This document shows, piece after piece, positions 1-50,899 of a stretch of DNA of 50,899 nt. The notes beneath the pieces were generated by a model. That model was given only the letters and a program-made list of their open reading frames with translations. It did no database searches and had not been told where the DNA came from. The stretch comes from a virus (taxonomy: Duplodnaviria; Caudoviricetes): the IMG/VR virus record IMGVR_UViG_3300021440_000032, positions 1 to 50,899 of that record. One strand, 5' to 3'. Every line of letters begins with the position of its first letter. Position 1 is the first letter of the stretch. The translations under genes and the position numbers were made by a program.

Positions 1-32
1 ATCTACAGAGTAGCTAATAGTAGCAGACACAT

Positions 33-159
33 TCAGTTGGAACGATATAAGATGTTGATGACTAACTGGTGTCAACAGAATGTGTCTGCTACTATTAGCT
101 ACTCTGTAGATGAGGTACCTGCTATTATTGACTGGTTGCTAGAAAACTGGGATAATTAT
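33..159. repeat. 127-bp direct repeat identical to 50773-50899 (circular assembly overlap)
   Basis: Exact match of the two ends; the RNR reading frame continues across the join; implied circle of 50,740 bp. Confidence 0.95.
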
Positions 160-363
160 GTTGGTGTATCCTTCTTGTTCAGAGCAGATCCAACCAAGAC
201 TGCTAAAGATCTTGGGTACTTGTATCTCCCACAAGAGGTAGTTACCAGGGAAGTATATGATGTCTATGTTTCATATATCCAACCTATTGAGCTAGATAAA
301 GCTAATGACATTGATGCAGAGATTGAAGATGATTGCGCTTCTGGCGCATGTCCCATTAGGTAG
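37..363 (+). CDS. nrdJ: C-terminal part of class II ribonucleotide reductase (continues from 49118 across the circular join)
   Basis: In frame with 49118 via the terminal overlap; WCQQNVSATISY motif and C-terminal redox pair CASGACPIR. Confidence 0.9.
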   Translation: MERYKMLMTNWCQQNVSATISYSVDEVPAIIDWLLENWDNYVGVSFLFRADPTKTAKDLGYLYLPQEVVTREVYDVYVSYIQPIELDKANDIDAEIEDDCASGACPIR

Positions 364-366
364 TCT

Positions 367-867
367 ATGACACATAAAGAACTACTAGAATTAGTTAACT
401 ACGATCCAGCTATAGGAATATTTACATCTAAACCAGGAAATAAATATTCTAATCAGCCAGTTGGAGCTAGGCTAGGGACTCTACACAAAACAAAAGGATA
501 CCGGTATATTACGATACTTGGCCAACTATTTAGAGAGCATCGGTTGGCATTCTTCTATATGACTGGTAGTTGGCCTAAGTATCAGATAGATCATATAAAT
601 AATAATAAATCTGATAATAGATGGGAGAATCTTCGTGATGTACCTGCTATAATTAATTGTCGGAATAGACCAATGTTTAAGAATAACACCTCAGGACATC
701 GTGGTGTTGTATGGAATAAACAATGTAATAAATGGCAGGTAATTTGTCGATCTAAAGGAGTTCAACATTACTTTGGCCTGTTTGAAGAAAAACAGGATGC
801 TATCGATATTGCTAACAAGTTTTATAATAAATTAAATAATAACAATGACTACTATTGCACTAAATAA
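367..867 (+). CDS. HNH homing endonuclease (HNH_3 plus AP2-like DNA-binding domain)
   Basis: HRLAFFYMTG..IDHINNNKSDNRWENLR; NTSGHRGVVW..KW..YFGLF AP2-like tail. Confidence 0.9.
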   Translation: MTHKELLELVNYDPAIGIFTSKPGNKYSNQPVGARLGTLHKTKGYRYITILGQLFREHRLAFFYMTGSWPKYQIDHINNNKSDNRWENLRDVPAIINCRNRPMFKNNTSGHRGVVWNKQCNKWQVICRSKGVQHYFGLFEEKQDAIDIANKFYNKLNNNNDYYCTK

Positions 868-1354
868 AAATGAGATTGCCTGTGATTTACAATTCACTCA
901 TCCATCTGGTTACAAATTCAAAGGCACTACTAAAGTGCATCAAATATTTAATCCTGCTGTGTATCCCAAGCCTTTTTATGTGGGCTTTGCTGGCAGCGTC
1001 ACCGCTGGTCAAGCTGGTCTCGGTTGGCTTGTTGATCCCGTCGGCCGCCCCCCTAAGGGTGGTGGAGCAGAATTTGTAGTACTAACACATGACAAGAAGA
1101 TGTTCACATTTACCAATCCAGCTAATTGGATTGAGATTACTGAACCACACTACTCTATCGGTAGTGGATCACAGTATGCAGCAGGAGCTATGCAAGCTGG
1201 TAAGTCACCACTAGAAGCTGTAAAGATTGCTGCCAAGTTTGATCCCAATACTGGTAATGGTTACAAAATCTTTTCCGCAAATGAAAAAGGGGCCACGAAG
1301 GCCCCTAAATCAAGCAAGGAAAAGACTGGTCTCCCTGGCGCGTCGGCTGACTAA
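845..1354 (+). CDS. HslV/proteasome-beta-like Ntn threonine peptidase
   Basis: MTTIA N-terminus (Thr nucleophile), GFAGS, SIGSGSQYAAGAM, EAVKIAAKFDPNTG. Confidence 0.8.
   Translation: MTTIALNKNEIACDLQFTHPSGYKFKGTTKVHQIFNPAVYPKPFYVGFAGSVTAGQAGLGWLVDPVGRPPKGGGAEFVVLTHDKKMFTFTNPANWIEITEPHYSIGSGSQYAAGAMQAGKSPLEAVKIAAKFDPNTGNGYKIFSANEKGATKAPKSSKEKTGLPGASAD
1284..1306 (-). terminator. Rho-independent terminator ending the late arm
   Basis: Minus strand GGGGCC-TTCGT-GGCCCC then TTTTT, just after the lysozyme stop. Confidence 0.8.
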
Positions 1355-1747
1355 GCCTGGTTGAACTTTACCATTATCAAACACCCACTTCTGGAATTCA
1401 CCAGAAGCACCAACATAATCCTTTAGATTAAGTTTCTTGAGGAGGGTTGATTTAGTAAATTGACCCTCACCAAGATTATAAACAAAGTCTACAAGCGAAT
1501 CAAATTGGTTCTGTGTTAACGGAACCTTCACGAGCCGACCAACACTTAATTCAGCAGATGCAACGTCTGCACGAAGTTGGTTTACCGCCTGCTCATTACT
1601 AACCACATCCCCACTTCTTACTGGTCTTCCAAATATCCTGGTAGATCCGAATCCAATAGTCCAAACACCACCAGTGTCCTGGTACGCCTTGGCTCTGAAT
1701 CCCTCTGAATCCTGGATCAGTTTCAATCCATTATCACTGAGCTGCAT
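1310..1747 (-). CDS. Endolysin, GH24 phage lysozyme
   Basis: E-x8-D-x5-T catalytic pattern (SEGFRAKAYQDTGGVWTIGFG), LTQNQFDSLVDFVYNLG, GLVSRRARE. Confidence 0.95.
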   Translation of the reverse strand: MQLSDNGLKLIQDSEGFRAKAYQDTGGVWTIGFGSTRIFGRPVRSGDVVSNEQAVNQLRADVASAELSVGRLVKVPLTQNQFDSLVDFVYNLGEGQFTKSTLLKKLNLKDYVGASGEFQKWVFDNGKVQPGLVSRRARETSLFLA

Positions 1748-4700
1748 TCTTCACCCCATAGTATTTCTGCCAGTTCTGCATGGCTTGCAGATGCTTTGCT
1801 TTCATCACATTGATTGCACTAGCATCTAGATTATGGTCAATGATATACTTCTGCATAGAAGCTTGAATAAGCTGTTGAGTTTGGTCAGGTGCTCTCTTAG
1901 CTAGATTAGCTACATAGGCATTCTTACCCTTCTCACCATCACCTTCCATCAGAGATCTTACATACTTCTCAGCTAGTCCATTGTTAACTAACTTGTCGTT
2001 AGCTTGTGCTTTAGCTTGTTGGTATATGATCTCTTTCTGTCTGGATTCTGGAATAGAAGTAATCCCTAGTCTCCGCATTAGCTTATCAGTATCAGAACGG
2101 AAGTAACCTTTACTGAAATCACCACTGGTAGGTGGGGCATACTTTCCGCTACGCTTATCCTGGAATGCCCCAGAGTCAACGTCAATCAATCCCTGAGCTA
2201 CTCCTGATGGAGCTACTGCATAAGCAGCTTGAGCTAGGCCTTTAGAATCCCCTTGAGATAGTCCACCAAGTATAGCACTACCTTGATCGTATACATCTTT
2301 TAATGGTCCCCAAATTGGAGCAGATACTGAGGTCTCAAACTTCTTGCTAAGATCAGCACCAGTTATAACAGATGTAATCCCATATTTGATGGCTTCCCCT
2401 GTTTTATCTAGGAATGATTTGAGCATAGGATTATCTACATTCTTACCAATCCCTTCACCAACGTCTACTAAAAGTTTACGTTCGATATCTGGCCAATTAT
2501 CATACCATTCTGGATTATGTTTAGCTACCGCATTACGGAGGGCATCATATCCAGATATTGCATAATTCAATCCAGTCATACCAGCTAACCCTGCCATACC
2601 ACCACTAATACCAAGGAATAGTATAAGAGGAGTAAACTTACCTTCTTTTAAAGCCTTGTTAGCAAAGTAATGCGCTTGGTTTAGGTAGTTCATGGTGTAC
2701 CCTTGTAGGGTAGAACCTGCGGTACCAATTAATCCTGTATCCTGTACTATGAACGGACGTTCCTGCATTCTAGGATCAACCATGGAAGCATTCATATAAT
2801 GCTGTGCTTCTCTTAGTACTTCCATTCTAGGCATACCAGGATGAGCCTGTTCAATATGGTGTGCAAAGCTCATGAAAGCTGCAAACTTACTAAACTTGTC
2901 AGCAATCTGAATAGGAGCACCTAGAGTACGTTGTAGTGCTACTTGTGCTCTACCAGAGTTAACATTGGTATGTTCGTCAAATGAGGATAGATTTAGAATT
3001 CCATTGGACTCTGCATACTTAAGAGCATCTCTACCAAGGTTAGTCATAAGAGCATGAGCAGGTGATCTAGCTCCAATAGCGTTCCCATAGTGTGCAGCCA
3101 TACCACCAATCGTATCATTAATCGATTTGATCAATGTCTTGGTAGCATTATGTTCTAGACCATTTAGAGTCATGTCACGATGCCATGGTAGGGTATTAAC
3201 CATCTGTACAACGTTCTGAGCGACAGCACCAAGGTTGGTACCCATCTTCTGTAGAATCCAGGCAGTACGAGCTAATCCCATTCCATTACGAACATCCTGT
3301 ACAGAATGACCAGTCCATAAAGCTAGATTATTCTCTAAGTTCTGGAACATTCTTTGGTGTGATCCAAGATAATGATCAATGATATGAGTAGCTTGTTGGG
3401 AAGCTTTATGGGCTTGTGCAACTACCTCAGGATCATTGATGATCTGCTTTACTTGATCAGCAGCCTTATTATATTCAGACCATTGGAATGAATTCTTCAG
3501 GTAGTTAAGCTGTTCATGGAACATATCTCTAGCATCATGGTATGGGTCCATCCAAGGACGATCCCCAACGAAACCACGAATGTTAGCCTTGTTCTTAAAG
3601 TGCTTGGATTGAGCTAGTGTATTCTGAGCCTCTCCCATCATCTTGGCATTCATTACTTCTCTGATCTTGTCAGATAGTGGATGAGTTTCCCCTAGATGCT
3701 GGATCATTGATGCAAAGGCAGCAGGAATATCTTGTGGAGTCCTGCTATTACCACGAGAGAACTCAGCTTTTGACTTTGCTCTATCAAATTCAATTCCTTG
3801 TGAAGCAAGGTGGTCTAGTGCTTGTTCAACACCTTTTTGAGTGTGGTCTTTAACCACCCACATAAGTCTACCATCTTTGTCATATACATCACTTCTCCAA
3901 TCACCAGTCCAGCGAGAAGAAAGATAATACTCTGCTTTCGATAGTACATTTCCATCCTTACCAGGTTTAAACCCATTCGATTTTAAAGCCTCTTCTTGTG
4001 CTCTCCATGCTTTATCATAGGCATCACGTAAGGCAGTATATGTACTGATCTGTTTATCAGAGAATCCAGCTTGTCTTAATTGATCTTCTGTAAATGTTCT
4101 ACGTTCAAACATTTCCTTCTTCATCAACTGAGCTAGTTCTACGAATTCCTTCTTGTTATTCCAACCAAGCTTCTGTAATTGATGCTCAATAGGCTTTACA
4201 ATGTGTGTAATAGCATGATCTGCTCTTTGTGAAGCAGCTTGCATATAGTCAGCAGCAGCCTTAATAACTGGATGCTGCGTTTCAATATACTTCATTGAAC
4301 TTCCAGAACGGAAGCTTTCCCACTTAGCCCATCGATCCCCGATTGATGATAGTCCTGCTTTAACCTTGGCTAGATATTCCACTGCATCGGGATATGTAAC
4401 AAGCATATCCTTACCAGTTGTCTCATGCCCAGGAATGCCATTAAAAGCCTCTTGGACGCGTTTAAATGATGCACCGAAGGCCTTAGCTATCTCATCAATA
4501 TTAATCGCACCACGTTGGTTTCTAGGCACTCTAATAGTGGGAGAGCTACCACGCATCAGTGCAGATTGCTGTTGAGTAGATTTCCTCTGAGCTTGGTCTA
4601 AATTACTTACGAGAGATTCTAGATCCTTTTGACGTTGGATAACTTCATCAAACTTATTTGAATTCGATTCAAATGAGGAATTCCCAGGAGCTGGGGACTT

Positions 4701-5957
4701 TGATTCCACAGTAGAACCTTTACCTACAGCATTTTCCCCAGTAGATAGACTACGTGGGATTCCCTGGGGTTCACCTTCTATACCAGCAGTACTCCCTAAG
4801 GATCCAAATGGTCCTTCAGGATTAGGAACTGGTTTACGGTTTACAGTAGGTCCACTACCAGGAGTATTCTCACCTGTAGATAAAGCCTCTCTATCAGCTT
4901 GTTCTTTTAGTGCTCGTTGATGGGCTTCTTGTTCCGCAGATTTAATCAGGGCTTGAGTACGGGTTTCTTCTACCTGTTTAGACGCGACTTCTTCTTGAAG
5001 TGCTTTTGATTGCTCTTCACGGGTCTTTCTTGTAGACTCAAATGAATCAGAGTTAATACCTCGTGCTTCTGCCTCTGCTTGATGTCTCTGTTGATCTAGT
5101 ATCTGTTGTTGCCGATCCTGTGCCCTGCGCTCTGCAAGGTACTGAGTATCTATAGGGGCAGCAACTTCACCAGCGGCCTTTCCAGGTATTACTTGATCTT
5201 CTGTTTTTGGAGCAATTTGATCTAGTGCAGTAAGTTTATCAGTGTTATATGTCTCCCGAGTACTTGGTTGTTTATGAAGGATCCCAAAACCACCCCCAAT
5301 GATAGCAGCGGGAATAAGGGTATCCATAGTTGGTTCTAAACTCTTCTGTAGATCGCTATTTGTGGCAATTTGCTGTTGTATTTTTTTAACAGCATATTCT
5401 TGAGCAGTGTTAGTTACTACTCCACCAATAACCTTTGTTCCAATAGTTTTACCAACACCTGGAAGTATCAGTCCAATAGCATTACCAACTGCGTCCACTC
5501 CTCCGGCAAGACGAGCCCTAGTATTTGATTCACCAGCCTCTTTAAACTGTTTAGCTGTTTCTGCTGGAGATAATGGTGCTGTAAAGAATTGTGGTAGAGC
5601 AGAAACTACCTTACCACCAATACCCTGTTCTAGATTCTCCGGGTTAATACCTTCTATACGAGCTTTAATCCGAGCATTTAAAGAATCTTGAATTCCTGGA
5701 AGAACTTGATCCCCTTGAATAGCTGCTTGTACTGGGGCCCGAATGGCAAGATTACCAATAGTATCAAGTGTATTTAGAACACCAGCCCCCCCAAGGGCTA
5801 CATCTTGTAGTAAACTTGTACTTTTAACGGATTGTTTAGCAGCAAGAAACTGTTTGTGGTTTGATGCCACATACGATAGTTGTTCTTGATTTAGTTCAGA
5901 TGGAGAATCAATTTCAAATGATTGACCATCAGGCATAGAAAATTCATATGTAGGCAT
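1734..5957 (-). CDS. Large internal virion/ejection protein (1407 aa)
   Basis: Size, helical composition and position as last of three ORFs after the nozzle gene in a podovirus late arm. Confidence 0.7.
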   Translation of the reverse strand: MPTYEFSMPDGQSFEIDSPSELNQEQLSYVASNHKQFLAAKQSVKSTSLLQDVALGGAGVLNTLDTIGNLAIRAPVQAAIQGDQVLPGIQDSLNARIKARIEGINPENLEQGIGGKVVSALPQFFTAPLSPAETAKQFKEAGESNTRARLAGGVDAVGNAIGLILPGVGKTIGTKVIGGVVTNTAQEYAVKKIQQQIATNSDLQKSLEPTMDTLIPAAIIGGGFGILHKQPSTRETYNTDKLTALDQIAPKTEDQVIPGKAAGEVAAPIDTQYLAERRAQDRQQQILDQQRHQAEAEARGINSDSFESTRKTREEQSKALQEEVASKQVEETRTQALIKSAEQEAHQRALKEQADREALSTGENTPGSGPTVNRKPVPNPEGPFGSLGSTAGIEGEPQGIPRSLSTGENAVGKGSTVESKSPAPGNSSFESNSNKFDEVIQRQKDLESLVSNLDQAQRKSTQQQSALMRGSSPTIRVPRNQRGAINIDEIAKAFGASFKRVQEAFNGIPGHETTGKDMLVTYPDAVEYLAKVKAGLSSIGDRWAKWESFRSGSSMKYIETQHPVIKAAADYMQAASQRADHAITHIVKPIEHQLQKLGWNNKKEFVELAQLMKKEMFERRTFTEDQLRQAGFSDKQISTYTALRDAYDKAWRAQEEALKSNGFKPGKDGNVLSKAEYYLSSRWTGDWRSDVYDKDGRLMWVVKDHTQKGVEQALDHLASQGIEFDRAKSKAEFSRGNSRTPQDIPAAFASMIQHLGETHPLSDKIREVMNAKMMGEAQNTLAQSKHFKNKANIRGFVGDRPWMDPYHDARDMFHEQLNYLKNSFQWSEYNKAADQVKQIINDPEVVAQAHKASQQATHIIDHYLGSHQRMFQNLENNLALWTGHSVQDVRNGMGLARTAWILQKMGTNLGAVAQNVVQMVNTLPWHRDMTLNGLEHNATKTLIKSINDTIGGMAAHYGNAIGARSPAHALMTNLGRDALKYAESNGILNLSSFDEHTNVNSGRAQVALQRTLGAPIQIADKFSKFAAFMSFAHHIEQAHPGMPRMEVLREAQHYMNASMVDPRMQERPFIVQDTGLIGTAGSTLQGYTMNYLNQAHYFANKALKEGKFTPLILFLGISGGMAGLAGMTGLNYAISGYDALRNAVAKHNPEWYDNWPDIERKLLVDVGEGIGKNVDNPMLKSFLDKTGEAIKYGITSVITGADLSKKFETSVSAPIWGPLKDVYDQGSAILGGLSQGDSKGLAQAAYAVAPSGVAQGLIDVDSGAFQDKRSGKYAPPTSGDFSKGYFRSDTDKLMRRLGITSIPESRQKEIIYQQAKAQANDKLVNNGLAEKYVRSLMEGDGEKGKNAYVANLAKRAPDQTQQLIQASMQKYIIDHNLDASAINVMKAKHLQAMQNWQKYYGVKNAAQ

Positions 5958-5966
5958 TAAGTTTCC

Positions 5967-6935
5967 TTATGGATGACTGTTTTTTACCCTTACGGTAATC
6001 CCACCGGGTAGCTGTACTTCTGCTGGTTTAGCTAGAGGTGCTCCCACTGATGGGGCTCCAGTTGCAGGTGATGGTGGTGCTTGAATAGTGTTGTTATTGG
6101 CAGCAGCAGAAACATCAATACCAGACTGATTTACTGGTGCAGTTGTAGCTAGTTTAGCATAATAAGCAGCTCTTTCACGAGCAGCACTTGCCTTAGGATC
6201 TCCTTGTTGTTCAAGTTGATCAGCAATATTATCCCAGTGAATACTAGCTGCTTTAAAGTCTTTATCATTGACTGCTTTATCAGCCTTTTTAGAGGCTAGT
6301 TCTAGCATAGTACTAAATCGTAGATTAGCAATATCCCATGCATTCTTACGATTTGCAGCACCTTCAGACTGAGTTACATCTAACTTCATCTGTTCTAGTT
6401 GTTTAGTTCGTAGGTGATCTGCTGTATCTAGGGCCATTTGAGTGCCACGTTGACGCAGTTTTTGACGACCTTCAGGAGTAGATAGAGCCTGCATAATATC
6501 TGGAGGTAGACTCTGTTGAATATCTAGAGGTACTTGTTGTCCAGCATCAACTAGATCAGCCATATGAACCATAGATTGGCCCATATTACCTAGTTGCTTT
6601 ACCTTATCATCTGACATACTAGCTAAGTTCTTAGATAATTTAGCTTTGATATCAGAAGGTTGAGTAGCTTCTGCCGTGCCAGCTTCTACTATCTTTTTTC
6701 TAGACTCAGCGGCAACCCCTGGATTCTGTGCAAGGGTTTGCTCCAGATTAGCTTGTTCTTGTTGGAGTTTTATGGGATTGGCTTGCTCAGTAAACTGATT
6801 AGCAAGAGTTTGTCTTTGCTGATCTAGTCTATCTTGTTCTTCTGCGTTAGCCTGTTGCTGTAATGTCCCATTAATTGCAGCAATACTTCCACCACCATAA
6901 ATAGAGTTTAGATCATTTGGATATTGTGCTGGCAT
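5967..6935 (-). CDS. Internal virion/ejection protein
   Basis: Q/A-rich coiled coil; synteny. Confidence 0.6.
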   Translation of the reverse strand: MPAQYPNDLNSIYGGGSIAAINGTLQQQANAEEQDRLDQQRQTLANQFTEQANPIKLQQEQANLEQTLAQNPGVAAESRKKIVEAGTAEATQPSDIKAKLSKNLASMSDDKVKQLGNMGQSMVHMADLVDAGQQVPLDIQQSLPPDIMQALSTPEGRQKLRQRGTQMALDTADHLRTKQLEQMKLDVTQSEGAANRKNAWDIANLRFSTMLELASKKADKAVNDKDFKAASIHWDNIADQLEQQGDPKASAARERAAYYAKLATTAPVNQSGIDVSAAANNNTIQAPPSPATGAPSVGAPLAKPAEVQLPGGITVRVKNSHP

Positions 6936-8302
6936 TAGAAACTACCCCACAGTTCCTTTACTTTATCCCATCCACCTTGAAGAATACCGGCGCCAGAACC
7001 TTGACTTTGTCCACCTGGTTTTTGTGGCATAAAGATACTCTTAAGATCAGCGATCTGACGGTTTCTAGCAGCTTGTTGTTGTGCAATAGAACCCTGCATA
7101 GCTTGTGATGTTAGGATATTCTGCATTGGAGCTAGTCCGGCTTGCTTCTCTGCGAGCATAGCTTGTAGTTGAGTTTCCCTACCTCCATACTGTGATCTAC
7201 GTCCAGAAGCAGCATCCTTACGCTCTAATTCTTGTCGTAGTTGTTGAGCATATGGGCTATTCTGTGAATATAGATTAGACATGCTACCCATCATATTATT
7301 CATCTGATCTTGATACTGTCTATTAGCTTTAGCTGCTCTATTATTCATATAAATAGATCCAAGGGTATCAAAAGCAGCTCTACCCATATCACCATTAAGT
7401 CCAGTAGTTGTTCCATTTAGTACACTACCTAGTGTTGGATTAACAATAGAAGCCCCAGCCCTAACTACCTTACCTGGGGTACTATTTAGAAAATCTCGTG
7501 CTTGATCCATATAGCCAGGAGGAGCACTACCTGTAACATATGGTGAATTACCAACACCATAGGACTGATCATAATCCATATTTGGTAGTGATGGGTTAGA
7601 TCCATAATTACCTAAATCTGGTGTATATAATGTATCTGATGGATTACCACCGTATACTGAAACATCGCCCATTTGTGAGCCTCCTTGAGTTACTGTTGCC
7701 AAATTAGATAATGAGTTAGAACCGCTATAAAAATCAGATGGTGTTACTGTAGTACTTCCACCACCTGGTAAAGCTTCTTGGTATGTGTTACTATCTGTTG
7801 GTAATGACGATCCATTAGACACTGAGTTTGAAATATTACTACCTAAATTATATAGGCCAACGGCATCGGCTATTCCACTAGTTCGACCATTATTATAGTC
7901 ACTACCTGAGGCGGCAGCATCTAATTGATATCCAGTAGAGCCAGCTCCATAAAATGGATTTCCTGTAGTAGCCACATTAGCACCGGCTTTTATCCATCCA
8001 CCAGTACCAAATATATCATCCCCTTGTTCATTAAAATTGTCTAGTTTACGCTGCGCAGGATCAGTATAACTATTAATGTCTAGGGGATCTGATGTAGCAT
8101 TTCTAGTAATATCCCCAACCATTTGCCCAGTATCCCCAACCATATCAACACCAGTTTTCCAATAATTATCTAAATTATTGTAAGTCTGTTGCCAGTCATT
8201 TCCGACTTTATCACCGATCCATTGACCAGCATCTCCCACAGCATCCACTGTATTACCAACAAAATCTCCTACGCCGTCTACGAAATCACTTAAGAATCCC
8301 AT
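6935..8302 (-). CDS. Internal virion/ejection (pilot-like) protein
   Basis: G/S/N-rich N-terminus, Q-rich C-terminal half (RQELERKDAASGRRSQYG); synteny. Confidence 0.6.
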   Translation of the reverse strand: MGFLSDFVDGVGDFVGNTVDAVGDAGQWIGDKVGNDWQQTYNNLDNYWKTGVDMVGDTGQMVGDITRNATSDPLDINSYTDPAQRKLDNFNEQGDDIFGTGGWIKAGANVATTGNPFYGAGSTGYQLDAAASGSDYNNGRTSGIADAVGLYNLGSNISNSVSNGSSLPTDSNTYQEALPGGGSTTVTPSDFYSGSNSLSNLATVTQGGSQMGDVSVYGGNPSDTLYTPDLGNYGSNPSLPNMDYDQSYGVGNSPYVTGSAPPGYMDQARDFLNSTPGKVVRAGASIVNPTLGSVLNGTTTGLNGDMGRAAFDTLGSIYMNNRAAKANRQYQDQMNNMMGSMSNLYSQNSPYAQQLRQELERKDAASGRRSQYGGRETQLQAMLAEKQAGLAPMQNILTSQAMQGSIAQQQAARNRQIADLKSIFMPQKPGGQSQGSGAGILQGGWDKVKELWGSF

Positions 8303-8311
8303 ATACTTCCT

Positions 8312-8707
8312 TTATGTTAAGGTTACTGATTTTAGGGTACCGCTATCGTTAACCCATAGTTTAATTGTTGAAGTGGATGTATTCTTATACAGTTTAGAGT
8401 ATCCAGAAGGTATATCTGATGTAGTTGGATCTCCTGCCATAGAGTTTAATGGTAACGATCCGATAGCAGTATGCTCTGCATTTGTCAGGTGGTAATATTC
8501 AGCAGTAGTACCACCTTGTATTGAAGTTAATTTATTATGGTCTCTAGATACAATATCTTCTATTTTAGATCCAGCAAAGTTCAGATTTACCCAAGCAATA
8601 GAGGTAGCAATACTGTTAATAACGGTTCTTAACTTTTCATACCAGACATTCCAGAAGGCATGTCCTGGTGGAACTCCTTGTGGAGTTGGTGGAAGGATAG
8701 AGGCCAT
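8312..8707 (-). CDS. Small tail/virion protein
   Basis: Between nozzle and ejection genes; HNKLTSIQGGTTAEYYHLT fibre-like motif. Confidence 0.5.
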   Translation of the reverse strand: MASILPPTPQGVPPGHAFWNVWYEKLRTVINSIATSIAWVNLNFAGSKIEDIVSRDHNKLTSIQGGTTAEYYHLTNAEHTAIGSLPLNSMAGDPTTSDIPSGYSKLYKNTSTSTIKLWVNDSGTLKSVTLT

Positions 8708-10164
8708 TATGAATTTCCCATGTTTAGATCAACTTCAAATCCTCTAAAACGGATTGGTTGATTATCTGTATTTGTAAATATAAAGGCACGCTTTCTAAAG
8801 CCACCTAAACGACGAATGCTTGGAAGTTCTTGATTTAAAGTAATAGAGTATGTATTACTATACGTTTGATAATCATCATCTGTCCATTGTAGATTTATTG
8901 TAGCAGCATTGTTATTATCTACGAATAGCGAAAGTCTACCCATAAACTTCATCTGTAATGTTTCAAAGTCTAGTTGTTCTGTTCTTATAGTCATCGTATA
9001 AGAAGTTCCAGAATCTGTGAAGGTATTTAAAGCGAACTTAACTACTGCATTATCTGATGGAATATACATAAAAGTATTAATTTCAGAAGTAGAATAAGCT
9101 ACATCAGAATACTGAATATTAAAAGTACTGGTTCCTTTATACTTCCAATTAGTAAAGAAATCAGTTCCAATATTATAAGCAAATGTACTCCCAGCTACTG
9201 TGAACACATATAATGTATTGCTATCATATGTTACAATAGAAGCAGTAAGAGTAGTAAAATCAGTAATTCTAGATAGGAATCTTTGAATTTGTTGACTACC
9301 TACTGGGGTTACTTTAGAGTCCTCAATAAGAAACAGATCAGGAGCGCCATTATCATACTTACCAATAATATAGACTTTATTTCCAGATCTTACAGATCCA
9401 CCTAGATATCTAATCTGTTTATAGAAAGTATCATTTCTACCAAGTGGAGATCCAGCAGCATTAGCTGCATCATAGAAGTATTCTACAGACTCTGTACCTA
9501 AAGCAATGATATAGTTACTCATTCTTTCAATTCTGAGTAATGAGTCAGGGGACATTTCAGCAGAAATATAATTTGACGGTGTCCATGCTAATGGGGCATC
9601 ATTATCAGAGTTATATATATCTTGTGTTCCAGTCTTAACAATGAAAATATATCCGTCTAAGAATACTGGGTGTGGGAAGTGTGGGGAAGGTAAGTCAGCA
9701 TCAGCCGAGGTCGTTACCACAAAGGTATCAGATATCTCGCCTAGTTTAGTTCCATCTGACCACACTACAGTAACATGTCCATCGGAGTATAGGAATTCTT
9801 CAAACCCAACATCTCCGGTAGTGGTAGTTAAAGCTGCTGAACTTGTCGCAGTGCTAATATTAGTTGAAACATCCCAGAAGTAGAATGTGTTTCCAATGAC
9901 ATAAATTAGAGTATTCTTCTTTTGCCAAAAGTACATTCCTCTAAAGGAGGCTGTAATTAAACTAGCAGAAATGCTGGTAGTAGTCCCCTGTCTCTTTACT
10001 ACTGCCATATCCATTTGTTTAGTATCTTTATTTTTAAGTATTTCAACTGTACAATTCTCATATAGAGCATCGTAAGAATTAGTACTTCTTAAAAAGACAT
10101 CTTTAACTAGTGGAACTCTTTCTGTCTTATATGTAGAGTATTGTGGAGAATTAGAGAAAGGCAT
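8707..10164 (-). CDS. Tail nozzle / P22 gp10-like DNA stabilisation protein
   Basis: Beta-rich 485 aa, VFLDGYIF, SAEMSPD, WTDDDYQTYS..RRLGGFRKRAF; follows the adaptor. Confidence 0.75.
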   Translation of the reverse strand: MPFSNSPQYSTYKTERVPLVKDVFLRSTNSYDALYENCTVEILKNKDTKQMDMAVVKRQGTTTSISASLITASFRGMYFWQKKNTLIYVIGNTFYFWDVSTNISTATSSAALTTTTGDVGFEEFLYSDGHVTVVWSDGTKLGEISDTFVVTTSADADLPSPHFPHPVFLDGYIFIVKTGTQDIYNSDNDAPLAWTPSNYISAEMSPDSLLRIERMSNYIIALGTESVEYFYDAANAAGSPLGRNDTFYKQIRYLGGSVRSGNKVYIIGKYDNGAPDLFLIEDSKVTPVGSQQIQRFLSRITDFTTLTASIVTYDSNTLYVFTVAGSTFAYNIGTDFFTNWKYKGTSTFNIQYSDVAYSTSEINTFMYIPSDNAVVKFALNTFTDSGTSYTMTIRTEQLDFETLQMKFMGRLSLFVDNNNAATINLQWTDDDYQTYSNTYSITLNQELPSIRRLGGFRKRAFIFTNTDNQPIRFRGFEVDLNMGNS

Positions 10165-10859
10165 TATCTACTCAATACAGGTTGGAAGAATAAACTAGCA
10201 TTCTCGTTATTTGTAGCCTTAGCCATTTCGAGATGCATCTTAGCTTCTTCAGCTAGTTTAGATCTATCTTGTAAAGGAACATTATTCTCCACAGCTAGTG
10301 CTAATCCAGTGAAGTATATTACTGCATTATACCACTCTGTTGGAAAGTCAATGGTTTGAGCAGCATCAGTAGCTACCTGTAGTTCTAATTCACCAACGAT
10401 ATGTAAAGTCTTATTACTTACTACGGTAGCATTGGGTGCAGGCCATAGAGTTATTTTACCCGATGCTAGCTGAGGCTCATAAACTATTTGAACAGGAGTT
10501 CCATTATTTCCTAGAGGGAAAAAGTTATAGTTAAAGATAGAAACCACATTTAATGGGGTCTTTGACTGACTAGAGTTATCCTGCAACCAAGCTTGATATA
10601 ATTTAGCTAACTTATTAGGTTGAGTTAAAGTATACTCTGCTTGACCATTTACCATAGCTAATGTGGTATTGGTGAGTTTCCAAAGATTAAGTCCCTCACC
10701 ACGAAGTTCAGCAATTACAAGATTAAGAGCTTCAATACCTTCTGTTAGTTCTGTTCCGTCAGCAGCTTGACCTTTAGCCATAATACCAGTTTTACGATAA
10801 GCGGCATCTACTACCTGTTGTACTGTTCTCGTATAAGTTGTAATTCCTGAAGTTGCCAC
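10164..10859 (-). CDS. Head-tail adaptor (P22 gp4 / tail tubular protein A-like)
   Basis: GTP..Y, ITLWPAP, IDFPTEWYNAV motifs; GTG start; synteny. Confidence 0.75.
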   Translation of the reverse strand: MATSGITTYTRTVQQVVDAAYRKTGIMAKGQAADGTELTEGIEALNLVIAELRGEGLNLWKLTNTTLAMVNGQAEYTLTQPNKLAKLYQAWLQDNSSQSKTPLNVVSIFNYNFFPLGNNGTPVQIVYEPQLASGKITLWPAPNATVVSNKTLHIVGELELQVATDAAQTIDFPTEWYNAVIYFTGLALAVENNVPLQDRSKLAEEAKMHLEMAKATNNENASLFFQPVLSR

Positions 10860-10860
10860 G

Positions 10861-11277
10861 TTATTTTCCTTTAATCTTATCTACTGTACGAGCAGCAGCA
10901 TATCCAATATATCCTACACCAAATAGTTGAACGAATTCAGATGGGATAGCTGCTAGCCAAGCTTTCATACCAGTAGCAATTGCAATAGCCATATCTGGTT
11001 TAAAAGCAGATAGAATACCCATTGGGATAGAGAACAGAATCATTGTGTACATTACATACATGAAGGATGGTCTTGCTCTAGAAGTCCATGGGTCAGAAGA
11101 ACTAGCTTCCGTAACGATAGCTTTCATTCTCTCTGTTAATTCTGTAAGCTCTCCTGTTTGCTGCATCTTCAGAAGATCTAGAGTTGCTTTATCTTTATCT
11201 GCTTGATTTGGAAACCAACGATCAATTAATTTTCCAGCTAGGTCTGCTATTGTTCCAAGTCCAGTTAAGTCTGCCAT
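10861..11277 (-). CDS. Holin (3-TM, GTA-holin-like); start reassigned to MADLTG
   Basis: DPWTSRARPSFMYV plus hydrophobic segments, GYIGYAAARTVDKIKGK; AAGGA RBS before 11277. Confidence 0.75.
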   Translation of the reverse strand: MADLTGLGTIADLAGKLIDRWFPNQADKDKATLDLLKMQQTGELTELTERMKAIVTEASSSDPWTSRARPSFMYVMYTMILFSIPMGILSAFKPDMAIAIATGMKAWLAAIPSEFVQLFGVGYIGYAAARTVDKIKGK

Positions 11278-11285
11278 ATTTTTCC

Positions 11286-12608
11286 TTATACAGAAGCACC
11301 AGTTGCATCTACCCAAATAGTGCCAGTCCAAAAGATAGGCTTTCCATTTGCATTTAGTGTAGTATCAAAGTATAGGGACCCACGATTTCTGGTATTTAAT
11401 GTTGGTCTTGATCCAGTAGCTCCAGATGAGGCTGCATTTAGAATTCCATAGGATTTAGATGTACCATAAATTTGGTAATGCTCAGGAGTATATGTATCTG
11501 TAATCTCTACTAATGTATCACTACCAACCGTACTATATCCGAACCGCCCGGAAGCATTAGTAGCCCCGTGTCTACAGGGACCAATTCTACCATAGTAGTT
11601 ACCAACACTATTTAGATCAATATCATACTTAGAACTACCAGAGAAGGCTACTCCTTCAATATGGAATATAGTTCCCGCATTTAGACTAATATTTGAGTAG
11701 AGAGCATTATTAATATGGCATTCTCCACCAAGAATAGATATAGTAGCAGTAGTAGACGTAGACTTTATGCCTTCTTTACCATTAGCCTCAGAGTATATTC
11801 CAATAAGATCAATACTACGGGTTGGGTTTTGAATTATAATACCCTCATTTACAGCATTTTCTGACTTTACATTTAACAATCTAATTCCAGATTGAGATGT
11901 ACCACTGCCACTACCAATAGTAAAGTTTACTGTATTAGCAGTATTCTTTACATTATCTAGCGTCCAATCATTTGCTTCTTGTTTTAAATAAACCCCAATA
12001 CCACATTTAGAGACACTAGAATCCTTTACTGTATTTACAAATGAATACTGTGTTACTTCAATTCCATTTCCAGTGAAGTTAGATATATGACAATTTTCAA
12101 TCAGATTACCTGTAGCAGCAGAACCAGATGTTCCATAGAATACAACACCATTAGTGCCTGTTCCATTACCAAAGATACCTAGGTTTCTTAGTACTCCACC
12201 TTGAGTTCCAAATGTACTACCATCACCGAATCTAACTGCACTTGCCCCAGAGCATTGAAATGTTACTGGGGTTGTATTACTAGTAGAAGATGTCCCAATG
12301 TATGGAGCCCCTTCCCCTTCTAAGGTTACTCTATTTCGTAAAGTAATACCAGTAGAACCGAGACCGTATACTCCAGTTGTTTTCCTTGGAAAAAATAATG
12401 TACCACCACCACTAGCTGATAAAGAATCAATAGCAGCTTGGATAGCTGTTGATTGATCACTTCCGTCATCTAAGATTCCCAGATAATATACATTGGTTCC
12501 GAATAGAGTTGTTTTTGTAGTCCCATTAGTGTACACAAAATCATTAACATCATTTAGCCATGAGGCTGGTACTGGAGTTACTCCATCTACGAAAGTTGTA
12601 TCACTCAT
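11286..12608 (-). CDS. Tailspike with pectate-lyase-like beta-helix (probable depolymerase); start reassigned to MSDTTF
   Basis: DDGSDQSTAIQAAID..GGGTLFFP, parallel beta-helix repeats, C-terminal RP..G.LYFDTTL..GKPIFW.G..WVDATG; N-terminal anchor ASWLNDVN. Confidence 0.8.
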   Translation of the reverse strand: MSDTTFVDGVTPVPASWLNDVNDFVYTNGTTKTTLFGTNVYYLGILDDGSDQSTAIQAAIDSLSASGGGTLFFPRKTTGVYGLGSTGITLRNRVTLEGEGAPYIGTSSTSNTTPVTFQCSGASAVRFGDGSTFGTQGGVLRNLGIFGNGTGTNGVVFYGTSGSAATGNLIENCHISNFTGNGIEVTQYSFVNTVKDSSVSKCGIGVYLKQEANDWTLDNVKNTANTVNFTIGSGSGTSQSGIRLLNVKSENAVNEGIIIQNPTRSIDLIGIYSEANGKEGIKSTSTTATISILGGECHINNALYSNISLNAGTIFHIEGVAFSGSSKYDIDLNSVGNYYGRIGPCRHGATNASGRFGYSTVGSDTLVEITDTYTPEHYQIYGTSKSYGILNAASSGATGSRPTLNTRNRGSLYFDTTLNANGKPIFWTGTIWVDATGASV

Positions 12609-12616
12609 CTTATTCC

Positions 12617-12949
12617 TTATAAAATCTGTTTCGGAGTACCTGCTATCATACAACCTGCCGTGGTCATACCAGCAATACTAGTTGGAATAATTGGACAATA
12701 TTGTGCATAATTAAAGTTTGATAGTTGATAAGGTACATTCGTATATGTATAGTTTTCAGGACGAGTCCATGGTGGTACTACTACCTCTTCTCTGATCCTG
12801 ATGAAATCTTGTGGATGGCGGGTTTCCCAATCATTTTTACAAACTTTTAGTCCGTCCCACCTATCCCTGAGTTTATCTGAAGGGAAACGTTTTCCACAGA
12901 CATCACATATTGCAGCAAAAGTTCCTGGCCACTTACCCTTATACGTCAT
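12617..12949 (-). CDS. Conserved phage morphogenesis protein with CxxC
   Basis: CDVCGKRF..DGLKVC..DWETRHPQDF motif; coupled to neighbours. Confidence 0.6.
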   Translation of the reverse strand: MTYKGKWPGTFAAICDVCGKRFPSDKLRDRWDGLKVCKNDWETRHPQDFIRIREEVVVPPWTRPENYTYTNVPYQLSNFNYAQYCPIIPTSIAGMTTAGCMIAGTPKQIL

Positions 12950-13197
12950 CGGTTTAGCCTCTCAATTTCCTGACGAAAATCTAACTTCATTTCATCCAAG
13001 CGAACGAATAATTCTTCCTTGAATTCTCTGAAGTCTTCCTTTTTAATGTAAGAGTCTTTAATCTTATCAATTGCTACCTGGTGTTCTTTTAACTTATCAT
13101 TAACACCATCTGCTGTGTACTTAACAAAGAACATAATGATCCCCATAAGCACATTAACTATTAAAGAAACTACTGCTAGTACAACTGCTAAATCCAT
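12946..13197 (-). CDS. Small membrane protein (N-terminal TM plus coiled coil; possible lysis accessory)
   Basis: Hydrophobic residues 3-25, charged helical tail. Confidence 0.55.
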   Translation of the reverse strand: MDLAVVLAVVSLIVNVLMGIIMFFVKYTADGVNDKLKEHQVAIDKIKDSYIKKEDFREFKEELFVRLDEMKLDFRQEIERLNR

Positions 13198-13288
13198 ATA
13201 TCATACACTTCCTACATATAGTGAAGTCAACGCCTGAGTGCACACCAAAAATAGGGCGAGGGCTGCGGTTAGAGCGGTCAACATATTC

Positions 13289-14734
13289 TCAAGGGCGGTA
13301 TTTACTGATGGCGTCAGTAAGCAAATTCCCCCACACCACCTGGGTCGCTTGATTTGCGTGCAGCCCATCGACATACGTGCCCGCCATGAGGTGCTGCGGG
13401 GTACCACCGTCGTTACATACGCCGTTGAAATCGAGCACAGGTGGCCCGTAGCTAGTGAGCTCCGTATTTGCAGTGAGCCTCCTAGCATCCATCGCCGCAT
13501 CCCAATCGGTGCCACCAGCACCGTTGTTGCGAGGGATGCCATTTCGCAAAAGGGCTTTAATACCCAGCTTTTTGCACAGCGCGAGGAATGCGACTACTCC
13601 AGATCGAGGCATACCGAGCGTTGTGACCAGTACGCCCGTTGCCGAATGATCGTTAGGCGTAAACCCGTTGAACACTGCGATGTGCGGACACGCCCCTACG
13701 GCGTCGAGTGCAGTCAGCAGCTTGTTGCCCAGGTAGGTGAACTGCTGCGTCGTTGCGCCCGGCATACCACAGTTGACGAAACCAACTGGTGATGTTGACG
13801 TGGTCATTGCTATCGCCGCTTGCATCGGGTATCCACGCTGGTAAGACGGCAACTGCGACCCAGCATCATTGCTATCGCCTACCGTGATAAACGTCATGCC
13901 TCGTCTCTTCGAGCGCACAAGGACGCCAAAAATGTTATTGGCTATAGTCGTTGACTGGGCTCCACTAAAAGCACCTGTTAGCTGAGTACCGGTCCCGTGC
14001 GAGAAGCCAGGGAACATGAATCGCCCCAGATCATCTTTACCTGTTCCGCCCCATCCAGTTGAACCGGCCGCCCAGGTAGTGATTTTCTCGCTCCCAGTTG
14101 TGGTGGCGTACTCTGTGCGGACAGTGATAGCTGCACGCTGACCGCCGTCCGTGCGCGCCGACGCCACCGCGTAGAGCGGCACGAAATCGGTGATATACCA
14201 ATCGATGTCAGTGTAGCCGTTGCCCGTTGACACGCCGCTCGCCGCCGCCATCGTCAGCGTTGATTTTCCGCCGCTGAATGTGACTGCTTTTTGGTTGCCA
14301 GAGAAATTGGCGTCGTTACCGTAACTGTCCCAGGCTGGGCACTGCGCGACGGTCATCCCTGTGATTTGAGCGGCGCCAGAGGTTGCGCGGTTTGCCAGTA
14401 CAAATGCAATGGCATCAACTTCATCTACCTCAACTTCAAGCGAAACGCAGAACGTAGTTCGCGTGTCTCCGCTTGTCCAGCCGAACGCCGACGCAGCAGT
14501 TTGATCAGATCCTAAAATTGTCCACATTTTTGTGGTCACGTAGTCATTTGCTGCCGGTGCTGGCAGCGACCGCCACAATCCATCAGACGCTATGTATAGG
14601 CTATCCCCCACAGTCGCAGTCTTCCCGGCATTGCTCGCGGCTGGGTATCTAGTATTTAAAGTGGATAAATCTACAAATGTTCCTAAAAAATCAGAGGAAT
14701 TACCACTAATAACATTGTTTACGTTAGTAGACAT
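13289..14734 (-). CDS. Virion-associated SGNH/GDSL esterase (second receptor-binding or deacetylase protein)
   Basis: VGDS block I, NCGMPG block II, TPND block III, DGLH block V; GC-rich body. Confidence 0.75.
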   Translation of the reverse strand: MSTNVNNVISGNSSDFLGTFVDLSTLNTRYPAASNAGKTATVGDSLYIASDGLWRSLPAPAANDYVTTKMWTILGSDQTAASAFGWTSGDTRTTFCVSLEVEVDEVDAIAFVLANRATSGAAQITGMTVAQCPAWDSYGNDANFSGNQKAVTFSGGKSTLTMAAASGVSTGNGYTDIDWYITDFVPLYAVASARTDGGQRAAITVRTEYATTTGSEKITTWAAGSTGWGGTGKDDLGRFMFPGFSHGTGTQLTGAFSGAQSTTIANNIFGVLVRSKRRGMTFITVGDSNDAGSQLPSYQRGYPMQAAIAMTTSTSPVGFVNCGMPGATTQQFTYLGNKLLTALDAVGACPHIAVFNGFTPNDHSATGVLVTTLGMPRSGVVAFLALCKKLGIKALLRNGIPRNNGAGGTDWDAAMDARRLTANTELTSYGPPVLDFNGVCNDGGTPQHLMAGTYVDGLHANQATQVVWGNLLTDAISKYRP

Positions 14735-15075
14735 TATACCCCCATTAGAACTGTTACAGTAGCACCAGTACCACTAATAGCAGTAACATTTGCTCTTACA
14801 TATTTCCAGGACGCAGAAGTTGTAAATCCGTCGGTAGCACTAGTTGTACCAGAGAGTGTAATAGTACCAGCAACTGTGGAACACCAATTAGTTCCATCTA
14901 AAGATACCTCAATATTAATTGTAGCGGATACAGTTCCAGTACCTACAACTGTAGCCTGGAAAGTTGAATAAGGAGAATCCTTATAAATTTGTGATTGTGC
15001 ACCAGTGGATGTTACACCAGCAGCAGGAGTAAGATTATATACCTTACCAGATTTTAACCAAACATTACTTGACAT
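14734..15075 (-). CDS. Small T/S-rich virion protein
   Basis: IEVSLDGTNW..YVRANVT beta-sandwich pattern; structural module. Confidence 0.6.
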   Translation of the reverse strand: MSSNVWLKSGKVYNLTPAAGVTSTGAQSQIYKDSPYSTFQATVVGTGTVSATINIEVSLDGTNWCSTVAGTITLSGTTSATDGFTTSASWKYVRANVTAISGTGATVTVLMGV

Positions 15076-15087
15076 AGTATCTCCCCA

Positions 15088-15116
15088 AGAGATAAGGCGG
15101 GCTCACCACCCGCCCT
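15088..15116 (-). terminator. Probable terminator hairpin
   Basis: GGCGGG-TGGTGAG-CCCGCC then TTATCTCTT on the minus strand. Confidence 0.5.
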
Positions 15117-15119
15117 AAA

Positions 15120-15557
15120 TTAACGAACGTACCAGATAGCTACTTTGTAAGGACCACCTGCTGATGATGCTGTACCTGATTCAGTATACTTAGCATAGAT
15201 CTGAATATCAGCACCAAGAGGAATATTCTCTAGCTGTGGCATATTTGCTGAATTAACTGAAGCTGTAGGAATAATTAATCCACCAGTAGTTTTTACATCT
15301 TGAGCGTTTACAAACTCGTTAGAGTTCGCTGAAGTACTACCAATACTAATCGTTGCAGTTGTACCAGCATTAGACGCAGCACCATAGATTAGAAATCCTA
15401 AAATAGAAGCATCTGCGGGGAGCACTGCTTTTAGAGAGGCAGTAGTATCTGTTCTAGACACCTGAAAAACTTTTAGACTACCCTCTTTCGGGGAGGGGCT
15501 GATTGCTGTTGGTCCGGTAGAACCTGGGTAGACTAGGTCTACTTGTTTAAATCCCAT
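15120..15557 (-). CDS. Virion structural protein (capsid-associated)
   Basis: LPADASIL..NAGTTATISIG pattern; just downstream of the capsid gene. Confidence 0.6.
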   Translation of the reverse strand: MGFKQVDLVYPGSTGPTAISPSPKEGSLKVFQVSRTDTTASLKAVLPADASILGFLIYGAASNAGTTATISIGSTSANSNEFVNAQDVKTTGGLIIPTASVNSANMPQLENIPLGADIQIYAKYTESGTASSAGGPYKVAIWYVR

Positions 15558-15571
15558 GATATTTCCTTTGT

Positions 15572-15610
15572 AAATAAAAAACCCCCAAGCAGCACTTGGG
15601 CTGATGGGGG
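15572..15610 (-). terminator. Terminator after the capsid/endonuclease transcript
   Basis: CCCAAG-TGCTG-CTTGGG then GGTTTTTTATTT on the minus strand. Confidence 0.65.
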
Positions 15611-15622
15611 CCGTATTAGCTA

Positions 15623-15976
15623 TTAGGCGCCTTGAGTCTGAATATATCTCTTTGCTACTTCTAATAGAAGAGGATTATCTTTAAATAATCCTAATCCAGT
15701 ATTACAATCTGTGCATAAAAGACCACGAATAGTTCCGGTTTTATGACAATGATCTACTGCTAGATCACGTACTTTACCAGTTCTATGGTCTTTCTTACTC
15801 TCTGGTTGTAAACAAATAGCACAAACAAAGTCTTGATCAGAAAGAAGTTTCTTATATGTCTCTAAAGAAATATTAAATCGTTTCTTTAGGTCAATACTTT
15901 TCATCTTCTCAGGATTACGTTTTCTGTATTCCTGCATGTATTTTGACCAAGTCTCTTTTGTATGAGATTTATTCAT
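15623..15976 (-). CDS. Endonuclease VII-family homing endonuclease
   Basis: QDFVCAIC..LAVDHCHKTGTIRGLLCTDCNTGLG. Confidence 0.9.
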   Translation of the reverse strand: MNKSHTKETWSKYMQEYRKRNPEKMKSIDLKKRFNISLETYKKLLSDQDFVCAICLQPESKKDHRTGKVRDLAVDHCHKTGTIRGLLCTDCNTGLGLFKDNPLLLEVAKRYIQTQGA

Positions 15977-15979
15977 TCA

Positions 15980-16888
15980 TTAGGCACCCTGGCTTCCGTA
16001 GATAGCACGGGGATCAGTCCAACCGAAGCTATAACGGGCAGAAGCCTTATACTTAGCATTTTCAGTATCGAAGTCTTCATCCATACCGAACTCATCACCA
16101 CGACGTTCAAAGTACTTCAGTCCATGTTGAACATCAGTGCGGATGAACCAAGCGTCTTGATCGGTTAGATAATGGTTAACCACAATCTTAGGAATCAGAC
16201 CCATATCCTTCAGAGCATTGATATCATTGTTATCGGTACCAACACGACCTGCTGTTTTCAGGATACGCTGTGCTTCAAAAGCTAGTTGACGAGGAATGAT
16301 TAGGGTCTTAGGTAGAACCTTGATCAGTAGACCACGATCATTAGTGAAGCCACCAATGTCGATGCAAGCTTGCTCTAGGGATGCTTCTGATAGGTCAGCA
16401 GCAGTAGAGATTACGTTACTCCATGTACCACCAGCAAAGTTTGCATGGTTGGAAGCGATCATTTGAACGCCATCACCACCAGTGTAGTTAGAATCGAATG
16501 CACGGTTATAAACGTTAGCTGCAACGATTTCCTTGGTTTGACGCATAGAGAAGGCTAGGCCTTGAGCTTTACGTTGACCAACTACATCATACTGATCATC
16601 TTCATAGATCTCACGAGTTACGATAAAACCTAGAGCAAAGACGGTATGATTATACCGAGTGATGAAGCCTTGACGTTCAGTATCATAAGTGATAGGAGAA
16701 CCTTCAGGCTTTTGAACGGCCAGTCCAAATGAACTGATACCGACATCTTCTTCAAACTGCTTACGTGATGTATAGGTATCGAATAGGTCTGTATATTCTA
16801 CAGGATACTCATCATAAGCCTTACCATACCATGCGTTAATACCAGGCCATAGGGCCTTGGCAAACGAGGAACTATTAATAACTGACAT
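15980..16888 (-). CDS. Major capsid protein
   Basis: 302 aa; KPEGSPITYD, LIIPRQL, HYLTDQDAWF, RYSFGWTDPRAIYGS; follows scaffold and decoration genes. Confidence 0.9.
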   Translation of the reverse strand: MSVINSSSFAKALWPGINAWYGKAYDEYPVEYTDLFDTYTSRKQFEEDVGISSFGLAVQKPEGSPITYDTERQGFITRYNHTVFALGFIVTREIYEDDQYDVVGQRKAQGLAFSMRQTKEIVAANVYNRAFDSNYTGGDGVQMIASNHANFAGGTWSNVISTAADLSEASLEQACIDIGGFTNDRGLLIKVLPKTLIIPRQLAFEAQRILKTAGRVGTDNNDINALKDMGLIPKIVVNHYLTDQDAWFIRTDVQHGLKYFERRGDEFGMDEDFDTENAKYKASARYSFGWTDPRAIYGSQGA

Positions 16889-16907
16889 GTGTTATTCCTT
16901 TCTAAAA

Positions 16908-17489
16908 TTAGATACCAGTAGTACCAGCACTACCAAAGTTAGCGGTATTTAGAGTAACCAGTAACTTCCAGTTAGATGAATCAGACATGTCTTGGTCAGG
17001 GGCCTGACGAACACCGATAATCTTTAGAGGTAGAGTTGAAGTAGTAGCCTTGGTTGACATCTTAGCTACCAGTCCGGAAAGACCAGTAGTAGCTGAACCA
17101 GCAGTGTAGGTTAGGCCAATGTTTAAACCGACATCGGTAATGGCAGCGGCAGCATCAGCTTGGATTTCATACACTACAGTAGGATCTACAACAACAAATG
17201 CTGTACGAGCAGTAGAAGCTGCACGGTATCCTGAGACTGCGTTTAGATTGGAATAATCAGGCACGAAACCAACTACAACACCAACATGAAGGTCAGCATC
17301 AGCAGTTGAACGTGCAATACTAGCCACACCAGTAGCACTTGCAGTGCCACTAAATTTAACTAGGTCGCCTACATAGGATGCTGTACCATCAGCAGCCAGG
17401 AAGGCAAAGGATTCGGTTTGACCTGTCCATGCAGAACCAGATAGGTGCTTTACAGGACGGAGACCGAGAACTCGACTTACGTTAGACAT
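16908..17489 (-). CDS. Capsid decoration/minor head protein
   Basis: GLRPV, YVGDLV, VVVDPTVVYEIQ; immediately upstream of MCP. Confidence 0.65.
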   Translation of the reverse strand: MSNVSRVLGLRPVKHLSGSAWTGQTESFAFLAADGTASYVGDLVKFSGTASATGVASIARSTADADLHVGVVVGFVPDYSNLNAVSGYRAASTARTAFVVVDPTVVYEIQADAAAAITDVGLNIGLTYTAGSATTGLSGLVAKMSTKATTSTLPLKIIGVRQAPDQDMSDSSNWKLLVTLNTANFGSAGTTGI

Positions 17490-17518
17490 TTATATCTCCA
17501 GTAAATGCCCTTCGAGAA

Positions 17519-17920
17519 TTAATCCCTTGATGTAGAGATCTTTCCATAATATTCTCGTTGAGCGTCTTCTTTCATAGAACGTTCTAACGCATCAATATTT
17601 TGTCGTTTAACAGTTTGATCTTCATCATACCAATCCTTAGGGATTCGCATAACAACAGCCTTCGTACCATTTCCAACAGAAATCTCAGCGGCAGAACCCG
17701 TAGATGAGGCAGCATCTGCGCGTCGGTCGCCAATCTTGACATCCTTCGCTTCAACTACTTCCCATCCATTTAGTTTGAATGCATCAATACGATCGTCCGT
17801 ATCATTTACAATTCGGTATTCGTAATTAGTATCCTTGTTATGAACCGTAAGACGATTACGGGTATTAACAGGAGTACGCTTTACACGCCCTCTGGGGCTT
17901 TTGACAAGGTTTTCAGCCAT
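17519..17920 (-). CDS. Conserved head-module protein
   Basis: YEYRIVND..GWEVV..VMRIPKDWY; synteny. Confidence 0.6.
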   Translation of the reverse strand: MAENLVKSPRGRVKRTPVNTRNRLTVHNKDTNYEYRIVNDTDDRIDAFKLNGWEVVEAKDVKIGDRRADAASSTGSAAEISVGNGTKAVVMRIPKDWYDEDQTVKRQNIDALERSMKEDAQREYYGKISTSRD

Positions 17921-18717
17921 TATTCTAATCCCTTCACTTTACGAAGATCTGCGATATACTTATCTTTTGTGATAGCTCCACTACGAACAAGAGTATTCAT
18001 GATATTACGTTCTTGTTCTGTAAGCTCAAAGTCTCCACTAGCCTTAGTTCCAGTACTACGTTTAGCAGTACTCCCTTCTACGGCAGGAGCATTATCTTTA
18101 TTTGCATTCCTGAACTTGGTAGGAAATTCTTTACGAACTTCTTCTTCTACTCGTTTTAGGATTTCCGCTTTTGATACACCTTGGTTATGAAGTTTTAGTC
18201 CAACTTCATCTGCAAATGCAGCCATATGCTTATATGATTCATACCAAGGATTACGGTTTACCCACGAGCGAAATTCAGGATTAACCTGTTCTGGTTCAAT
18301 TGTAACCGGGGCAGTTTGCTTAATTGTACGAGCGGTTTCCTTGACAGTTTCAATCTCATCCGTGAGTTGATCATACTTTTCAAGGTCTCCATCTACAAGA
18401 GCCTTCTTCTTCTCAGCCTTTAGAGTTTCTAGAGCACGAGTGTACTCTGTCTCCTTAACCTTTGAGTAATGCTCTTGCATCGCTTCTAAAGCTTTACGAA
18501 CTGCCTTCAGTTCTTTACTTTGAGATTCAATTCGTTTGATAGGTTCATCTAAAGCTAGAAATACTTCTGCTGACTTCCACCGTTGTGGATCACCAGAGTA
18601 GTCATCTTTAGGAACCCAACCAAGTTCCATAGCACGTTGTTCAACGTCAGTAAATTGCGGCGTATTATCTACTGGAGTAGAGCCAGTGTCTACTGATGCA
18701 TTAGTGTCTTCACTCAT
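17920..18717 (-). CDS. Scaffolding protein
   Basis: AMELGWVPKD, charged coiled coil, WVNRNPWY; between portal and capsid. Confidence 0.75.
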   Translation of the reverse strand: MSEDTNASVDTGSTPVDNTPQFTDVEQRAMELGWVPKDDYSGDPQRWKSAEVFLALDEPIKRIESQSKELKAVRKALEAMQEHYSKVKETEYTRALETLKAEKKKALVDGDLEKYDQLTDEIETVKETARTIKQTAPVTIEPEQVNPEFRSWVNRNPWYESYKHMAAFADEVGLKLHNQGVSKAEILKRVEEEVRKEFPTKFRNANKDNAPAVEGSTAKRSTGTKASGDFELTEQERNIMNTLVRSGAITKDKYIADLRKVKGLE

Positions 18718-19048
18718 TCGTATTTTCCTTTACTAGTTTACAAATTAGATCTTCATCATTTAGTAGAAGAAAGATCTCTTTTGAGTCTGGGTCTTGAATC
18801 ATTTTCCCACCATGTCGAGCGTATGCTACTAGATCACCAACCTGACACCACGGTTCAGTACCAAAGTCTTTAAAGGCTGTTGGACCAATATCAAGAACAG
18901 TTCCCTTGTCCATAGCGACTTGTTCTTTTCTGATCTCATATTCTAGTAGTTCAATGCCAGCAGCTTTAGCTGACTTGTACAGTTGATCTGTATCCTCTAC
19001 TCGTTGTGGTTTTAATAGGATTCTGTGTCCTAATGGAATTAACTTCAT
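18710..19048 (-). CDS. groES: GroES-like co-chaperonin
   Basis: PLGHRILLKP..GTVLDIGP..VGDLVAYARHGG..LLNDEDLIC. Confidence 0.9.
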   Translation of the reverse strand: MKLIPLGHRILLKPQRVEDTDQLYKSAKAAGIELLEYEIRKEQVAMDKGTVLDIGPTAFKDFGTEPWCQVGDLVAYARHGGKMIQDPDSKEIFLLLNDEDLICKLVKENTNE

Positions 19049-19049
19049 C

Positions 19050-19247
19050 TTAACCCTCCACTTGTTCGGCGTCCATGTCTAGGACATCTTTTAGTGCTTG
19101 GATATAACCTTGTCGGTATTTAATAGTCTCAGCATCAGCAGTATCAAATTCTTCTCGAATCTCCCAGATACGTTGATTTAGAATACTATATACAACTTTA
19201 GTTACCGGGTATTGTTTCCACTCTTGGAATTCTTGCTTGGTGATGAT
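19050..19247 (-). CDS. 65-aa protein after the portal, probably AUC-initiated (not in ORF track)
   Basis: TAAGGAG, 8 nt, then ATC ATC ACC AAG; reads (M)ITKQEFQEWKQYPVTK..YRQGYIQALKDVLDMDAEQVEG; fills the portal-GroES gap. Confidence 0.65.
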   Translation of the reverse strand: MITKQEFQEWKQYPVTKVVYSILNQRIWEIREEFDTADAETIKYRQGYIQALKDVLDMDAEQVEG

Positions 19248-21310
19248 TTTGAAATCTCCTTAGATTGTTTTAACTTTTGTTGATGTAGTTCATGATTTTG
19301 TGCAAGTGATTGATTCAGTTTGGCTTGTTCGGTAACTGAATGTACTTGCTGTTTATGAAGTGCCATCGCTGCTTGGGTTTGAGCAATGTCCTGTTGGTGA
19401 GCCATATCCATTGCATGGTTCTCAGCCGCCATTTGCATTTGCTGTTCTTTACTACGAGAATCCATCTCCATCTTATGTTGTTGTAACTCAGCTTGCATAG
19501 CAATCTTCTGCGATTCAAACTGACTCTTCATCTGCATTTCTTGCAGTTTTGGATCAGGTGGTGGAGGAGGCATTTGTCCAGTTTGTTGTACTTGCTGGTT
19601 AAATAGTTTCTCGTAATTAGGTTGTTCTTGTGCTTGCAGCAGACGAGTAACAACCTCAATAGGATCTAGAATACCTACTGGTAGTAGTTCTAATAGTGCT
19701 TGTGCTTTTTGCATCTTCTCTGAAGAAGATACTGCGTTTGGATCAGCTCCAGGACAAACATCATAATCAGAATCACTGAAATCATCAGGACCAATAGCGG
19801 TATCTAGTACTGAAACATAAGTATTAGGATCTAGATAAGTTTCATTCAATTCAAAGATCTTCTTGAATTCTTTATCTAAACTTCTAAATACTCTCTTATA
19901 TACAGCAGTAAATACTTTCATACCTTGTTCTACCGAAGCCATTGTGGTAGTAGCTGGAGTATTCTGACCAGGCATTTTACCAGTAAAGATCTCAGCTACA
20001 GAAGCTAGTTCCTTACCAGCAGTGATCATTGCCTGCATTAATTTAAATAGAACTTCCGATGGTTCCTTGGTAGGAAGTGGTACGATCTGTTTGCGTAGAT
20101 CATCAGCAGTTGCATTAACTGGTTTCCATTCTCCAGGGGTGAATCGTTGATCACCCATCTTAAGACGCAATCCCTTACCAATAAAACCAGACTGTAAGTT
20201 AGATAATGTACCAGCATCTGTTAATTGGTTGATCAGGGTATTAACTGATTCGTTAATTGGTCCTAAAAGAATGCCAAAACCGAGATCGTAGAAACTGCCA
20301 TCAGGATTAGGAACAAAAGAAAATTTGGTGTAATACTGAACTGGCTTGATTGAAGTGATCTTGCCTTTTTCATTTGTTTTAATACCATCTTGTGTAAACC
20401 TCGCTACGATTCTTAGAACGGTTCCAGATTTACGATCAAACGTAACAATATAAGGCTCAGTATATCCGTCATCATCTAGATCTAAGAACGTATGCTGTTC
20501 AATTAGAGTGTAAGGAATAGCCTCATCTGTTACATTATAATTATCAATTGGAAGAGTAATAAACTGATTTGGAGATGGATCTGGAAGTTCTTCCGTTAGA
20601 AAGATCTTTTGTTTTTGTCTTTCAACCAGGATTCTCTTAGGCATCTCAATAACTTCAGAAACACGTTCAGCTTCTTCAAGAGTACGTGCCCAGTAGTTAA
20701 CTACTAAGTCCTTAGGAGAGATAAGATAAGACTTGATCTTTTCACAAGCATTATCATAATATGTCTTTTTGAATACTGTACCAATGATGGGTAGCATCAT
20801 TAGTAGTTTATCCATGTCTTCTTCCCAATCCTTCATATCATGCATTACTTGCCATGACATAAACTGAGCAATTCTGTCTGCTCGCTCCTGCTTGGTTCCA
20901 TCAGGATCTTGTCCAATGACAATACCCTTTACAACTTTACCATCAGAAGGAACTAGACTAGGGTAAGCTCTGGCAGCAAACTGCATAGCAGCAGTAGATA
21001 GAAGGGGGTATTTGATATTTGATGCTTTATTCCAAGGAAATGACTTAGGTTCACGAGTTTGCATCGCAAGTTTAAGCCAGTCATCAATATTATCTTCCCA
21101 GGTCTTTCTGGAAGCTAGGTCAGCTTCAAATTGGTATCGGCAATTAGCACCAATTTTGTGTCTTTCTTCTTTGGAGAGGGACTCTGCAATGTTTTTCGAT
21201 TGCAGAATCTTGTCAATTTCACGTTCTTGCTGTTCTTGAGCATCAGTATCATTAGTAACCGGTGAATTCTGACCTGCCTGCATCTCCATATTCGGATTCT
21301 CGTAGTTCAT
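19202..21310 (-). CDS. Portal protein
   Basis: 702 aa after TerL; FPWNKASNIKYPLL, GSFYDLGFG, Q/M-rich C-terminal barrel. Confidence 0.9.
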   Translation of the reverse strand: MNYENPNMEMQAGQNSPVTNDTDAQEQQEREIDKILQSKNIAESLSKEERHKIGANCRYQFEADLASRKTWEDNIDDWLKLAMQTREPKSFPWNKASNIKYPLLSTAAMQFAARAYPSLVPSDGKVVKGIVIGQDPDGTKQERADRIAQFMSWQVMHDMKDWEEDMDKLLMMLPIIGTVFKKTYYDNACEKIKSYLISPKDLVVNYWARTLEEAERVSEVIEMPKRILVERQKQKIFLTEELPDPSPNQFITLPIDNYNVTDEAIPYTLIEQHTFLDLDDDGYTEPYIVTFDRKSGTVLRIVARFTQDGIKTNEKGKITSIKPVQYYTKFSFVPNPDGSFYDLGFGILLGPINESVNTLINQLTDAGTLSNLQSGFIGKGLRLKMGDQRFTPGEWKPVNATADDLRKQIVPLPTKEPSEVLFKLMQAMITAGKELASVAEIFTGKMPGQNTPATTTMASVEQGMKVFTAVYKRVFRSLDKEFKKIFELNETYLDPNTYVSVLDTAIGPDDFSDSDYDVCPGADPNAVSSSEKMQKAQALLELLPVGILDPIEVVTRLLQAQEQPNYEKLFNQQVQQTGQMPPPPPDPKLQEMQMKSQFESQKIAMQAELQQHKMEMDSRSKEQQMQMAAENHAMDMAHQQDIAQTQAAMALHKQQVHSVTEQAKLNQSLAQNHELHQQKLKQSKEISKSSPSKNSKSGNNTR

Positions 21311-22748
21311 TGCGGTATTCTTCTTCCTCTTCTTCTTGTTTGGTTGGTGCTTCCACCATTTTGTCCAAAAGGAGACCTAAGTAAGCAAAAGAGTCCACTT
21401 GGTCATCATGCTTCCCACGAGGAAAAGCGCATAATTCGTCTTCAAATATCGGATACCAATCCTCATCTTTAGCGAATCTTACGGATTTTGCACGCATACG
21501 TGCTTGAATGGATCGAGCCCGACTAATCTTGTCTTTACCACCATGTTTTAGTGAGACAATCGACGGAAAACAATTCTGACGAATCATTTCTTCCCTAAGG
21601 AACGGACCGATAGCTTTAGTAACCTGCATTTCCTCAATACCGATGCATTCAGGACGATACAAACGTTCAAGCCCTAAGATTGTGTCAACAATCTCACGCC
21701 CATCTAGTCGTTCTCGAATAACTTGTTTTATATGCAAGACACGGTTTTCATCTAAACCACCAACAACAAAGGTAGAATAGTCAGCCGTATCTTCTTTGGA
21801 AATAGCTAAGTCAATACCAATATAGTAATGAAGCTTATTTCCCTTATGTTCTTTTTCTATCGCCTGGAAATCTGCTCTCTTAAAGTAAGAAACAGACTCA
21901 TCAATAGGAATATTCAGATATTCTTGTGAGTATGATTCAGGGATACCCTGATCAATATACTCCTGTCGTTTTGTAACAAACCAGTCTTTATCGAATCTGG
22001 ATGCCCATAGAATCTTTCTAAAATCGTCTGTATGAGCACGATACTTAACCGATAACCATGCTGTATTACGACGAGTGGAGTAAGTCTTTAAATCCTCTAC
22101 AACCGTCATCTTATCGTGCATGGCAGGCATAAGCCGCTCTAGCAAACTATCCGCATGAAGAATTGTACCCACGTAGCGGACAATACCATATGCAGATTTA
22201 CAAGGAACCAGAGCCGAGAAAAACCATTTACGAAACTTTTCACGTCTTTCCTTATTTAGAACAATCTCATCGTTCTCCAGGTCGTCACAGACAATCAAGT
22301 CTGGACGTTTATTATTCCATTTAAGTCCACGAACCTTCTGTTCTGAACCCTTGGCTTGAACACGGAACATATGTCCATCTTCACAACCAACAATCAAATC
22401 ATCCTCGGAATCTTTCAGGAATTCTTTAATCTTGAAAAGCATTCTTAGCTTCTCATTATCAAGCAGTTCCTTCTTGATATCTGCAAGGAATTGGACACTC
22501 TGGGCTACCGTGTCTGAGACGATAAGTACATAGGATCGCTCCCGAAATACAAGGTTTGCCAGAGTATACGCAAACGTTAATGAGGTAGATTTTGCATGGC
22601 CTCTGGGCGCACAGAGTGCAACTTGAGGGTGTGGATCACAAAAGTATTTCCACCATTCCTTATGACATTCAGGAGACTCAACTGCTCCATCGAAGTTCTT
22701 TTGGAGTAAAGAACCCACAAAACCTTCGATGATATCCGCTGTTAGCAT
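21252..22748 (-). CDS. terL: Terminase large subunit
   Basis: Walker A APRGHAKS, LIVCDDLE, nuclease IGIDLA and FPRGKHDDQVDS. Confidence 0.95.
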   Translation of the reverse strand: MLTADIIEGFVGSLLQKNFDGAVESPECHKEWWKYFCDPHPQVALCAPRGHAKSTSLTFAYTLANLVFRERSYVLIVSDTVAQSVQFLADIKKELLDNEKLRMLFKIKEFLKDSEDDLIVGCEDGHMFRVQAKGSEQKVRGLKWNNKRPDLIVCDDLENDEIVLNKERREKFRKWFFSALVPCKSAYGIVRYVGTILHADSLLERLMPAMHDKMTVVEDLKTYSTRRNTAWLSVKYRAHTDDFRKILWASRFDKDWFVTKRQEYIDQGIPESYSQEYLNIPIDESVSYFKRADFQAIEKEHKGNKLHYYIGIDLAISKEDTADYSTFVVGGLDENRVLHIKQVIRERLDGREIVDTILGLERLYRPECIGIEEMQVTKAIGPFLREEMIRQNCFPSIVSLKHGGKDKISRARSIQARMRAKSVRFAKDEDWYPIFEDELCAFPRGKHDDQVDSFAYLGLLLDKMVEAPTKQEEEEEEYRNELRESEYGDAGRSEFTGY

Positions 22749-22760
22749 TTAATCTCCTCT

Positions 22761-22835
22761 TGGAGCGGGATCAGGGAATCGAACCCTGTATAACTAGCTT
22801 GGAAGGATAGGGAGCTACCATTGCTCATATCCCGC
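22761..22835 (-). tRNA. tRNA-Gly(UCC), with non-canonical positions
   Basis: GCGGGAT/ATCCCGC acceptor, loop CTTCCAA, GGTTCGATTCC T-arm, encoded CCA. Confidence 0.85.
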
Positions 22836-22839
22836 TTAT

Positions 22840-23142
22840 TTATTTCTTAGATTCTTTACGAGAGGTCTGACTTTTGACAGTAGAGTTTGAATTACGACTG
22901 AAAGAACGATTGACAGACTTCGGCACAGCCCTGAGATTAGATCGAGAATTAGACCCACCGTTGTTAAGAGGCTTCTTATGATCGACATCCTTACCATCCC
23001 CCTTGTGGACTAAGCCCTCCTTGGATAGTTCTCTCCGAGCTGCATTCCGCTCCGCTCGGTTGTGTTTCTGTTCCGCTGTCCCTTGGTACTTCTGGTATTC
23101 CCGTTTGTAATCCCTCGTACCATCCTTCTTCGTGTAAGGCAT
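22840..23142 (-). CDS. Small HNH endonuclease (packaging-associated type)
   Basis: GDGKDVDHKKPLNNGGSNSRSNLRAV; between TerS and TerL. Confidence 0.85.
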   Translation of the reverse strand: MPYTKKDGTRDYKREYQKYQGTAEQKHNRAERNAARRELSKEGLVHKGDGKDVDHKKPLNNGGSNSRSNLRAVPKSVNRSFSRNSNSTVKSQTSRKESKK

Positions 23143-23680
23143 TCTCTTGAACCTCCGTCACATCAGTGACATCTATGATTTCTTTTTTCTTGGAACCATT
23201 GAACTTGGCAAATTCAGCAGCCAGTAGTTTCAATGTATCCGCCATTGTCTCTTGTGTTTGTAGCGCAGACTCATCCAACTTTTGCTTATCAAGTTTTTCT
23301 TGACGTTCCAACATATCATTGGTCAGCTTGGATATATCCCTTAGCGCAACTGGTTTACGAATCAATTCACCAGTTTTGTTATTCAAAACAAGATCACCAT
23401 TCTCCAGACGATCTTCGATCAATACCAAAGATTTATCTACGATCTTGGATAATTTATCCTTGGTTTCACTACGTTTTGAATTCTTGATTTCGTACTCATA
23501 CTCTTTCCACCAAGGTTTTGATTTCCAGAATCTGAGTAATTGATAACCTATACCTGTGGCACCAGCCACAATTCTCATATTTCCTGTAGCCAGATATGCT
23601 GTTACAGCAGCAATCTTCTGTTCTTCAGTATATGGATGATTAGGTTCATGCTTTTTAGTAAGGTTAGAAATTTTTAACAT
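22991..23680 (-). CDS. Terminase small subunit
   Basis: N-terminal HTH (YTEEQKIAAVTAYLATGN..TGI..LRFWK); first gene of the late arm. Confidence 0.7.
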   Translation of the reverse strand: MLKISNLTKKHEPNHPYTEEQKIAAVTAYLATGNMRIVAGATGIGYQLLRFWKSKPWWKEYEYEIKNSKRSETKDKLSKIVDKSLVLIEDRLENGDLVLNNKTGELIRKPVALRDISKLTNDMLERQEKLDKQKLDESALQTQETMADTLKLLAAEFAKFNGSKKKEIIDVTDVTEVQENALHEEGWYEGLQTGIPEVPRDSGTETQPSGAECSSERTIQGGLSPQGGW

Positions 23681-23709
23681 TTTCTACTCAGAAAGATTAA
23701 TATGCATAT

Positions 23710-23739
23710 ATTATATCATATTAATCTATTAACTTACAA
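23710..23739 (-). promoter_or_regulatory. Candidate late-arm sigma70-type promoter
   Basis: TTGTAA-18-TATAAT with extended -10 TG, about 30 nt before the TerS start. Confidence 0.55.
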
Positions 23740-23892
23740 TACTTACGTTACAGTATTTATATAATAATTGTAAATTAAATATAAAAATAGTGCGGCCGAC
23801 TACTCAGGAGGCAGAGTTCGTTAGAACACTCACAGAGCAATCGAATGATTGCGATTGCAGCATATTTCTATTTGAGCAGGATGCTCATTCTA

Positions 23893-23945
<53 letters not shown>

Positions 23946-24008
23946 TAATAATATAGTTATTAATATTATTATTTATTTTAATTATTTATTTATTATTAGG
24001 AATTTATT

Positions 24009-24323
24009 ATGTATAAATCACAATGGACTGAATTTGAAGTTCAATCATTAGCTTTTTCTATCCTTAGAAAAAATTTATATCCAGATTATTTAGTTCGTGG
24101 AGAGTATAAATTTCCTGGATGTAGAATTGATATCGCTGTTTTTAAAGCTCATAAAGATCAGGAACCAGAATTAAAATTTGTAGTAGAAATTAAAAAGAAT
24201 CCAAACGGATATACTACTTCTCAAGGAGAAAGATATACTCATCTATTAGGAGTTCCTTGCATATACATTAGAGGAGCAGATGAAGCATATAAAATAATTG
24301 AATCTATTCAAGAGTATCTTTAA
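24009..24323 (+). CDS. Small PD-(D/E)XK nuclease-like protein
   Basis: TEFEVQ..GEY..RIDIAVF..VVEIKK..Q..RY pattern. Confidence 0.65.
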   Translation: MYKSQWTEFEVQSLAFSILRKNLYPDYLVRGEYKFPGCRIDIAVFKAHKDQEPELKFVVEIKKNPNGYTTSQGERYTHLLGVPCIYIRGADEAYKIIESIQEYL

Positions 24324-24328
24324 ATATT

Positions 24329-24357
24329 AGCCTCCTTAGTTGGAGGCTTTTTTATTT
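24329..24357 (+). terminator. Rho-independent terminator
   Basis: AGCCTCC-TTAGTT-GGAGGCT then TTTTTATTT. Confidence 0.85.
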
Positions 24358-24804
24358 GTAGTGCGAGCTGCGGTAGCACGAGCTGACGTTAGAAATAAGT
24401 TCCTATAGCCCTTGTTTTTAAAAATATATTGTAGCGATACAAGGTGACTTACACAAATAAATAAATCCAAATCTTTTCCCCCACCCCCACCTCTGCATAT
24501 ATACCAATTCAAAATCAGGTATTCTAAATAAGAATAGTTCTCATTTGGAACCTAGGATAGGATGTGTTTTTTGGTTGTTATACGCACACAGAATTAATTC
24601 AACGTCCCCCCATATATACAATCTCATCAATACCCGAGGATCTTTAATACACCCCAATAGCTCTAGAACGCATTTAAACCCCTCCAGAATCGATCTAAAT
24701 AGGTAGGGTGCTACATGGGTATCAACCCACTATTTTTAATCGCTCTAAAGCCCTTTTACAGAATTGTAAGTTACAACCTGTTACACAAATAAGGGTTTAC
24801 CCTG

Positions 24805-24833
24805 ATGACACCAGGGAAGAAACCGGGCATGAT
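24805..24833 (+). promoter_or_regulatory. Candidate early promoter P1
   Basis: ATGACA-17-CATGAT, preceded by palindrome AGGGTTTACCCT. Confidence 0.4.
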
Positions 24834-24902
24834 GGGAACCATACAGAGCTAAGGCCCTGTTACCAGGGAGAAACCCCCCTAAACAGGGGATATACATCCT
24901 GG

Positions 24903-24940
24903 TGATGCTGGTGCATACTAGCGTCAATCGTTCTTTAACA
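24903..24940 (+). promoter_or_regulatory. Hairpin plus boxA-like antitermination signal
   Basis: TGATGCTGG/CTAGCGTCA stem then GTTCTTTAACA (rrn boxA consensus GCTCTTTAACA). Confidence 0.6.
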
Positions 24941-25092
24941 GTTTATCAACCTAATGCACTATGTAGTGCCATCCGTGAGGAGGGTCTAGTGTGTCTATGG
25001 AACATGTGCGACGTCAGGCCGTGCCCTATCGCATGTAGATGTGAAAGCATCCAGAGGCAGACAACACACAATACAACGTAGTAATATAATGG

Positions 25093-25121
25093 TTGACAGA
25101 CTGGAAAAGATAGCCTACACT
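25093..25121 (+). promoter_or_regulatory. Early promoter P2
   Basis: TTGACA-17-TACACT. Confidence 0.7.
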
Positions 25122-25162
25122 GTAGGCAATGGTTAGGGGCTGCAAAAGCAGAAACAAACCCC

Positions 25163-25191
25163 TTGACAACAGAGCTAGACTGTGCTCTAAT
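25163..25191 (+). promoter_or_regulatory. Early promoter P3
   Basis: TTGACA-17-TCTAAT with TG extension. Confidence 0.55.
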
Positions 25192-25199
25192 ACAGTTAA

Positions 25200-25500
25200 C
25201 GGTTCAATAGAACCTAGCGCCGGGCAATGCTGGAATATCCCCAGGGCGCAATAAAAATACTGATGGTGACGAAACCAGACCATCATACGGGTTTAGTACG
25301 TATCTGCTGACAACAGATATCATCTAATGGGACAACATTACCGGGGTTCGCAAGTGAACCACCGTTCGGTGGATAAGGTGTATCCTTTATTGAGTTAGCA
25401 CCGTTTACACTTTTGTAAACCAGAAAACTAGGATCTAGTTAGTATCGTTTACAATGGTTGTATTATTAAGCGCATCCTGTAGGTGCGCCTAAACCATGCA
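25200..25500 (+). ncRNA. Candidate structured RNA/leader with about 12 consecutive hairpins
   Basis: Back-to-back inverted repeats, no credible ORF, downstream of P3. Confidence 0.4.
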
Positions 25501-25516
25501 ACTAAGTGAGGTTAAC

Positions 25517-25633
25517 ATGCCTGATATCTATGATGTTTACAATGAAACCCACAAGGCATTCATCTGCGAATCCTTTTTCAAGGATCATCTGATGATGAAC
25601 ATCTGGTTTGGTTGGGATGATGTGCCTTATTGA
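25517..25633 (+). CDS. 38-aa first early peptide ending WDDVPY (not in ORF track)
   Basis: GAGGT RBS then ATG; MPDIYDVYNETHKAFICESFFKDHLMMNIWFGWDDVPY. Confidence 0.65.
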   Translation: MPDIYDVYNETHKAFICESFFKDHLMMNIWFGWDDVPY

Positions 25634-25705
25634 TTCCAGGTTTTACAGGGTTGTAAAAGCCCTGTAATGCGTGTAATCTCGCACGACAACAACGTAGGAT
25701 AGATC

Positions 25706-26278
25706 ATGTCTGATAAGACTGCTGATACACTTGAAAATGGTCAGATCGCTCAAGGCGAAGCATTGGCCGTTCGTTTCAATGAACACTGTCGCGATGAGGG
25801 CTCCAAGCTGATGCGCTACATGAAGGACTTGTTCGAGTTGTCTTTGCAAGGCCGTAAAGCCTTCCGAGTCAACGTTGAGCACATTCTCAAGCAGTGGCGT
25901 GCTGAAGTGAAAAACCATGAAGGCACAGACAAGGAAGAGTTGTATCAACGTATGGCCCGTAGTGCTGGCGTCCGTCTGTCTGAAGCCGTGACTATTTCCA
26001 AGGCATTTGATGCTGGATTTAATCCTGACTTTGATCTGTCTTCTACTGGTGCTATTCTGGTTAAGGTGAATGGCGAGTATGCTGGTTATCACTCGCTGGT
26101 GGGCTTCGCCCGTCAATTCCGTGATTCCCAAGCTGCCAATGGTCCCACTGCCAAGCGTGGCCGTAAGGCTAAGGATGAGCTTACCAAGGCTATGGAATAC
26201 CTCGCCAAGCTGGAGCTTGATGACGTGGCCCGTGATGCACTGGTGGCATTCCTGACCGATCCTAAGGGACAAGAGTAA
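25706..26278 (+). CDS. Early hypothetical protein (190 aa, basic KRGRKAK patch)
   Basis: RBS AGGA, codon usage like a highly expressed gene. Confidence 0.75.
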   Translation: MSDKTADTLENGQIAQGEALAVRFNEHCRDEGSKLMRYMKDLFELSLQGRKAFRVNVEHILKQWRAEVKNHEGTDKEELYQRMARSAGVRLSEAVTISKAFDAGFNPDFDLSSTGAILVKVNGEYAGYHSLVGFARQFRDSQAANGPTAKRGRKAKDELTKAMEYLAKLELDDVARDALVAFLTDPKGQE

Positions 26279-26285
26279 TCAACCC

Positions 26286-26361
26286 GGGCCGGTAACTTAT
26301 TGGTTAAAAGTAGCGGGCTCATAACCCGTTAATGAGAGTTCGATTCTCTCCCGGCCTACCA
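26286..26361 (+). tRNA. tRNA with CAU anticodon (Ile2 or Met)
   Basis: GGGCCGG/CCGGCCT acceptor, GCGGG-CTCATAA-CCCGT, GTTCGATTC T-loop, ACCA end. Confidence 0.9.
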
Positions 26362-26409
26362 ATTACAATCGTGTAATTTCTGTCAACTGTCAACAACTGG
26401 AGTTAAGTC

Positions 26410-26682
26410 ATGCAAGTTCTGCAAAACGTGGTAGAAGTGAAGGAAGAAGGTTTTCTTGCCTTGATTGGTAAGAATGTGGAAGTATTCTGTGGTATCTACA
26501 TATATGCTGGAAAACTTGTGGGTGTGAACACTACATGTATCAAGTTGGAGAATCCCCATATTGTGTATGAAACAGGTGGTTTCCTGGACAAGAAGTATAA
26601 GGATGCCCAACAAATGGGGAGGCAATTCCACTATATCTCAACTGCCTTTGTTGAGTCTTTTGGTGAAAGTCACAAACTGTGA
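26410..26682 (+). CDS. Small Sm/LSm-fold-like protein
   Basis: FLALIGKNVEVFC..YIYAGKLVGVNTTCIKLENPHIV resembles the Sm1 pattern; GGAG RBS. Confidence 0.55.
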   Translation: MQVLQNVVEVKEEGFLALIGKNVEVFCGIYIYAGKLVGVNTTCIKLENPHIVYETGGFLDKKYKDAQQMGRQFHYISTAFVESFGESHKL

Positions 26683-26870
26683 TTGGACGTAAACAACGAA
26701 GCCAGTCTGGGTCTAGGTCTGGGTCTGGGTCTAGGTCTTGGTCTTGGTCTGGGTCTGGGTCTAGGTCTGGGTCTAGGTCTAGGTCTTGGTCTTGGTCTGG
26801 GTCTGGGTCTAGGTCTAGGTCTAGGTCTAGGTCTAGGTCTGGGTCTGGGTCTGCGACCAAGACCTTTTAA
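26679..26870 (+). CDS. 63-aa RS/GS/WS dipeptide-repeat peptide
   Basis: GTG start overlapping the upstream TGA (GTGA coupling). Confidence 0.6.
   Translation: MIGRKQRSQSGSRSGSGSRSWSWSGSGSRSGSRSRSWSWSGSGSRSRSRSRSRSGSGSATKTF
26709..26852. repeat. Tandem hexamer array (NGGTCT)24
   Basis: 10 GGGTCT, 10 AGGTCT, 4 TGGTCT; 48-bp higher-order periodicity. Confidence 0.95.
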
Positions 26871-26903
26871 GTTTCAATTCTTTCAACTCATCTGGAGATT
26901 ATT

Positions 26904-27143
26904 ATGATTCGTGCAACATCTATGACCCATGCATTCGCAACTGCTGCTACTCGCAATCCCAATTGGATTGCACGTCAAGTGGAAGATCGTATCGTCCACA
27001 CGAAGGTTGGTATCGTCCGTGAAAAGGACCACATCAACGTAAGCAAGACCACAGCTCTGAAGTTGGTAGGGTCTATCATCGGCCACATCGCTGCCACCAA
27101 CAAGCAGCAACATCCCCGCGTTGTTGCGGATATCCAAGGCTGA
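26904..27143 (+). CDS. Early hypothetical protein
   Basis: GGAG RBS; tandem gene packing. Confidence 0.7.
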   Translation: MIRATSMTHAFATAATRNPNWIARQVEDRIVHTKVGIVREKDHINVSKTTALKLVGSIIGHIAATNKQQHPRVVADIQG

Positions 27144-27183
27144 TTAATTGGGCTTAGGCCCCTTAATTACAAAGGTGTAAATC

Positions 27184-27525
27184 ATGAAAGTTGAAATCAA
27201 TCACCCACATGCTGAAGCTATTGCAGCTTTCTATAATGGACGTAGAATCCGAAGTATATCATACACTGGTCACCCACCCTGGATGAAACTTGGTGTTAAT
27301 AACCCACTTTTCTCACCAGAAAACAGATACGAAATCGAACCAGAAGTCAAGGTGAAGTATTCATCTATGTACAAGACTAGTACTCAAGGCACTGCCATTG
27401 GTGTTGGTGAATTTACGACATATCACCAAGCTTCTGAAAGTATTCGTCCGGACGAATTTGCTGGGGTGGTGAAGAAGACATATACAGACAATGTGTTGAC
27501 TGCAATTGAAATTGTGAAAGAGTAA
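27184..27525 (+). CDS. Early hypothetical protein
   Basis: HPHAEAIAAF..YEIEP motif typical of phage early proteins; AGGT RBS. Confidence 0.7.
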   Translation: MKVEINHPHAEAIAAFYNGRRIRSISYTGHPPWMKLGVNNPLFSPENRYEIEPEVKVKYSSMYKTSTQGTAIGVGEFTTYHQASESIRPDEFAGVVKKTYTDNVLTAIEIVKE

Positions 27526-27534
27526 GGAAACAAA

Positions 27535-27723
27535 ATGAATGTGAAGAAGATGGCTCGACGTGTTCGGGCATTGGAGCGTTTCAAGGTTTTGCCATTTGAC
27601 CAAGTACGTGATCGTGAGGAGGAATTCGACCGTCCTTATACCGAAGTCGATTACAATTTGTATTTGGATCGCAAGCAAGCTGAACTAAACTCGTTGAAGA
27701 AGTATCATGGCGTTCAAATTTGA
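27535..27723 (+). CDS. Early hypothetical protein
   Basis: AAGGA RBS; packing. Confidence 0.6.
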   Translation: MNVKKMARRVRALERFKVLPFDQVRDREEEFDRPYTEVDYNLYLDRKQAELNSLKKYHGVQI

Positions 27724-28243
27724 ACAGCAGTTCGGCGACTATAAACTCTGTCTCAAAGGAGAATTTGTCTTCAATGGGACGGATGATAAAGGGTATGGAA
27801 AGATTATCCGTTGGTCTGTGTTTACTCCCAATGATGCAGGAAATATAAACTGGGGTAAAGGGGTTCTTCATTTTGCTACTATGTACTGGTTCATGGCCCA
27901 ATGTGGTAATGCTGGTATGATGCGGTTTGCCGGAAGTACTAGGTTCTGGCCTGAAGAGCATCAGGATGCTATGGCTAAATGGGTCATTAATTCCATCGAA
28001 TCAGTATTTGATGCGCTTGATGGGTACCATAAGAACACTCGCCAGTGGACTTTGAATCTCACATCGCATAACGATAATGCATTATGTGGGTATATCAAGA
28101 AGCAGCCTAACTGCAAGCCGGTGCATACATACCGGAATCAAGCTCATCACCCCAACGCACAGTGTACCTGGTATGCTTGGCATAGGAACCCAGATGGGTT
28201 GCCAGAAGAATGGGGTATTGAATTGAAGGAGATTCCTATTTGA
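27707..28243 (+). CDS. Early hypothetical protein
   Basis: 178-aa ORF overlapping neighbours. Confidence 0.65.
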   Translation: MAFKFEQQFGDYKLCLKGEFVFNGTDDKGYGKIIRWSVFTPNDAGNINWGKGVLHFATMYWFMAQCGNAGMMRFAGSTRFWPEEHQDAMAKWVINSIESVFDALDGYHKNTRQWTLNLTSHNDNALCGYIKKQPNCKPVHTYRNQAHHPNAQCTWYAWHRNPDGLPEEWGIELKEIPI

Positions 28244-28425
28244 AGAAAGATCTTCTTATTCCTCTTGTGGCATCGTTATGGTTCGTGCTTGGATACCTGT
28301 GTCACGAACCTGATATTGTTTACAAGGTTGTAATTCAACCTGCTACTGATCAACAACTCATCGACTTCTGGTTTGGTAACCAGGACAAAACTAAATTGCG
28401 TAATCGCATCTGTAGGAATAGATAA
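28240..28425 (+). CDS. Small membrane protein
   Basis: N-terminal hydrophobic helix; AGGAG RBS. Confidence 0.6.
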   Translation: MKKDLLIPLVASLWFVLGYLCHEPDIVYKVVIQPATDQQLIDFWFGNQDKTKLRNRICRNR

Positions 28426-28652
28426 TGTTTAAAGACATCTGCCTTGCCATCGTAGCTATCATCTTATTCTGTGTTGTACTTTTAGGTACAATAATGGGGT
28501 TAGAGTGGGCTAATCAAAAGTGGAATTGTACCTATTATCCTGGAGACACCAAGATGATTGCTGGTACTTGTTATATAAAAGAAAACAATAAGTATGTAAC
28601 ATTGCATACTTATATCAACAACGTGTCTAATGTAAACGTACAAGTTAAGTGA
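28425..28652 (+). CDS. Small membrane protein
   Basis: N-terminal TM helix; TAATG coupling. Confidence 0.6.
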   Translation: MFKDICLAIVAIILFCVVLLGTIMGLEWANQKWNCTYYPGDTKMIAGTCYIKENNKYVTLHTYINNVSNVNVQVK

Positions 28653-28664
28653 AGGATTATCATC

Positions 28665-28931
28665 ATGCGCCCATACTTTATCCATATCCGACCTAAGAAT
28701 GTTCAGACCAACTGCAAGGGCGGTACTACTGTTGCCGTTGTTGGTGACGAAGACAACGGTTATTCCTTCGGTGTTGCTAAGTGCAGCATCCATGATAACT
28801 ATTGCAAGGTCACTGGCCGTATGCTAGCTACTGGTCGTGCATTCGAGAAGCGTACTCGCATTCATCTTCCTGATGATGTGACTACGTTGCAAGCTGCTGA
28901 AAAGCACATCCGTTCCATTCTGTCTGTGTAA
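28665..28931 (+). CDS. Conserved small phage protein (G.A.CS..D....GR..A..RA motif)
   Basis: Motif recognition; AAGGA RBS. Confidence 0.65.
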   Translation: MRPYFIHIRPKNVQTNCKGGTTVAVVGDEDNGYSFGVAKCSIHDNYCKVTGRMLATGRAFEKRTRIHLPDDVTTLQAAEKHIRSILSV

Positions 28932-28946
28932 TTACACAGTTGTAAT

Positions 28947-29159
28947 ATGATCAGAATACCTGCACATAAGCAGATTGATCCAGCTAAGGCTGCTGGTCAG
29001 ATCAAAACCCTTGGTGATTACATTCAGCAGAAGACTGCTAATGATCCCAAGAAGCTCACGTTTGAAGAGTGGTGGACAAAGGAACATGACCACACCCCAG
29101 AGTGGGGAAGTTATGAAATTCTTAAACAGTGTTGGGATGCCAGTAGGGCTAACCTGTAA
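28947..29159 (+). CDS. Early hypothetical protein
   Basis: TFEEWW..CWDA motif; packing. Confidence 0.6.
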   Translation: MIRIPAHKQIDPAKAAGQIKTLGDYIQQKTANDPKKLTFEEWWTKEHDHTPEWGSYEILKQCWDASRANL

Positions 29160-29166
29160 CTAACAT

Positions 29167-29242
29167 CTGCCCGTAGCTCAATGGAAAGAGCAACAGATTT
29201 CTAATCTGTGGGTTGGGGGTTCGAGTCCCTCCGGGCAGGCCA
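29167..29242 (+). tRNA. tRNA-Arg(UCU)
   Basis: CTGCCCG/CGGGCAG acceptor, ACAGA-TTTCTAA-TCTGT, GGTTCGAGTCC, GCCA end. Confidence 0.95.
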
Positions 29243-29348
29243 AATACAAATTGTAAAATGAAATACTTTTACGAAGTGTTCTGCACAGTGTGTGGATCAC
29301 TATTTCATAACCGTAGTACTTGTCCTATCGAAAAGGCAAAGAAACGAA

Positions 29349-29594
29349 ATGACTCAAACTAAGTTCATCAAACCGTTCCGTGTTGGTGATGTAGTGCATA
29401 TCCGGGGTGAGAAGGATGAGCACATCATCAAAGAAGTTAACATTGATGTTGATACCTTTGAGTACTCTACCCATCGCTCCGCATGGTGGCCACATGAACA
29501 CTGTTCACTTATACGTAGGTGTAATGTTGACTCAATGAAAACCCTGAGAGAATCTATCTTTGCAGAAGAGGAAGAAGGTTATGAGAGCTACTAG
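29349..29594 (+). CDS. Hypothetical protein, SH3-like (FRVGDVV); start reassigned
   Basis: ORF track; motif. Confidence 0.55.
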   Translation: MTQTKFIKPFRVGDVVHIRGEKDEHIIKEVNIDVDTFEYSTHRSAWWPHEHCSLIRRCNVDSMKTLRESIFAEEEEGYESY

Positions 29595-30006
29595 ACTATG
29601 GTCTATCATCATTGCTGCGGCATCCATAGCTGTGGCTTTTACAGGTTGTAATAACGATCAACCCCAACAGGTACAACAATATGCACCTCAACAACAGCAG
29701 GAACCGGCCGGTGTTTCTCAACAATATCAACCGCAGGTTGTTCAGCAAGCCCCAGAAGATCACACGATTCGTGATGGCCTCATTGGTGCTGGCGTTGGCT
29801 ACATGCTTGGGCGTCACACTGCTGGTGGGGGAGGTACTCCTTCGTACAGTGGGGGTTCTCCTGGGTATTCCCATCCTCCTGTGGTACACAATACAACGGT
29901 TGTAAAGAAGGTTTACGTTCAGCAGAACGTCAAGCAATTCAATCGACCACCAGTGAATACATCACCACGGTCATATCGACCATCAATCAGTAGTAAACGT
30001 CGATGA
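29581..30006 (+). CDS. Putative lipoprotein
   Basis: Signal peptide with lipobox FTG-C, Q-rich linker, GAGVGYMLG zipper, basic tail. Confidence 0.7.
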   Translation: MRATRLWSIIIAAASIAVAFTGCNNDQPQQVQQYAPQQQQEPAGVSQQYQPQVVQQAPEDHTIRDGLIGAGVGYMLGRHTAGGGGTPSYSGGSPGYSHPPVVHNTTVVKKVYVQQNVKQFNRPPVNTSPRSYRPSISSKRR

Positions 30007-30464
30007 TTACCCACAAGATTACACTCAAGGCTAAGGCCAGAGTGATTGATGATGATGAGTGGGGTGGATATCTTGGAATGGATAGGCACTATCACAATTC
30101 ATTCCGTAATGTCCCTCGTAAGCTGGACAAGATATCCTACACTCAGTTCATTACCAAACTGCCATGTAAGATAGGGGATCTTCTGGTAGTTAAGTCCTTG
30201 GATCTTAACGGTCCTGAGGCTCTGCAACCATTCCGTTGGTATGTTGTTTCTGATATTCAGGAACTTCACCAGATGGCTAATTATACGACTGATCTTGAGC
30301 CTCAGTGTCTTTACCTTCAACCATTGAGTACATACTCACCAGGATACAAAGCCCAACCATTCTGGTCTAATCCGCTTCTTTACAAAGTTGTAGAACAGAC
30401 TAGTGTCCCTCAAGTTATTAAGGATGCTTATGCTAACCTACAGAATCAATGCCAAGCAAACTGA
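30003..30464 (+). CDS. Hypothetical protein
   Basis: ATGA coupling. Confidence 0.6.
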   Translation: MITHKITLKAKARVIDDDEWGGYLGMDRHYHNSFRNVPRKLDKISYTQFITKLPCKIGDLLVVKSLDLNGPEALQPFRWYVVSDIQELHQMANYTTDLEPQCLYLQPLSTYSPGYKAQPFWSNPLLYKVVEQTSVPQVIKDAYANLQNQCQAN

Positions 30465-30750
30465 ACAACGTGAGTTTATTCCTCTTACCAAACAGGAAAA
30501 AAAAAGATACGTCGTAGGCGGAGCAGATCACAAGCAAGCCATTCTAAGGCACGCGCTGAAAAATACCTACTTCAAAGAAGGTGATACAGTCTATGCCTAT
30601 GATGGTGAAGAAGGTACAATTGTTGATATCTGTCCACACTATGACAAGATTGAGTGGAATGGATTGAAACCATTGTTTATTGGGGTATGGATTGAGGACT
30701 ACCAATGTTCTCTATACTTCCACTATTCTGACCTTGAATGGACTAAGTAA
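30430..30750 (+). CDS. Hypothetical protein (FKEGDTV, SH3-like)
   Basis: AAGGA RBS before 30430. Confidence 0.55.
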   Translation: MLTYRINAKQTEQREFIPLTKQEKKRYVVGGADHKQAILRHALKNTYFKEGDTVYAYDGEEGTIVDICPHYDKIEWNGLKPLFIGVWIEDYQCSLYFHYSDLEWTK

Positions 30751-31076
30751 TGCAACACATCGTTTATCGCCATGCTGAAAATCATGGCAACCAATTCCTT
30801 GTTATAAACTATGCAGAGGTTCGAGTGTTTGGTAGCTTGTATACCATGCACGACAACTCATTCAGACCTTACGTTGAGGCTGACGCACTTCATCCTGAAC
30901 GTGCTTTTTACTACGTTGTAAATGATGAGGCTACCGCTATGAAGGTAGCGGAGTTCTGTGCCAGTAAAACCCCCGGGGTTGATTGGTACTGGGCTAAGAT
31001 TTCTGGTAAGGTGACTAGTAAGGTAGCACCTACTATTGTCACAACATTTGATGAGAAAGGGGCACTGCCCAAATGA
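30750..31076 (+). CDS. Hypothetical protein
   Basis: TAATG coupling. Confidence 0.65.
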   Translation: MQHIVYRHAENHGNQFLVINYAEVRVFGSLYTMHDNSFRPYVEADALHPERAFYYVVNDEATAMKVAEFCASKTPGVDWYWAKISGKVTSKVAPTIVTTFDEKGALPK

Positions 31077-31705
31077 AACTCGCTTCTGCAATCTATGATG
31101 ATTTTTATCCGTTCCATTCCTTTGGTCTGTTTACAGGTCATAAGGTGGTGACATTGGCTGAAGAGCTGGATGATGCTGATGCTCTGGTTGTCTGGGGCGG
31201 TGAGGATATCTCCCCATCTCTGTATAACCAAGCAGTACATCCCTATACTTCTGCTGGTGCTGCTCCATCCCGTCGTGACCGCATCGAATGGGCACTGATG
31301 CAAGCTGCTGCCAAGAAGGGTATTCCCATTATTGGTATCTGTCGTGGTGCTCAGATGCTGTGTGCATTCTCTGGTGGTACTCTGTATCAGCATGTGAACA
31401 ATCATGGTGTTGGTCGTGGTCACGAAGCAGAATGCGATGATGGGTCTATCATCACTGTCAGCAGTCTGCACCATCAAATGATGAATCCCACAAACACCGA
31501 GCATGAACTTATTGCTTGGTCCAAGGAGATTCGTAGTGATGTTCACCTAGATGCTAATGGGGATCAACCTGTTGAGATCGAGCCTGAATATGTGTACTTT
31601 CCCAAGGTTAAGGGCCACGCTATCCAATGGCATCCAGAATTCCAGGCAAAGGAAGATGGTGCTAATGTGTGGTTGAAAGATCGTTGGAATAAACTGGGGT
31701 TGTAA
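31073..31705 (+). CDS. Class I glutamine amidotransferase (peptidase C26/PuuD-like)
   Basis: WGGEDISP, IIGICRGAQ nucleophile elbow, SLHHQ, QWHPE. Confidence 0.9.
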   Translation: MKLASAIYDDFYPFHSFGLFTGHKVVTLAEELDDADALVVWGGEDISPSLYNQAVHPYTSAGAAPSRRDRIEWALMQAAAKKGIPIIGICRGAQMLCAFSGGTLYQHVNNHGVGRGHEAECDDGSIITVSSLHHQMMNPTNTEHELIAWSKEIRSDVHLDANGDQPVEIEPEYVYFPKVKGHAIQWHPEFQAKEDGANVWLKDRWNKLGL

Positions 31706-32061
31706 TGCCTACTACTTTGTTAACTACAGAACAGTTGGAATACTGGCGAGTAAGATTGCCAGTAATTTCACAGTATGATATAATCTGTGGATGCTGTGGT
31801 GCAACAGCATTTGATAATGCTACGTCCAAGCTGCCTGGTTATAAATACTTCTCAGCAGCTTATGGCATCAGTCTATTTAATACCGTTGAACCACCAGCAT
31901 TGGAATATTTCATGAGTAAAGGTGGTAGATGGAACGGGTTGGATAGGTGTGAGCACCATTTTGAAACGGTTTCTCTTCCTGAGATTGGGTGGTCTTATCA
32001 CATTGTTATTCAGGATGGTGAAACACCGGAACCAGAAGACGACGAAGACGATGACTACTAA
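31705..32061 (+). CDS. Hypothetical protein with Cys cluster and acidic tail
   Basis: CGCCG; ends EPEDDEDDDY. Confidence 0.6.
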   Translation: MPTTLLTTEQLEYWRVRLPVISQYDIICGCCGATAFDNATSKLPGYKYFSAAYGISLFNTVEPPALEYFMSKGGRWNGLDRCEHHFETVSLPEIGWSYHIVIQDGETPEPEDDEDDDY

Positions 32062-32377
32062 ACTGAAATTTATCCACCTTCAAGGGTTGGAAAATGCTTT
32101 ATATCGGTTGTCAGGTAATGTCCACCATGTTATTCAGTACTTGGATTATACTGGTGCATTTAACAAGGATGGAGATACTTATTGGGGGTTTATCACCGTA
32201 AATGAAAAGGACACCATTCATATGCCATATACCCCTCCTGGCCTGAAGCATCTTCTTTCCAAGTTCGACGACGTTCTTTCATACGAGGAAGTCCATAAAT
32301 CAACTCCCTTCGCCAATGTGAACTATTGGGAAGGTAACTATCTCCAATTCCATATTTACAAGGTTGCAAAGAAATGA
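32051..32377 (+). CDS. Hypothetical protein (start reassigned to MTTKLK)
   Basis: Fills gap and overlaps neighbours. Confidence 0.55.
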   Translation: MTTKLKFIHLQGLENALYRLSGNVHHVIQYLDYTGAFNKDGDTYWGFITVNEKDTIHMPYTPPGLKHLLSKFDDVLSYEEVHKSTPFANVNYWEGNYLQFHIYKVAKK

Positions 32378-33153
32378 ACTTTAAGATTGGCTGTGATCCT
32401 GAAGTCTTCGTTCGGGATCAGAACGGATACAGGTCTATCATCGAAACCATCGGGGGCTCCAAAGATTTTCCTCGCCCATTGGATGAACTCGGTAAGGGAT
32501 TCTGTGTCCAAGAGGATAACGTTGCTATGGAATTCAATATTCCTGCTTCGTCTTCCAAGGGTGAATTCATTACAAACGTTGTAAAAGCTCGTTTGTTCCT
32601 GGATCAACTGGTGCGGGACCAGTATGGCTGGTTCATGTCCAGTGAGTCTGCTGTTATCTTCCCTGAAGAGGAATTGCAGCATCCTATGGCCAAGGTATTC
32701 GGCTGTGATCCAGACTACAATGCCTGGAACAAGCGTCCTAACCCACGTCCTAAGGCTGCTAATGCACGTCTTCGTTCTTGTGGAGGACATGTCCACGTTG
32801 GGGCAGATCTTACAGAAGATCAGAAGTGGGCACTGGGACAAGCTATGGACTTCTATCTTGGTGTGCCATCCGTACTGATGGACAAGGGCGAGGCTCGCAA
32901 GGAACTCTATGGTAAGGCTGGGGCAATGCGCCTTAAGTCTTATGGTATGGAATATCGTACCCTGAGTAACTTCTGGATCTTTGATCAACGTCTGATTGGT
33001 TGGGTCTATGAACAGACTGCCAAGGCTGTTCAAGCAGTAGAGGTCGGCACATCCTTCAAGGATCTGCGCAAGACCATTACAAATTGTATTAACAACAATG
33101 ACAAGCAGTTGGCTCAACTGTTGGTTGATGAATATGAACTGACGACGGTGTAA
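32374..33153 (+). CDS. phiEco32-like COOH-NH2 ligase (glutamine synthetase-like fold)
   Basis: IGCDPEVF, QEDNVAMEFN, FGCDPDYNAW, RSCGGHVHVG, RKELYGKAG..YGMEYRTLSNFW. Confidence 0.9.
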   Translation: MNFKIGCDPEVFVRDQNGYRSIIETIGGSKDFPRPLDELGKGFCVQEDNVAMEFNIPASSSKGEFITNVVKARLFLDQLVRDQYGWFMSSESAVIFPEEELQHPMAKVFGCDPDYNAWNKRPNPRPKAANARLRSCGGHVHVGADLTEDQKWALGQAMDFYLGVPSVLMDKGEARKELYGKAGAMRLKSYGMEYRTLSNFWIFDQRLIGWVYEQTAKAVQAVEVGTSFKDLRKTITNCINNNDKQLAQLLVDEYELTTV

Positions 33154-33154
33154 T

Positions 33155-33748
33155 ATGGACGCTAAGTTTACTATTGAGGGAAGCCGAGACTTCTCTCAAC
33201 GATATGGTGAAAGCTATGGTTGGCTTCCTCGTGAGGGTAAGCCGGATCTTCCTGTCTATATTCGTAATGTAGACGGAGGTACTCTATACTTTGAAGATCT
33301 TGACGAGAACCAATACCATGTCTTTGCTGACAAGGATGTGTCATTCAAGTTTCACCAGATGCGACGTGCTTTGTACGTCGGTGGATCTGGCCGTGTATAT
33401 GTGATTGAACGCAGACCAGCTCGTCAATGGCAGCGTGGTGTATCCCGTAATAACACCAATCTGTTTGTTTACAATGCAGATCGTCGTCGGTTCGACCCTA
33501 GTCGCATTGGTCATGGTACGATGAGAGATATCATGGCAAAGGGTTCTAAGCCTTCTGTGCCTGGTGTCATCATGTCGGACATCTTCTGTATTCTCCACGA
33601 CACAGTGTACATGTACTACACACCAATCGGTGCAGCTAGCAACCTTGATGGTACATGGTCTGTAACTCTGTCCCCCAAGTTTGCATCATTTAAGCAAGAG
33701 CTTTCTGATGCTGCTCGTGATTCCAAAACCAAGTTTACATTTGTTTGA
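33155..33748 (+). CDS. Hypothetical protein within the amidoligase cluster
   Basis: RRPARQWQRG motif; packing. Confidence 0.7.
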   Translation: MDAKFTIEGSRDFSQRYGESYGWLPREGKPDLPVYIRNVDGGTLYFEDLDENQYHVFADKDVSFKFHQMRRALYVGGSGRVYVIERRPARQWQRGVSRNNTNLFVYNADRRRFDPSRIGHGTMRDIMAKGSKPSVPGVIMSDIFCILHDTVYMYYTPIGAASNLDGTWSVTLSPKFASFKQELSDAARDSKTKFTFV

Positions 33749-33756
33749 GGTGAAAC

Positions 33757-34758
33757 ATGCCTGATGATATTGAAGTTAACCCGGCTGCTGGTCTACAACC
33801 ACTGTGGAATCAAGCAATTGTTAATGCCCGTCCCCGGGCTGCAAGACCCATTGCAGGTATCCTAGATGAACTGGCCCCAGTAGGAGGGTTTGAAGTTTTC
33901 CTTCAAGATGCTGCTTTGAAGAAGCAATCTACTGCATCCGAGTATGACACTCAGATCATGGGACAGATCTGGAGCATCAAGATCCATGATCGAGTGATCA
34001 AGGCAATGGCTGCTCATCCTGGTGAAATCATCAAGGGTATCGAGCTTGAGATTGAGAACTGGCCAGAGAACTGGGCTGATTCTTCTGCGGTAGGGTTTAC
34101 ATTCACGGAAGATGGTAGCCTTCGTAACAATGGTACTGAAGCAGTAAGTCACCCGAATAATACTCGTGGTTTGCTGGCTGTGACAGAACAATTGTGGAAG
34201 AAGTTTAATATCCAGTCGGATAAGAACTTCTCTGACCGCACATCCATTCACGTTCATGCTAACGTATTTGACTTTACTGGTGCCCAGTTCAAGGCCATTA
34301 CACTGTTGTATCAGGTCTTTGAAGAGTTGCTTTTTGCATATGTCGGGGATGACCGTGCAAATAACATCTTCTGCGTACCTTGGTACGAAGCAGGTGTGAC
34401 TGCATTCAACCATCAACTAATGGTGAAGAGTCCTCGTGGTTGGAATAAATACACTGCACTGAACCTTGCTCCAGTAGCATCTCAAGGCAGTATCGAATTC
34501 CGTCATATGGCTGGTCATGCAGACATTACCAAGTTGGCTGGGTGGCTTAACATCATTGATGATCTGATGCTTTCTGCAAAGAAGACGGATTACAACAGTG
34601 TAATCGATCGTATTCAGAATATCAATACAAACTCTCAGTATGCTGAGTTCCTTTACTCTATCTTCCCTAATACGGGTTCTCTGTTGAAGACCGCGGACTA
34701 TGAACGAAAGATGTCTCGCGGTGTGGTTGAAGCCAAGCTGGCCTTGGTAGGAGCATAA
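33757..34758 (+). CDS. Putative amidoligase (Amidoligase_2-like)
   Basis: GIELEIE, EDGSLR..E, RTSIHVH, KYTALNL, GSIEFRH. Confidence 0.9.
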   Translation: MPDDIEVNPAAGLQPLWNQAIVNARPRAARPIAGILDELAPVGGFEVFLQDAALKKQSTASEYDTQIMGQIWSIKIHDRVIKAMAAHPGEIIKGIELEIENWPENWADSSAVGFTFTEDGSLRNNGTEAVSHPNNTRGLLAVTEQLWKKFNIQSDKNFSDRTSIHVHANVFDFTGAQFKAITLLYQVFEELLFAYVGDDRANNIFCVPWYEAGVTAFNHQLMVKSPRGWNKYTALNLAPVASQGSIEFRHMAGHADITKLAGWLNIIDDLMLSAKKTDYNSVIDRIQNINTNSQYAEFLYSIFPNTGSLLKTADYERKMSRGVVEAKLALVGA

Positions 34759-34759
34759 T

Positions 34760-36037
34760 ATGTGTGGTATCGTTGGTGTGATTAACAAGAATCCTCGTCG
34801 TGGCTTTAATCATCGAGAGGCTGAGTTGTTTCGTACCTTGCTACTGCTTGACACCCTGCGTGGCAAGGACAGTACTGGGATCTTCGGTGTGGACGCTGAT
34901 GGCAATGTAGACATTGCTAAGGATATCCTTACAGGCAGTGAGTTCACCAAGAAGAAAGAGTACCTTGACATTGAGAAGAGCATGATCCGTGATGGCTTTG
35001 CCATGATTGGGCATAATCGTGCTGCTACTCGTGGTGTTATCGTAGAAAAGAATGCTCACCCATTCTGGTATAACGACGAAGTTGTGCTGGTACATAATGG
35101 TACCTTCGCAGAAGACCATAAGAAACATGCCGACGTGGACGTGGATAGCGAGGCTCTGTGCCATCTTGTCGGTAAGCACGCTGTAGATGACGTGGATTCT
35201 GTATTCCAGAAGATTAATGCGGCATATGCAACCATTTGGTATGATGCCCGTGATAAGTCCGTGAACATCGTTCGTAATCATGAACGACCGCTGCATTTCT
35301 ATGACATGGGAGCATGTTATGTGGTGTCTTCAGAGAAGAGCATCCTTATGTTTGCACTTAGTCGATGTGACTTTAAGTTCAAGATGGAAGAGGTAGTCAT
35401 GATCAAGGAGGATGTTCATGTCAAGTTCAAGATGGAAGGCCACCAAGTCAAGGTATCCAACTCTGATATTGAGCATGTACAACCTACTTCCAAAGTATGG
35501 CCTTGGGTTCCAATTCATCAAGTTGCAAAATCAACAGAACCAATTGTTGACACCAAGAAACTCCCTAATGTGACAAAGGAGGTGATCGAAGCTGCTAACG
35601 AAGCAGGTAAGGTCATTGATTCTTTTCGTCTCGGAACAGACCGTACAAGTCACAACCAAGCCATTGACGAAGACCTTGGTCCGCAAACCAGTTACGTCCC
35701 GTTCGCAAGGTACGAAGAAGCAAGAGAGTTCTACCCTACTGACGGTACCCTTAATTTTGCTCCTCGTTCTGTTGTTTCTCTTTCAGGTGATGAGTGCTTG
35801 CTTTACGGAACTGTTCAAAACGAGCCGGACATCCTGGCGGCAGTAGTTATCTCTGAGAAGACATTGGATCGTTTGGTTAGTAGTTGTGGTGTTAACAATA
35901 TGGTCAAGATCCGTATTCGTACACAAACCTTCCTGAATAAAACAACGTCCCTTGATGTTCGTGAGAACAAGGGTTTGGTTATTATCTATGGTGTTGAACC
36001 AGAAAATGTTGAGGTGATTGAACATGCCAGTTGCTAA
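34760..36037 (+). CDS. Class II (Ntn) glutamine amidotransferase with C-terminal extension
   Basis: MCGIVG, RGKDSTG, GHNRAATRG, NAHPF, VHNGT, DVDSE. Confidence 0.92.
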   Translation: MCGIVGVINKNPRRGFNHREAELFRTLLLLDTLRGKDSTGIFGVDADGNVDIAKDILTGSEFTKKKEYLDIEKSMIRDGFAMIGHNRAATRGVIVEKNAHPFWYNDEVVLVHNGTFAEDHKKHADVDVDSEALCHLVGKHAVDDVDSVFQKINAAYATIWYDARDKSVNIVRNHERPLHFYDMGACYVVSSEKSILMFALSRCDFKFKMEEVVMIKEDVHVKFKMEGHQVKVSNSDIEHVQPTSKVWPWVPIHQVAKSTEPIVDTKKLPNVTKEVIEAANEAGKVIDSFRLGTDRTSHNQAIDEDLGPQTSYVPFARYEEAREFYPTDGTLNFAPRSVVSLSGDECLLYGTVQNEPDILAAVVISEKTLDRLVSSCGVNNMVKIRIRTQTFLNKTTSLDVRENKGLVIIYGVEPENVEVIEHASC

Positions 36038-36743
36038 GAAAGTAGTAATCGTTACTGAGAACATGAAATCCCAGTCGATCAAACGCCTAGCTTCCAGCTT
36101 GACCGATAAGCTTGGGTATAAGGTATGGCGAGTCCTGCCTGGTCGTGAACGTAATCGTCGTGTTGTGCGATTCAACCGTGGCTTGGATAAGCTAACACAA
36201 CTGAATAAATTTGCAGAAGCAGGACTATCATTCCCTAAATTCACCACTGATTCCTCCAAGCTTTCTGATCTGGACGAATTTAAGAATCAGAAGTATGTAG
36301 CTCGTAAGCTGCTCAATAGCAGTGAGGGTAAGGGTATTGTCATCTTTGGTGCTGACGAACCTATCCCTAATGCACCACTGTACACCCAGTATGTTCCTAA
36401 GAAAAAGGAATTCCGAGTGCATATATTTAACAACGTTGTAATTGACATTTCCGAGAAGCGGAAGAGAAAGGGTTTCGATGAAGAAGCGCGTGATACTCAT
36501 GTTCGCAATCTTGCTAATGGCTATGTGTTCTGTCGTGATTCAATCACAGAACCAGAAGGTATCCGAGATCTGGCAGTACGTGCCGTTGGGGCGTTGAACC
36601 GTACACAGGGTGCTGTGGACATTATCTGGAATGAGAAACGTAACCAATGCTACGTCTTGGAAGTAAACTCTAATCCAGGTATGGAAGGAACTACACTGGA
36701 AAAATACACTCAAGCAATCATTCGGGGGTTCAATGGAGAATAA
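36024..36743 (+). CDS. ATP-grasp ligase (RimK/YheCD-like)
   Basis: SSEGKGIV, EFRVHIF, VRNLANG, GAVDII..YVLEVNSNPG. Confidence 0.9.
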   Translation: MPVAKKVVIVTENMKSQSIKRLASSLTDKLGYKVWRVLPGRERNRRVVRFNRGLDKLTQLNKFAEAGLSFPKFTTDSSKLSDLDEFKNQKYVARKLLNSSEGKGIVIFGADEPIPNAPLYTQYVPKKKEFRVHIFNNVVIDISEKRKRKGFDEEARDTHVRNLANGYVFCRDSITEPEGIRDLAVRAVGALNRTQGAVDIIWNEKRNQCYVLEVNSNPGMEGTTLEKYTQAIIRGFNGE

Positions 36744-36972
36744 AATCTACTGGCCGAACGGGGAAGAAGCTGTCAAGTATACATATGATGATGACCTTAA
36801 TCTTTGTGCTAGCTGTGGTTGTGTGAAAGCTAATGGCCCATTGAAACCACGTCGGTATATTCAGATAGGTGTGGGTAAACTAAATGAGCCATCGGATGAT
36901 GGTAGCACTAGAATTGATGTGATCGAAACACAAAATGGTCCGATTACTGTGGGGATTCGTTATGCCTGGTAA
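36733..36972 (+). CDS. Small CxxC protein
   Basis: CASCG; packing. Confidence 0.55.
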   Translation: MENKIYWPNGEEAVKYTYDDDLNLCASCGCVKANGPLKPRRYIQIGVGKLNEPSDDGSTRIDVIETQNGPITVGIRYAW

Positions 36973-37243
36973 AGTTGTTAGCTTATGTGTATCTGACCTG
37001 CTAGGTTCCACATGGAATATCCGTTTTGATCGACTGGCTTTTTATGTGCGTGAGGTACTCCCTATAACCAAGGAAGATACAGGATTGCTCGTCTTTGGTA
37101 GTGGTCAGGAAAAACAACTGCAAGCTCTAGAAGAAAGTCCTAGAATCAAGATCCTTTACAAGAGTGTAAAATCTGTAAATGGTACTCCAGGTCATGGTGG
37201 TTTACCAAGAAATACACTCGTTATCGTGGAGTTGAATCAATAA
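36962..37243 (+). CDS. Hypothetical protein
   Basis: Packing. Confidence 0.55.
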   Translation: MPGKVVSLCVSDLLGSTWNIRFDRLAFYVREVLPITKEDTGLLVFGSGQEKQLQALEESPRIKILYKSVKSVNGTPGHGGLPRNTLVIVELNQ

Positions 37244-37464
37244 TGCGTTGTGTATGCTGTAATAAGCTTCTTAGTGACTTTGAGGCAACTAGGAAACATG
37301 CTGAGACTGGTGAATATCTAGACATGTGTAATAAATGTCTTGACTTCTGCCCAGAGATCCCTTATACTGAACGATCTGATCTATGTAATGACTCAGAACT
37401 AGATGACTTCGAGGAGGATACTGAGGATGGCTGGGAGAGTAATTCAGAGGATTCCATGTCCTAA
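37243..37464 (+). CDS. Small zinc-finger protein with acidic tail
   Basis: MRCVCCN..DMCNKC. Confidence 0.7.
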   Translation: MRCVCCNKLLSDFEATRKHAETGEYLDMCNKCLDFCPEIPYTERSDLCNDSELDDFEEDTEDGWESNSEDSMS

Positions 37465-38149
37465 GTGTAGAGAGAATGGTGGAGATAGCCGTGGGGACAA
37501 TCTTGCAATCTACGATGATGGCGGAGGTCATTGTTGGGCGTGCGGCTTTCACATTCACCCTAAGTATTACAACCCTGTAAAAACTGAGAAGGTCTATCAT
37601 CATGGCTCAGATCTGTTACCTGCTGACTTCAGCAGAGAAGTTCCAGGAGTTGCATGGAGATGGCTGCTCCAGTATGGACTCCCAATCAGCTATTGGAAAC
37701 CGTATGTCGGATATAGTGAGAAAGATTCCCGCCTTGTTTTTACCGTCGGAGACCCGATCTGCTTTTCTATCGGCAGATGGATCGGAGAGCAACCAAATCC
37801 AAGAAAGTGGTTCGTGTGGGGAGATTCCCACAGAACAGCCACAGCCTTGGGCGAACAGGACACCGGGACAAAAGTTGTTCTTGTTGAAGATATTATATCC
37901 GCACACAAAGTTGGGAGAGTTGAAATCTCAATTCCTCTCTTCGGAACAGTAGTTCATCCATGTCACTTTAACCTATTAAAACACATTGGCTTACCCATTG
38001 TCTTGTGGTTGGATCAAGACCAAGATCCGTACACCAGAAAGAAAGCAACGCAAATCAGCATGGTCACTGGTTTGCCAGTGGAAATTGTCTCCACTAAAAA
38101 AGATCCCAAAGAAATCCCTATTGAAACCATCAAGGAAATACTAAGTTGA
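37427..38149 (+). CDS. DNA primase (Zn-binding plus TOPRIM); start reassigned to MAGRV
   Basis: CPKC..DNLAIYDDG..HCWACG, VLVEDIISA, WLDQD. Confidence 0.9.
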   Translation: MAGRVIQRIPCPKCRENGGDSRGDNLAIYDDGGGHCWACGFHIHPKYYNPVKTEKVYHHGSDLLPADFSREVPGVAWRWLLQYGLPISYWKPYVGYSEKDSRLVFTVGDPICFSIGRWIGEQPNPRKWFVWGDSHRTATALGEQDTGTKVVLVEDIISAHKVGRVEISIPLFGTVVHPCHFNLLKHIGLPIVLWLDQDQDPYTRKKATQISMVTGLPVEIVSTKKDPKEIPIETIKEILS

Positions 38150-38169
38150 GTGAATTACAAGTTGTAAAT

Positions 38170-38208
38170 ATGCAGGTAACTCTAGTTGACTACATGGGTA
38201 GTGAATAA
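38170..38208 (+). pseudogene. Orphaned original 5' end of thyX (MQVTLVDYMGSE*)
   Basis: Aligns with MSVQLVDHQGTD at the start of downstream thyX. Confidence 0.7.
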
Positions 38209-38211
38209 TAC

Positions 38212-38240
38212 TTGACAAACCCCTAGCAGCGTGTTATAAT
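38212..38240 (+). promoter_or_regulatory. Consensus sigma70 promoter in front of the endonuclease gene
   Basis: TTGACA-17-TATAAT with TG extension; GGAGG RBS follows. Confidence 0.85.
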
Positions 38241-38261
38241 TGGGTATGGAGGAATTAACAT

Positions 38262-38723
38262 ATGCAAACTTGCACACACTGCCAAATATCTAAAGAAGAC
38301 CTAGAGTTCCCTGTAAGAAACGATAGATCTGGTAGATTACGACCGTATTGTAAATCTTGCTCGAATAATATTCAGCGAAGTAGATATGAAGTTTACAAAA
38401 AGAGAAATCCGTTTTTACACAAATGTAATAGAGCTAAATCTAGGGCTTCACAATTGAAGCTACCATTTAACTTAACTCCTGATTATTTAGAAAGTTTATG
38501 GACTGGAACATGTCCTATTACTGGAGAAGCTATTTCCTTTGTAGAAAGAGACCGTTCCGATGAATTTGCTGCTGAGTTAGATAGATTTGTACCAGCATTA
38601 GGTTATGTACAAGGGAATGTTTCATTTATATCAAGAAAAATGAATAGATTAAAGAACTCCGCAACAACGGAGCAATTACAAAAATTATTGGATTGGATGT
38701 ATGACAGAATTCAAAAAAAGTGA
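38262..38723 (+). CDS. His-Me finger homing endonuclease
   Basis: CTHC..CKSC, AKSRA..LPFNLT..CPITG..LDRFVPALGYVQGNV..N..KN. Confidence 0.8.
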   Translation: MQTCTHCQISKEDLEFPVRNDRSGRLRPYCKSCSNNIQRSRYEVYKKRNPFLHKCNRAKSRASQLKLPFNLTPDYLESLWTGTCPITGEAISFVERDRSDEFAAELDRFVPALGYVQGNVSFISRKMNRLKNSATTEQLQKLLDWMYDRIQKK

Positions 38724-39414
38724 AATGTCAGTACAATTAGTGGATCATCAAGGAACGGACCTTAGCGTTGTTAATGCAGCTAGGGTTAGTTTTGATAAGC
38801 AAAGCGATTGGGTAACAGATGATGATGATTTCTATCTTTTAGATCCGAATGAGAAAGAAATTCTAAGTGAAAAAGATGCAAAACTCATTAACTATCTCGC
38901 GAAGCATAACCACTGGACACCGTTCGGTCATGCCTTCGCAACATTCAGAATTAAGGCTCCACTTTTTGTCGCAAGGCAAATGGGAAAACATCAGGTGGGT
39001 TTGGTCTGGAACGAAGTGTCTCGCCGCTACGTCGATTCAGAACCCGAGTTTTACATTCCAGAATCGTTCAGAGGTAGGGCCGAGAACGTCAAACAAGGAA
39101 GCTCTCAAAACGCTGTAGAAACGCCTGGAGCTGGTCAAGACTACCCTGGTATTACCTATGCTGTAGAAACCGCTCTAGCGGCCTATAAAGGGCTTCTAAA
39201 GGATGGTGTTGCACCAGAACTAGCCAGAATGGTTCTCCCACAGAACATGATGACTGAATGGATCTGGTCTGGAAGCCTTGCTGCTTTCAGTCGAGTATGT
39301 AGGCTTCGCCTTGATCCTCACACTCAGATTGAGACTCAGGAAGTAGCTAAACAAATCGCTACCGAGATGGAAGTTCTGTTCCCTGTTTCATGGGTAGCGC
39401 TACAAAATGACTGA
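38701..39414 (+). CDS. thyX: Flavin-dependent thymidylate synthase
   Basis: VVNAARVSF, HNHWTPF, VARQMGKHQ..NEVSRRY, PELARMVLP. Confidence 0.95.
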   Translation: MTEFKKSEMSVQLVDHQGTDLSVVNAARVSFDKQSDWVTDDDDFYLLDPNEKEILSEKDAKLINYLAKHNHWTPFGHAFATFRIKAPLFVARQMGKHQVGLVWNEVSRRYVDSEPEFYIPESFRGRAENVKQGSSQNAVETPGAGQDYPGITYAVETALAAYKGLLKDGVAPELARMVLPQNMMTEWIWSGSLAAFSRVCRLRLDPHTQIETQEVAKQIATEMEVLFPVSWVALQND

Positions 39415-39485
39415 CAGAGATCTATGGAAGATGTGGTGGTTTGCTACTCTTTACGGTTCTTCACCACAAAAACGTATGGAACTAC

Positions 39486-39514
39486 TTGACAAACAGCATT
39501 GTGTATGCTACAAT
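39486..39514 (+). promoter_or_regulatory. Sigma70 promoter in front of the second endonuclease gene
   Basis: TTGACA-17-TACAAT with TG extension; AAGGAGG RBS follows. Confidence 0.8.
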
Positions 39515-39534
39515 AGATATAAGGAGGAAAAAGT

Positions 39535-40089
39535 TTGTCATTTAAAACAAGCAACAAATGGCAGTCAGAACTAGATAAACTTCTATATCTATCAGAACAA
39601 GGGAACTCTTTTGAAGAGATTGGTAAGGTGTATGGTGTAAGCCGTCAACGTATCAAGCAGGTATTCAAAAGATATAACCTACCTCATAAGGGTGTAAGGT
39701 ATCTAGTCAAGCTTCGTAGAGAAGCTGAAAAGGTAGACTACAAACTAAAGTGGGGAGATAAGGATGATACTGATCTCTATCGTGCTAAACGAGCTAAGTT
39801 TCGTGGTAAAAGAGATAATGCCAAACGAGCAGGAATTCCTTTTAACATCGAGTTTGGAGAATTAGTATTTCCAAATGTCTGCCCAGTACTAGGAATCCCT
39901 ATTGACTACTTCTCAGATGGTAGATCAGAAAATAGTCCTAGTTTTGATAGGATTAAACTAGATTTAGGGTATGTTTCAGGTAATGTTGTGATCATGTCCT
40001 GGAGAGCAAACAGGATTAAAAATGATGGTACAGCAGAGGAACATAAACTAATTGCACAATATCTTAGCAATATGAATGAACAACCTTGA
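39535..40089 (+). CDS. Homing endonuclease (N-terminal HTH plus His-Me finger, same family as 38262)
   Basis: SFEEIGKVYGVSRQRIKQ; GIPFNI..CPVLG..SPSFDRI..GYVSGNV..ANRIKN. Confidence 0.8.
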   Translation: MSFKTSNKWQSELDKLLYLSEQGNSFEEIGKVYGVSRQRIKQVFKRYNLPHKGVRYLVKLRREAEKVDYKLKWGDKDDTDLYRAKRAKFRGKRDNAKRAGIPFNIEFGELVFPNVCPVLGIPIDYFSDGRSENSPSFDRIKLDLGYVSGNVVIMSWRANRIKNDGTAEEHKLIAQYLSNMNEQP

Positions 40090-41320
40090 ACTACTACTAC
40101 TAAGACTACTACTATATAATAATAATTATATTAAATATAAACATTTAATAGATTATAATTATATTAAAGAATATAATATAGAATTATATTATATATATAA
40201 AGCATTAGGAGATTTATATGAGTTAACTAATGAAGTTACATTACAAGATTTAGAAGCATACTTCTTTGCTAAATACCAAAACAATGCTGATAAATACAAA
40301 GTTGTATTTGACTCGCTGCAAGCGATTGAACTTTCTGATCATGTAGTAGACACAGTTCTGCAAGAACTGAATAAAAAGAAAAATGCATTGTTGCTGAGTG
40401 AAAAGGCATTCGCCTTTACTCAGGGTAGATCCTCCATAGAGGATATTACTGCGGCGTATGACGCCATTTACACTCCTGTAAAACAAGAAGATGATCCAAA
40501 TGAATTCGTTAGTACTGATATTGAGGAGCTGGTAAATGGAACAGTGGTACGACCGGGCCTTCGCTGGCGCTTAGGTTGTTTAAATAAATCCTTAGGTTCA
40601 CTAAGACAAGGTGACTTCGGAGCAATCTTTGCCCGCCCAGAAACAGGCAAAACAACATTCCTAGCTTCTGAAGTAAGCTTTATGCTCGATCAATTAACAG
40701 AAGATCGCCCACTACTTCACTTAAATAATGAGGAACAAGGAGCCAAGGTAATGCTGAGGTATGCTCAAGCATACTTTGGACTAAGACTTGATCAGCTAAG
40801 AGCTAACATGCGGGAAACCAGAGAGGTTTTCCAAGACCGTGTTGGTAACAAGATTAAGTTCGTAGATAGTGCGCAGATTGATAAAGCGTATGTTGAGGAT
40901 CTAATGGCTAAGTTCAATCCTGGTTTGGTAGTATTCGATCAGATGGATAAGGTAAAGGGATTCAAGGCAGAGAGAGACGATCTGCTATACGGAACAATCT
41001 ACCAATGGGGTAGAGAACTCGCAAAGCAATATTGCCCAGTGATCAGCGTATGCCAAGCTGATGGCACCGCAGAAGGTAATAAGTGGTTGTTCATGAACCA
41101 CATGGCACTGGCTAAGACCTCAAAACAGGCTGAATGCGATTGGATTCTCGGTATTGGCAAGACTCATATGGATGGATCAGAGAATATGCGCTACCTGAAC
41201 TTGTCTAAGAACAAGCTGGCAGGAGATGCTGACTCTAATCCTGATTTGAGACACGGAAGGTTTGACGTATTGATTAGGCCCGAGGTGGCACGCTATGAAG
41301 ACATTATCTCATATGATTAA
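40076..41320 (+). CDS. DnaB-like replicative helicase
   Basis: ARPETGKTT Walker A, NNEE, VVFDQMDKV, SKQAECD, KNKL. Confidence 0.92.
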   Translation: MNNLELLLLRLLLYNNNYIKYKHLIDYNYIKEYNIELYYIYKALGDLYELTNEVTLQDLEAYFFAKYQNNADKYKVVFDSLQAIELSDHVVDTVLQELNKKKNALLLSEKAFAFTQGRSSIEDITAAYDAIYTPVKQEDDPNEFVSTDIEELVNGTVVRPGLRWRLGCLNKSLGSLRQGDFGAIFARPETGKTTFLASEVSFMLDQLTEDRPLLHLNNEEQGAKVMLRYAQAYFGLRLDQLRANMRETREVFQDRVGNKIKFVDSAQIDKAYVEDLMAKFNPGLVVFDQMDKVKGFKAERDDLLYGTIYQWGRELAKQYCPVISVCQADGTAEGNKWLFMNHMALAKTSKQAECDWILGIGKTHMDGSENMRYLNLSKNKLAGDADSNPDLRHGRFDVLIRPEVARYEDIISYD

Positions 41321-41504
41321 AGGAATCAGATTGATTGACTCAGAACTGACAGCTTACAATAATGGTAAGGCTGCATACTATAATGGTGAAGAGAACCCAT
41401 ATAACGTAGATGACAACTACACTCTATGGGAAGCATGGTTCGATGGCTTTGGTGACGAACAACGTCGTGACTCGGAGGCTAGGATCGGAGAGTGTGGTAC
41501 ATAA
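41313..41504 (+). CDS. Small protein resembling the ribosome modulation factor fold
   Basis: AYNNGKAAYYNG..NPY..WEAWFDGF. Confidence 0.45.
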   Translation: MIKGIRLIDSELTAYNNGKAAYYNGEENPYNVDDNYTLWEAWFDGFGDEQRRDSEARIGECGT

Positions 41505-41692
41505 TGGCATATTATTCCTATAAAGAAGTGCGTGATCTTATCCCATCTGAATTCTCAGATAGATTTATAGCTGGTTTTGGAGATACTTATGATCATGATG
41601 CAAACTATAATGGAGATATGTGGCTCTTAACTGCTGCTTATATAGAGCATCTACTTGAGAGGATTCGCAAGCTTGAGAACCCTAATATTTGA
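41492..41692 (+). CDS. Hypothetical protein
   Basis: GGAG RBS; packing. Confidence 0.55.
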   Translation: MWYIMAYYSYKEVRDLIPSEFSDRFIAGFGDTYDHDANYNGDMWLLTAAYIEHLLERIRKLENPNI

Positions 41693-42848
41693 CGGCGAAA
41701 CGTCGATCAAGAATAAAGGCAATCCGTTTACAGATGGAAACTTTCTTGTTTCTTTTGGCTGGGGCCTACTTGATGATGATTCCGATAGGTTTACTTACTA
41801 TCGGGACGCTGATTTTCTTAGCGATTTTCGACAAGCCCTATCGGTAGCTGACTGTATAGTTGGTGTAAATATCAAGTTTGATATCCACTGGCTTCGTAAA
41901 TACAACATTGTAATTCCACCACATGTAAAAGTGTGGGACTGCTCTATCGCTGAGTTTATCCTATCAGGGCAGAAATCTGTCCTCCCATCCATGAATAAGA
42001 TGTGTGATTTGTATGGGATAACAAACAAGCAAGGCGGTCTGGAAGACTATTGGAATGCAGGTATATCCACTGAATCAATTCCTGTTGATGTGGTCAAGGA
42101 TTACCAGTTGGGTGACATATGGAGAACAAAACAGATCTTCATTCACCAACAGAACGATCCTAGACTAACAAAGACAGACAAGCTAGAACAACTGATCTAC
42201 CTAGACGGAGAAGATCTTAAAGTACTTCAGGATATGGAGTATAACGGAATTAAGTATGACATTCAAGAATCTATTTCAAAAGCTGAAGTTCTGGAAGCAG
42301 AAGCCAAAGAGTTACACCGCATCCTATTGGGATTTAGCTCAGACCCCGAAATCAACTTCGGTTCCCCCGATCAACTCTCTGCGTACTTATTCGGGGGTTG
42401 GTATGAATCCAGTAAGTCCGAAGTACGCTCCTTACAGTACAAGTCAGGCCCTCGCAAGGGAGAATTCTATGACAGAAACGTCACAGTCGAGCGACGTATT
42501 CACAGACACCATGGTTGGTTTGATGCTCCTGTCGGAAATGAACTCGCGAAGTCAACCACAGAGCGTAGAATCTATTCTACAGCCGACGGAGTGTTGTCCC
42601 AGTTGCGATGCAGATCAAGAGTGCAGCGACTCATCATCGAGTCCTTGCAACGACTAACTGAAATTGAGAAGCTAACTACAACATATCTTAGAAAGCTTCC
42701 TGCGCTCATAGAGGAGATGGAATGGGGAGAATACCTACATGGTCAGTTCAACCAAACAATTGCAGCCACGGGCCGTTTAAGCAGTTCTAAGCCTAATATG
42801 CAGAACTCACCTCCAATCTCTGACCAGATGTTAATTACAAGGTGGTAA
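41673..42848 (+). CDS. polA: DNA polymerase A, N-terminal part (3'-5' exonuclease plus thumb); TTG start inferred
   Basis: ExoI FDGET, ExoII NIKFDIHWL, ExoIII YQLGD, ATGRLSSSKPNMQN. Confidence 0.9.
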   Translation: MRTLIFDGETSIKNKGNPFTDGNFLVSFGWGLLDDDSDRFTYYRDADFLSDFRQALSVADCIVGVNIKFDIHWLRKYNIVIPPHVKVWDCSIAEFILSGQKSVLPSMNKMCDLYGITNKQGGLEDYWNAGISTESIPVDVVKDYQLGDIWRTKQIFIHQQNDPRLTKTDKLEQLIYLDGEDLKVLQDMEYNGIKYDIQESISKAEVLEAEAKELHRILLGFSSDPEINFGSPDQLSAYLFGGWYESSKSEVRSLQYKSGPRKGEFYDRNVTVERRIHRHHGWFDAPVGNELAKSTTERRIYSTADGVLSQLRCRSRVQRLIIESLQRLTEIEKLTTTYLRKLPALIEEMEWGEYLHGQFNQTIAATGRLSSSKPNMQNSPPISDQMLITRW

Positions 42849-43025
42849 ATGGAAGAGAACACAACTTATAATTTGGTGTATAGACTTAGGAAAAGAGCGG
42901 AAATTAGACTATCTATTCCTGGTAGGAAATCTGTTCAGAATAATGAATCGGATAGAATAGCGGAACTCCTACTTGAAGCCGCAGATAGGATTGAAACATT
43001 AGAAAGCTATCTTGAAGGATGCTAA
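42849..43025 (+). CDS. 58-aa protein between the polymerase halves (not in ORF track)
   Basis: MEENTTYNLVYRLRKRAEIR..DRIAELLLEAADRIETLE; abuts both pol ORFs. Confidence 0.7.
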   Translation: MEENTTYNLVYRLRKRAEIRLSIPGRKSVQNNESDRIAELLLEAADRIETLESYLEGC

Positions 43026-43741
43026 TCAATGCTGACGTAAAAAGTTTGGAAGTATATGTAGCATGTGACCTCAGTGGAGACAAGACACTATATGATGAGC
43101 TAATGATTCCTGGTAACGATATGCATACAAACAATCAGAATGCATTCGGACTACCAAGCAGAGTCATTGCGAAAATATTCGTCTTTAAGCTACTATATGG
43201 AGCATCTGCATATGGTTATGCCAATGACCCAGACTTCGTAGCAGTATCACGTAAGGAGAAGTTCTGGCAGGATGTCATTGATAACTTCTATTCCAAGTAC
43301 CCATCTATTGCCATATGGCATAAAAAACTAATCAAGGAGGCACAAACAAATGGATTTCTTAGTATCCCCAGTGGTCGTTACTATCCTATTGATCCTATTA
43401 TTCGCGGCGGTAGGGTCAAGTGGCCTGAGACTATCATCAAAAATTACCCAGTTCAAGGCTTCGGCGCTGATCTCGTTAAGCTTGCTCGGATCGAGACTGC
43501 ACGCCGCTTTCGTGAAGAAGTAAAGCGTGGGTGCCTAGTTGGCACTATCCACGACTCAATCGTAGCAGATGTTCCTGATGACGAAGTAGAACTTTCTTGT
43601 AGAATTATGAAAGAAAGTATTGCAAAAGTCCCAGAACTATGCTATAATATTTATAGACACAAATTTTCTTTACCTATGCTTTGTGAAGTACAGGTAGGAA
43701 CAAACAAGAATGACATGAAGGAGTTTCATTTTGATCATTAA
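43019..43741 (+). CDS. polA: DNA polymerase A, C-terminal catalytic part
   Basis: Motif A NADVKSLE, motif B RVIAKIFVFKLLYG (Phe at the 762-equivalent), NYPVQG, motif C TIHDS. Confidence 0.92.
   Translation: MLINADVKSLEVYVACDLSGDKTLYDELMIPGNDMHTNNQNAFGLPSRVIAKIFVFKLLYGASAYGYANDPDFVAVSRKEKFWQDVIDNFYSKYPSIAIWHKKLIKEAQTNGFLSIPSGRYYPIDPIIRGGRVKWPETIIKNYPVQGFGADLVKLARIETARRFREEVKRGCLVGTIHDSIVADVPDDEVELSCRIMKESIAKVPELCYNIYRHKFSLPMLCEVQVGTNKNDMKEFHFDH
43620..43648 (+). promoter_or_regulatory. Internal promoter upstream of the SSB gene
   Basis: TTGCAA-17-TATAAT with TG extension. Confidence 0.6.
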
Positions 43742-44237
43742 AGTTCTAAACGTAGACGTAAACGACGCCGGCTCAGGCCGCAACAAATATCAAATCGCAG
43801 AAGTTCTGTACGATACCAACGGTGAGAAGAAGACATTCAAGATCTTCAGCTTCGTAAATCCCGCAGTATTCAAGGAAATGTCTGGAGCAAAGAATGGTGA
43901 TATCTTCACAATTACAACTGGTAAAAACGATAAGGGCTATATTACTTGGGAGTCTGCTACGGCTGGTGCCAGTGCAGAAGCACCTGCTGCAAGTACCAAG
44001 TCTGCGTCCTTCGGTGGAGGTGGTCGTGACTTTGAATCCAAGGAAGAGCGTGAAGCCAAGCAGCGCTATATCATTCGGCAGTCCAGCCTCTCAAATGCAA
44101 TTGCCGTTCTGACTACAGGTGCCAAGTCACCTCCAGATGAAAAGGCTATCCTGGATCTTTCTGACAAGTTTGTAAACTATGTGTTTGAAGTAGCAGATAT
44201 CTTTGCTGCTGATACACCAGACGACGTTCCATATTAA
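43731..44237 (+). CDS. Putative single-stranded DNA-binding protein
   Basis: OB-like N-terminus, flexible linker, acidic aromatic tail DTPDDVPY. Confidence 0.65.
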   Translation: MIIKVLNVDVNDAGSGRNKYQIAEVLYDTNGEKKTFKIFSFVNPAVFKEMSGAKNGDIFTITTGKNDKGYITWESATAGASAEAPAASTKSASFGGGGRDFESKEEREAKQRYIIRQSSLSNAIAVLTTGAKSPPDEKAILDLSDKFVNYVFEVADIFAADTPDDVPY

Positions 44238-44593
44238 TGATTAATGTTGCCTATAAGACTGCTCAGAAGAGCACATTTGAACGTCATCGACTTGGAGCTG
44301 TAATTGTTAGGGGTCACAGGGTATTAGCTTCTGGATCAAACTCAATCAGATACTCCAAAGAGATAGGTAAGAGTACTCTACATGCAGAGGAAGCCGCCAT
44401 TATTCAGATGCTAAAGTCTCGTAGGCAACATCTACTAGTAGGAGCGGATATTTATGTTACTAGAGTACGGCCAAATGGGTCAGTTGGTTTGTCTAAGCCT
44501 TGCCCCCGTTGTATGGAACTTATCCGTAGTGTCGGTATCAATCGAGTATATTACACAGATGATACAGGAATCGTGGAGGTTATTCGTTGTTAA
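44237..44593 (+). CDS. Cytidine/dCMP deaminase-family protein
   Basis: HAEEAA and PCPRC zinc motifs. Confidence 0.85.
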   Translation: MINVAYKTAQKSTFERHRLGAVIVRGHRVLASGSNSIRYSKEIGKSTLHAEEAAIIQMLKSRRQHLLVGADIYVTRVRPNGSVGLSKPCPRCMELIRSVGINRVYYTDDTGIVEVIRC

Positions 44594-44839
44594 ATGAAAT
44601 TCTTAACTGAAAATGAAGAACATTTAGTAGACCGTCTAAGTAGTTATCCAACAAAACAATATCGGATTGGTAACAAACTGGTTGGAATCAAATATGGAAA
44701 TCAACGACCCAAATATGTCTTACTAGATATGCAGGATCTTACTGAATTAGAACACGAGATTAAAACAGATCCAGATCGTTTATGCTCGTGGATCAGACGA
44801 CATTTAATTCATACTGTGTATGTTAAGACTAACCCTTGA
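44594..44839 (+). CDS. Hypothetical protein
   Basis: Packing. Confidence 0.5.
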   Translation: MKFLTENEEHLVDRLSSYPTKQYRIGNKLVGIKYGNQRPKYVLLDMQDLTELEHEIKTDPDRLCSWIRRHLIHTVYVKTNP

Positions 44840-45209
44840 GTTACTGCCATACGGTCAGGAAAAGGGTAAGAAGTTCATCAAACGGGTAGAGATAGCTAAT
44901 GATGGACGAGCACCTAATTTCGTCCACTATGCTGACTACAAAGTAAAAGTAAATGATAATGCCCATACTGAAGCTAAATGGAAACAGAAATATATTACAG
45001 CATTCCCAAGGGAGAAGTATGACGCTTTATACTTATGCTACCTTGTTTTAAGAAAGATGGTGCATGAGCACGAATCAGTTGATCCTATCGACACTAAAGC
45101 AGAACAAGATAGAGAAGCTTCTAGTGGACCTGGACATAGTTATATACAGGACGGCGTGCAAATGGTCGGAGGTCCAGGATACATTAAACGGGGCAGCCTC
45201 GGCAGTTGA
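44820..45209 (+). CDS. Hypothetical protein
   Basis: MLRLTLELLPYG..EIANDG..Y motif common in phages; overlaps the exonuclease. Confidence 0.55.
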   Translation: MLRLTLELLPYGQEKGKKFIKRVEIANDGRAPNFVHYADYKVKVNDNAHTEAKWKQKYITAFPREKYDALYLCYLVLRKMVHEHESVDPIDTKAEQDREASSGPGHSYIQDGVQMVGGPGYIKRGSLGS

Positions 45210-45822
45210 CACACTGGATTGGATTGCTACTGAAACTGGTATTAGTACTATGGATCTTTTCCTTTCTGGTGACAACAATTTCAGAAAGAAGATCTATCCA
45301 GAGTACAAAGCCAATAGACGTAAAATGATCAGGCCACCCAGTCTTGAGTATATGAAAGATTGGTTCAAATTGAATTATCCTGTCCACATTCAAGATGAGG
45401 TCGAAGCAGATGATCTACTTGGACTTGCTCAGGACGATACTACTTGTATCGTATCCATAGACAAAGATATGCTCATGATTCCTGGTTGGCATTACAACTA
45501 TGTAAAGAATGAACTCAAGTACGTCAATTATCTTGACGGTCTCCATCATTTTTATACTCAACTCCTTGTTGGTGATACTGCTGACAATATTAAAGGGGCT
45601 AAAGGGATTGGGGTCGCCAAAGCACAAAGAATCTTAATGGATTGTGAAACAGAAGAAGATATGCTGAATGCAACATATCCTTATTTCTCCTGTTGGGAAG
45701 AATATGATATGACAGCGAAGCTTCTATGGATCAGAAGGAAAGGAAGAATAGACTGGAATGACACCGGCATCGGCGAAAGCAAAAAGGAAATTGACGGGGA
45801 AATTTATTCGCAGTTTGAATAA
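45064..45822 (+). CDS. 5'-3' exonuclease (FEN/T7 gp6-like)
   Basis: NFRKKIYPEYKANR, EADD, SIDKD, GDTADNIKG..GIG. Confidence 0.92.
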   Translation: MSTNQLILSTLKQNKIEKLLVDLDIVIYRTACKWSEVQDTLNGAASAVDTLDWIATETGISTMDLFLSGDNNFRKKIYPEYKANRRKMIRPPSLEYMKDWFKLNYPVHIQDEVEADDLLGLAQDDTTCIVSIDKDMLMIPGWHYNYVKNELKYVNYLDGLHHFYTQLLVGDTADNIKGAKGIGVAKAQRILMDCETEEDMLNATYPYFSCWEEYDMTAKLLWIRRKGRIDWNDTGIGESKKEIDGEIYSQFE

Positions 45823-46291
45823 GTTTAGACAGAGTAAAACTCCCCATGAATATTTCTATCAACGAGTAGAACTCGACCTAGAAGATGTTCAGAACTGCTG
45901 GAGTTTTAAAACAGCAGGAGACAAGAACGGTTACCCTCAGATTGGAAGTTCTATTGCATATAGAGAACTAGGTGTAACTAGAGCACATCAACTATCTTTC
46001 ATTCTGCACTGTGGAGAAATCCCTAATGGAATGTTAGTATGTCATACTTGTGATAATCCTGGTTGTGTAAATCCTTCTCATCTATTCTTAGGAACACCTA
46101 ATGATAATGTTCAAGATATGATGCTAAAAGGACGATATATTCATCCTACTAGTAGAGGACACTACTTAAAAATAAGTCCAGCAATGAAAGAAGAGATTCT
46201 ATCTTTAAAAGATAAGCATACTAGTTTTGAAGTAGCTAAAATGTATAACATATCTTTCAGTAGAGTGTGCCAAATTTGGAGGGGAGAATGA
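45758..46291 (+). CDS. HNH homing endonuclease
   Basis: CWSF..GYPQI..RAHQLS..VCHTCDNPGCVNPSHLFLGTPNDN; C-terminal HTH. Confidence 0.9.
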   Translation: MTPASAKAKRKLTGKFIRSLNKFRQSKTPHEYFYQRVELDLEDVQNCWSFKTAGDKNGYPQIGSSIAYRELGVTRAHQLSFILHCGEIPNGMLVCHTCDNPGCVNPSHLFLGTPNDNVQDMMLKGRYIHPTSRGHYLKISPAMKEEILSLKDKHTSFEVAKMYNISFSRVCQIWRGE

Positions 46292-46656
46292 CACCACAAT
46301 CATGTAAGGCCAAAGGAAGAGTTCTTCAGAAGATGGTCAGGGATTTGATCCTGATGATGTTCCCTGGTCTTGAACCAGATGATGTAAAAAGCACCTCAAT
46401 GGGTGCATCGGGTGAGGACGTGCAGCTCAGTCCAGCAGCGCGGAAGATTCTCCCATATCAAATAGAGTGTAAGAACAAAGCTAAACACGCTATCTACACT
46501 CACTATGAGCAAGCTAAGACTCATGGTAAATACGAACCTTTACTTATCGTAAAACAGGATCGTAAAGAACCTCTAGCTGTGGTAAGCCTAGAGCATTTCA
46601 TCAAACTAATTCAGGAGAAAAATAATAATGCGAATTCAAGTAACAACACGAAATGA
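46288..46656 (+). CDS. Holliday junction resolvase-like PD-(D/E)XK nuclease
   Basis: KAKGRVLQ, SMGASGEDV, IECKN; ATGA overlap with the HNH stop. Confidence 0.8.
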   Translation: MTPQSCKAKGRVLQKMVRDLILMMFPGLEPDDVKSTSMGASGEDVQLSPAARKILPYQIECKNKAKHAIYTHYEQAKTHGKYEPLLIVKQDRKEPLAVVSLEHFIKLIQEKNNNANSSNNTK

Positions 46657-46831
46657 AGATGGTTCGGTTGCCTTCACAGGGCAACTAAATGCAGCAGAAG
46701 TTTCCTCACTACTACAGTATAGTGTAAACAATCTCATGGCTCTAGGGTTTGTATTTGACATGCAAGATATCCCAGAGGATGATGACGTAACTAATCGAAT
46801 TAAAGCACCCACAGGAGCTAAGTATAATTGA
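46628..46831 (+). CDS. Hypothetical protein
   Basis: AGGAG RBS. Confidence 0.6.
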   Translation: MRIQVTTRNEDGSVAFTGQLNAAEVSSLLQYSVNNLMALGFVFDMQDIPEDDDVTNRIKAPTGAKYN

Positions 46832-47589
46832 GACACTTAATAATTCCTGATTGTCAGGTAAGACCTGGTGATGATACCAAGTATCTTGAAAGGATCGGTA
46901 AGTACATTGTCGAACTTAAACCAGATGTTGTTGTCCAGATTGGGGATTTTGCGGATATGCCAAGTCTTTCATCTTATGATGTTGGTAAGAAGTCATTTGA
47001 AGGACGTAGGTATAAAGCTGACATTGAAGCAGCTAATACAGCTATGGAACGTCTGCTCTCTCCTATTACAGAGTTCAACAAACGAGCTATCAAAAATAAA
47101 GAGAAACAGTACAAACCAAGACGTGTACTCACGTTGGGTAACCACGAAGACAGAATCTCAAGAGCTGTAAATAATGATCCAAAGTTGGATGGAACGATTG
47201 GTTTACAAGATCTTAAGTATTCCGATTTTGGATGGGATGTTATACCTTTTCTTCAACCTGTTGTTCTTGATGATGTCGCCTATTGTCACTATTTTACTAC
47301 TGGTATAGCAGGAAGACCATCGACTAGTGCTCAAGCACAACTAGCTAAACAGCATATGAGTTGTATCGCTGGTCATCAGCAAGGTTTACAGATTGCAACA
47401 GGACATAGAGCTGACGGATCTAGGCTCACGAGTATTATCGCTGGTTCATGTTATGAACATGACGAGGATTACCTTGGCCCGCAAGGAAATAAGCATTGGA
47501 GAGGAATACTTGTACTACATGAGGTTGTTAATGGACAGTTTGACCTTATGCCAATATCCCTCAATTACTTGGAAAGAAAGTATGGTTGA
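46828..47589 (+). CDS. Calcineurin-like metallophosphoesterase
   Basis: IPDCQ, IGDFAD, LGNHEDR, CH, GHQQ. Confidence 0.9.
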   Translation: MRHLIIPDCQVRPGDDTKYLERIGKYIVELKPDVVVQIGDFADMPSLSSYDVGKKSFEGRRYKADIEAANTAMERLLSPITEFNKRAIKNKEKQYKPRRVLTLGNHEDRISRAVNNDPKLDGTIGLQDLKYSDFGWDVIPFLQPVVLDDVAYCHYFTTGIAGRPSTSAQAQLAKQHMSCIAGHQQGLQIATGHRADGSRLTSIIAGSCYEHDEDYLGPQGNKHWRGILVLHEVVNGQFDLMPISLNYLERKYG

Positions 47590-47962
47590 AACAAATCTAA
47601 CAGATAATATCTTTAAATTAACAGCACCATATAATAATCCATACCAAGGAACTGATAAAAGGTTGCTCTTTGTTTGTAGTGCTGGTTTACTCAGATCGGC
47701 TACCGCTGCTAATCTATTTGCTAAGAAAGGGTACAACACAAGAAGTTGTGGCTCTACCAGTTATGCCCTTATTCCTTTTTCGGAGAATCTAAAGCAATGG
47801 GCAGATAAAATCTTCTTTGTAAATGAAGAGAACTACTTAGATGTTATTCGTAGGGGATTTGATCTAGAAACTGAGACAATTCAAGTTCTAAATATTCCTG
47901 ATAATTTTGAGTATAATAATCCAGAGTTGATCACTATCCTAGAAAGGGAAGTAAATGTCTGA
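47582..47962 (+). CDS. Low-molecular-weight protein-tyrosine-phosphatase-like protein; start reassigned
   Basis: LFVCSAGLLRS (CX5R), WAD, LNIPD. Confidence 0.85.
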   Translation: MVETNLTDNIFKLTAPYNNPYQGTDKRLLFVCSAGLLRSATAANLFAKKGYNTRSCGSTSYALIPFSENLKQWADKIFFVNEENYLDVIRRGFDLETETIQVLNIPDNFEYNNPELITILEREVNV

Positions 47963-48266
47963 GGGAACTAAGTATGATAAAGATAAACCTCGCATGGATC
48001 TTCTGGACACAGATGCATTGGTTGGTCTTGCAGAAGTCCTAACATTTGGAGCTAATAAATATGCTGCTCATAATTGGCGTAAAGGTATTGTTAACTCTAG
48101 GCATGTTGCTGCTCTTATGCGCCATCTTGGAGCTATTAATAAGGGTGAGCTTCTCGACCCCGAATCTGGGTTACCTCATATTGATCATGTTGGTTGTTGC
48201 TGGATGTTTCTTTCAAACAATCTAAAGAATCGTCCTGATCTGGATGATTTATGGAAACAGCAATGA
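47955..48266 (+). CDS. dATP/dGTP diphosphohydrolase-like (DUF5664-type) protein
   Basis: GTKYDKDKPRMDLL..FGANKY..NWRKG..RH..DPESGLPH. Confidence 0.85.
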   Translation: MSEGTKYDKDKPRMDLLDTDALVGLAEVLTFGANKYAAHNWRKGIVNSRHVAALMRHLGAINKGELLDPESGLPHIDHVGCCWMFLSNNLKNRPDLDDLWKQQ

Positions 48267-48832
48267 GATACGAACAACCATATATTGAAACTAGCTCTGG
48301 GAAGAAAGTTCACTTTCTGGAGCCGGACCCAGATTCAATAGATATTGAGGATATTGCTTATGCACTCTCACATATTCCCCGCTTTAATGGACATACTTCT
48401 AAATTTGTATCTGTGGCTGAACACTGCTGGAGCGGGGCACGGTATATTCAATCTGATCTAAAACTTCAGATGCTACTACATGATGCAGCGGAAGCTTATC
48501 TATGTGATATACCAAAGCCTCTGAAGGAGTTCCTTCCTGACTATAGGAAGATTGAAGATAACATGATGGCAACCATTTCCAAGAAGTTTGGATTTGATTT
48601 CCCATTGTCACCAGTGGTAAAACACTATGATATAGCCCTTCTAAGTAATGATGCCCATTGGTTGCTACCTAGCAGGGGTAATGACTGGAGTCTATGGAAG
48701 ACAGTAAAGCGACCTACAATTTGTCCTGAGTTCAAACCGTTGTGTCTGGATTCAGGTACAGCTAGAAGGGTATTTTTGGATTTATATTATGACTTATGCG
48801 GAACTAAAGCCCCTTCTAGAAAAGCTGCGTGA
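48251..48832 (+). CDS. HD-domain deoxynucleotidase (YfbR-like)
   Basis: DIEDIAYALS..RFNGH..SVAEH..LLHDAAEAYLCD. Confidence 0.9.
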   Translation: METAMRYEQPYIETSSGKKVHFLEPDPDSIDIEDIAYALSHIPRFNGHTSKFVSVAEHCWSGARYIQSDLKLQMLLHDAAEAYLCDIPKPLKEFLPDYRKIEDNMMATISKKFGFDFPLSPVVKHYDIALLSNDAHWLLPSRGNDWSLWKTVKRPTICPEFKPLCLDSGTARRVFLDLYYDLCGTKAPSRKAA

Positions 48833-48953
48833 ACTAGATGAGATTGCTCTAATTGAACTGTTAGAGCTTACTTCAGAAGATATCGTTGATGCCTGTATTG
48901 ACCTTATTATTGAGAAACAAGAAAAACTAATTGAATATGTCAAAGACGAGTAA
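48789..48953 (+). CDS. 54-aa acidic helical protein (not in ORF track)
   Basis: LRELDEIALIELLELTSEDIVDA; fills gap. Confidence 0.6.
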   Translation: MTYAELKPLLEKLRELDEIALIELLELTSEDIVDACIDLIIEKQEKLIEYVKDE

Positions 48954-49116
48954 GACAGAATTCCGTAATAAAGAGAATGATCTACGGAAGGGTAAGATTG
49001 CTTACCAAGAACGTTTGGTAGATGAACAGATCGCAGAAGAAGAGATCAAGAACTATGTGGCTGAGTCTACTGATTATGAAGATATCTTTGAAGATGTAAA
49101 GAATAAACTACGATAA
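48937..49116 (+). CDS. Hypothetical protein
   Basis: Packing before RNR. Confidence 0.55.
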   Translation: MSKTSKTEFRNKENDLRKGKIAYQERLVDEQIAEEEIKNYVAESTDYEDIFEDVKNKLR

Positions 49117-49117
49117 G

Positions 49118-50899
49118 ATGACAATAAAAAATAAAACCCAATCACTACGCAGTCAGTTAATTACTCGACGTACCTATAATAGAACTACTGATGAGTCTGG
49201 TAAAAACTTTGAAACCTTTGAGGAGACAGTTAATCGTGTAATTGGACACCAACAGTGGCTTTGGACACGAGCAGCGGGGCCCCTAGATAACTCCAAGATG
49301 GAGGAACTACTAGAGCTTCGTAAGCTGATGCTGGACCGTAAGGTCCTAATGTCTGGTAGAACTCTATGGCTAGGTGGTACAGAGATTGCTAAACGACGTG
49401 AGGCATCACAGTTCAACTGTAGCTTCACAACAGTGGAAACCATTCATGACCTAGTAGACGTTCTATGGCTACTGATGCAGGGTTGTGGTGTTGGTTTCCG
49501 ACCAATCATTGGCCAACTCACTGGATTCCAGAAACCAATTAAAGAAGTAGAGATTGTTAGATCCACAAGGACAACTAAAGGTGGTAAACAAGAAAACTCA
49601 GAATCATTCGACCTCGATACCAAAACCTGGACAATCAAAATCGGAGACTCAGCAGAAGCCTGGGCAAAGAGTATTGGTAAGCTGGCCGCTCATAAGTTTC
49701 CCGCCGATAAACTTGTGGTCAGTCTGGCCGAGATTAGACCAGCGGGAGAGAGGCTCAAAGGATACGGATGGATAAGTTCTGGTGATGCGGCTATTGCAAC
49801 GGCGTACAAAGCGATCATTGAGATCTTTAATAAGCGTGCCGGGTCTCTACTTACTCGTATTGACATCCTCGATGTGGTTAATTGGTTGGGAACTATCCTC
49901 TCTTCTAGACGATCTGCTGAGATTGCTCTTTTTGAAGTAGGTGAGGATGAATGGCAGGAATTTGCAGTAGCTAAACGTAACTGGTGGGAAGGTAATATTC
50001 AACGTGCCCAAAGCAACAATTCGCTTCTCTTTACGAAGAAGCCAGAGAAAAAGGAACTTGAAGAAATCTTTAAACTCATGGTGGAAGCTGGTGGAAGTGA
50101 ACCAGGGTTCATCAACGGTGTGGCAGCTACAAAGCGAGCGCCCTGGTTCAAAGGTGTTAACCCCTGTGCCGAGATACTCCTTGGGAACAAATCCTTTTGT
50201 AACCTTACGGAAGTAGACGTAGCTAAATTTAGAGGAGATTCTAATGGACTCAGACGAGCGATCCATCTGGCGGCTAGAGCTAATTACCGACAAACGTGCG
50301 TTAATCTCCGCGATGGAATTCTGCAAGAGGCATGGCATCTTAACAATGAATTCCTCAGACTCTGTGGAGTGGGTCTCACGGGTATCGTCCGACGGCCCGA
50401 CCTATCAAGCTATGATTATGCTGAACTGCAACGAACAGCAACATCAGGCGCTTATGGAATGGCTGATGAACTCGGTCTACCAAGACCGAAGAATGTTACG
50501 ACCATCAAACCCTCCGGTACACTATCAAAGGTCATGGACACTACAGAGGGAGTCCACAAGCCATTGGGCAAGTATATCTTTAACAATGTTAACTTCGGAA
50601 AACATGATCCTCTTGTCCCCTTATGTAGAGCAGCAGGATATAAGGTTATCGAGAATCCCTCAGATCCTGAAGCGGTTCTTATTACCTTCCCGGTGAAGTG
50701 GGATGACGTTCCGTTTGACCACGTAGAAAAAGACGGGAAACTACTAGAGGTTAATCTAGAGTCTGCCGTCTCTCAGTTGGAACGATATAAGATGTTGATG
50801 ACTAACTGGTGTCAACAGAATGTGTCTGCTACTATTAGCTACTCTGTAGATGAGGTACCTGCTATTATTGACTGGTTGCTAGAAAACTGGGATAATTAT
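49118..50899 (+). CDS. nrdJ: Class II (B12-dependent, monomeric-type) ribonucleotide reductase, about 661 aa including 37-363
   Basis: RRTYNR, GRTLWLGG, QFNCS, RRSAEI, NPCAE active site, TIKPSGT; no beta subunit gene recognised. Confidence 0.92.
   Translation, partial: MTIKNKTQSLRSQLITRRTYNRTTDESGKNFETFEETVNRVIGHQQWLWTRAAGPLDNSKMEELLELRKLMLDRKVLMSGRTLWLGGTEIAKRREASQFNCSFTTVETIHDLVDVLWLLMQGCGVGFRPIIGQLTGFQKPIKEVEIVRSTRTTKGGKQENSESFDLDTKTWTIKIGDSAEAWAKSIGKLAAHKFPADKLVVSLAEIRPAGERLKGYGWISSGDAAIATAYKAIIEIFNKRAGSLLTRIDILDVVNWLGTILSSRRSAEIALFEVGEDEWQEFAVAKRNWWEGNIQRAQSNNSLLFTKKPEKKELEEIFKLMVEAGGSEPGFINGVAATKRAPWFKGVNPCAEILLGNKSFCNLTEVDVAKFRGDSNGLRRAIHLAARANYRQTCVNLRDGILQEAWHLNNEFLRLCGVGLTGIVRRPDLSSYDYAELQRTATSGAYGMADELGLPRPKNVTTIKPSGTLSKVMDTTEGVHKPLGKYIFNNVNFGKHDPLVPLCRAAGYKVIENPSDPEAVLITFPVKWDDVPFDHVEKDGKLLEVNLESAVSQLERYKMLMTNWCQQNVSATISYSVDEVPAIIDWLLENWDNY

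Follow-up and report, generated by a model that had tools for sequence, protein, structure and literature searches.

The window analysed here (50,899 nucleotides of phage DNA, IMG/VR record IMGVR_UViG_3300021440_000032) contains a gene for a 90-residue protein whose stop codon is overlapped by the start of an open reading frame made almost wholly of a hexanucleotide repeat. Is this repeat a gene, in which frame would it be read, and what might its product have to do with the protein encoded just upstream? The initial annotation had proposed a 90-residue and a 63-residue ORF joined by a GTGA overlap, the second one built of NGG-TCT units. The ORF calls agree with this layout, and TRF finds 24.8 copies of the unit (Table 1).

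Table 1. Features of the two-gene unit and its surroundings, in window coordinates
Feature	Position	Strand	Basis
tRNA-Met (cat), context only	26286..26361	+	ARAGORN
GGAG Shine-Dalgarno-like motif, 7 bases 5' of the Sm-like ATG	26399..26402	+	Read from sequence
Gene of predicted Sm/LSm-fold protein, 90 aa, unnamed family	26410..26682	+	ORF (ATG start), homologues, AF2 model, fold matches
Antisense (Asp-X)n ORF, 106 aa	26540..26860	-	ORF; judged an accident of the repeat
GTGA overlap, peptide start on Sm-like stop	26679..26682	+	GTG 26679-26681, TGA 26680-26682
Gene of 63-aa peptide: 7-residue basic leader, (Ser-X)25, 5-residue tail	26679..26870	+	ORF (GTG start), composition, comparative frame support
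Gly-Leu frame, 74-aa TTG ORF, in frame with the Sm-like gene past its TGA, ATGA overlap with the next gene	26683..26907	+	ORF; judged not the selected frame
(NGGTCT) x 24.8 hexanucleotide array, forming the body of the peptide's coding sequence	26705..26853	.	TRF

The 90-residue protein is predicted to adopt the Sm/LSm barrel. Its AF2 model (pLDDT 83.5, pTM 0.71) has the features of that fold, namely an N-terminal helix followed by five bent antiparallel strands closing into a small barrel (here a short helix, then strands at residues 22-27, 30-39, 43-53, 73-77 and 83-86). Among the Foldseek matches listed for this model, all entries contain an Sm or LSm-type protein, with a best E-value of 6.7e-4 and TM-scores by target of 0.54 to 0.78. 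VIA-align placed yeast SmF at Z 10.2 (rmsd 1.8 over 65 residues), archaeal SmAP at Z 9.4-9.9 and Hfq at about 7.4; 36 chains reached a Z of at least 8, and the 30 of them that were listed all belong to entries with Sm or LSm-type proteins. The Sm fold suggested by the initial annotation is thus supported by the model and by both fold searches. At the sequence level, neither Pfam LSM nor Hfq matched the protein at E<=1; its only Pfam match was DUF6897 (E 0.042, below the cut-off of that family), no PHROG family scored above threshold, and a profile search of the PDB gave a single match at E 1.3. By eye, a G-K-L-V-G-V-N stretch resembles the Sm1 consensus, but the sequence appears to lack the Arg-Gly of Sm2 and to have other residues at the positions that usually contact uridine. 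In this family, strands 3 and 4 are separated by a conserved insert (motif ...ETG.F.DKKYKDAQ...).

How widespread is this protein? We collected 629 homologues, nearly all of 88 to 92 residues, which form 438 clusters at 50% identity (E<=0.001). A second subfamily of about 110-119 residues is joined to them by hhalign (probability 93%, E 2.9e-7). On reading, three of the 150 family members listed appeared to be tandem double domains, with two matched stretches at separate places, which is a hint that the Sm-like protein oligomerises. A Pfam scan of ten longer members among these 150 gave only sub-threshold zinc-finger matches, in one of them. When the 90-residue protein was compared by tblastn with 50,697 phage records, one metagenomic record matched and no T4-like phage did, and among the phage records searched the family was found in no cultured phage. 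Homologues were also present on three MAG contigs assigned to unrelated taxa (Chlamydiia, Nitrosopumilus and Sulfotelmatobacter); these are probably mis-binned phage contigs, and we therefore make no host call. Our literature search found no published description of an Sm-like/Ser-X module.

To what extent is the repeat linked to the Sm-like gene? Of 78 IMG/VR loci with a homologue, two had no stop codon in the fetched DNA and one was cut 17 bases past the stop, leaving 75 that could be evaluated. A hexamer array lies within 600 bases downstream of the homologue in 73 of these, and behind it on all three MAG contigs. This recurrence, which extends to homologues with as little as 40% identity, indicates that the array is more than a chance neighbour. 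On comparative evidence, the pair recurs in hundreds of uncultured phages.

Counts of frame and composition were made on a non-redundant set of 55 loci. The second gene starts on or beside the stop of the first: a start within -10 to +14 of the Sm-like stop is found at 48 of the 55 loci, and the commonest arrangement is the NTGA overlap (start at -4; 21/55), making termination-reinitiation coupling probable. We define the peptide family by a start codon, a basic leader of 5 to 15 residues, (Ser-X)n in which at least 70% of X is Gly, Arg or Trp encoded by NGG, and a stop a few codons past the array; the peptide of the window belongs to it and is designed like those of the other 54 loci. A stop codon always separates the Sm-like gene from the repeat; the longer proteins searched for a fused form gave two matches, neither with a repeat tail, so that a C-terminal fusion of the RG-tail type was not found. 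We conclude with high confidence that the pair in the window is a conserved two-gene phage module, in which a gene for an Sm/LSm-fold protein is followed, probably through termination-reinitiation coupling, by a hexanucleotide array encoding a basic leader and (Ser-[Gly/Arg/Trp])n.

The association is looser when viewed from the repeat. Of the 109 array loci that could be evaluated, 47 had no detectable Sm-like gene. They include unrelated SR or SW repeats, but also undoubted members of the family located downstream of other genes, indicating that the peptide does not need its Sm-like partner. Peptide genes may also occur in tandem, with up to about ten diverged copies on some contigs.

The array is open in more than one frame, and we considered which of them is maintained by selection. 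All 55 loci have a start codon before the array in the Ser-X frame (ATG in 44, GTG in 8, TTG in 3), whereas the other two frames have one in 11 and 13 loci only. The ORF has the same layout in every case, starting at or near the upstream stop, continuing with a short basic leader and ending just past the array. The dominant Ser codon differs between loci (TCT in 26, TCG in 15, TCA in 11, AGC in 2, AGT in 1), and the X codon stays NGG while the Ser codon family switches between lineages. In none of the 47 complete ORFs does the array run on in frame beyond the stop; about 17 TGG-to-TAG changes would have been expected from the 37 second-position G-to-A variants present among the other NGG codons. 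Because the Ser codon family switches and in-frame stops are absent, Ser-X is, on comparative grounds, the selected frame, and it is the one that the initial annotation had taken as putatively translated. Of the three outcomes named beforehand as refuting that annotation, namely no predicted Sm fold, homologues lacking the neighbouring repeat ORF and, as judged by comparison, no translation in the X-Ser frame, none was obtained. The leaders, whose length distribution peaks at 9-12 residues, are likewise kept as protein: motifs such as [KR]-Q-[KR]-[WYF] are written with AAA or AAG for Lys and CGC or AGA for Arg, in 22 distinct contexts. A Shine-Dalgarno-like motif was found for 59 of 182 ORFs, as compared with 380 of 3640 random windows.

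The Gly-Leu frame was rejected on two counts: 44 of the 55 loci have no start codon between the last stop and the array, and the second residue varies by lineage (Leu, His/Gln, Arg, Val or Ala). The antisense Asp-X ORF was also rejected; its Asp is lost in the lineages with GGAGYN units, and it crosses the antisense strand of the conserved Sm-like gene.

Of 24 sequencing runs considered, one contains the stretch (0.99 of the sampled words) and may be its source, and the others contain small shares. Contigs from four of these runs were compared with this region. Those of the two RNA libraries covered the repeat alone, as many short contigs of 90-99% likeness that probably come from other phages. 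The two DNA runs gave the repeat and a few short pieces of flanking genes, and the Sm-like gene was present in none of the four.

In the window, the array (period 6, 91% matches, score 200) scores far above every other one of the 26 tandem repeats reported by TRF. Its product contains 26 Ser, 12 Arg, 11 Gly, 4 Trp and 2 Lys, with neither Asp nor Glu, and has a net charge of +14; two Arg and one Lys lie in the 7-residue leader. The alternation had been described as Ser at every second residue with X being only Arg, Gly or Trp. The first part holds throughout the (Ser-X)25 body, and the second everywhere in it except at the first X position, which is Gln; the remaining 24 of the 25 are 10 Gly (GGG), 10 Arg (AGG) and 4 Trp (TGG). 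The codons used for Arg and Gly are ones that the phage disfavours, AGG making up 8% of Arg codons and GGG 13% of Gly codons in its long ORFs. AF2 gave the peptide no secondary structure (pLDDT 49.5), and it is predicted to be disordered. Homology searches with such a sequence are defeated by its low complexity: none of 8000 scored candidates in a protein database reached E<=0.001, the ESM Atlas gave no usable match, and Pfam, run on three peptides, returned only a sub-threshold match to PRP38_assoc (E 0.084).

Across the 55 loci, the 1316 X positions comprise 36.8% Gly, 28.9% Trp and 26.7% Arg, and the median peptide has a net charge of +11 and eight Trp. The order of Gly, Arg and Trp is indistinguishable from random (transition ratios 0.92-1.07), and neither directional nor block patterning was found (forward cycle count 1065, reverse 1021). 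Selection would thus act on the composition of the peptide and not on its order. Array length differs between closely related phages, as the initial annotation had anticipated. Loci L009 and L010 share the same Sm-like gene and have 21 and 6 dipeptides, respectively; L033 and L036 have 28 and 26. Six unit types occur (GGTCTN, GGTCAN, GGTCGN, GGAGCN, GGAGTN and GTTCGN), and only the GG and the period are common to all. Within one array, five of the six unit positions are fixed, synonymous ones included. We take the array to evolve in concert: the units of one phage share their Ser codon and -GG, copy number changes quickly, and variation persists at the first base of the X codon, which maintains a mixture of Gly, Arg and Trp in statistically random order. 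Concerted evolution may explain the invariant synonymous positions, and a constraint at the nucleotide level may do so as well.

The surroundings of the unit were then considered for clues to its role. The initial annotation was right that a tRNA gene precedes it, but the link is not conserved: the 96%-identical relative L001 has no tRNA within 129 bases before its Sm-like gene, and the tRNA-Met is therefore not part of the module. The stretch upstream of the Sm-like gene that includes the GGAG motif is conserved in the same relative. The unit had also been placed in the earliest-transcribed region, a placement that is conjectural; it lies about 2.4 kb inside a plus-strand gene block beginning at an AT-rich divergent gap (about 23700-24000), where the best sigma-70-like match of the scan is located (23893-23921, 11/12). 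A blastn search of positions 25700-27600 against phage records returned only 77.8% identity over 81 bases with a Burkholderia phage, at query positions 583-663, which are the tRNA-Met gene. Clustering of all ORFs of at least 60 residues in 201 loci and the window yielded no neighbouring family with a functional hint, the largest other real family being present in 15 loci and unrelated. The unit sits among small non-structural genes, away from any recognisable lysis cassette, and an amidoligase/GATase cluster lies 5.5 kb from it.

What could the two products do? Our preferred reading, which we hold tentatively, is that an early Sm-like oligomer works with a polycationic, aromatic and disordered peptide in binding or condensing RNA. 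The peptide would be a disordered polycation in which Arg and Trp provide contact points and Ser and Gly act as spacers, and in an extended state it would bind RNA or some other polyanion. The Sm-like protein, probably as an oligomer, would bring RNA to the peptide, or hold and dose the peptide. During infection, the two would jointly sequester RNA, protect it or condense it. The analysis shows the ORFs, the fold of the model, the conservation of the pair, the frame under selection, the predicted disorder and the composition; we infer that both products are translated, that the first oligomerises, that RNA is bound, that the two are in contact and that they are expressed early.

Several known systems resemble parts of this module. 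The best fold matches of the 90-residue protein are eukaryotic and archaeal Sm/LSm proteins, and SmD1, SmD3, SmB and LSm4 are eukaryotic members with tails of Arg-Gly dipeptide repeats, combining, like the phage module, an Sm fold with a basic disordered dipeptide repeat containing Arg and Gly. In those proteins the repeat is fused to the barrel, whereas in the phages it is a separate polypeptide from a coupled gene; furthermore, the phage repeat has Ser at every second residue and Trp at about 29% of the X positions, it also occurs alone and in multiple copies, and its Sm-like partner falls outside Pfam LSM. Hfq and archaeal SmAP are small prokaryotic Sm-fold proteins that form RNA-binding rings. 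They have the fold in common with the 90-residue protein, which shows no sequence match to them and carries the insert described above.

Dipeptide repeats are known from two other settings. RS domains are runs of Arg-Ser that accompany an RNA-recognition motif and serve as substrates of SR kinases. In the C9orf72 GGGGCC expansion, a hexanucleotide array encodes dipeptide repeats, as in the phage module, and the Arg-containing products bind RNA and phase-separate; that expansion is pathological and read without AUG, whereas the phage repeat is a gene with a start, a leader and a stop, under selection. Compared with RS domains, the phage peptide has no RNA-recognition motif, belongs to phages of prokaryotes, for which we know of no SR kinase, and shares its X positions between Arg, Gly and Trp (Arg at 10 of 25 here and at 26.7% overall), so that it does not qualify as an RS domain. 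It resembles the RS repeats of SR proteins, a subject treated in PMC2133142 and PMC11809128, in its Ser-Arg dipeptides, its low complexity and its putative contacts with RNA or protein.

Among phage proteins, the T4 early proteins GoF, MotB.1 and Frd.2, also small, have a predicted LSm-like fold and are suspected to act on RNA; the abstract of that report describes no repeat-peptide partner for them (PMC12152347), and the tblastn search with the 90-residue protein retrieved no T4-like match. Rof (YaeO) is a small Sm-like inhibitor of the termination factor Rho which is reported to act by protein binding and not as an RNA chaperone (PMC10491184), a precedent for a non-canonical role, although Rof has no peptide partner, unlike the phage module. 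Rof was not among the 50 VIA-align entries listed, which has no bearing either way.

A broader proposal, put forward with more reserve and doubtful as it stands, is that uncultured phages widely encode a minimal two-part RNA-protein assembly system. It would consist of an oligomer of an Sm-like (possibly Tudor-like, aromatic-rich) barrel and one to about ten genetically unstable microproteins composed solely of spacers (Ser, Gly) and contact residues (Arg, Trp), whose length and valence would be tuned as the hexanucleotide array expands and contracts. Such a system would be a prokaryotic viral counterpart of RG-tailed Sm and SR proteins, sequestering or protecting RNA or forming a condensate.

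We considered the possibility that the peptide is instead an Arg/Trp-rich effector acting on the membrane or envelope (in host takeover, phage exclusion or lysis timing), with the Sm-like protein as chaperone, as antidote or as regulator of the peptide's mRNA. Trp and Arg make up about 14% and 13% of all peptide residues, a composition typical of Arg/Trp antimicrobial peptides, and an extended chain would have an all-Ser face and an Arg/Trp/Gly face. Tandem multicopy genes would fit a dose-dependent effector, as would the occurrence of the peptide without its partner fit this reading. Yet neither a hydrophobic segment nor a signal sequence is present in the peptide, its Ser and Gly dilute any amphipathic character, its gene lies away from recognisable lysis cassettes and among non-structural ones, and the pairing with a fold whose relatives bind RNA or peptides would be left unexplained. 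We regard this explanation as rather improbable.

The fast changes in array length, the diverged tandem copies, the selection on composition rather than order and the position among small non-structural genes would also suit an anti-defence decoy or sponge for a host factor (a kinase, protease, ADP-ribosyltransferase, nuclease or nucleotide signal), assisted by the Sm-like protein. However, among the genes identified nearby none belonged to a defence or counter-defence family, no target suggests itself, and the composition is uniform across very distant phages, whereas diversification would be expected from an arms race. A decoy therefore also seems to us improbable.

To what extent could the array act mainly as an RNA or DNA repeat, bound by the Sm-like protein and serving autoregulation, sponging or a structural purpose, with the open frame incidental or secondary? 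Ring-shaped proteins that read spaced short RNA repeats are known (TRAP, HutP, Hfq), the synonymous positions are fixed within an array, rare codons are used, and the RNA of the window folds better than its shuffles (MFE -92.5 kcal/mol, z -4.9). This self-pairing, by the rules of base pairing, belongs to the GGUCU unit only, and the folding ensemble is diffuse, with a centroid unpaired in the array. Moreover, with only GG and the period shared by all unit types, the types differ from one another by just the changes that preserve Ser, and the start codons, protein-conserved leaders and avoidance of stops find no explanation at the RNA level. An RNA-only element was accordingly rejected, and this reading as a whole is very unlikely.

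Slimmer still is the chance that the peptides are precursors of ribosomally made modified peptides, with the Sm-like protein as recognition or scaffold element: a conserved short leader before a variable core and tandem multicopy genes are seen, but leaders of 9-12 residues are very short, no family of modifying enzymes co-occurs in the 201 loci and the window, and the amidoligase/GATase cluster, besides its distance, is absent from the 25 largest clusters of flanking genes, so that we rejected this possibility. Finally, read-through of the TGA at 26680-26682 into a 165-residue product, the Sm-like protein extended by a (Gly-Leu)n tail, is hardly tenable and already largely refuted by the comparative data, since, although in the window this frame matches the Sm-like gene, is open to 26907 and makes the variable base N synonymous, relatives have stops between the gene and the array and mostly no start, the spacing shifts the array out of the Sm-like frame in, e.g., L023, L027, L055, L074 and L076, and neither of the two matches from the search of longer proteins is such a fusion.

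If the module is as we describe it, a large family of phage proteins (the Sm-like partner by itself forms 438 clusters at 50% identity) has been missed by standard annotation, which overlooks the peptide genes because of their small size, low complexity and multiple open frames. In phage contigs, hexamer arrays behind genes of small barrel proteins should then be called as genes in the Ser-X frame. A microsatellite-like array would represent a natural gene selected for composition rather than sequence, whose copy number, and hence valence, differs between near-identical phages. The pair would offer a simple, testable system for the handling of RNA by polymers of Arg, Trp, Ser and Gly together with Sm-like proteins in bacteria, and it could reveal what the phage gains from it, be it takeover of host RNA, protection of its own RNA or counter-defence.

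The ORF pair of the module lies with a tRNA-Met directly ahead of it, as listed in the table below together with the other features of the window. The GTG start of the 63-aa ORF overlaps the TGA of the 90-aa ORF, and the period-6 array that it contains is the strongest repeat found in the window by Tandem Repeats Finder. The 63-aa peptide consists of a basic leader of 7 residues, 25 Ser-X dipeptides and a tail of 5 residues, and is devoid of acidic residues. The initial annotation was thus correct in its calls of the ORF pair with its GTGA overlap, the hexamer repeat and the upstream tRNA. Its statement that X is only Arg, Gly or Trp holds for 24 of the 25 positions (Gly 10, Arg 10, Trp 4), the exception being the first one, Gln. 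The module does follow a tRNA in the window, but this tRNA is absent from the 129 bases ahead of the gene in the 96%-identical IMG/VR locus L001 and is therefore not part of the unit. A direct repeat just before the ribosome-binding site of the Sm-like gene, also present in this close relative, may be an operator or promoter element.

Features of the window in order of position
Feature	Position	Strand	Source or remark
Structural genes	up to ~23.7 kb	-	
Capsid gene	15980-16888	-	
tRNA-Gly (tcc)	22761-22835	-	
AT-rich divergent intergenic region	23708-23998		several short AT-type tandem repeats
Sigma-70-like promoter match	23893-23921		11 of 12; best match of the scanned stretch
tRNA-Met	26286-26361		directly upstream of the 90-aa ORF
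Direct repeat, CTGTCAA x2	26380-26394		
90-aa ORF (Sm-like)	26410-26682	+	ORF reading
63-aa ORF (repeat peptide)	26679-26870	+	ORF reading
Period-6 array	26705-26853		24.8 copies, score 200; Tandem Repeats Finder
tRNA-Arg (tct)	29167-29242	+	
phiEco32-like COOH-NH2 ligase match	32374-33153	+	
Amidoligase_2 match	33757-34758	+	
Class-II glutamine amidotransferase match	34760-36037	+	
AT-rich tandem repeat	40122-40193		periods 12, 18 and 33

Searches of Pfam and PHROGs with the 90-aa protein gave no match above threshold, and none of its 629 homologues in a clustered protein database, nearly all of 88-92 aa, is named. Profile searching among 1.84 billion representatives retrieved 438 clusters at E ≤ 0.001 (237 at E ≤ 1e-10). 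The AlphaFold2 model built from A1, an alignment of 16 rows (the window, 11 of 120 listed proteins and 4 loci), was confident (pLDDT 83.5, pTM 0.71) and comprised a short helix and five strands. All rows listed by Foldseek against the PDB were entries with Sm or LSm-type proteins (best E 6.7e-4), and a structure search independent of Foldseek retrieved yeast SmF (Z 10.2, rmsd 1.8 over 65 residues), followed by LSm and archaeal SmAP proteins (Z 9-10) and by Hfq (about 7.4). The model and these matches support the Sm fold that had been proposed for the protein, as a predicted fold; membership of the Sm sequence family is not supported. The protein is near neutral by residue count. In A1, its insert between strands 3 and 4 is strongly conserved, and five of its aromatic residues are invariant or almost so. 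Three relatives (P0128, P0148 and P0197) carry two Sm-like domains in one chain, which hints at Sm-like domains working side by side.

A second Sm-like subfamily, of about 110-119 aa, was joined to the first by blastp clustering, and the link was confirmed by profile-profile comparison (probability 93%, E 2.9e-7, 51 columns). No Pfam or PHROG name was found for it. It occurs in loci L174, L105 and L165 and in at least 15 others, has conserved ...ASW[VI]ADTGRF... and EVEP motifs, and also precedes Ser-X peptide genes, with leaders of another type. Among 50,697 records, no cultured phage with either subfamily was found, and one metagenomic record matched each.

Scanning IMG/VR with A1 yielded 78 loci (40-96% identity), 75 of which were evaluable, two having no stop in the fetched DNA and one being cut 17 bases past it. 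A hexamer array stood behind the Sm-like gene in 73 of the 75: 66 had a clear period-6 array within 600 bases downstream and 7 a shorter or degenerate one (5 by direct reading plus 2 identical copies), while the two loci without an array (L037 and L039) are identical in sequence. Arrays were also present in all three MAG contigs found to carry a homologue in a scan of genome contigs. Clustering of the ORFs of at least 60 aa from 201 loci and the window detected no third gene family travelling with the pair.

Two features of the window had been overlooked in the initial annotation. Past its TGA, the reading frame of the 90-aa ORF continues through the array as the Gly-Leu frame and stops in an ATGA overlap with the gene that follows, so that a read-through fusion had to be considered; and the minus strand carries an (Asp-X)n ORF. 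Depending on the lineage, the unit is GGTCTN, GGTCAN, GGTCGN, GGAGCN or GGAGTN, and GTTCGN in one locus. The Ser-X reading keeps Ser in every unit type (TCT, TCA, TCG, AGC, AGT) and X as NGG (Gly, Trp, Arg), whereas the second residue of the Gly-X reading varies with the lineage between Leu, His/Gln, Arg, Ala and Val. Passing from TCN to AGY takes two substitutions with Ser retained, and only T and C, which both give Ser, follow the AG prefix. In a non-redundant set of 54 loci and the window, a start codon lay between the last stop and the array in the Ser-X frame in 55 of 55 cases (ATG 44, GTG 8, TTG 3), against 11 and 13 in the other frames. This start was at -4 (NTGA overlap) in 21 and within -10 to +14 of the upstream stop in 48, and it shifts along with the Ser-X frame in loci whose gene-to-array distance is different. 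The leaders are short, basic and retained at the protein level (e.g., [KR]-Q-[KR]-[WYF]), their Lys and Arg being encoded by differing codons, and the array never runs on in frame beyond the stop (0 of 47 complete ORFs). Yet TGG is one transition away from TAG or TGA and, judging by the 37 second-position G-to-A variants among the other NGG codons, about 17 TAG codons should have arisen inside the ORFs in the absence of selection. A ribosome-binding motif was found for 59 of 182 distinct ORFs versus 380 of 3640 random windows, and frequently for peptide genes set apart from the upstream stop, such as those of L038 and L040, with GGGAGG a few bases ahead of the ATG. From the retention of Ser, the start codons, the kept leaders and the absence of arrays running past the stop, we conclude that the Ser-X frame, already preferred in the initial annotation and favoured by this sequence comparison, is in all probability a real gene. 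An antisense ORF, a purely non-coding repeat and a read-through Gly-Leu fusion were rejected as general explanations, the fusion being extremely improbable.

Within an array, the Ser codon and -GG are nearly uniform and only the first base of X varies (in the window TCT 25, GGG 10, AGG 10 and TGG 4), and the uniform positions differ from lineage to lineage. Gly, Arg and Trp follow one another in a statistically random order (neighbour ratios 0.92-1.07, no directional cycle), and array length differs behind identical Sm-like genes (21 dipeptides in L009 and 6 in L010; 28 in L033 and 26 in L036). This pattern is the signature of concerted evolution through unequal exchange between units, with selection retaining three unit types; selection targets composition (Gly 36.8%, Trp 28.9% and Arg 26.7% of 1316 X positions), not sequence. 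Concerted evolution also explains the presence of codons otherwise avoided by this phage, in which AGG makes up 8% of Arg and GGG 13% of Gly codons. Some constraint at the nucleotide level is conceivable, but GG are the sole bases common to all unit types, and it is on the GGUCU unit that the RNA self-pairing predicted for the window (z -4.9, diffuse ensemble) depends; that the array acts as an RNA- or DNA-level element is very unlikely. The phage has a tRNA-Gly (tcc) and a tRNA-Arg (tct) of its own. If their wobble U is modified, they could decode GGG and AGG, which encode Gly and Arg in the array and are disfavoured in the long ORFs of the phage; this link may be a coincidence.

A pattern scan for seven GGTCTN units matched at least 120 viral contigs. 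Among the matches listed, 62 had an Sm-family ORF, the longer subfamily included, no more than 3 kb upstream in the same orientation, 47 had none, and the upstream sequence was too short in 11. Thirty-three of the 47 partnerless loci were read individually: part are SR or SW repeats of no relation, which lack a start or lie within other proteins, and others are clear Ser-X family members behind other genes, e.g., a helicase-like gene. Peptide genes are also found in tandem, about ten each in L090 and L105 and seven each in L144 and L161; these loci and L147 carry 5 to about 10 consecutive Ser-[Gly/Arg/Trp/Gln] genes, all of which have an ATG of their own and a family-specific leader. Hence the Sm-like gene nearly always has a peptide gene behind it, and the peptide gene can stand alone. 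In further loci (L099, L143 and L156; L092 and L154), the same hexamer serves other proteins: it encodes the C-terminal (Arg-Ser)n tail of a protein of about 110 aa, and a (Ser-Trp)n stretch with a hydrophobic helix after it. In metatranscriptomes, two libraries of separate studies (X20 and X21) contained thousands of GGTCTN-type contigs of about 60-78 bases, some at high depth, with a few loose ends reading as peptide leaders; these are probably genes of other phages and may stem from DNA carry-over.

The best promoter match lies inside the AT-rich gap beyond which the plus-strand block of small ORFs carries the module and, further along, genes for an amidoligase, a GATase, a COOH-NH2 ligase, a DnaB-like helicase, a family A DNA polymerase and a ribonucleotide reductase. 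Early expression of the module is plausible. The window is as long as the longest contig on record for the 90-aa protein and is therefore probably an entire metagenomic contig. The adjacent ligase, amidoligase and amidotransferase genes (32374-36037), 5.5 kb from the module, resemble a phage cluster for peptide ligation or the modification of small molecules, which was absent among the 25 largest neighbour clusters of related loci. The AT-rich repeat that separates 39535-40089 from the DnaB-like gene is a possible replication origin.

Disorder is predicted for the peptide, the model of which has a pLDDT of 49.5 and lacks secondary structure. Complete Ser-X ORFs range from 27 to 103 aa (median 68), and their median net charge and Trp count are +11 and 8. 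The Sm-like protein would act as an oligomer, and its polycationic, aromatic and disordered partner would bind RNA or another polyanion, which the two would jointly sequester, protect or condense during infection. This best explanation, drawn from fold, composition and coupled expression, is offered tentatively because all steps past gene structures, fold and composition are ones that we infer. We consider it unlikely that the peptide is an Arg/Trp effector that acts on membranes and is chaperoned or regulated by the Sm-like protein, and equally doubtful that the pair is a decoy or sponge against host defence; a modified-peptide precursor is highly improbable. The structural and genetic part of the reading given in the initial annotation is supported by the fold model, the conserved pair and the Ser-X frame; the RNA-binding, condensate or decoy system that it had suggested is a hypothesis.

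The nearest analogues of the module include the Sm/LSm proteins of eukaryotes that bear Arg-Gly tails, the RS domains found in SR proteins, and the rings formed by Hfq and SmAP. Three early proteins of T4, GoF, MotB.1 and Frd.2, with a predicted LSm-like fold (PMC12152347), also belong here. Unlike in all these systems, the repeat of the module is a separate coupled gene, its peptide alternates Ser strictly and abounds in Trp, and the peptide genes multiply and vary in length. A full-text literature search, supplements aside, found no description of such phage repeat peptides, and as a kind of system the module is far from anything found published. The observation is confirmed and its structural and genetic reading supported, and the window holds one member of a large, undescribed phage module.
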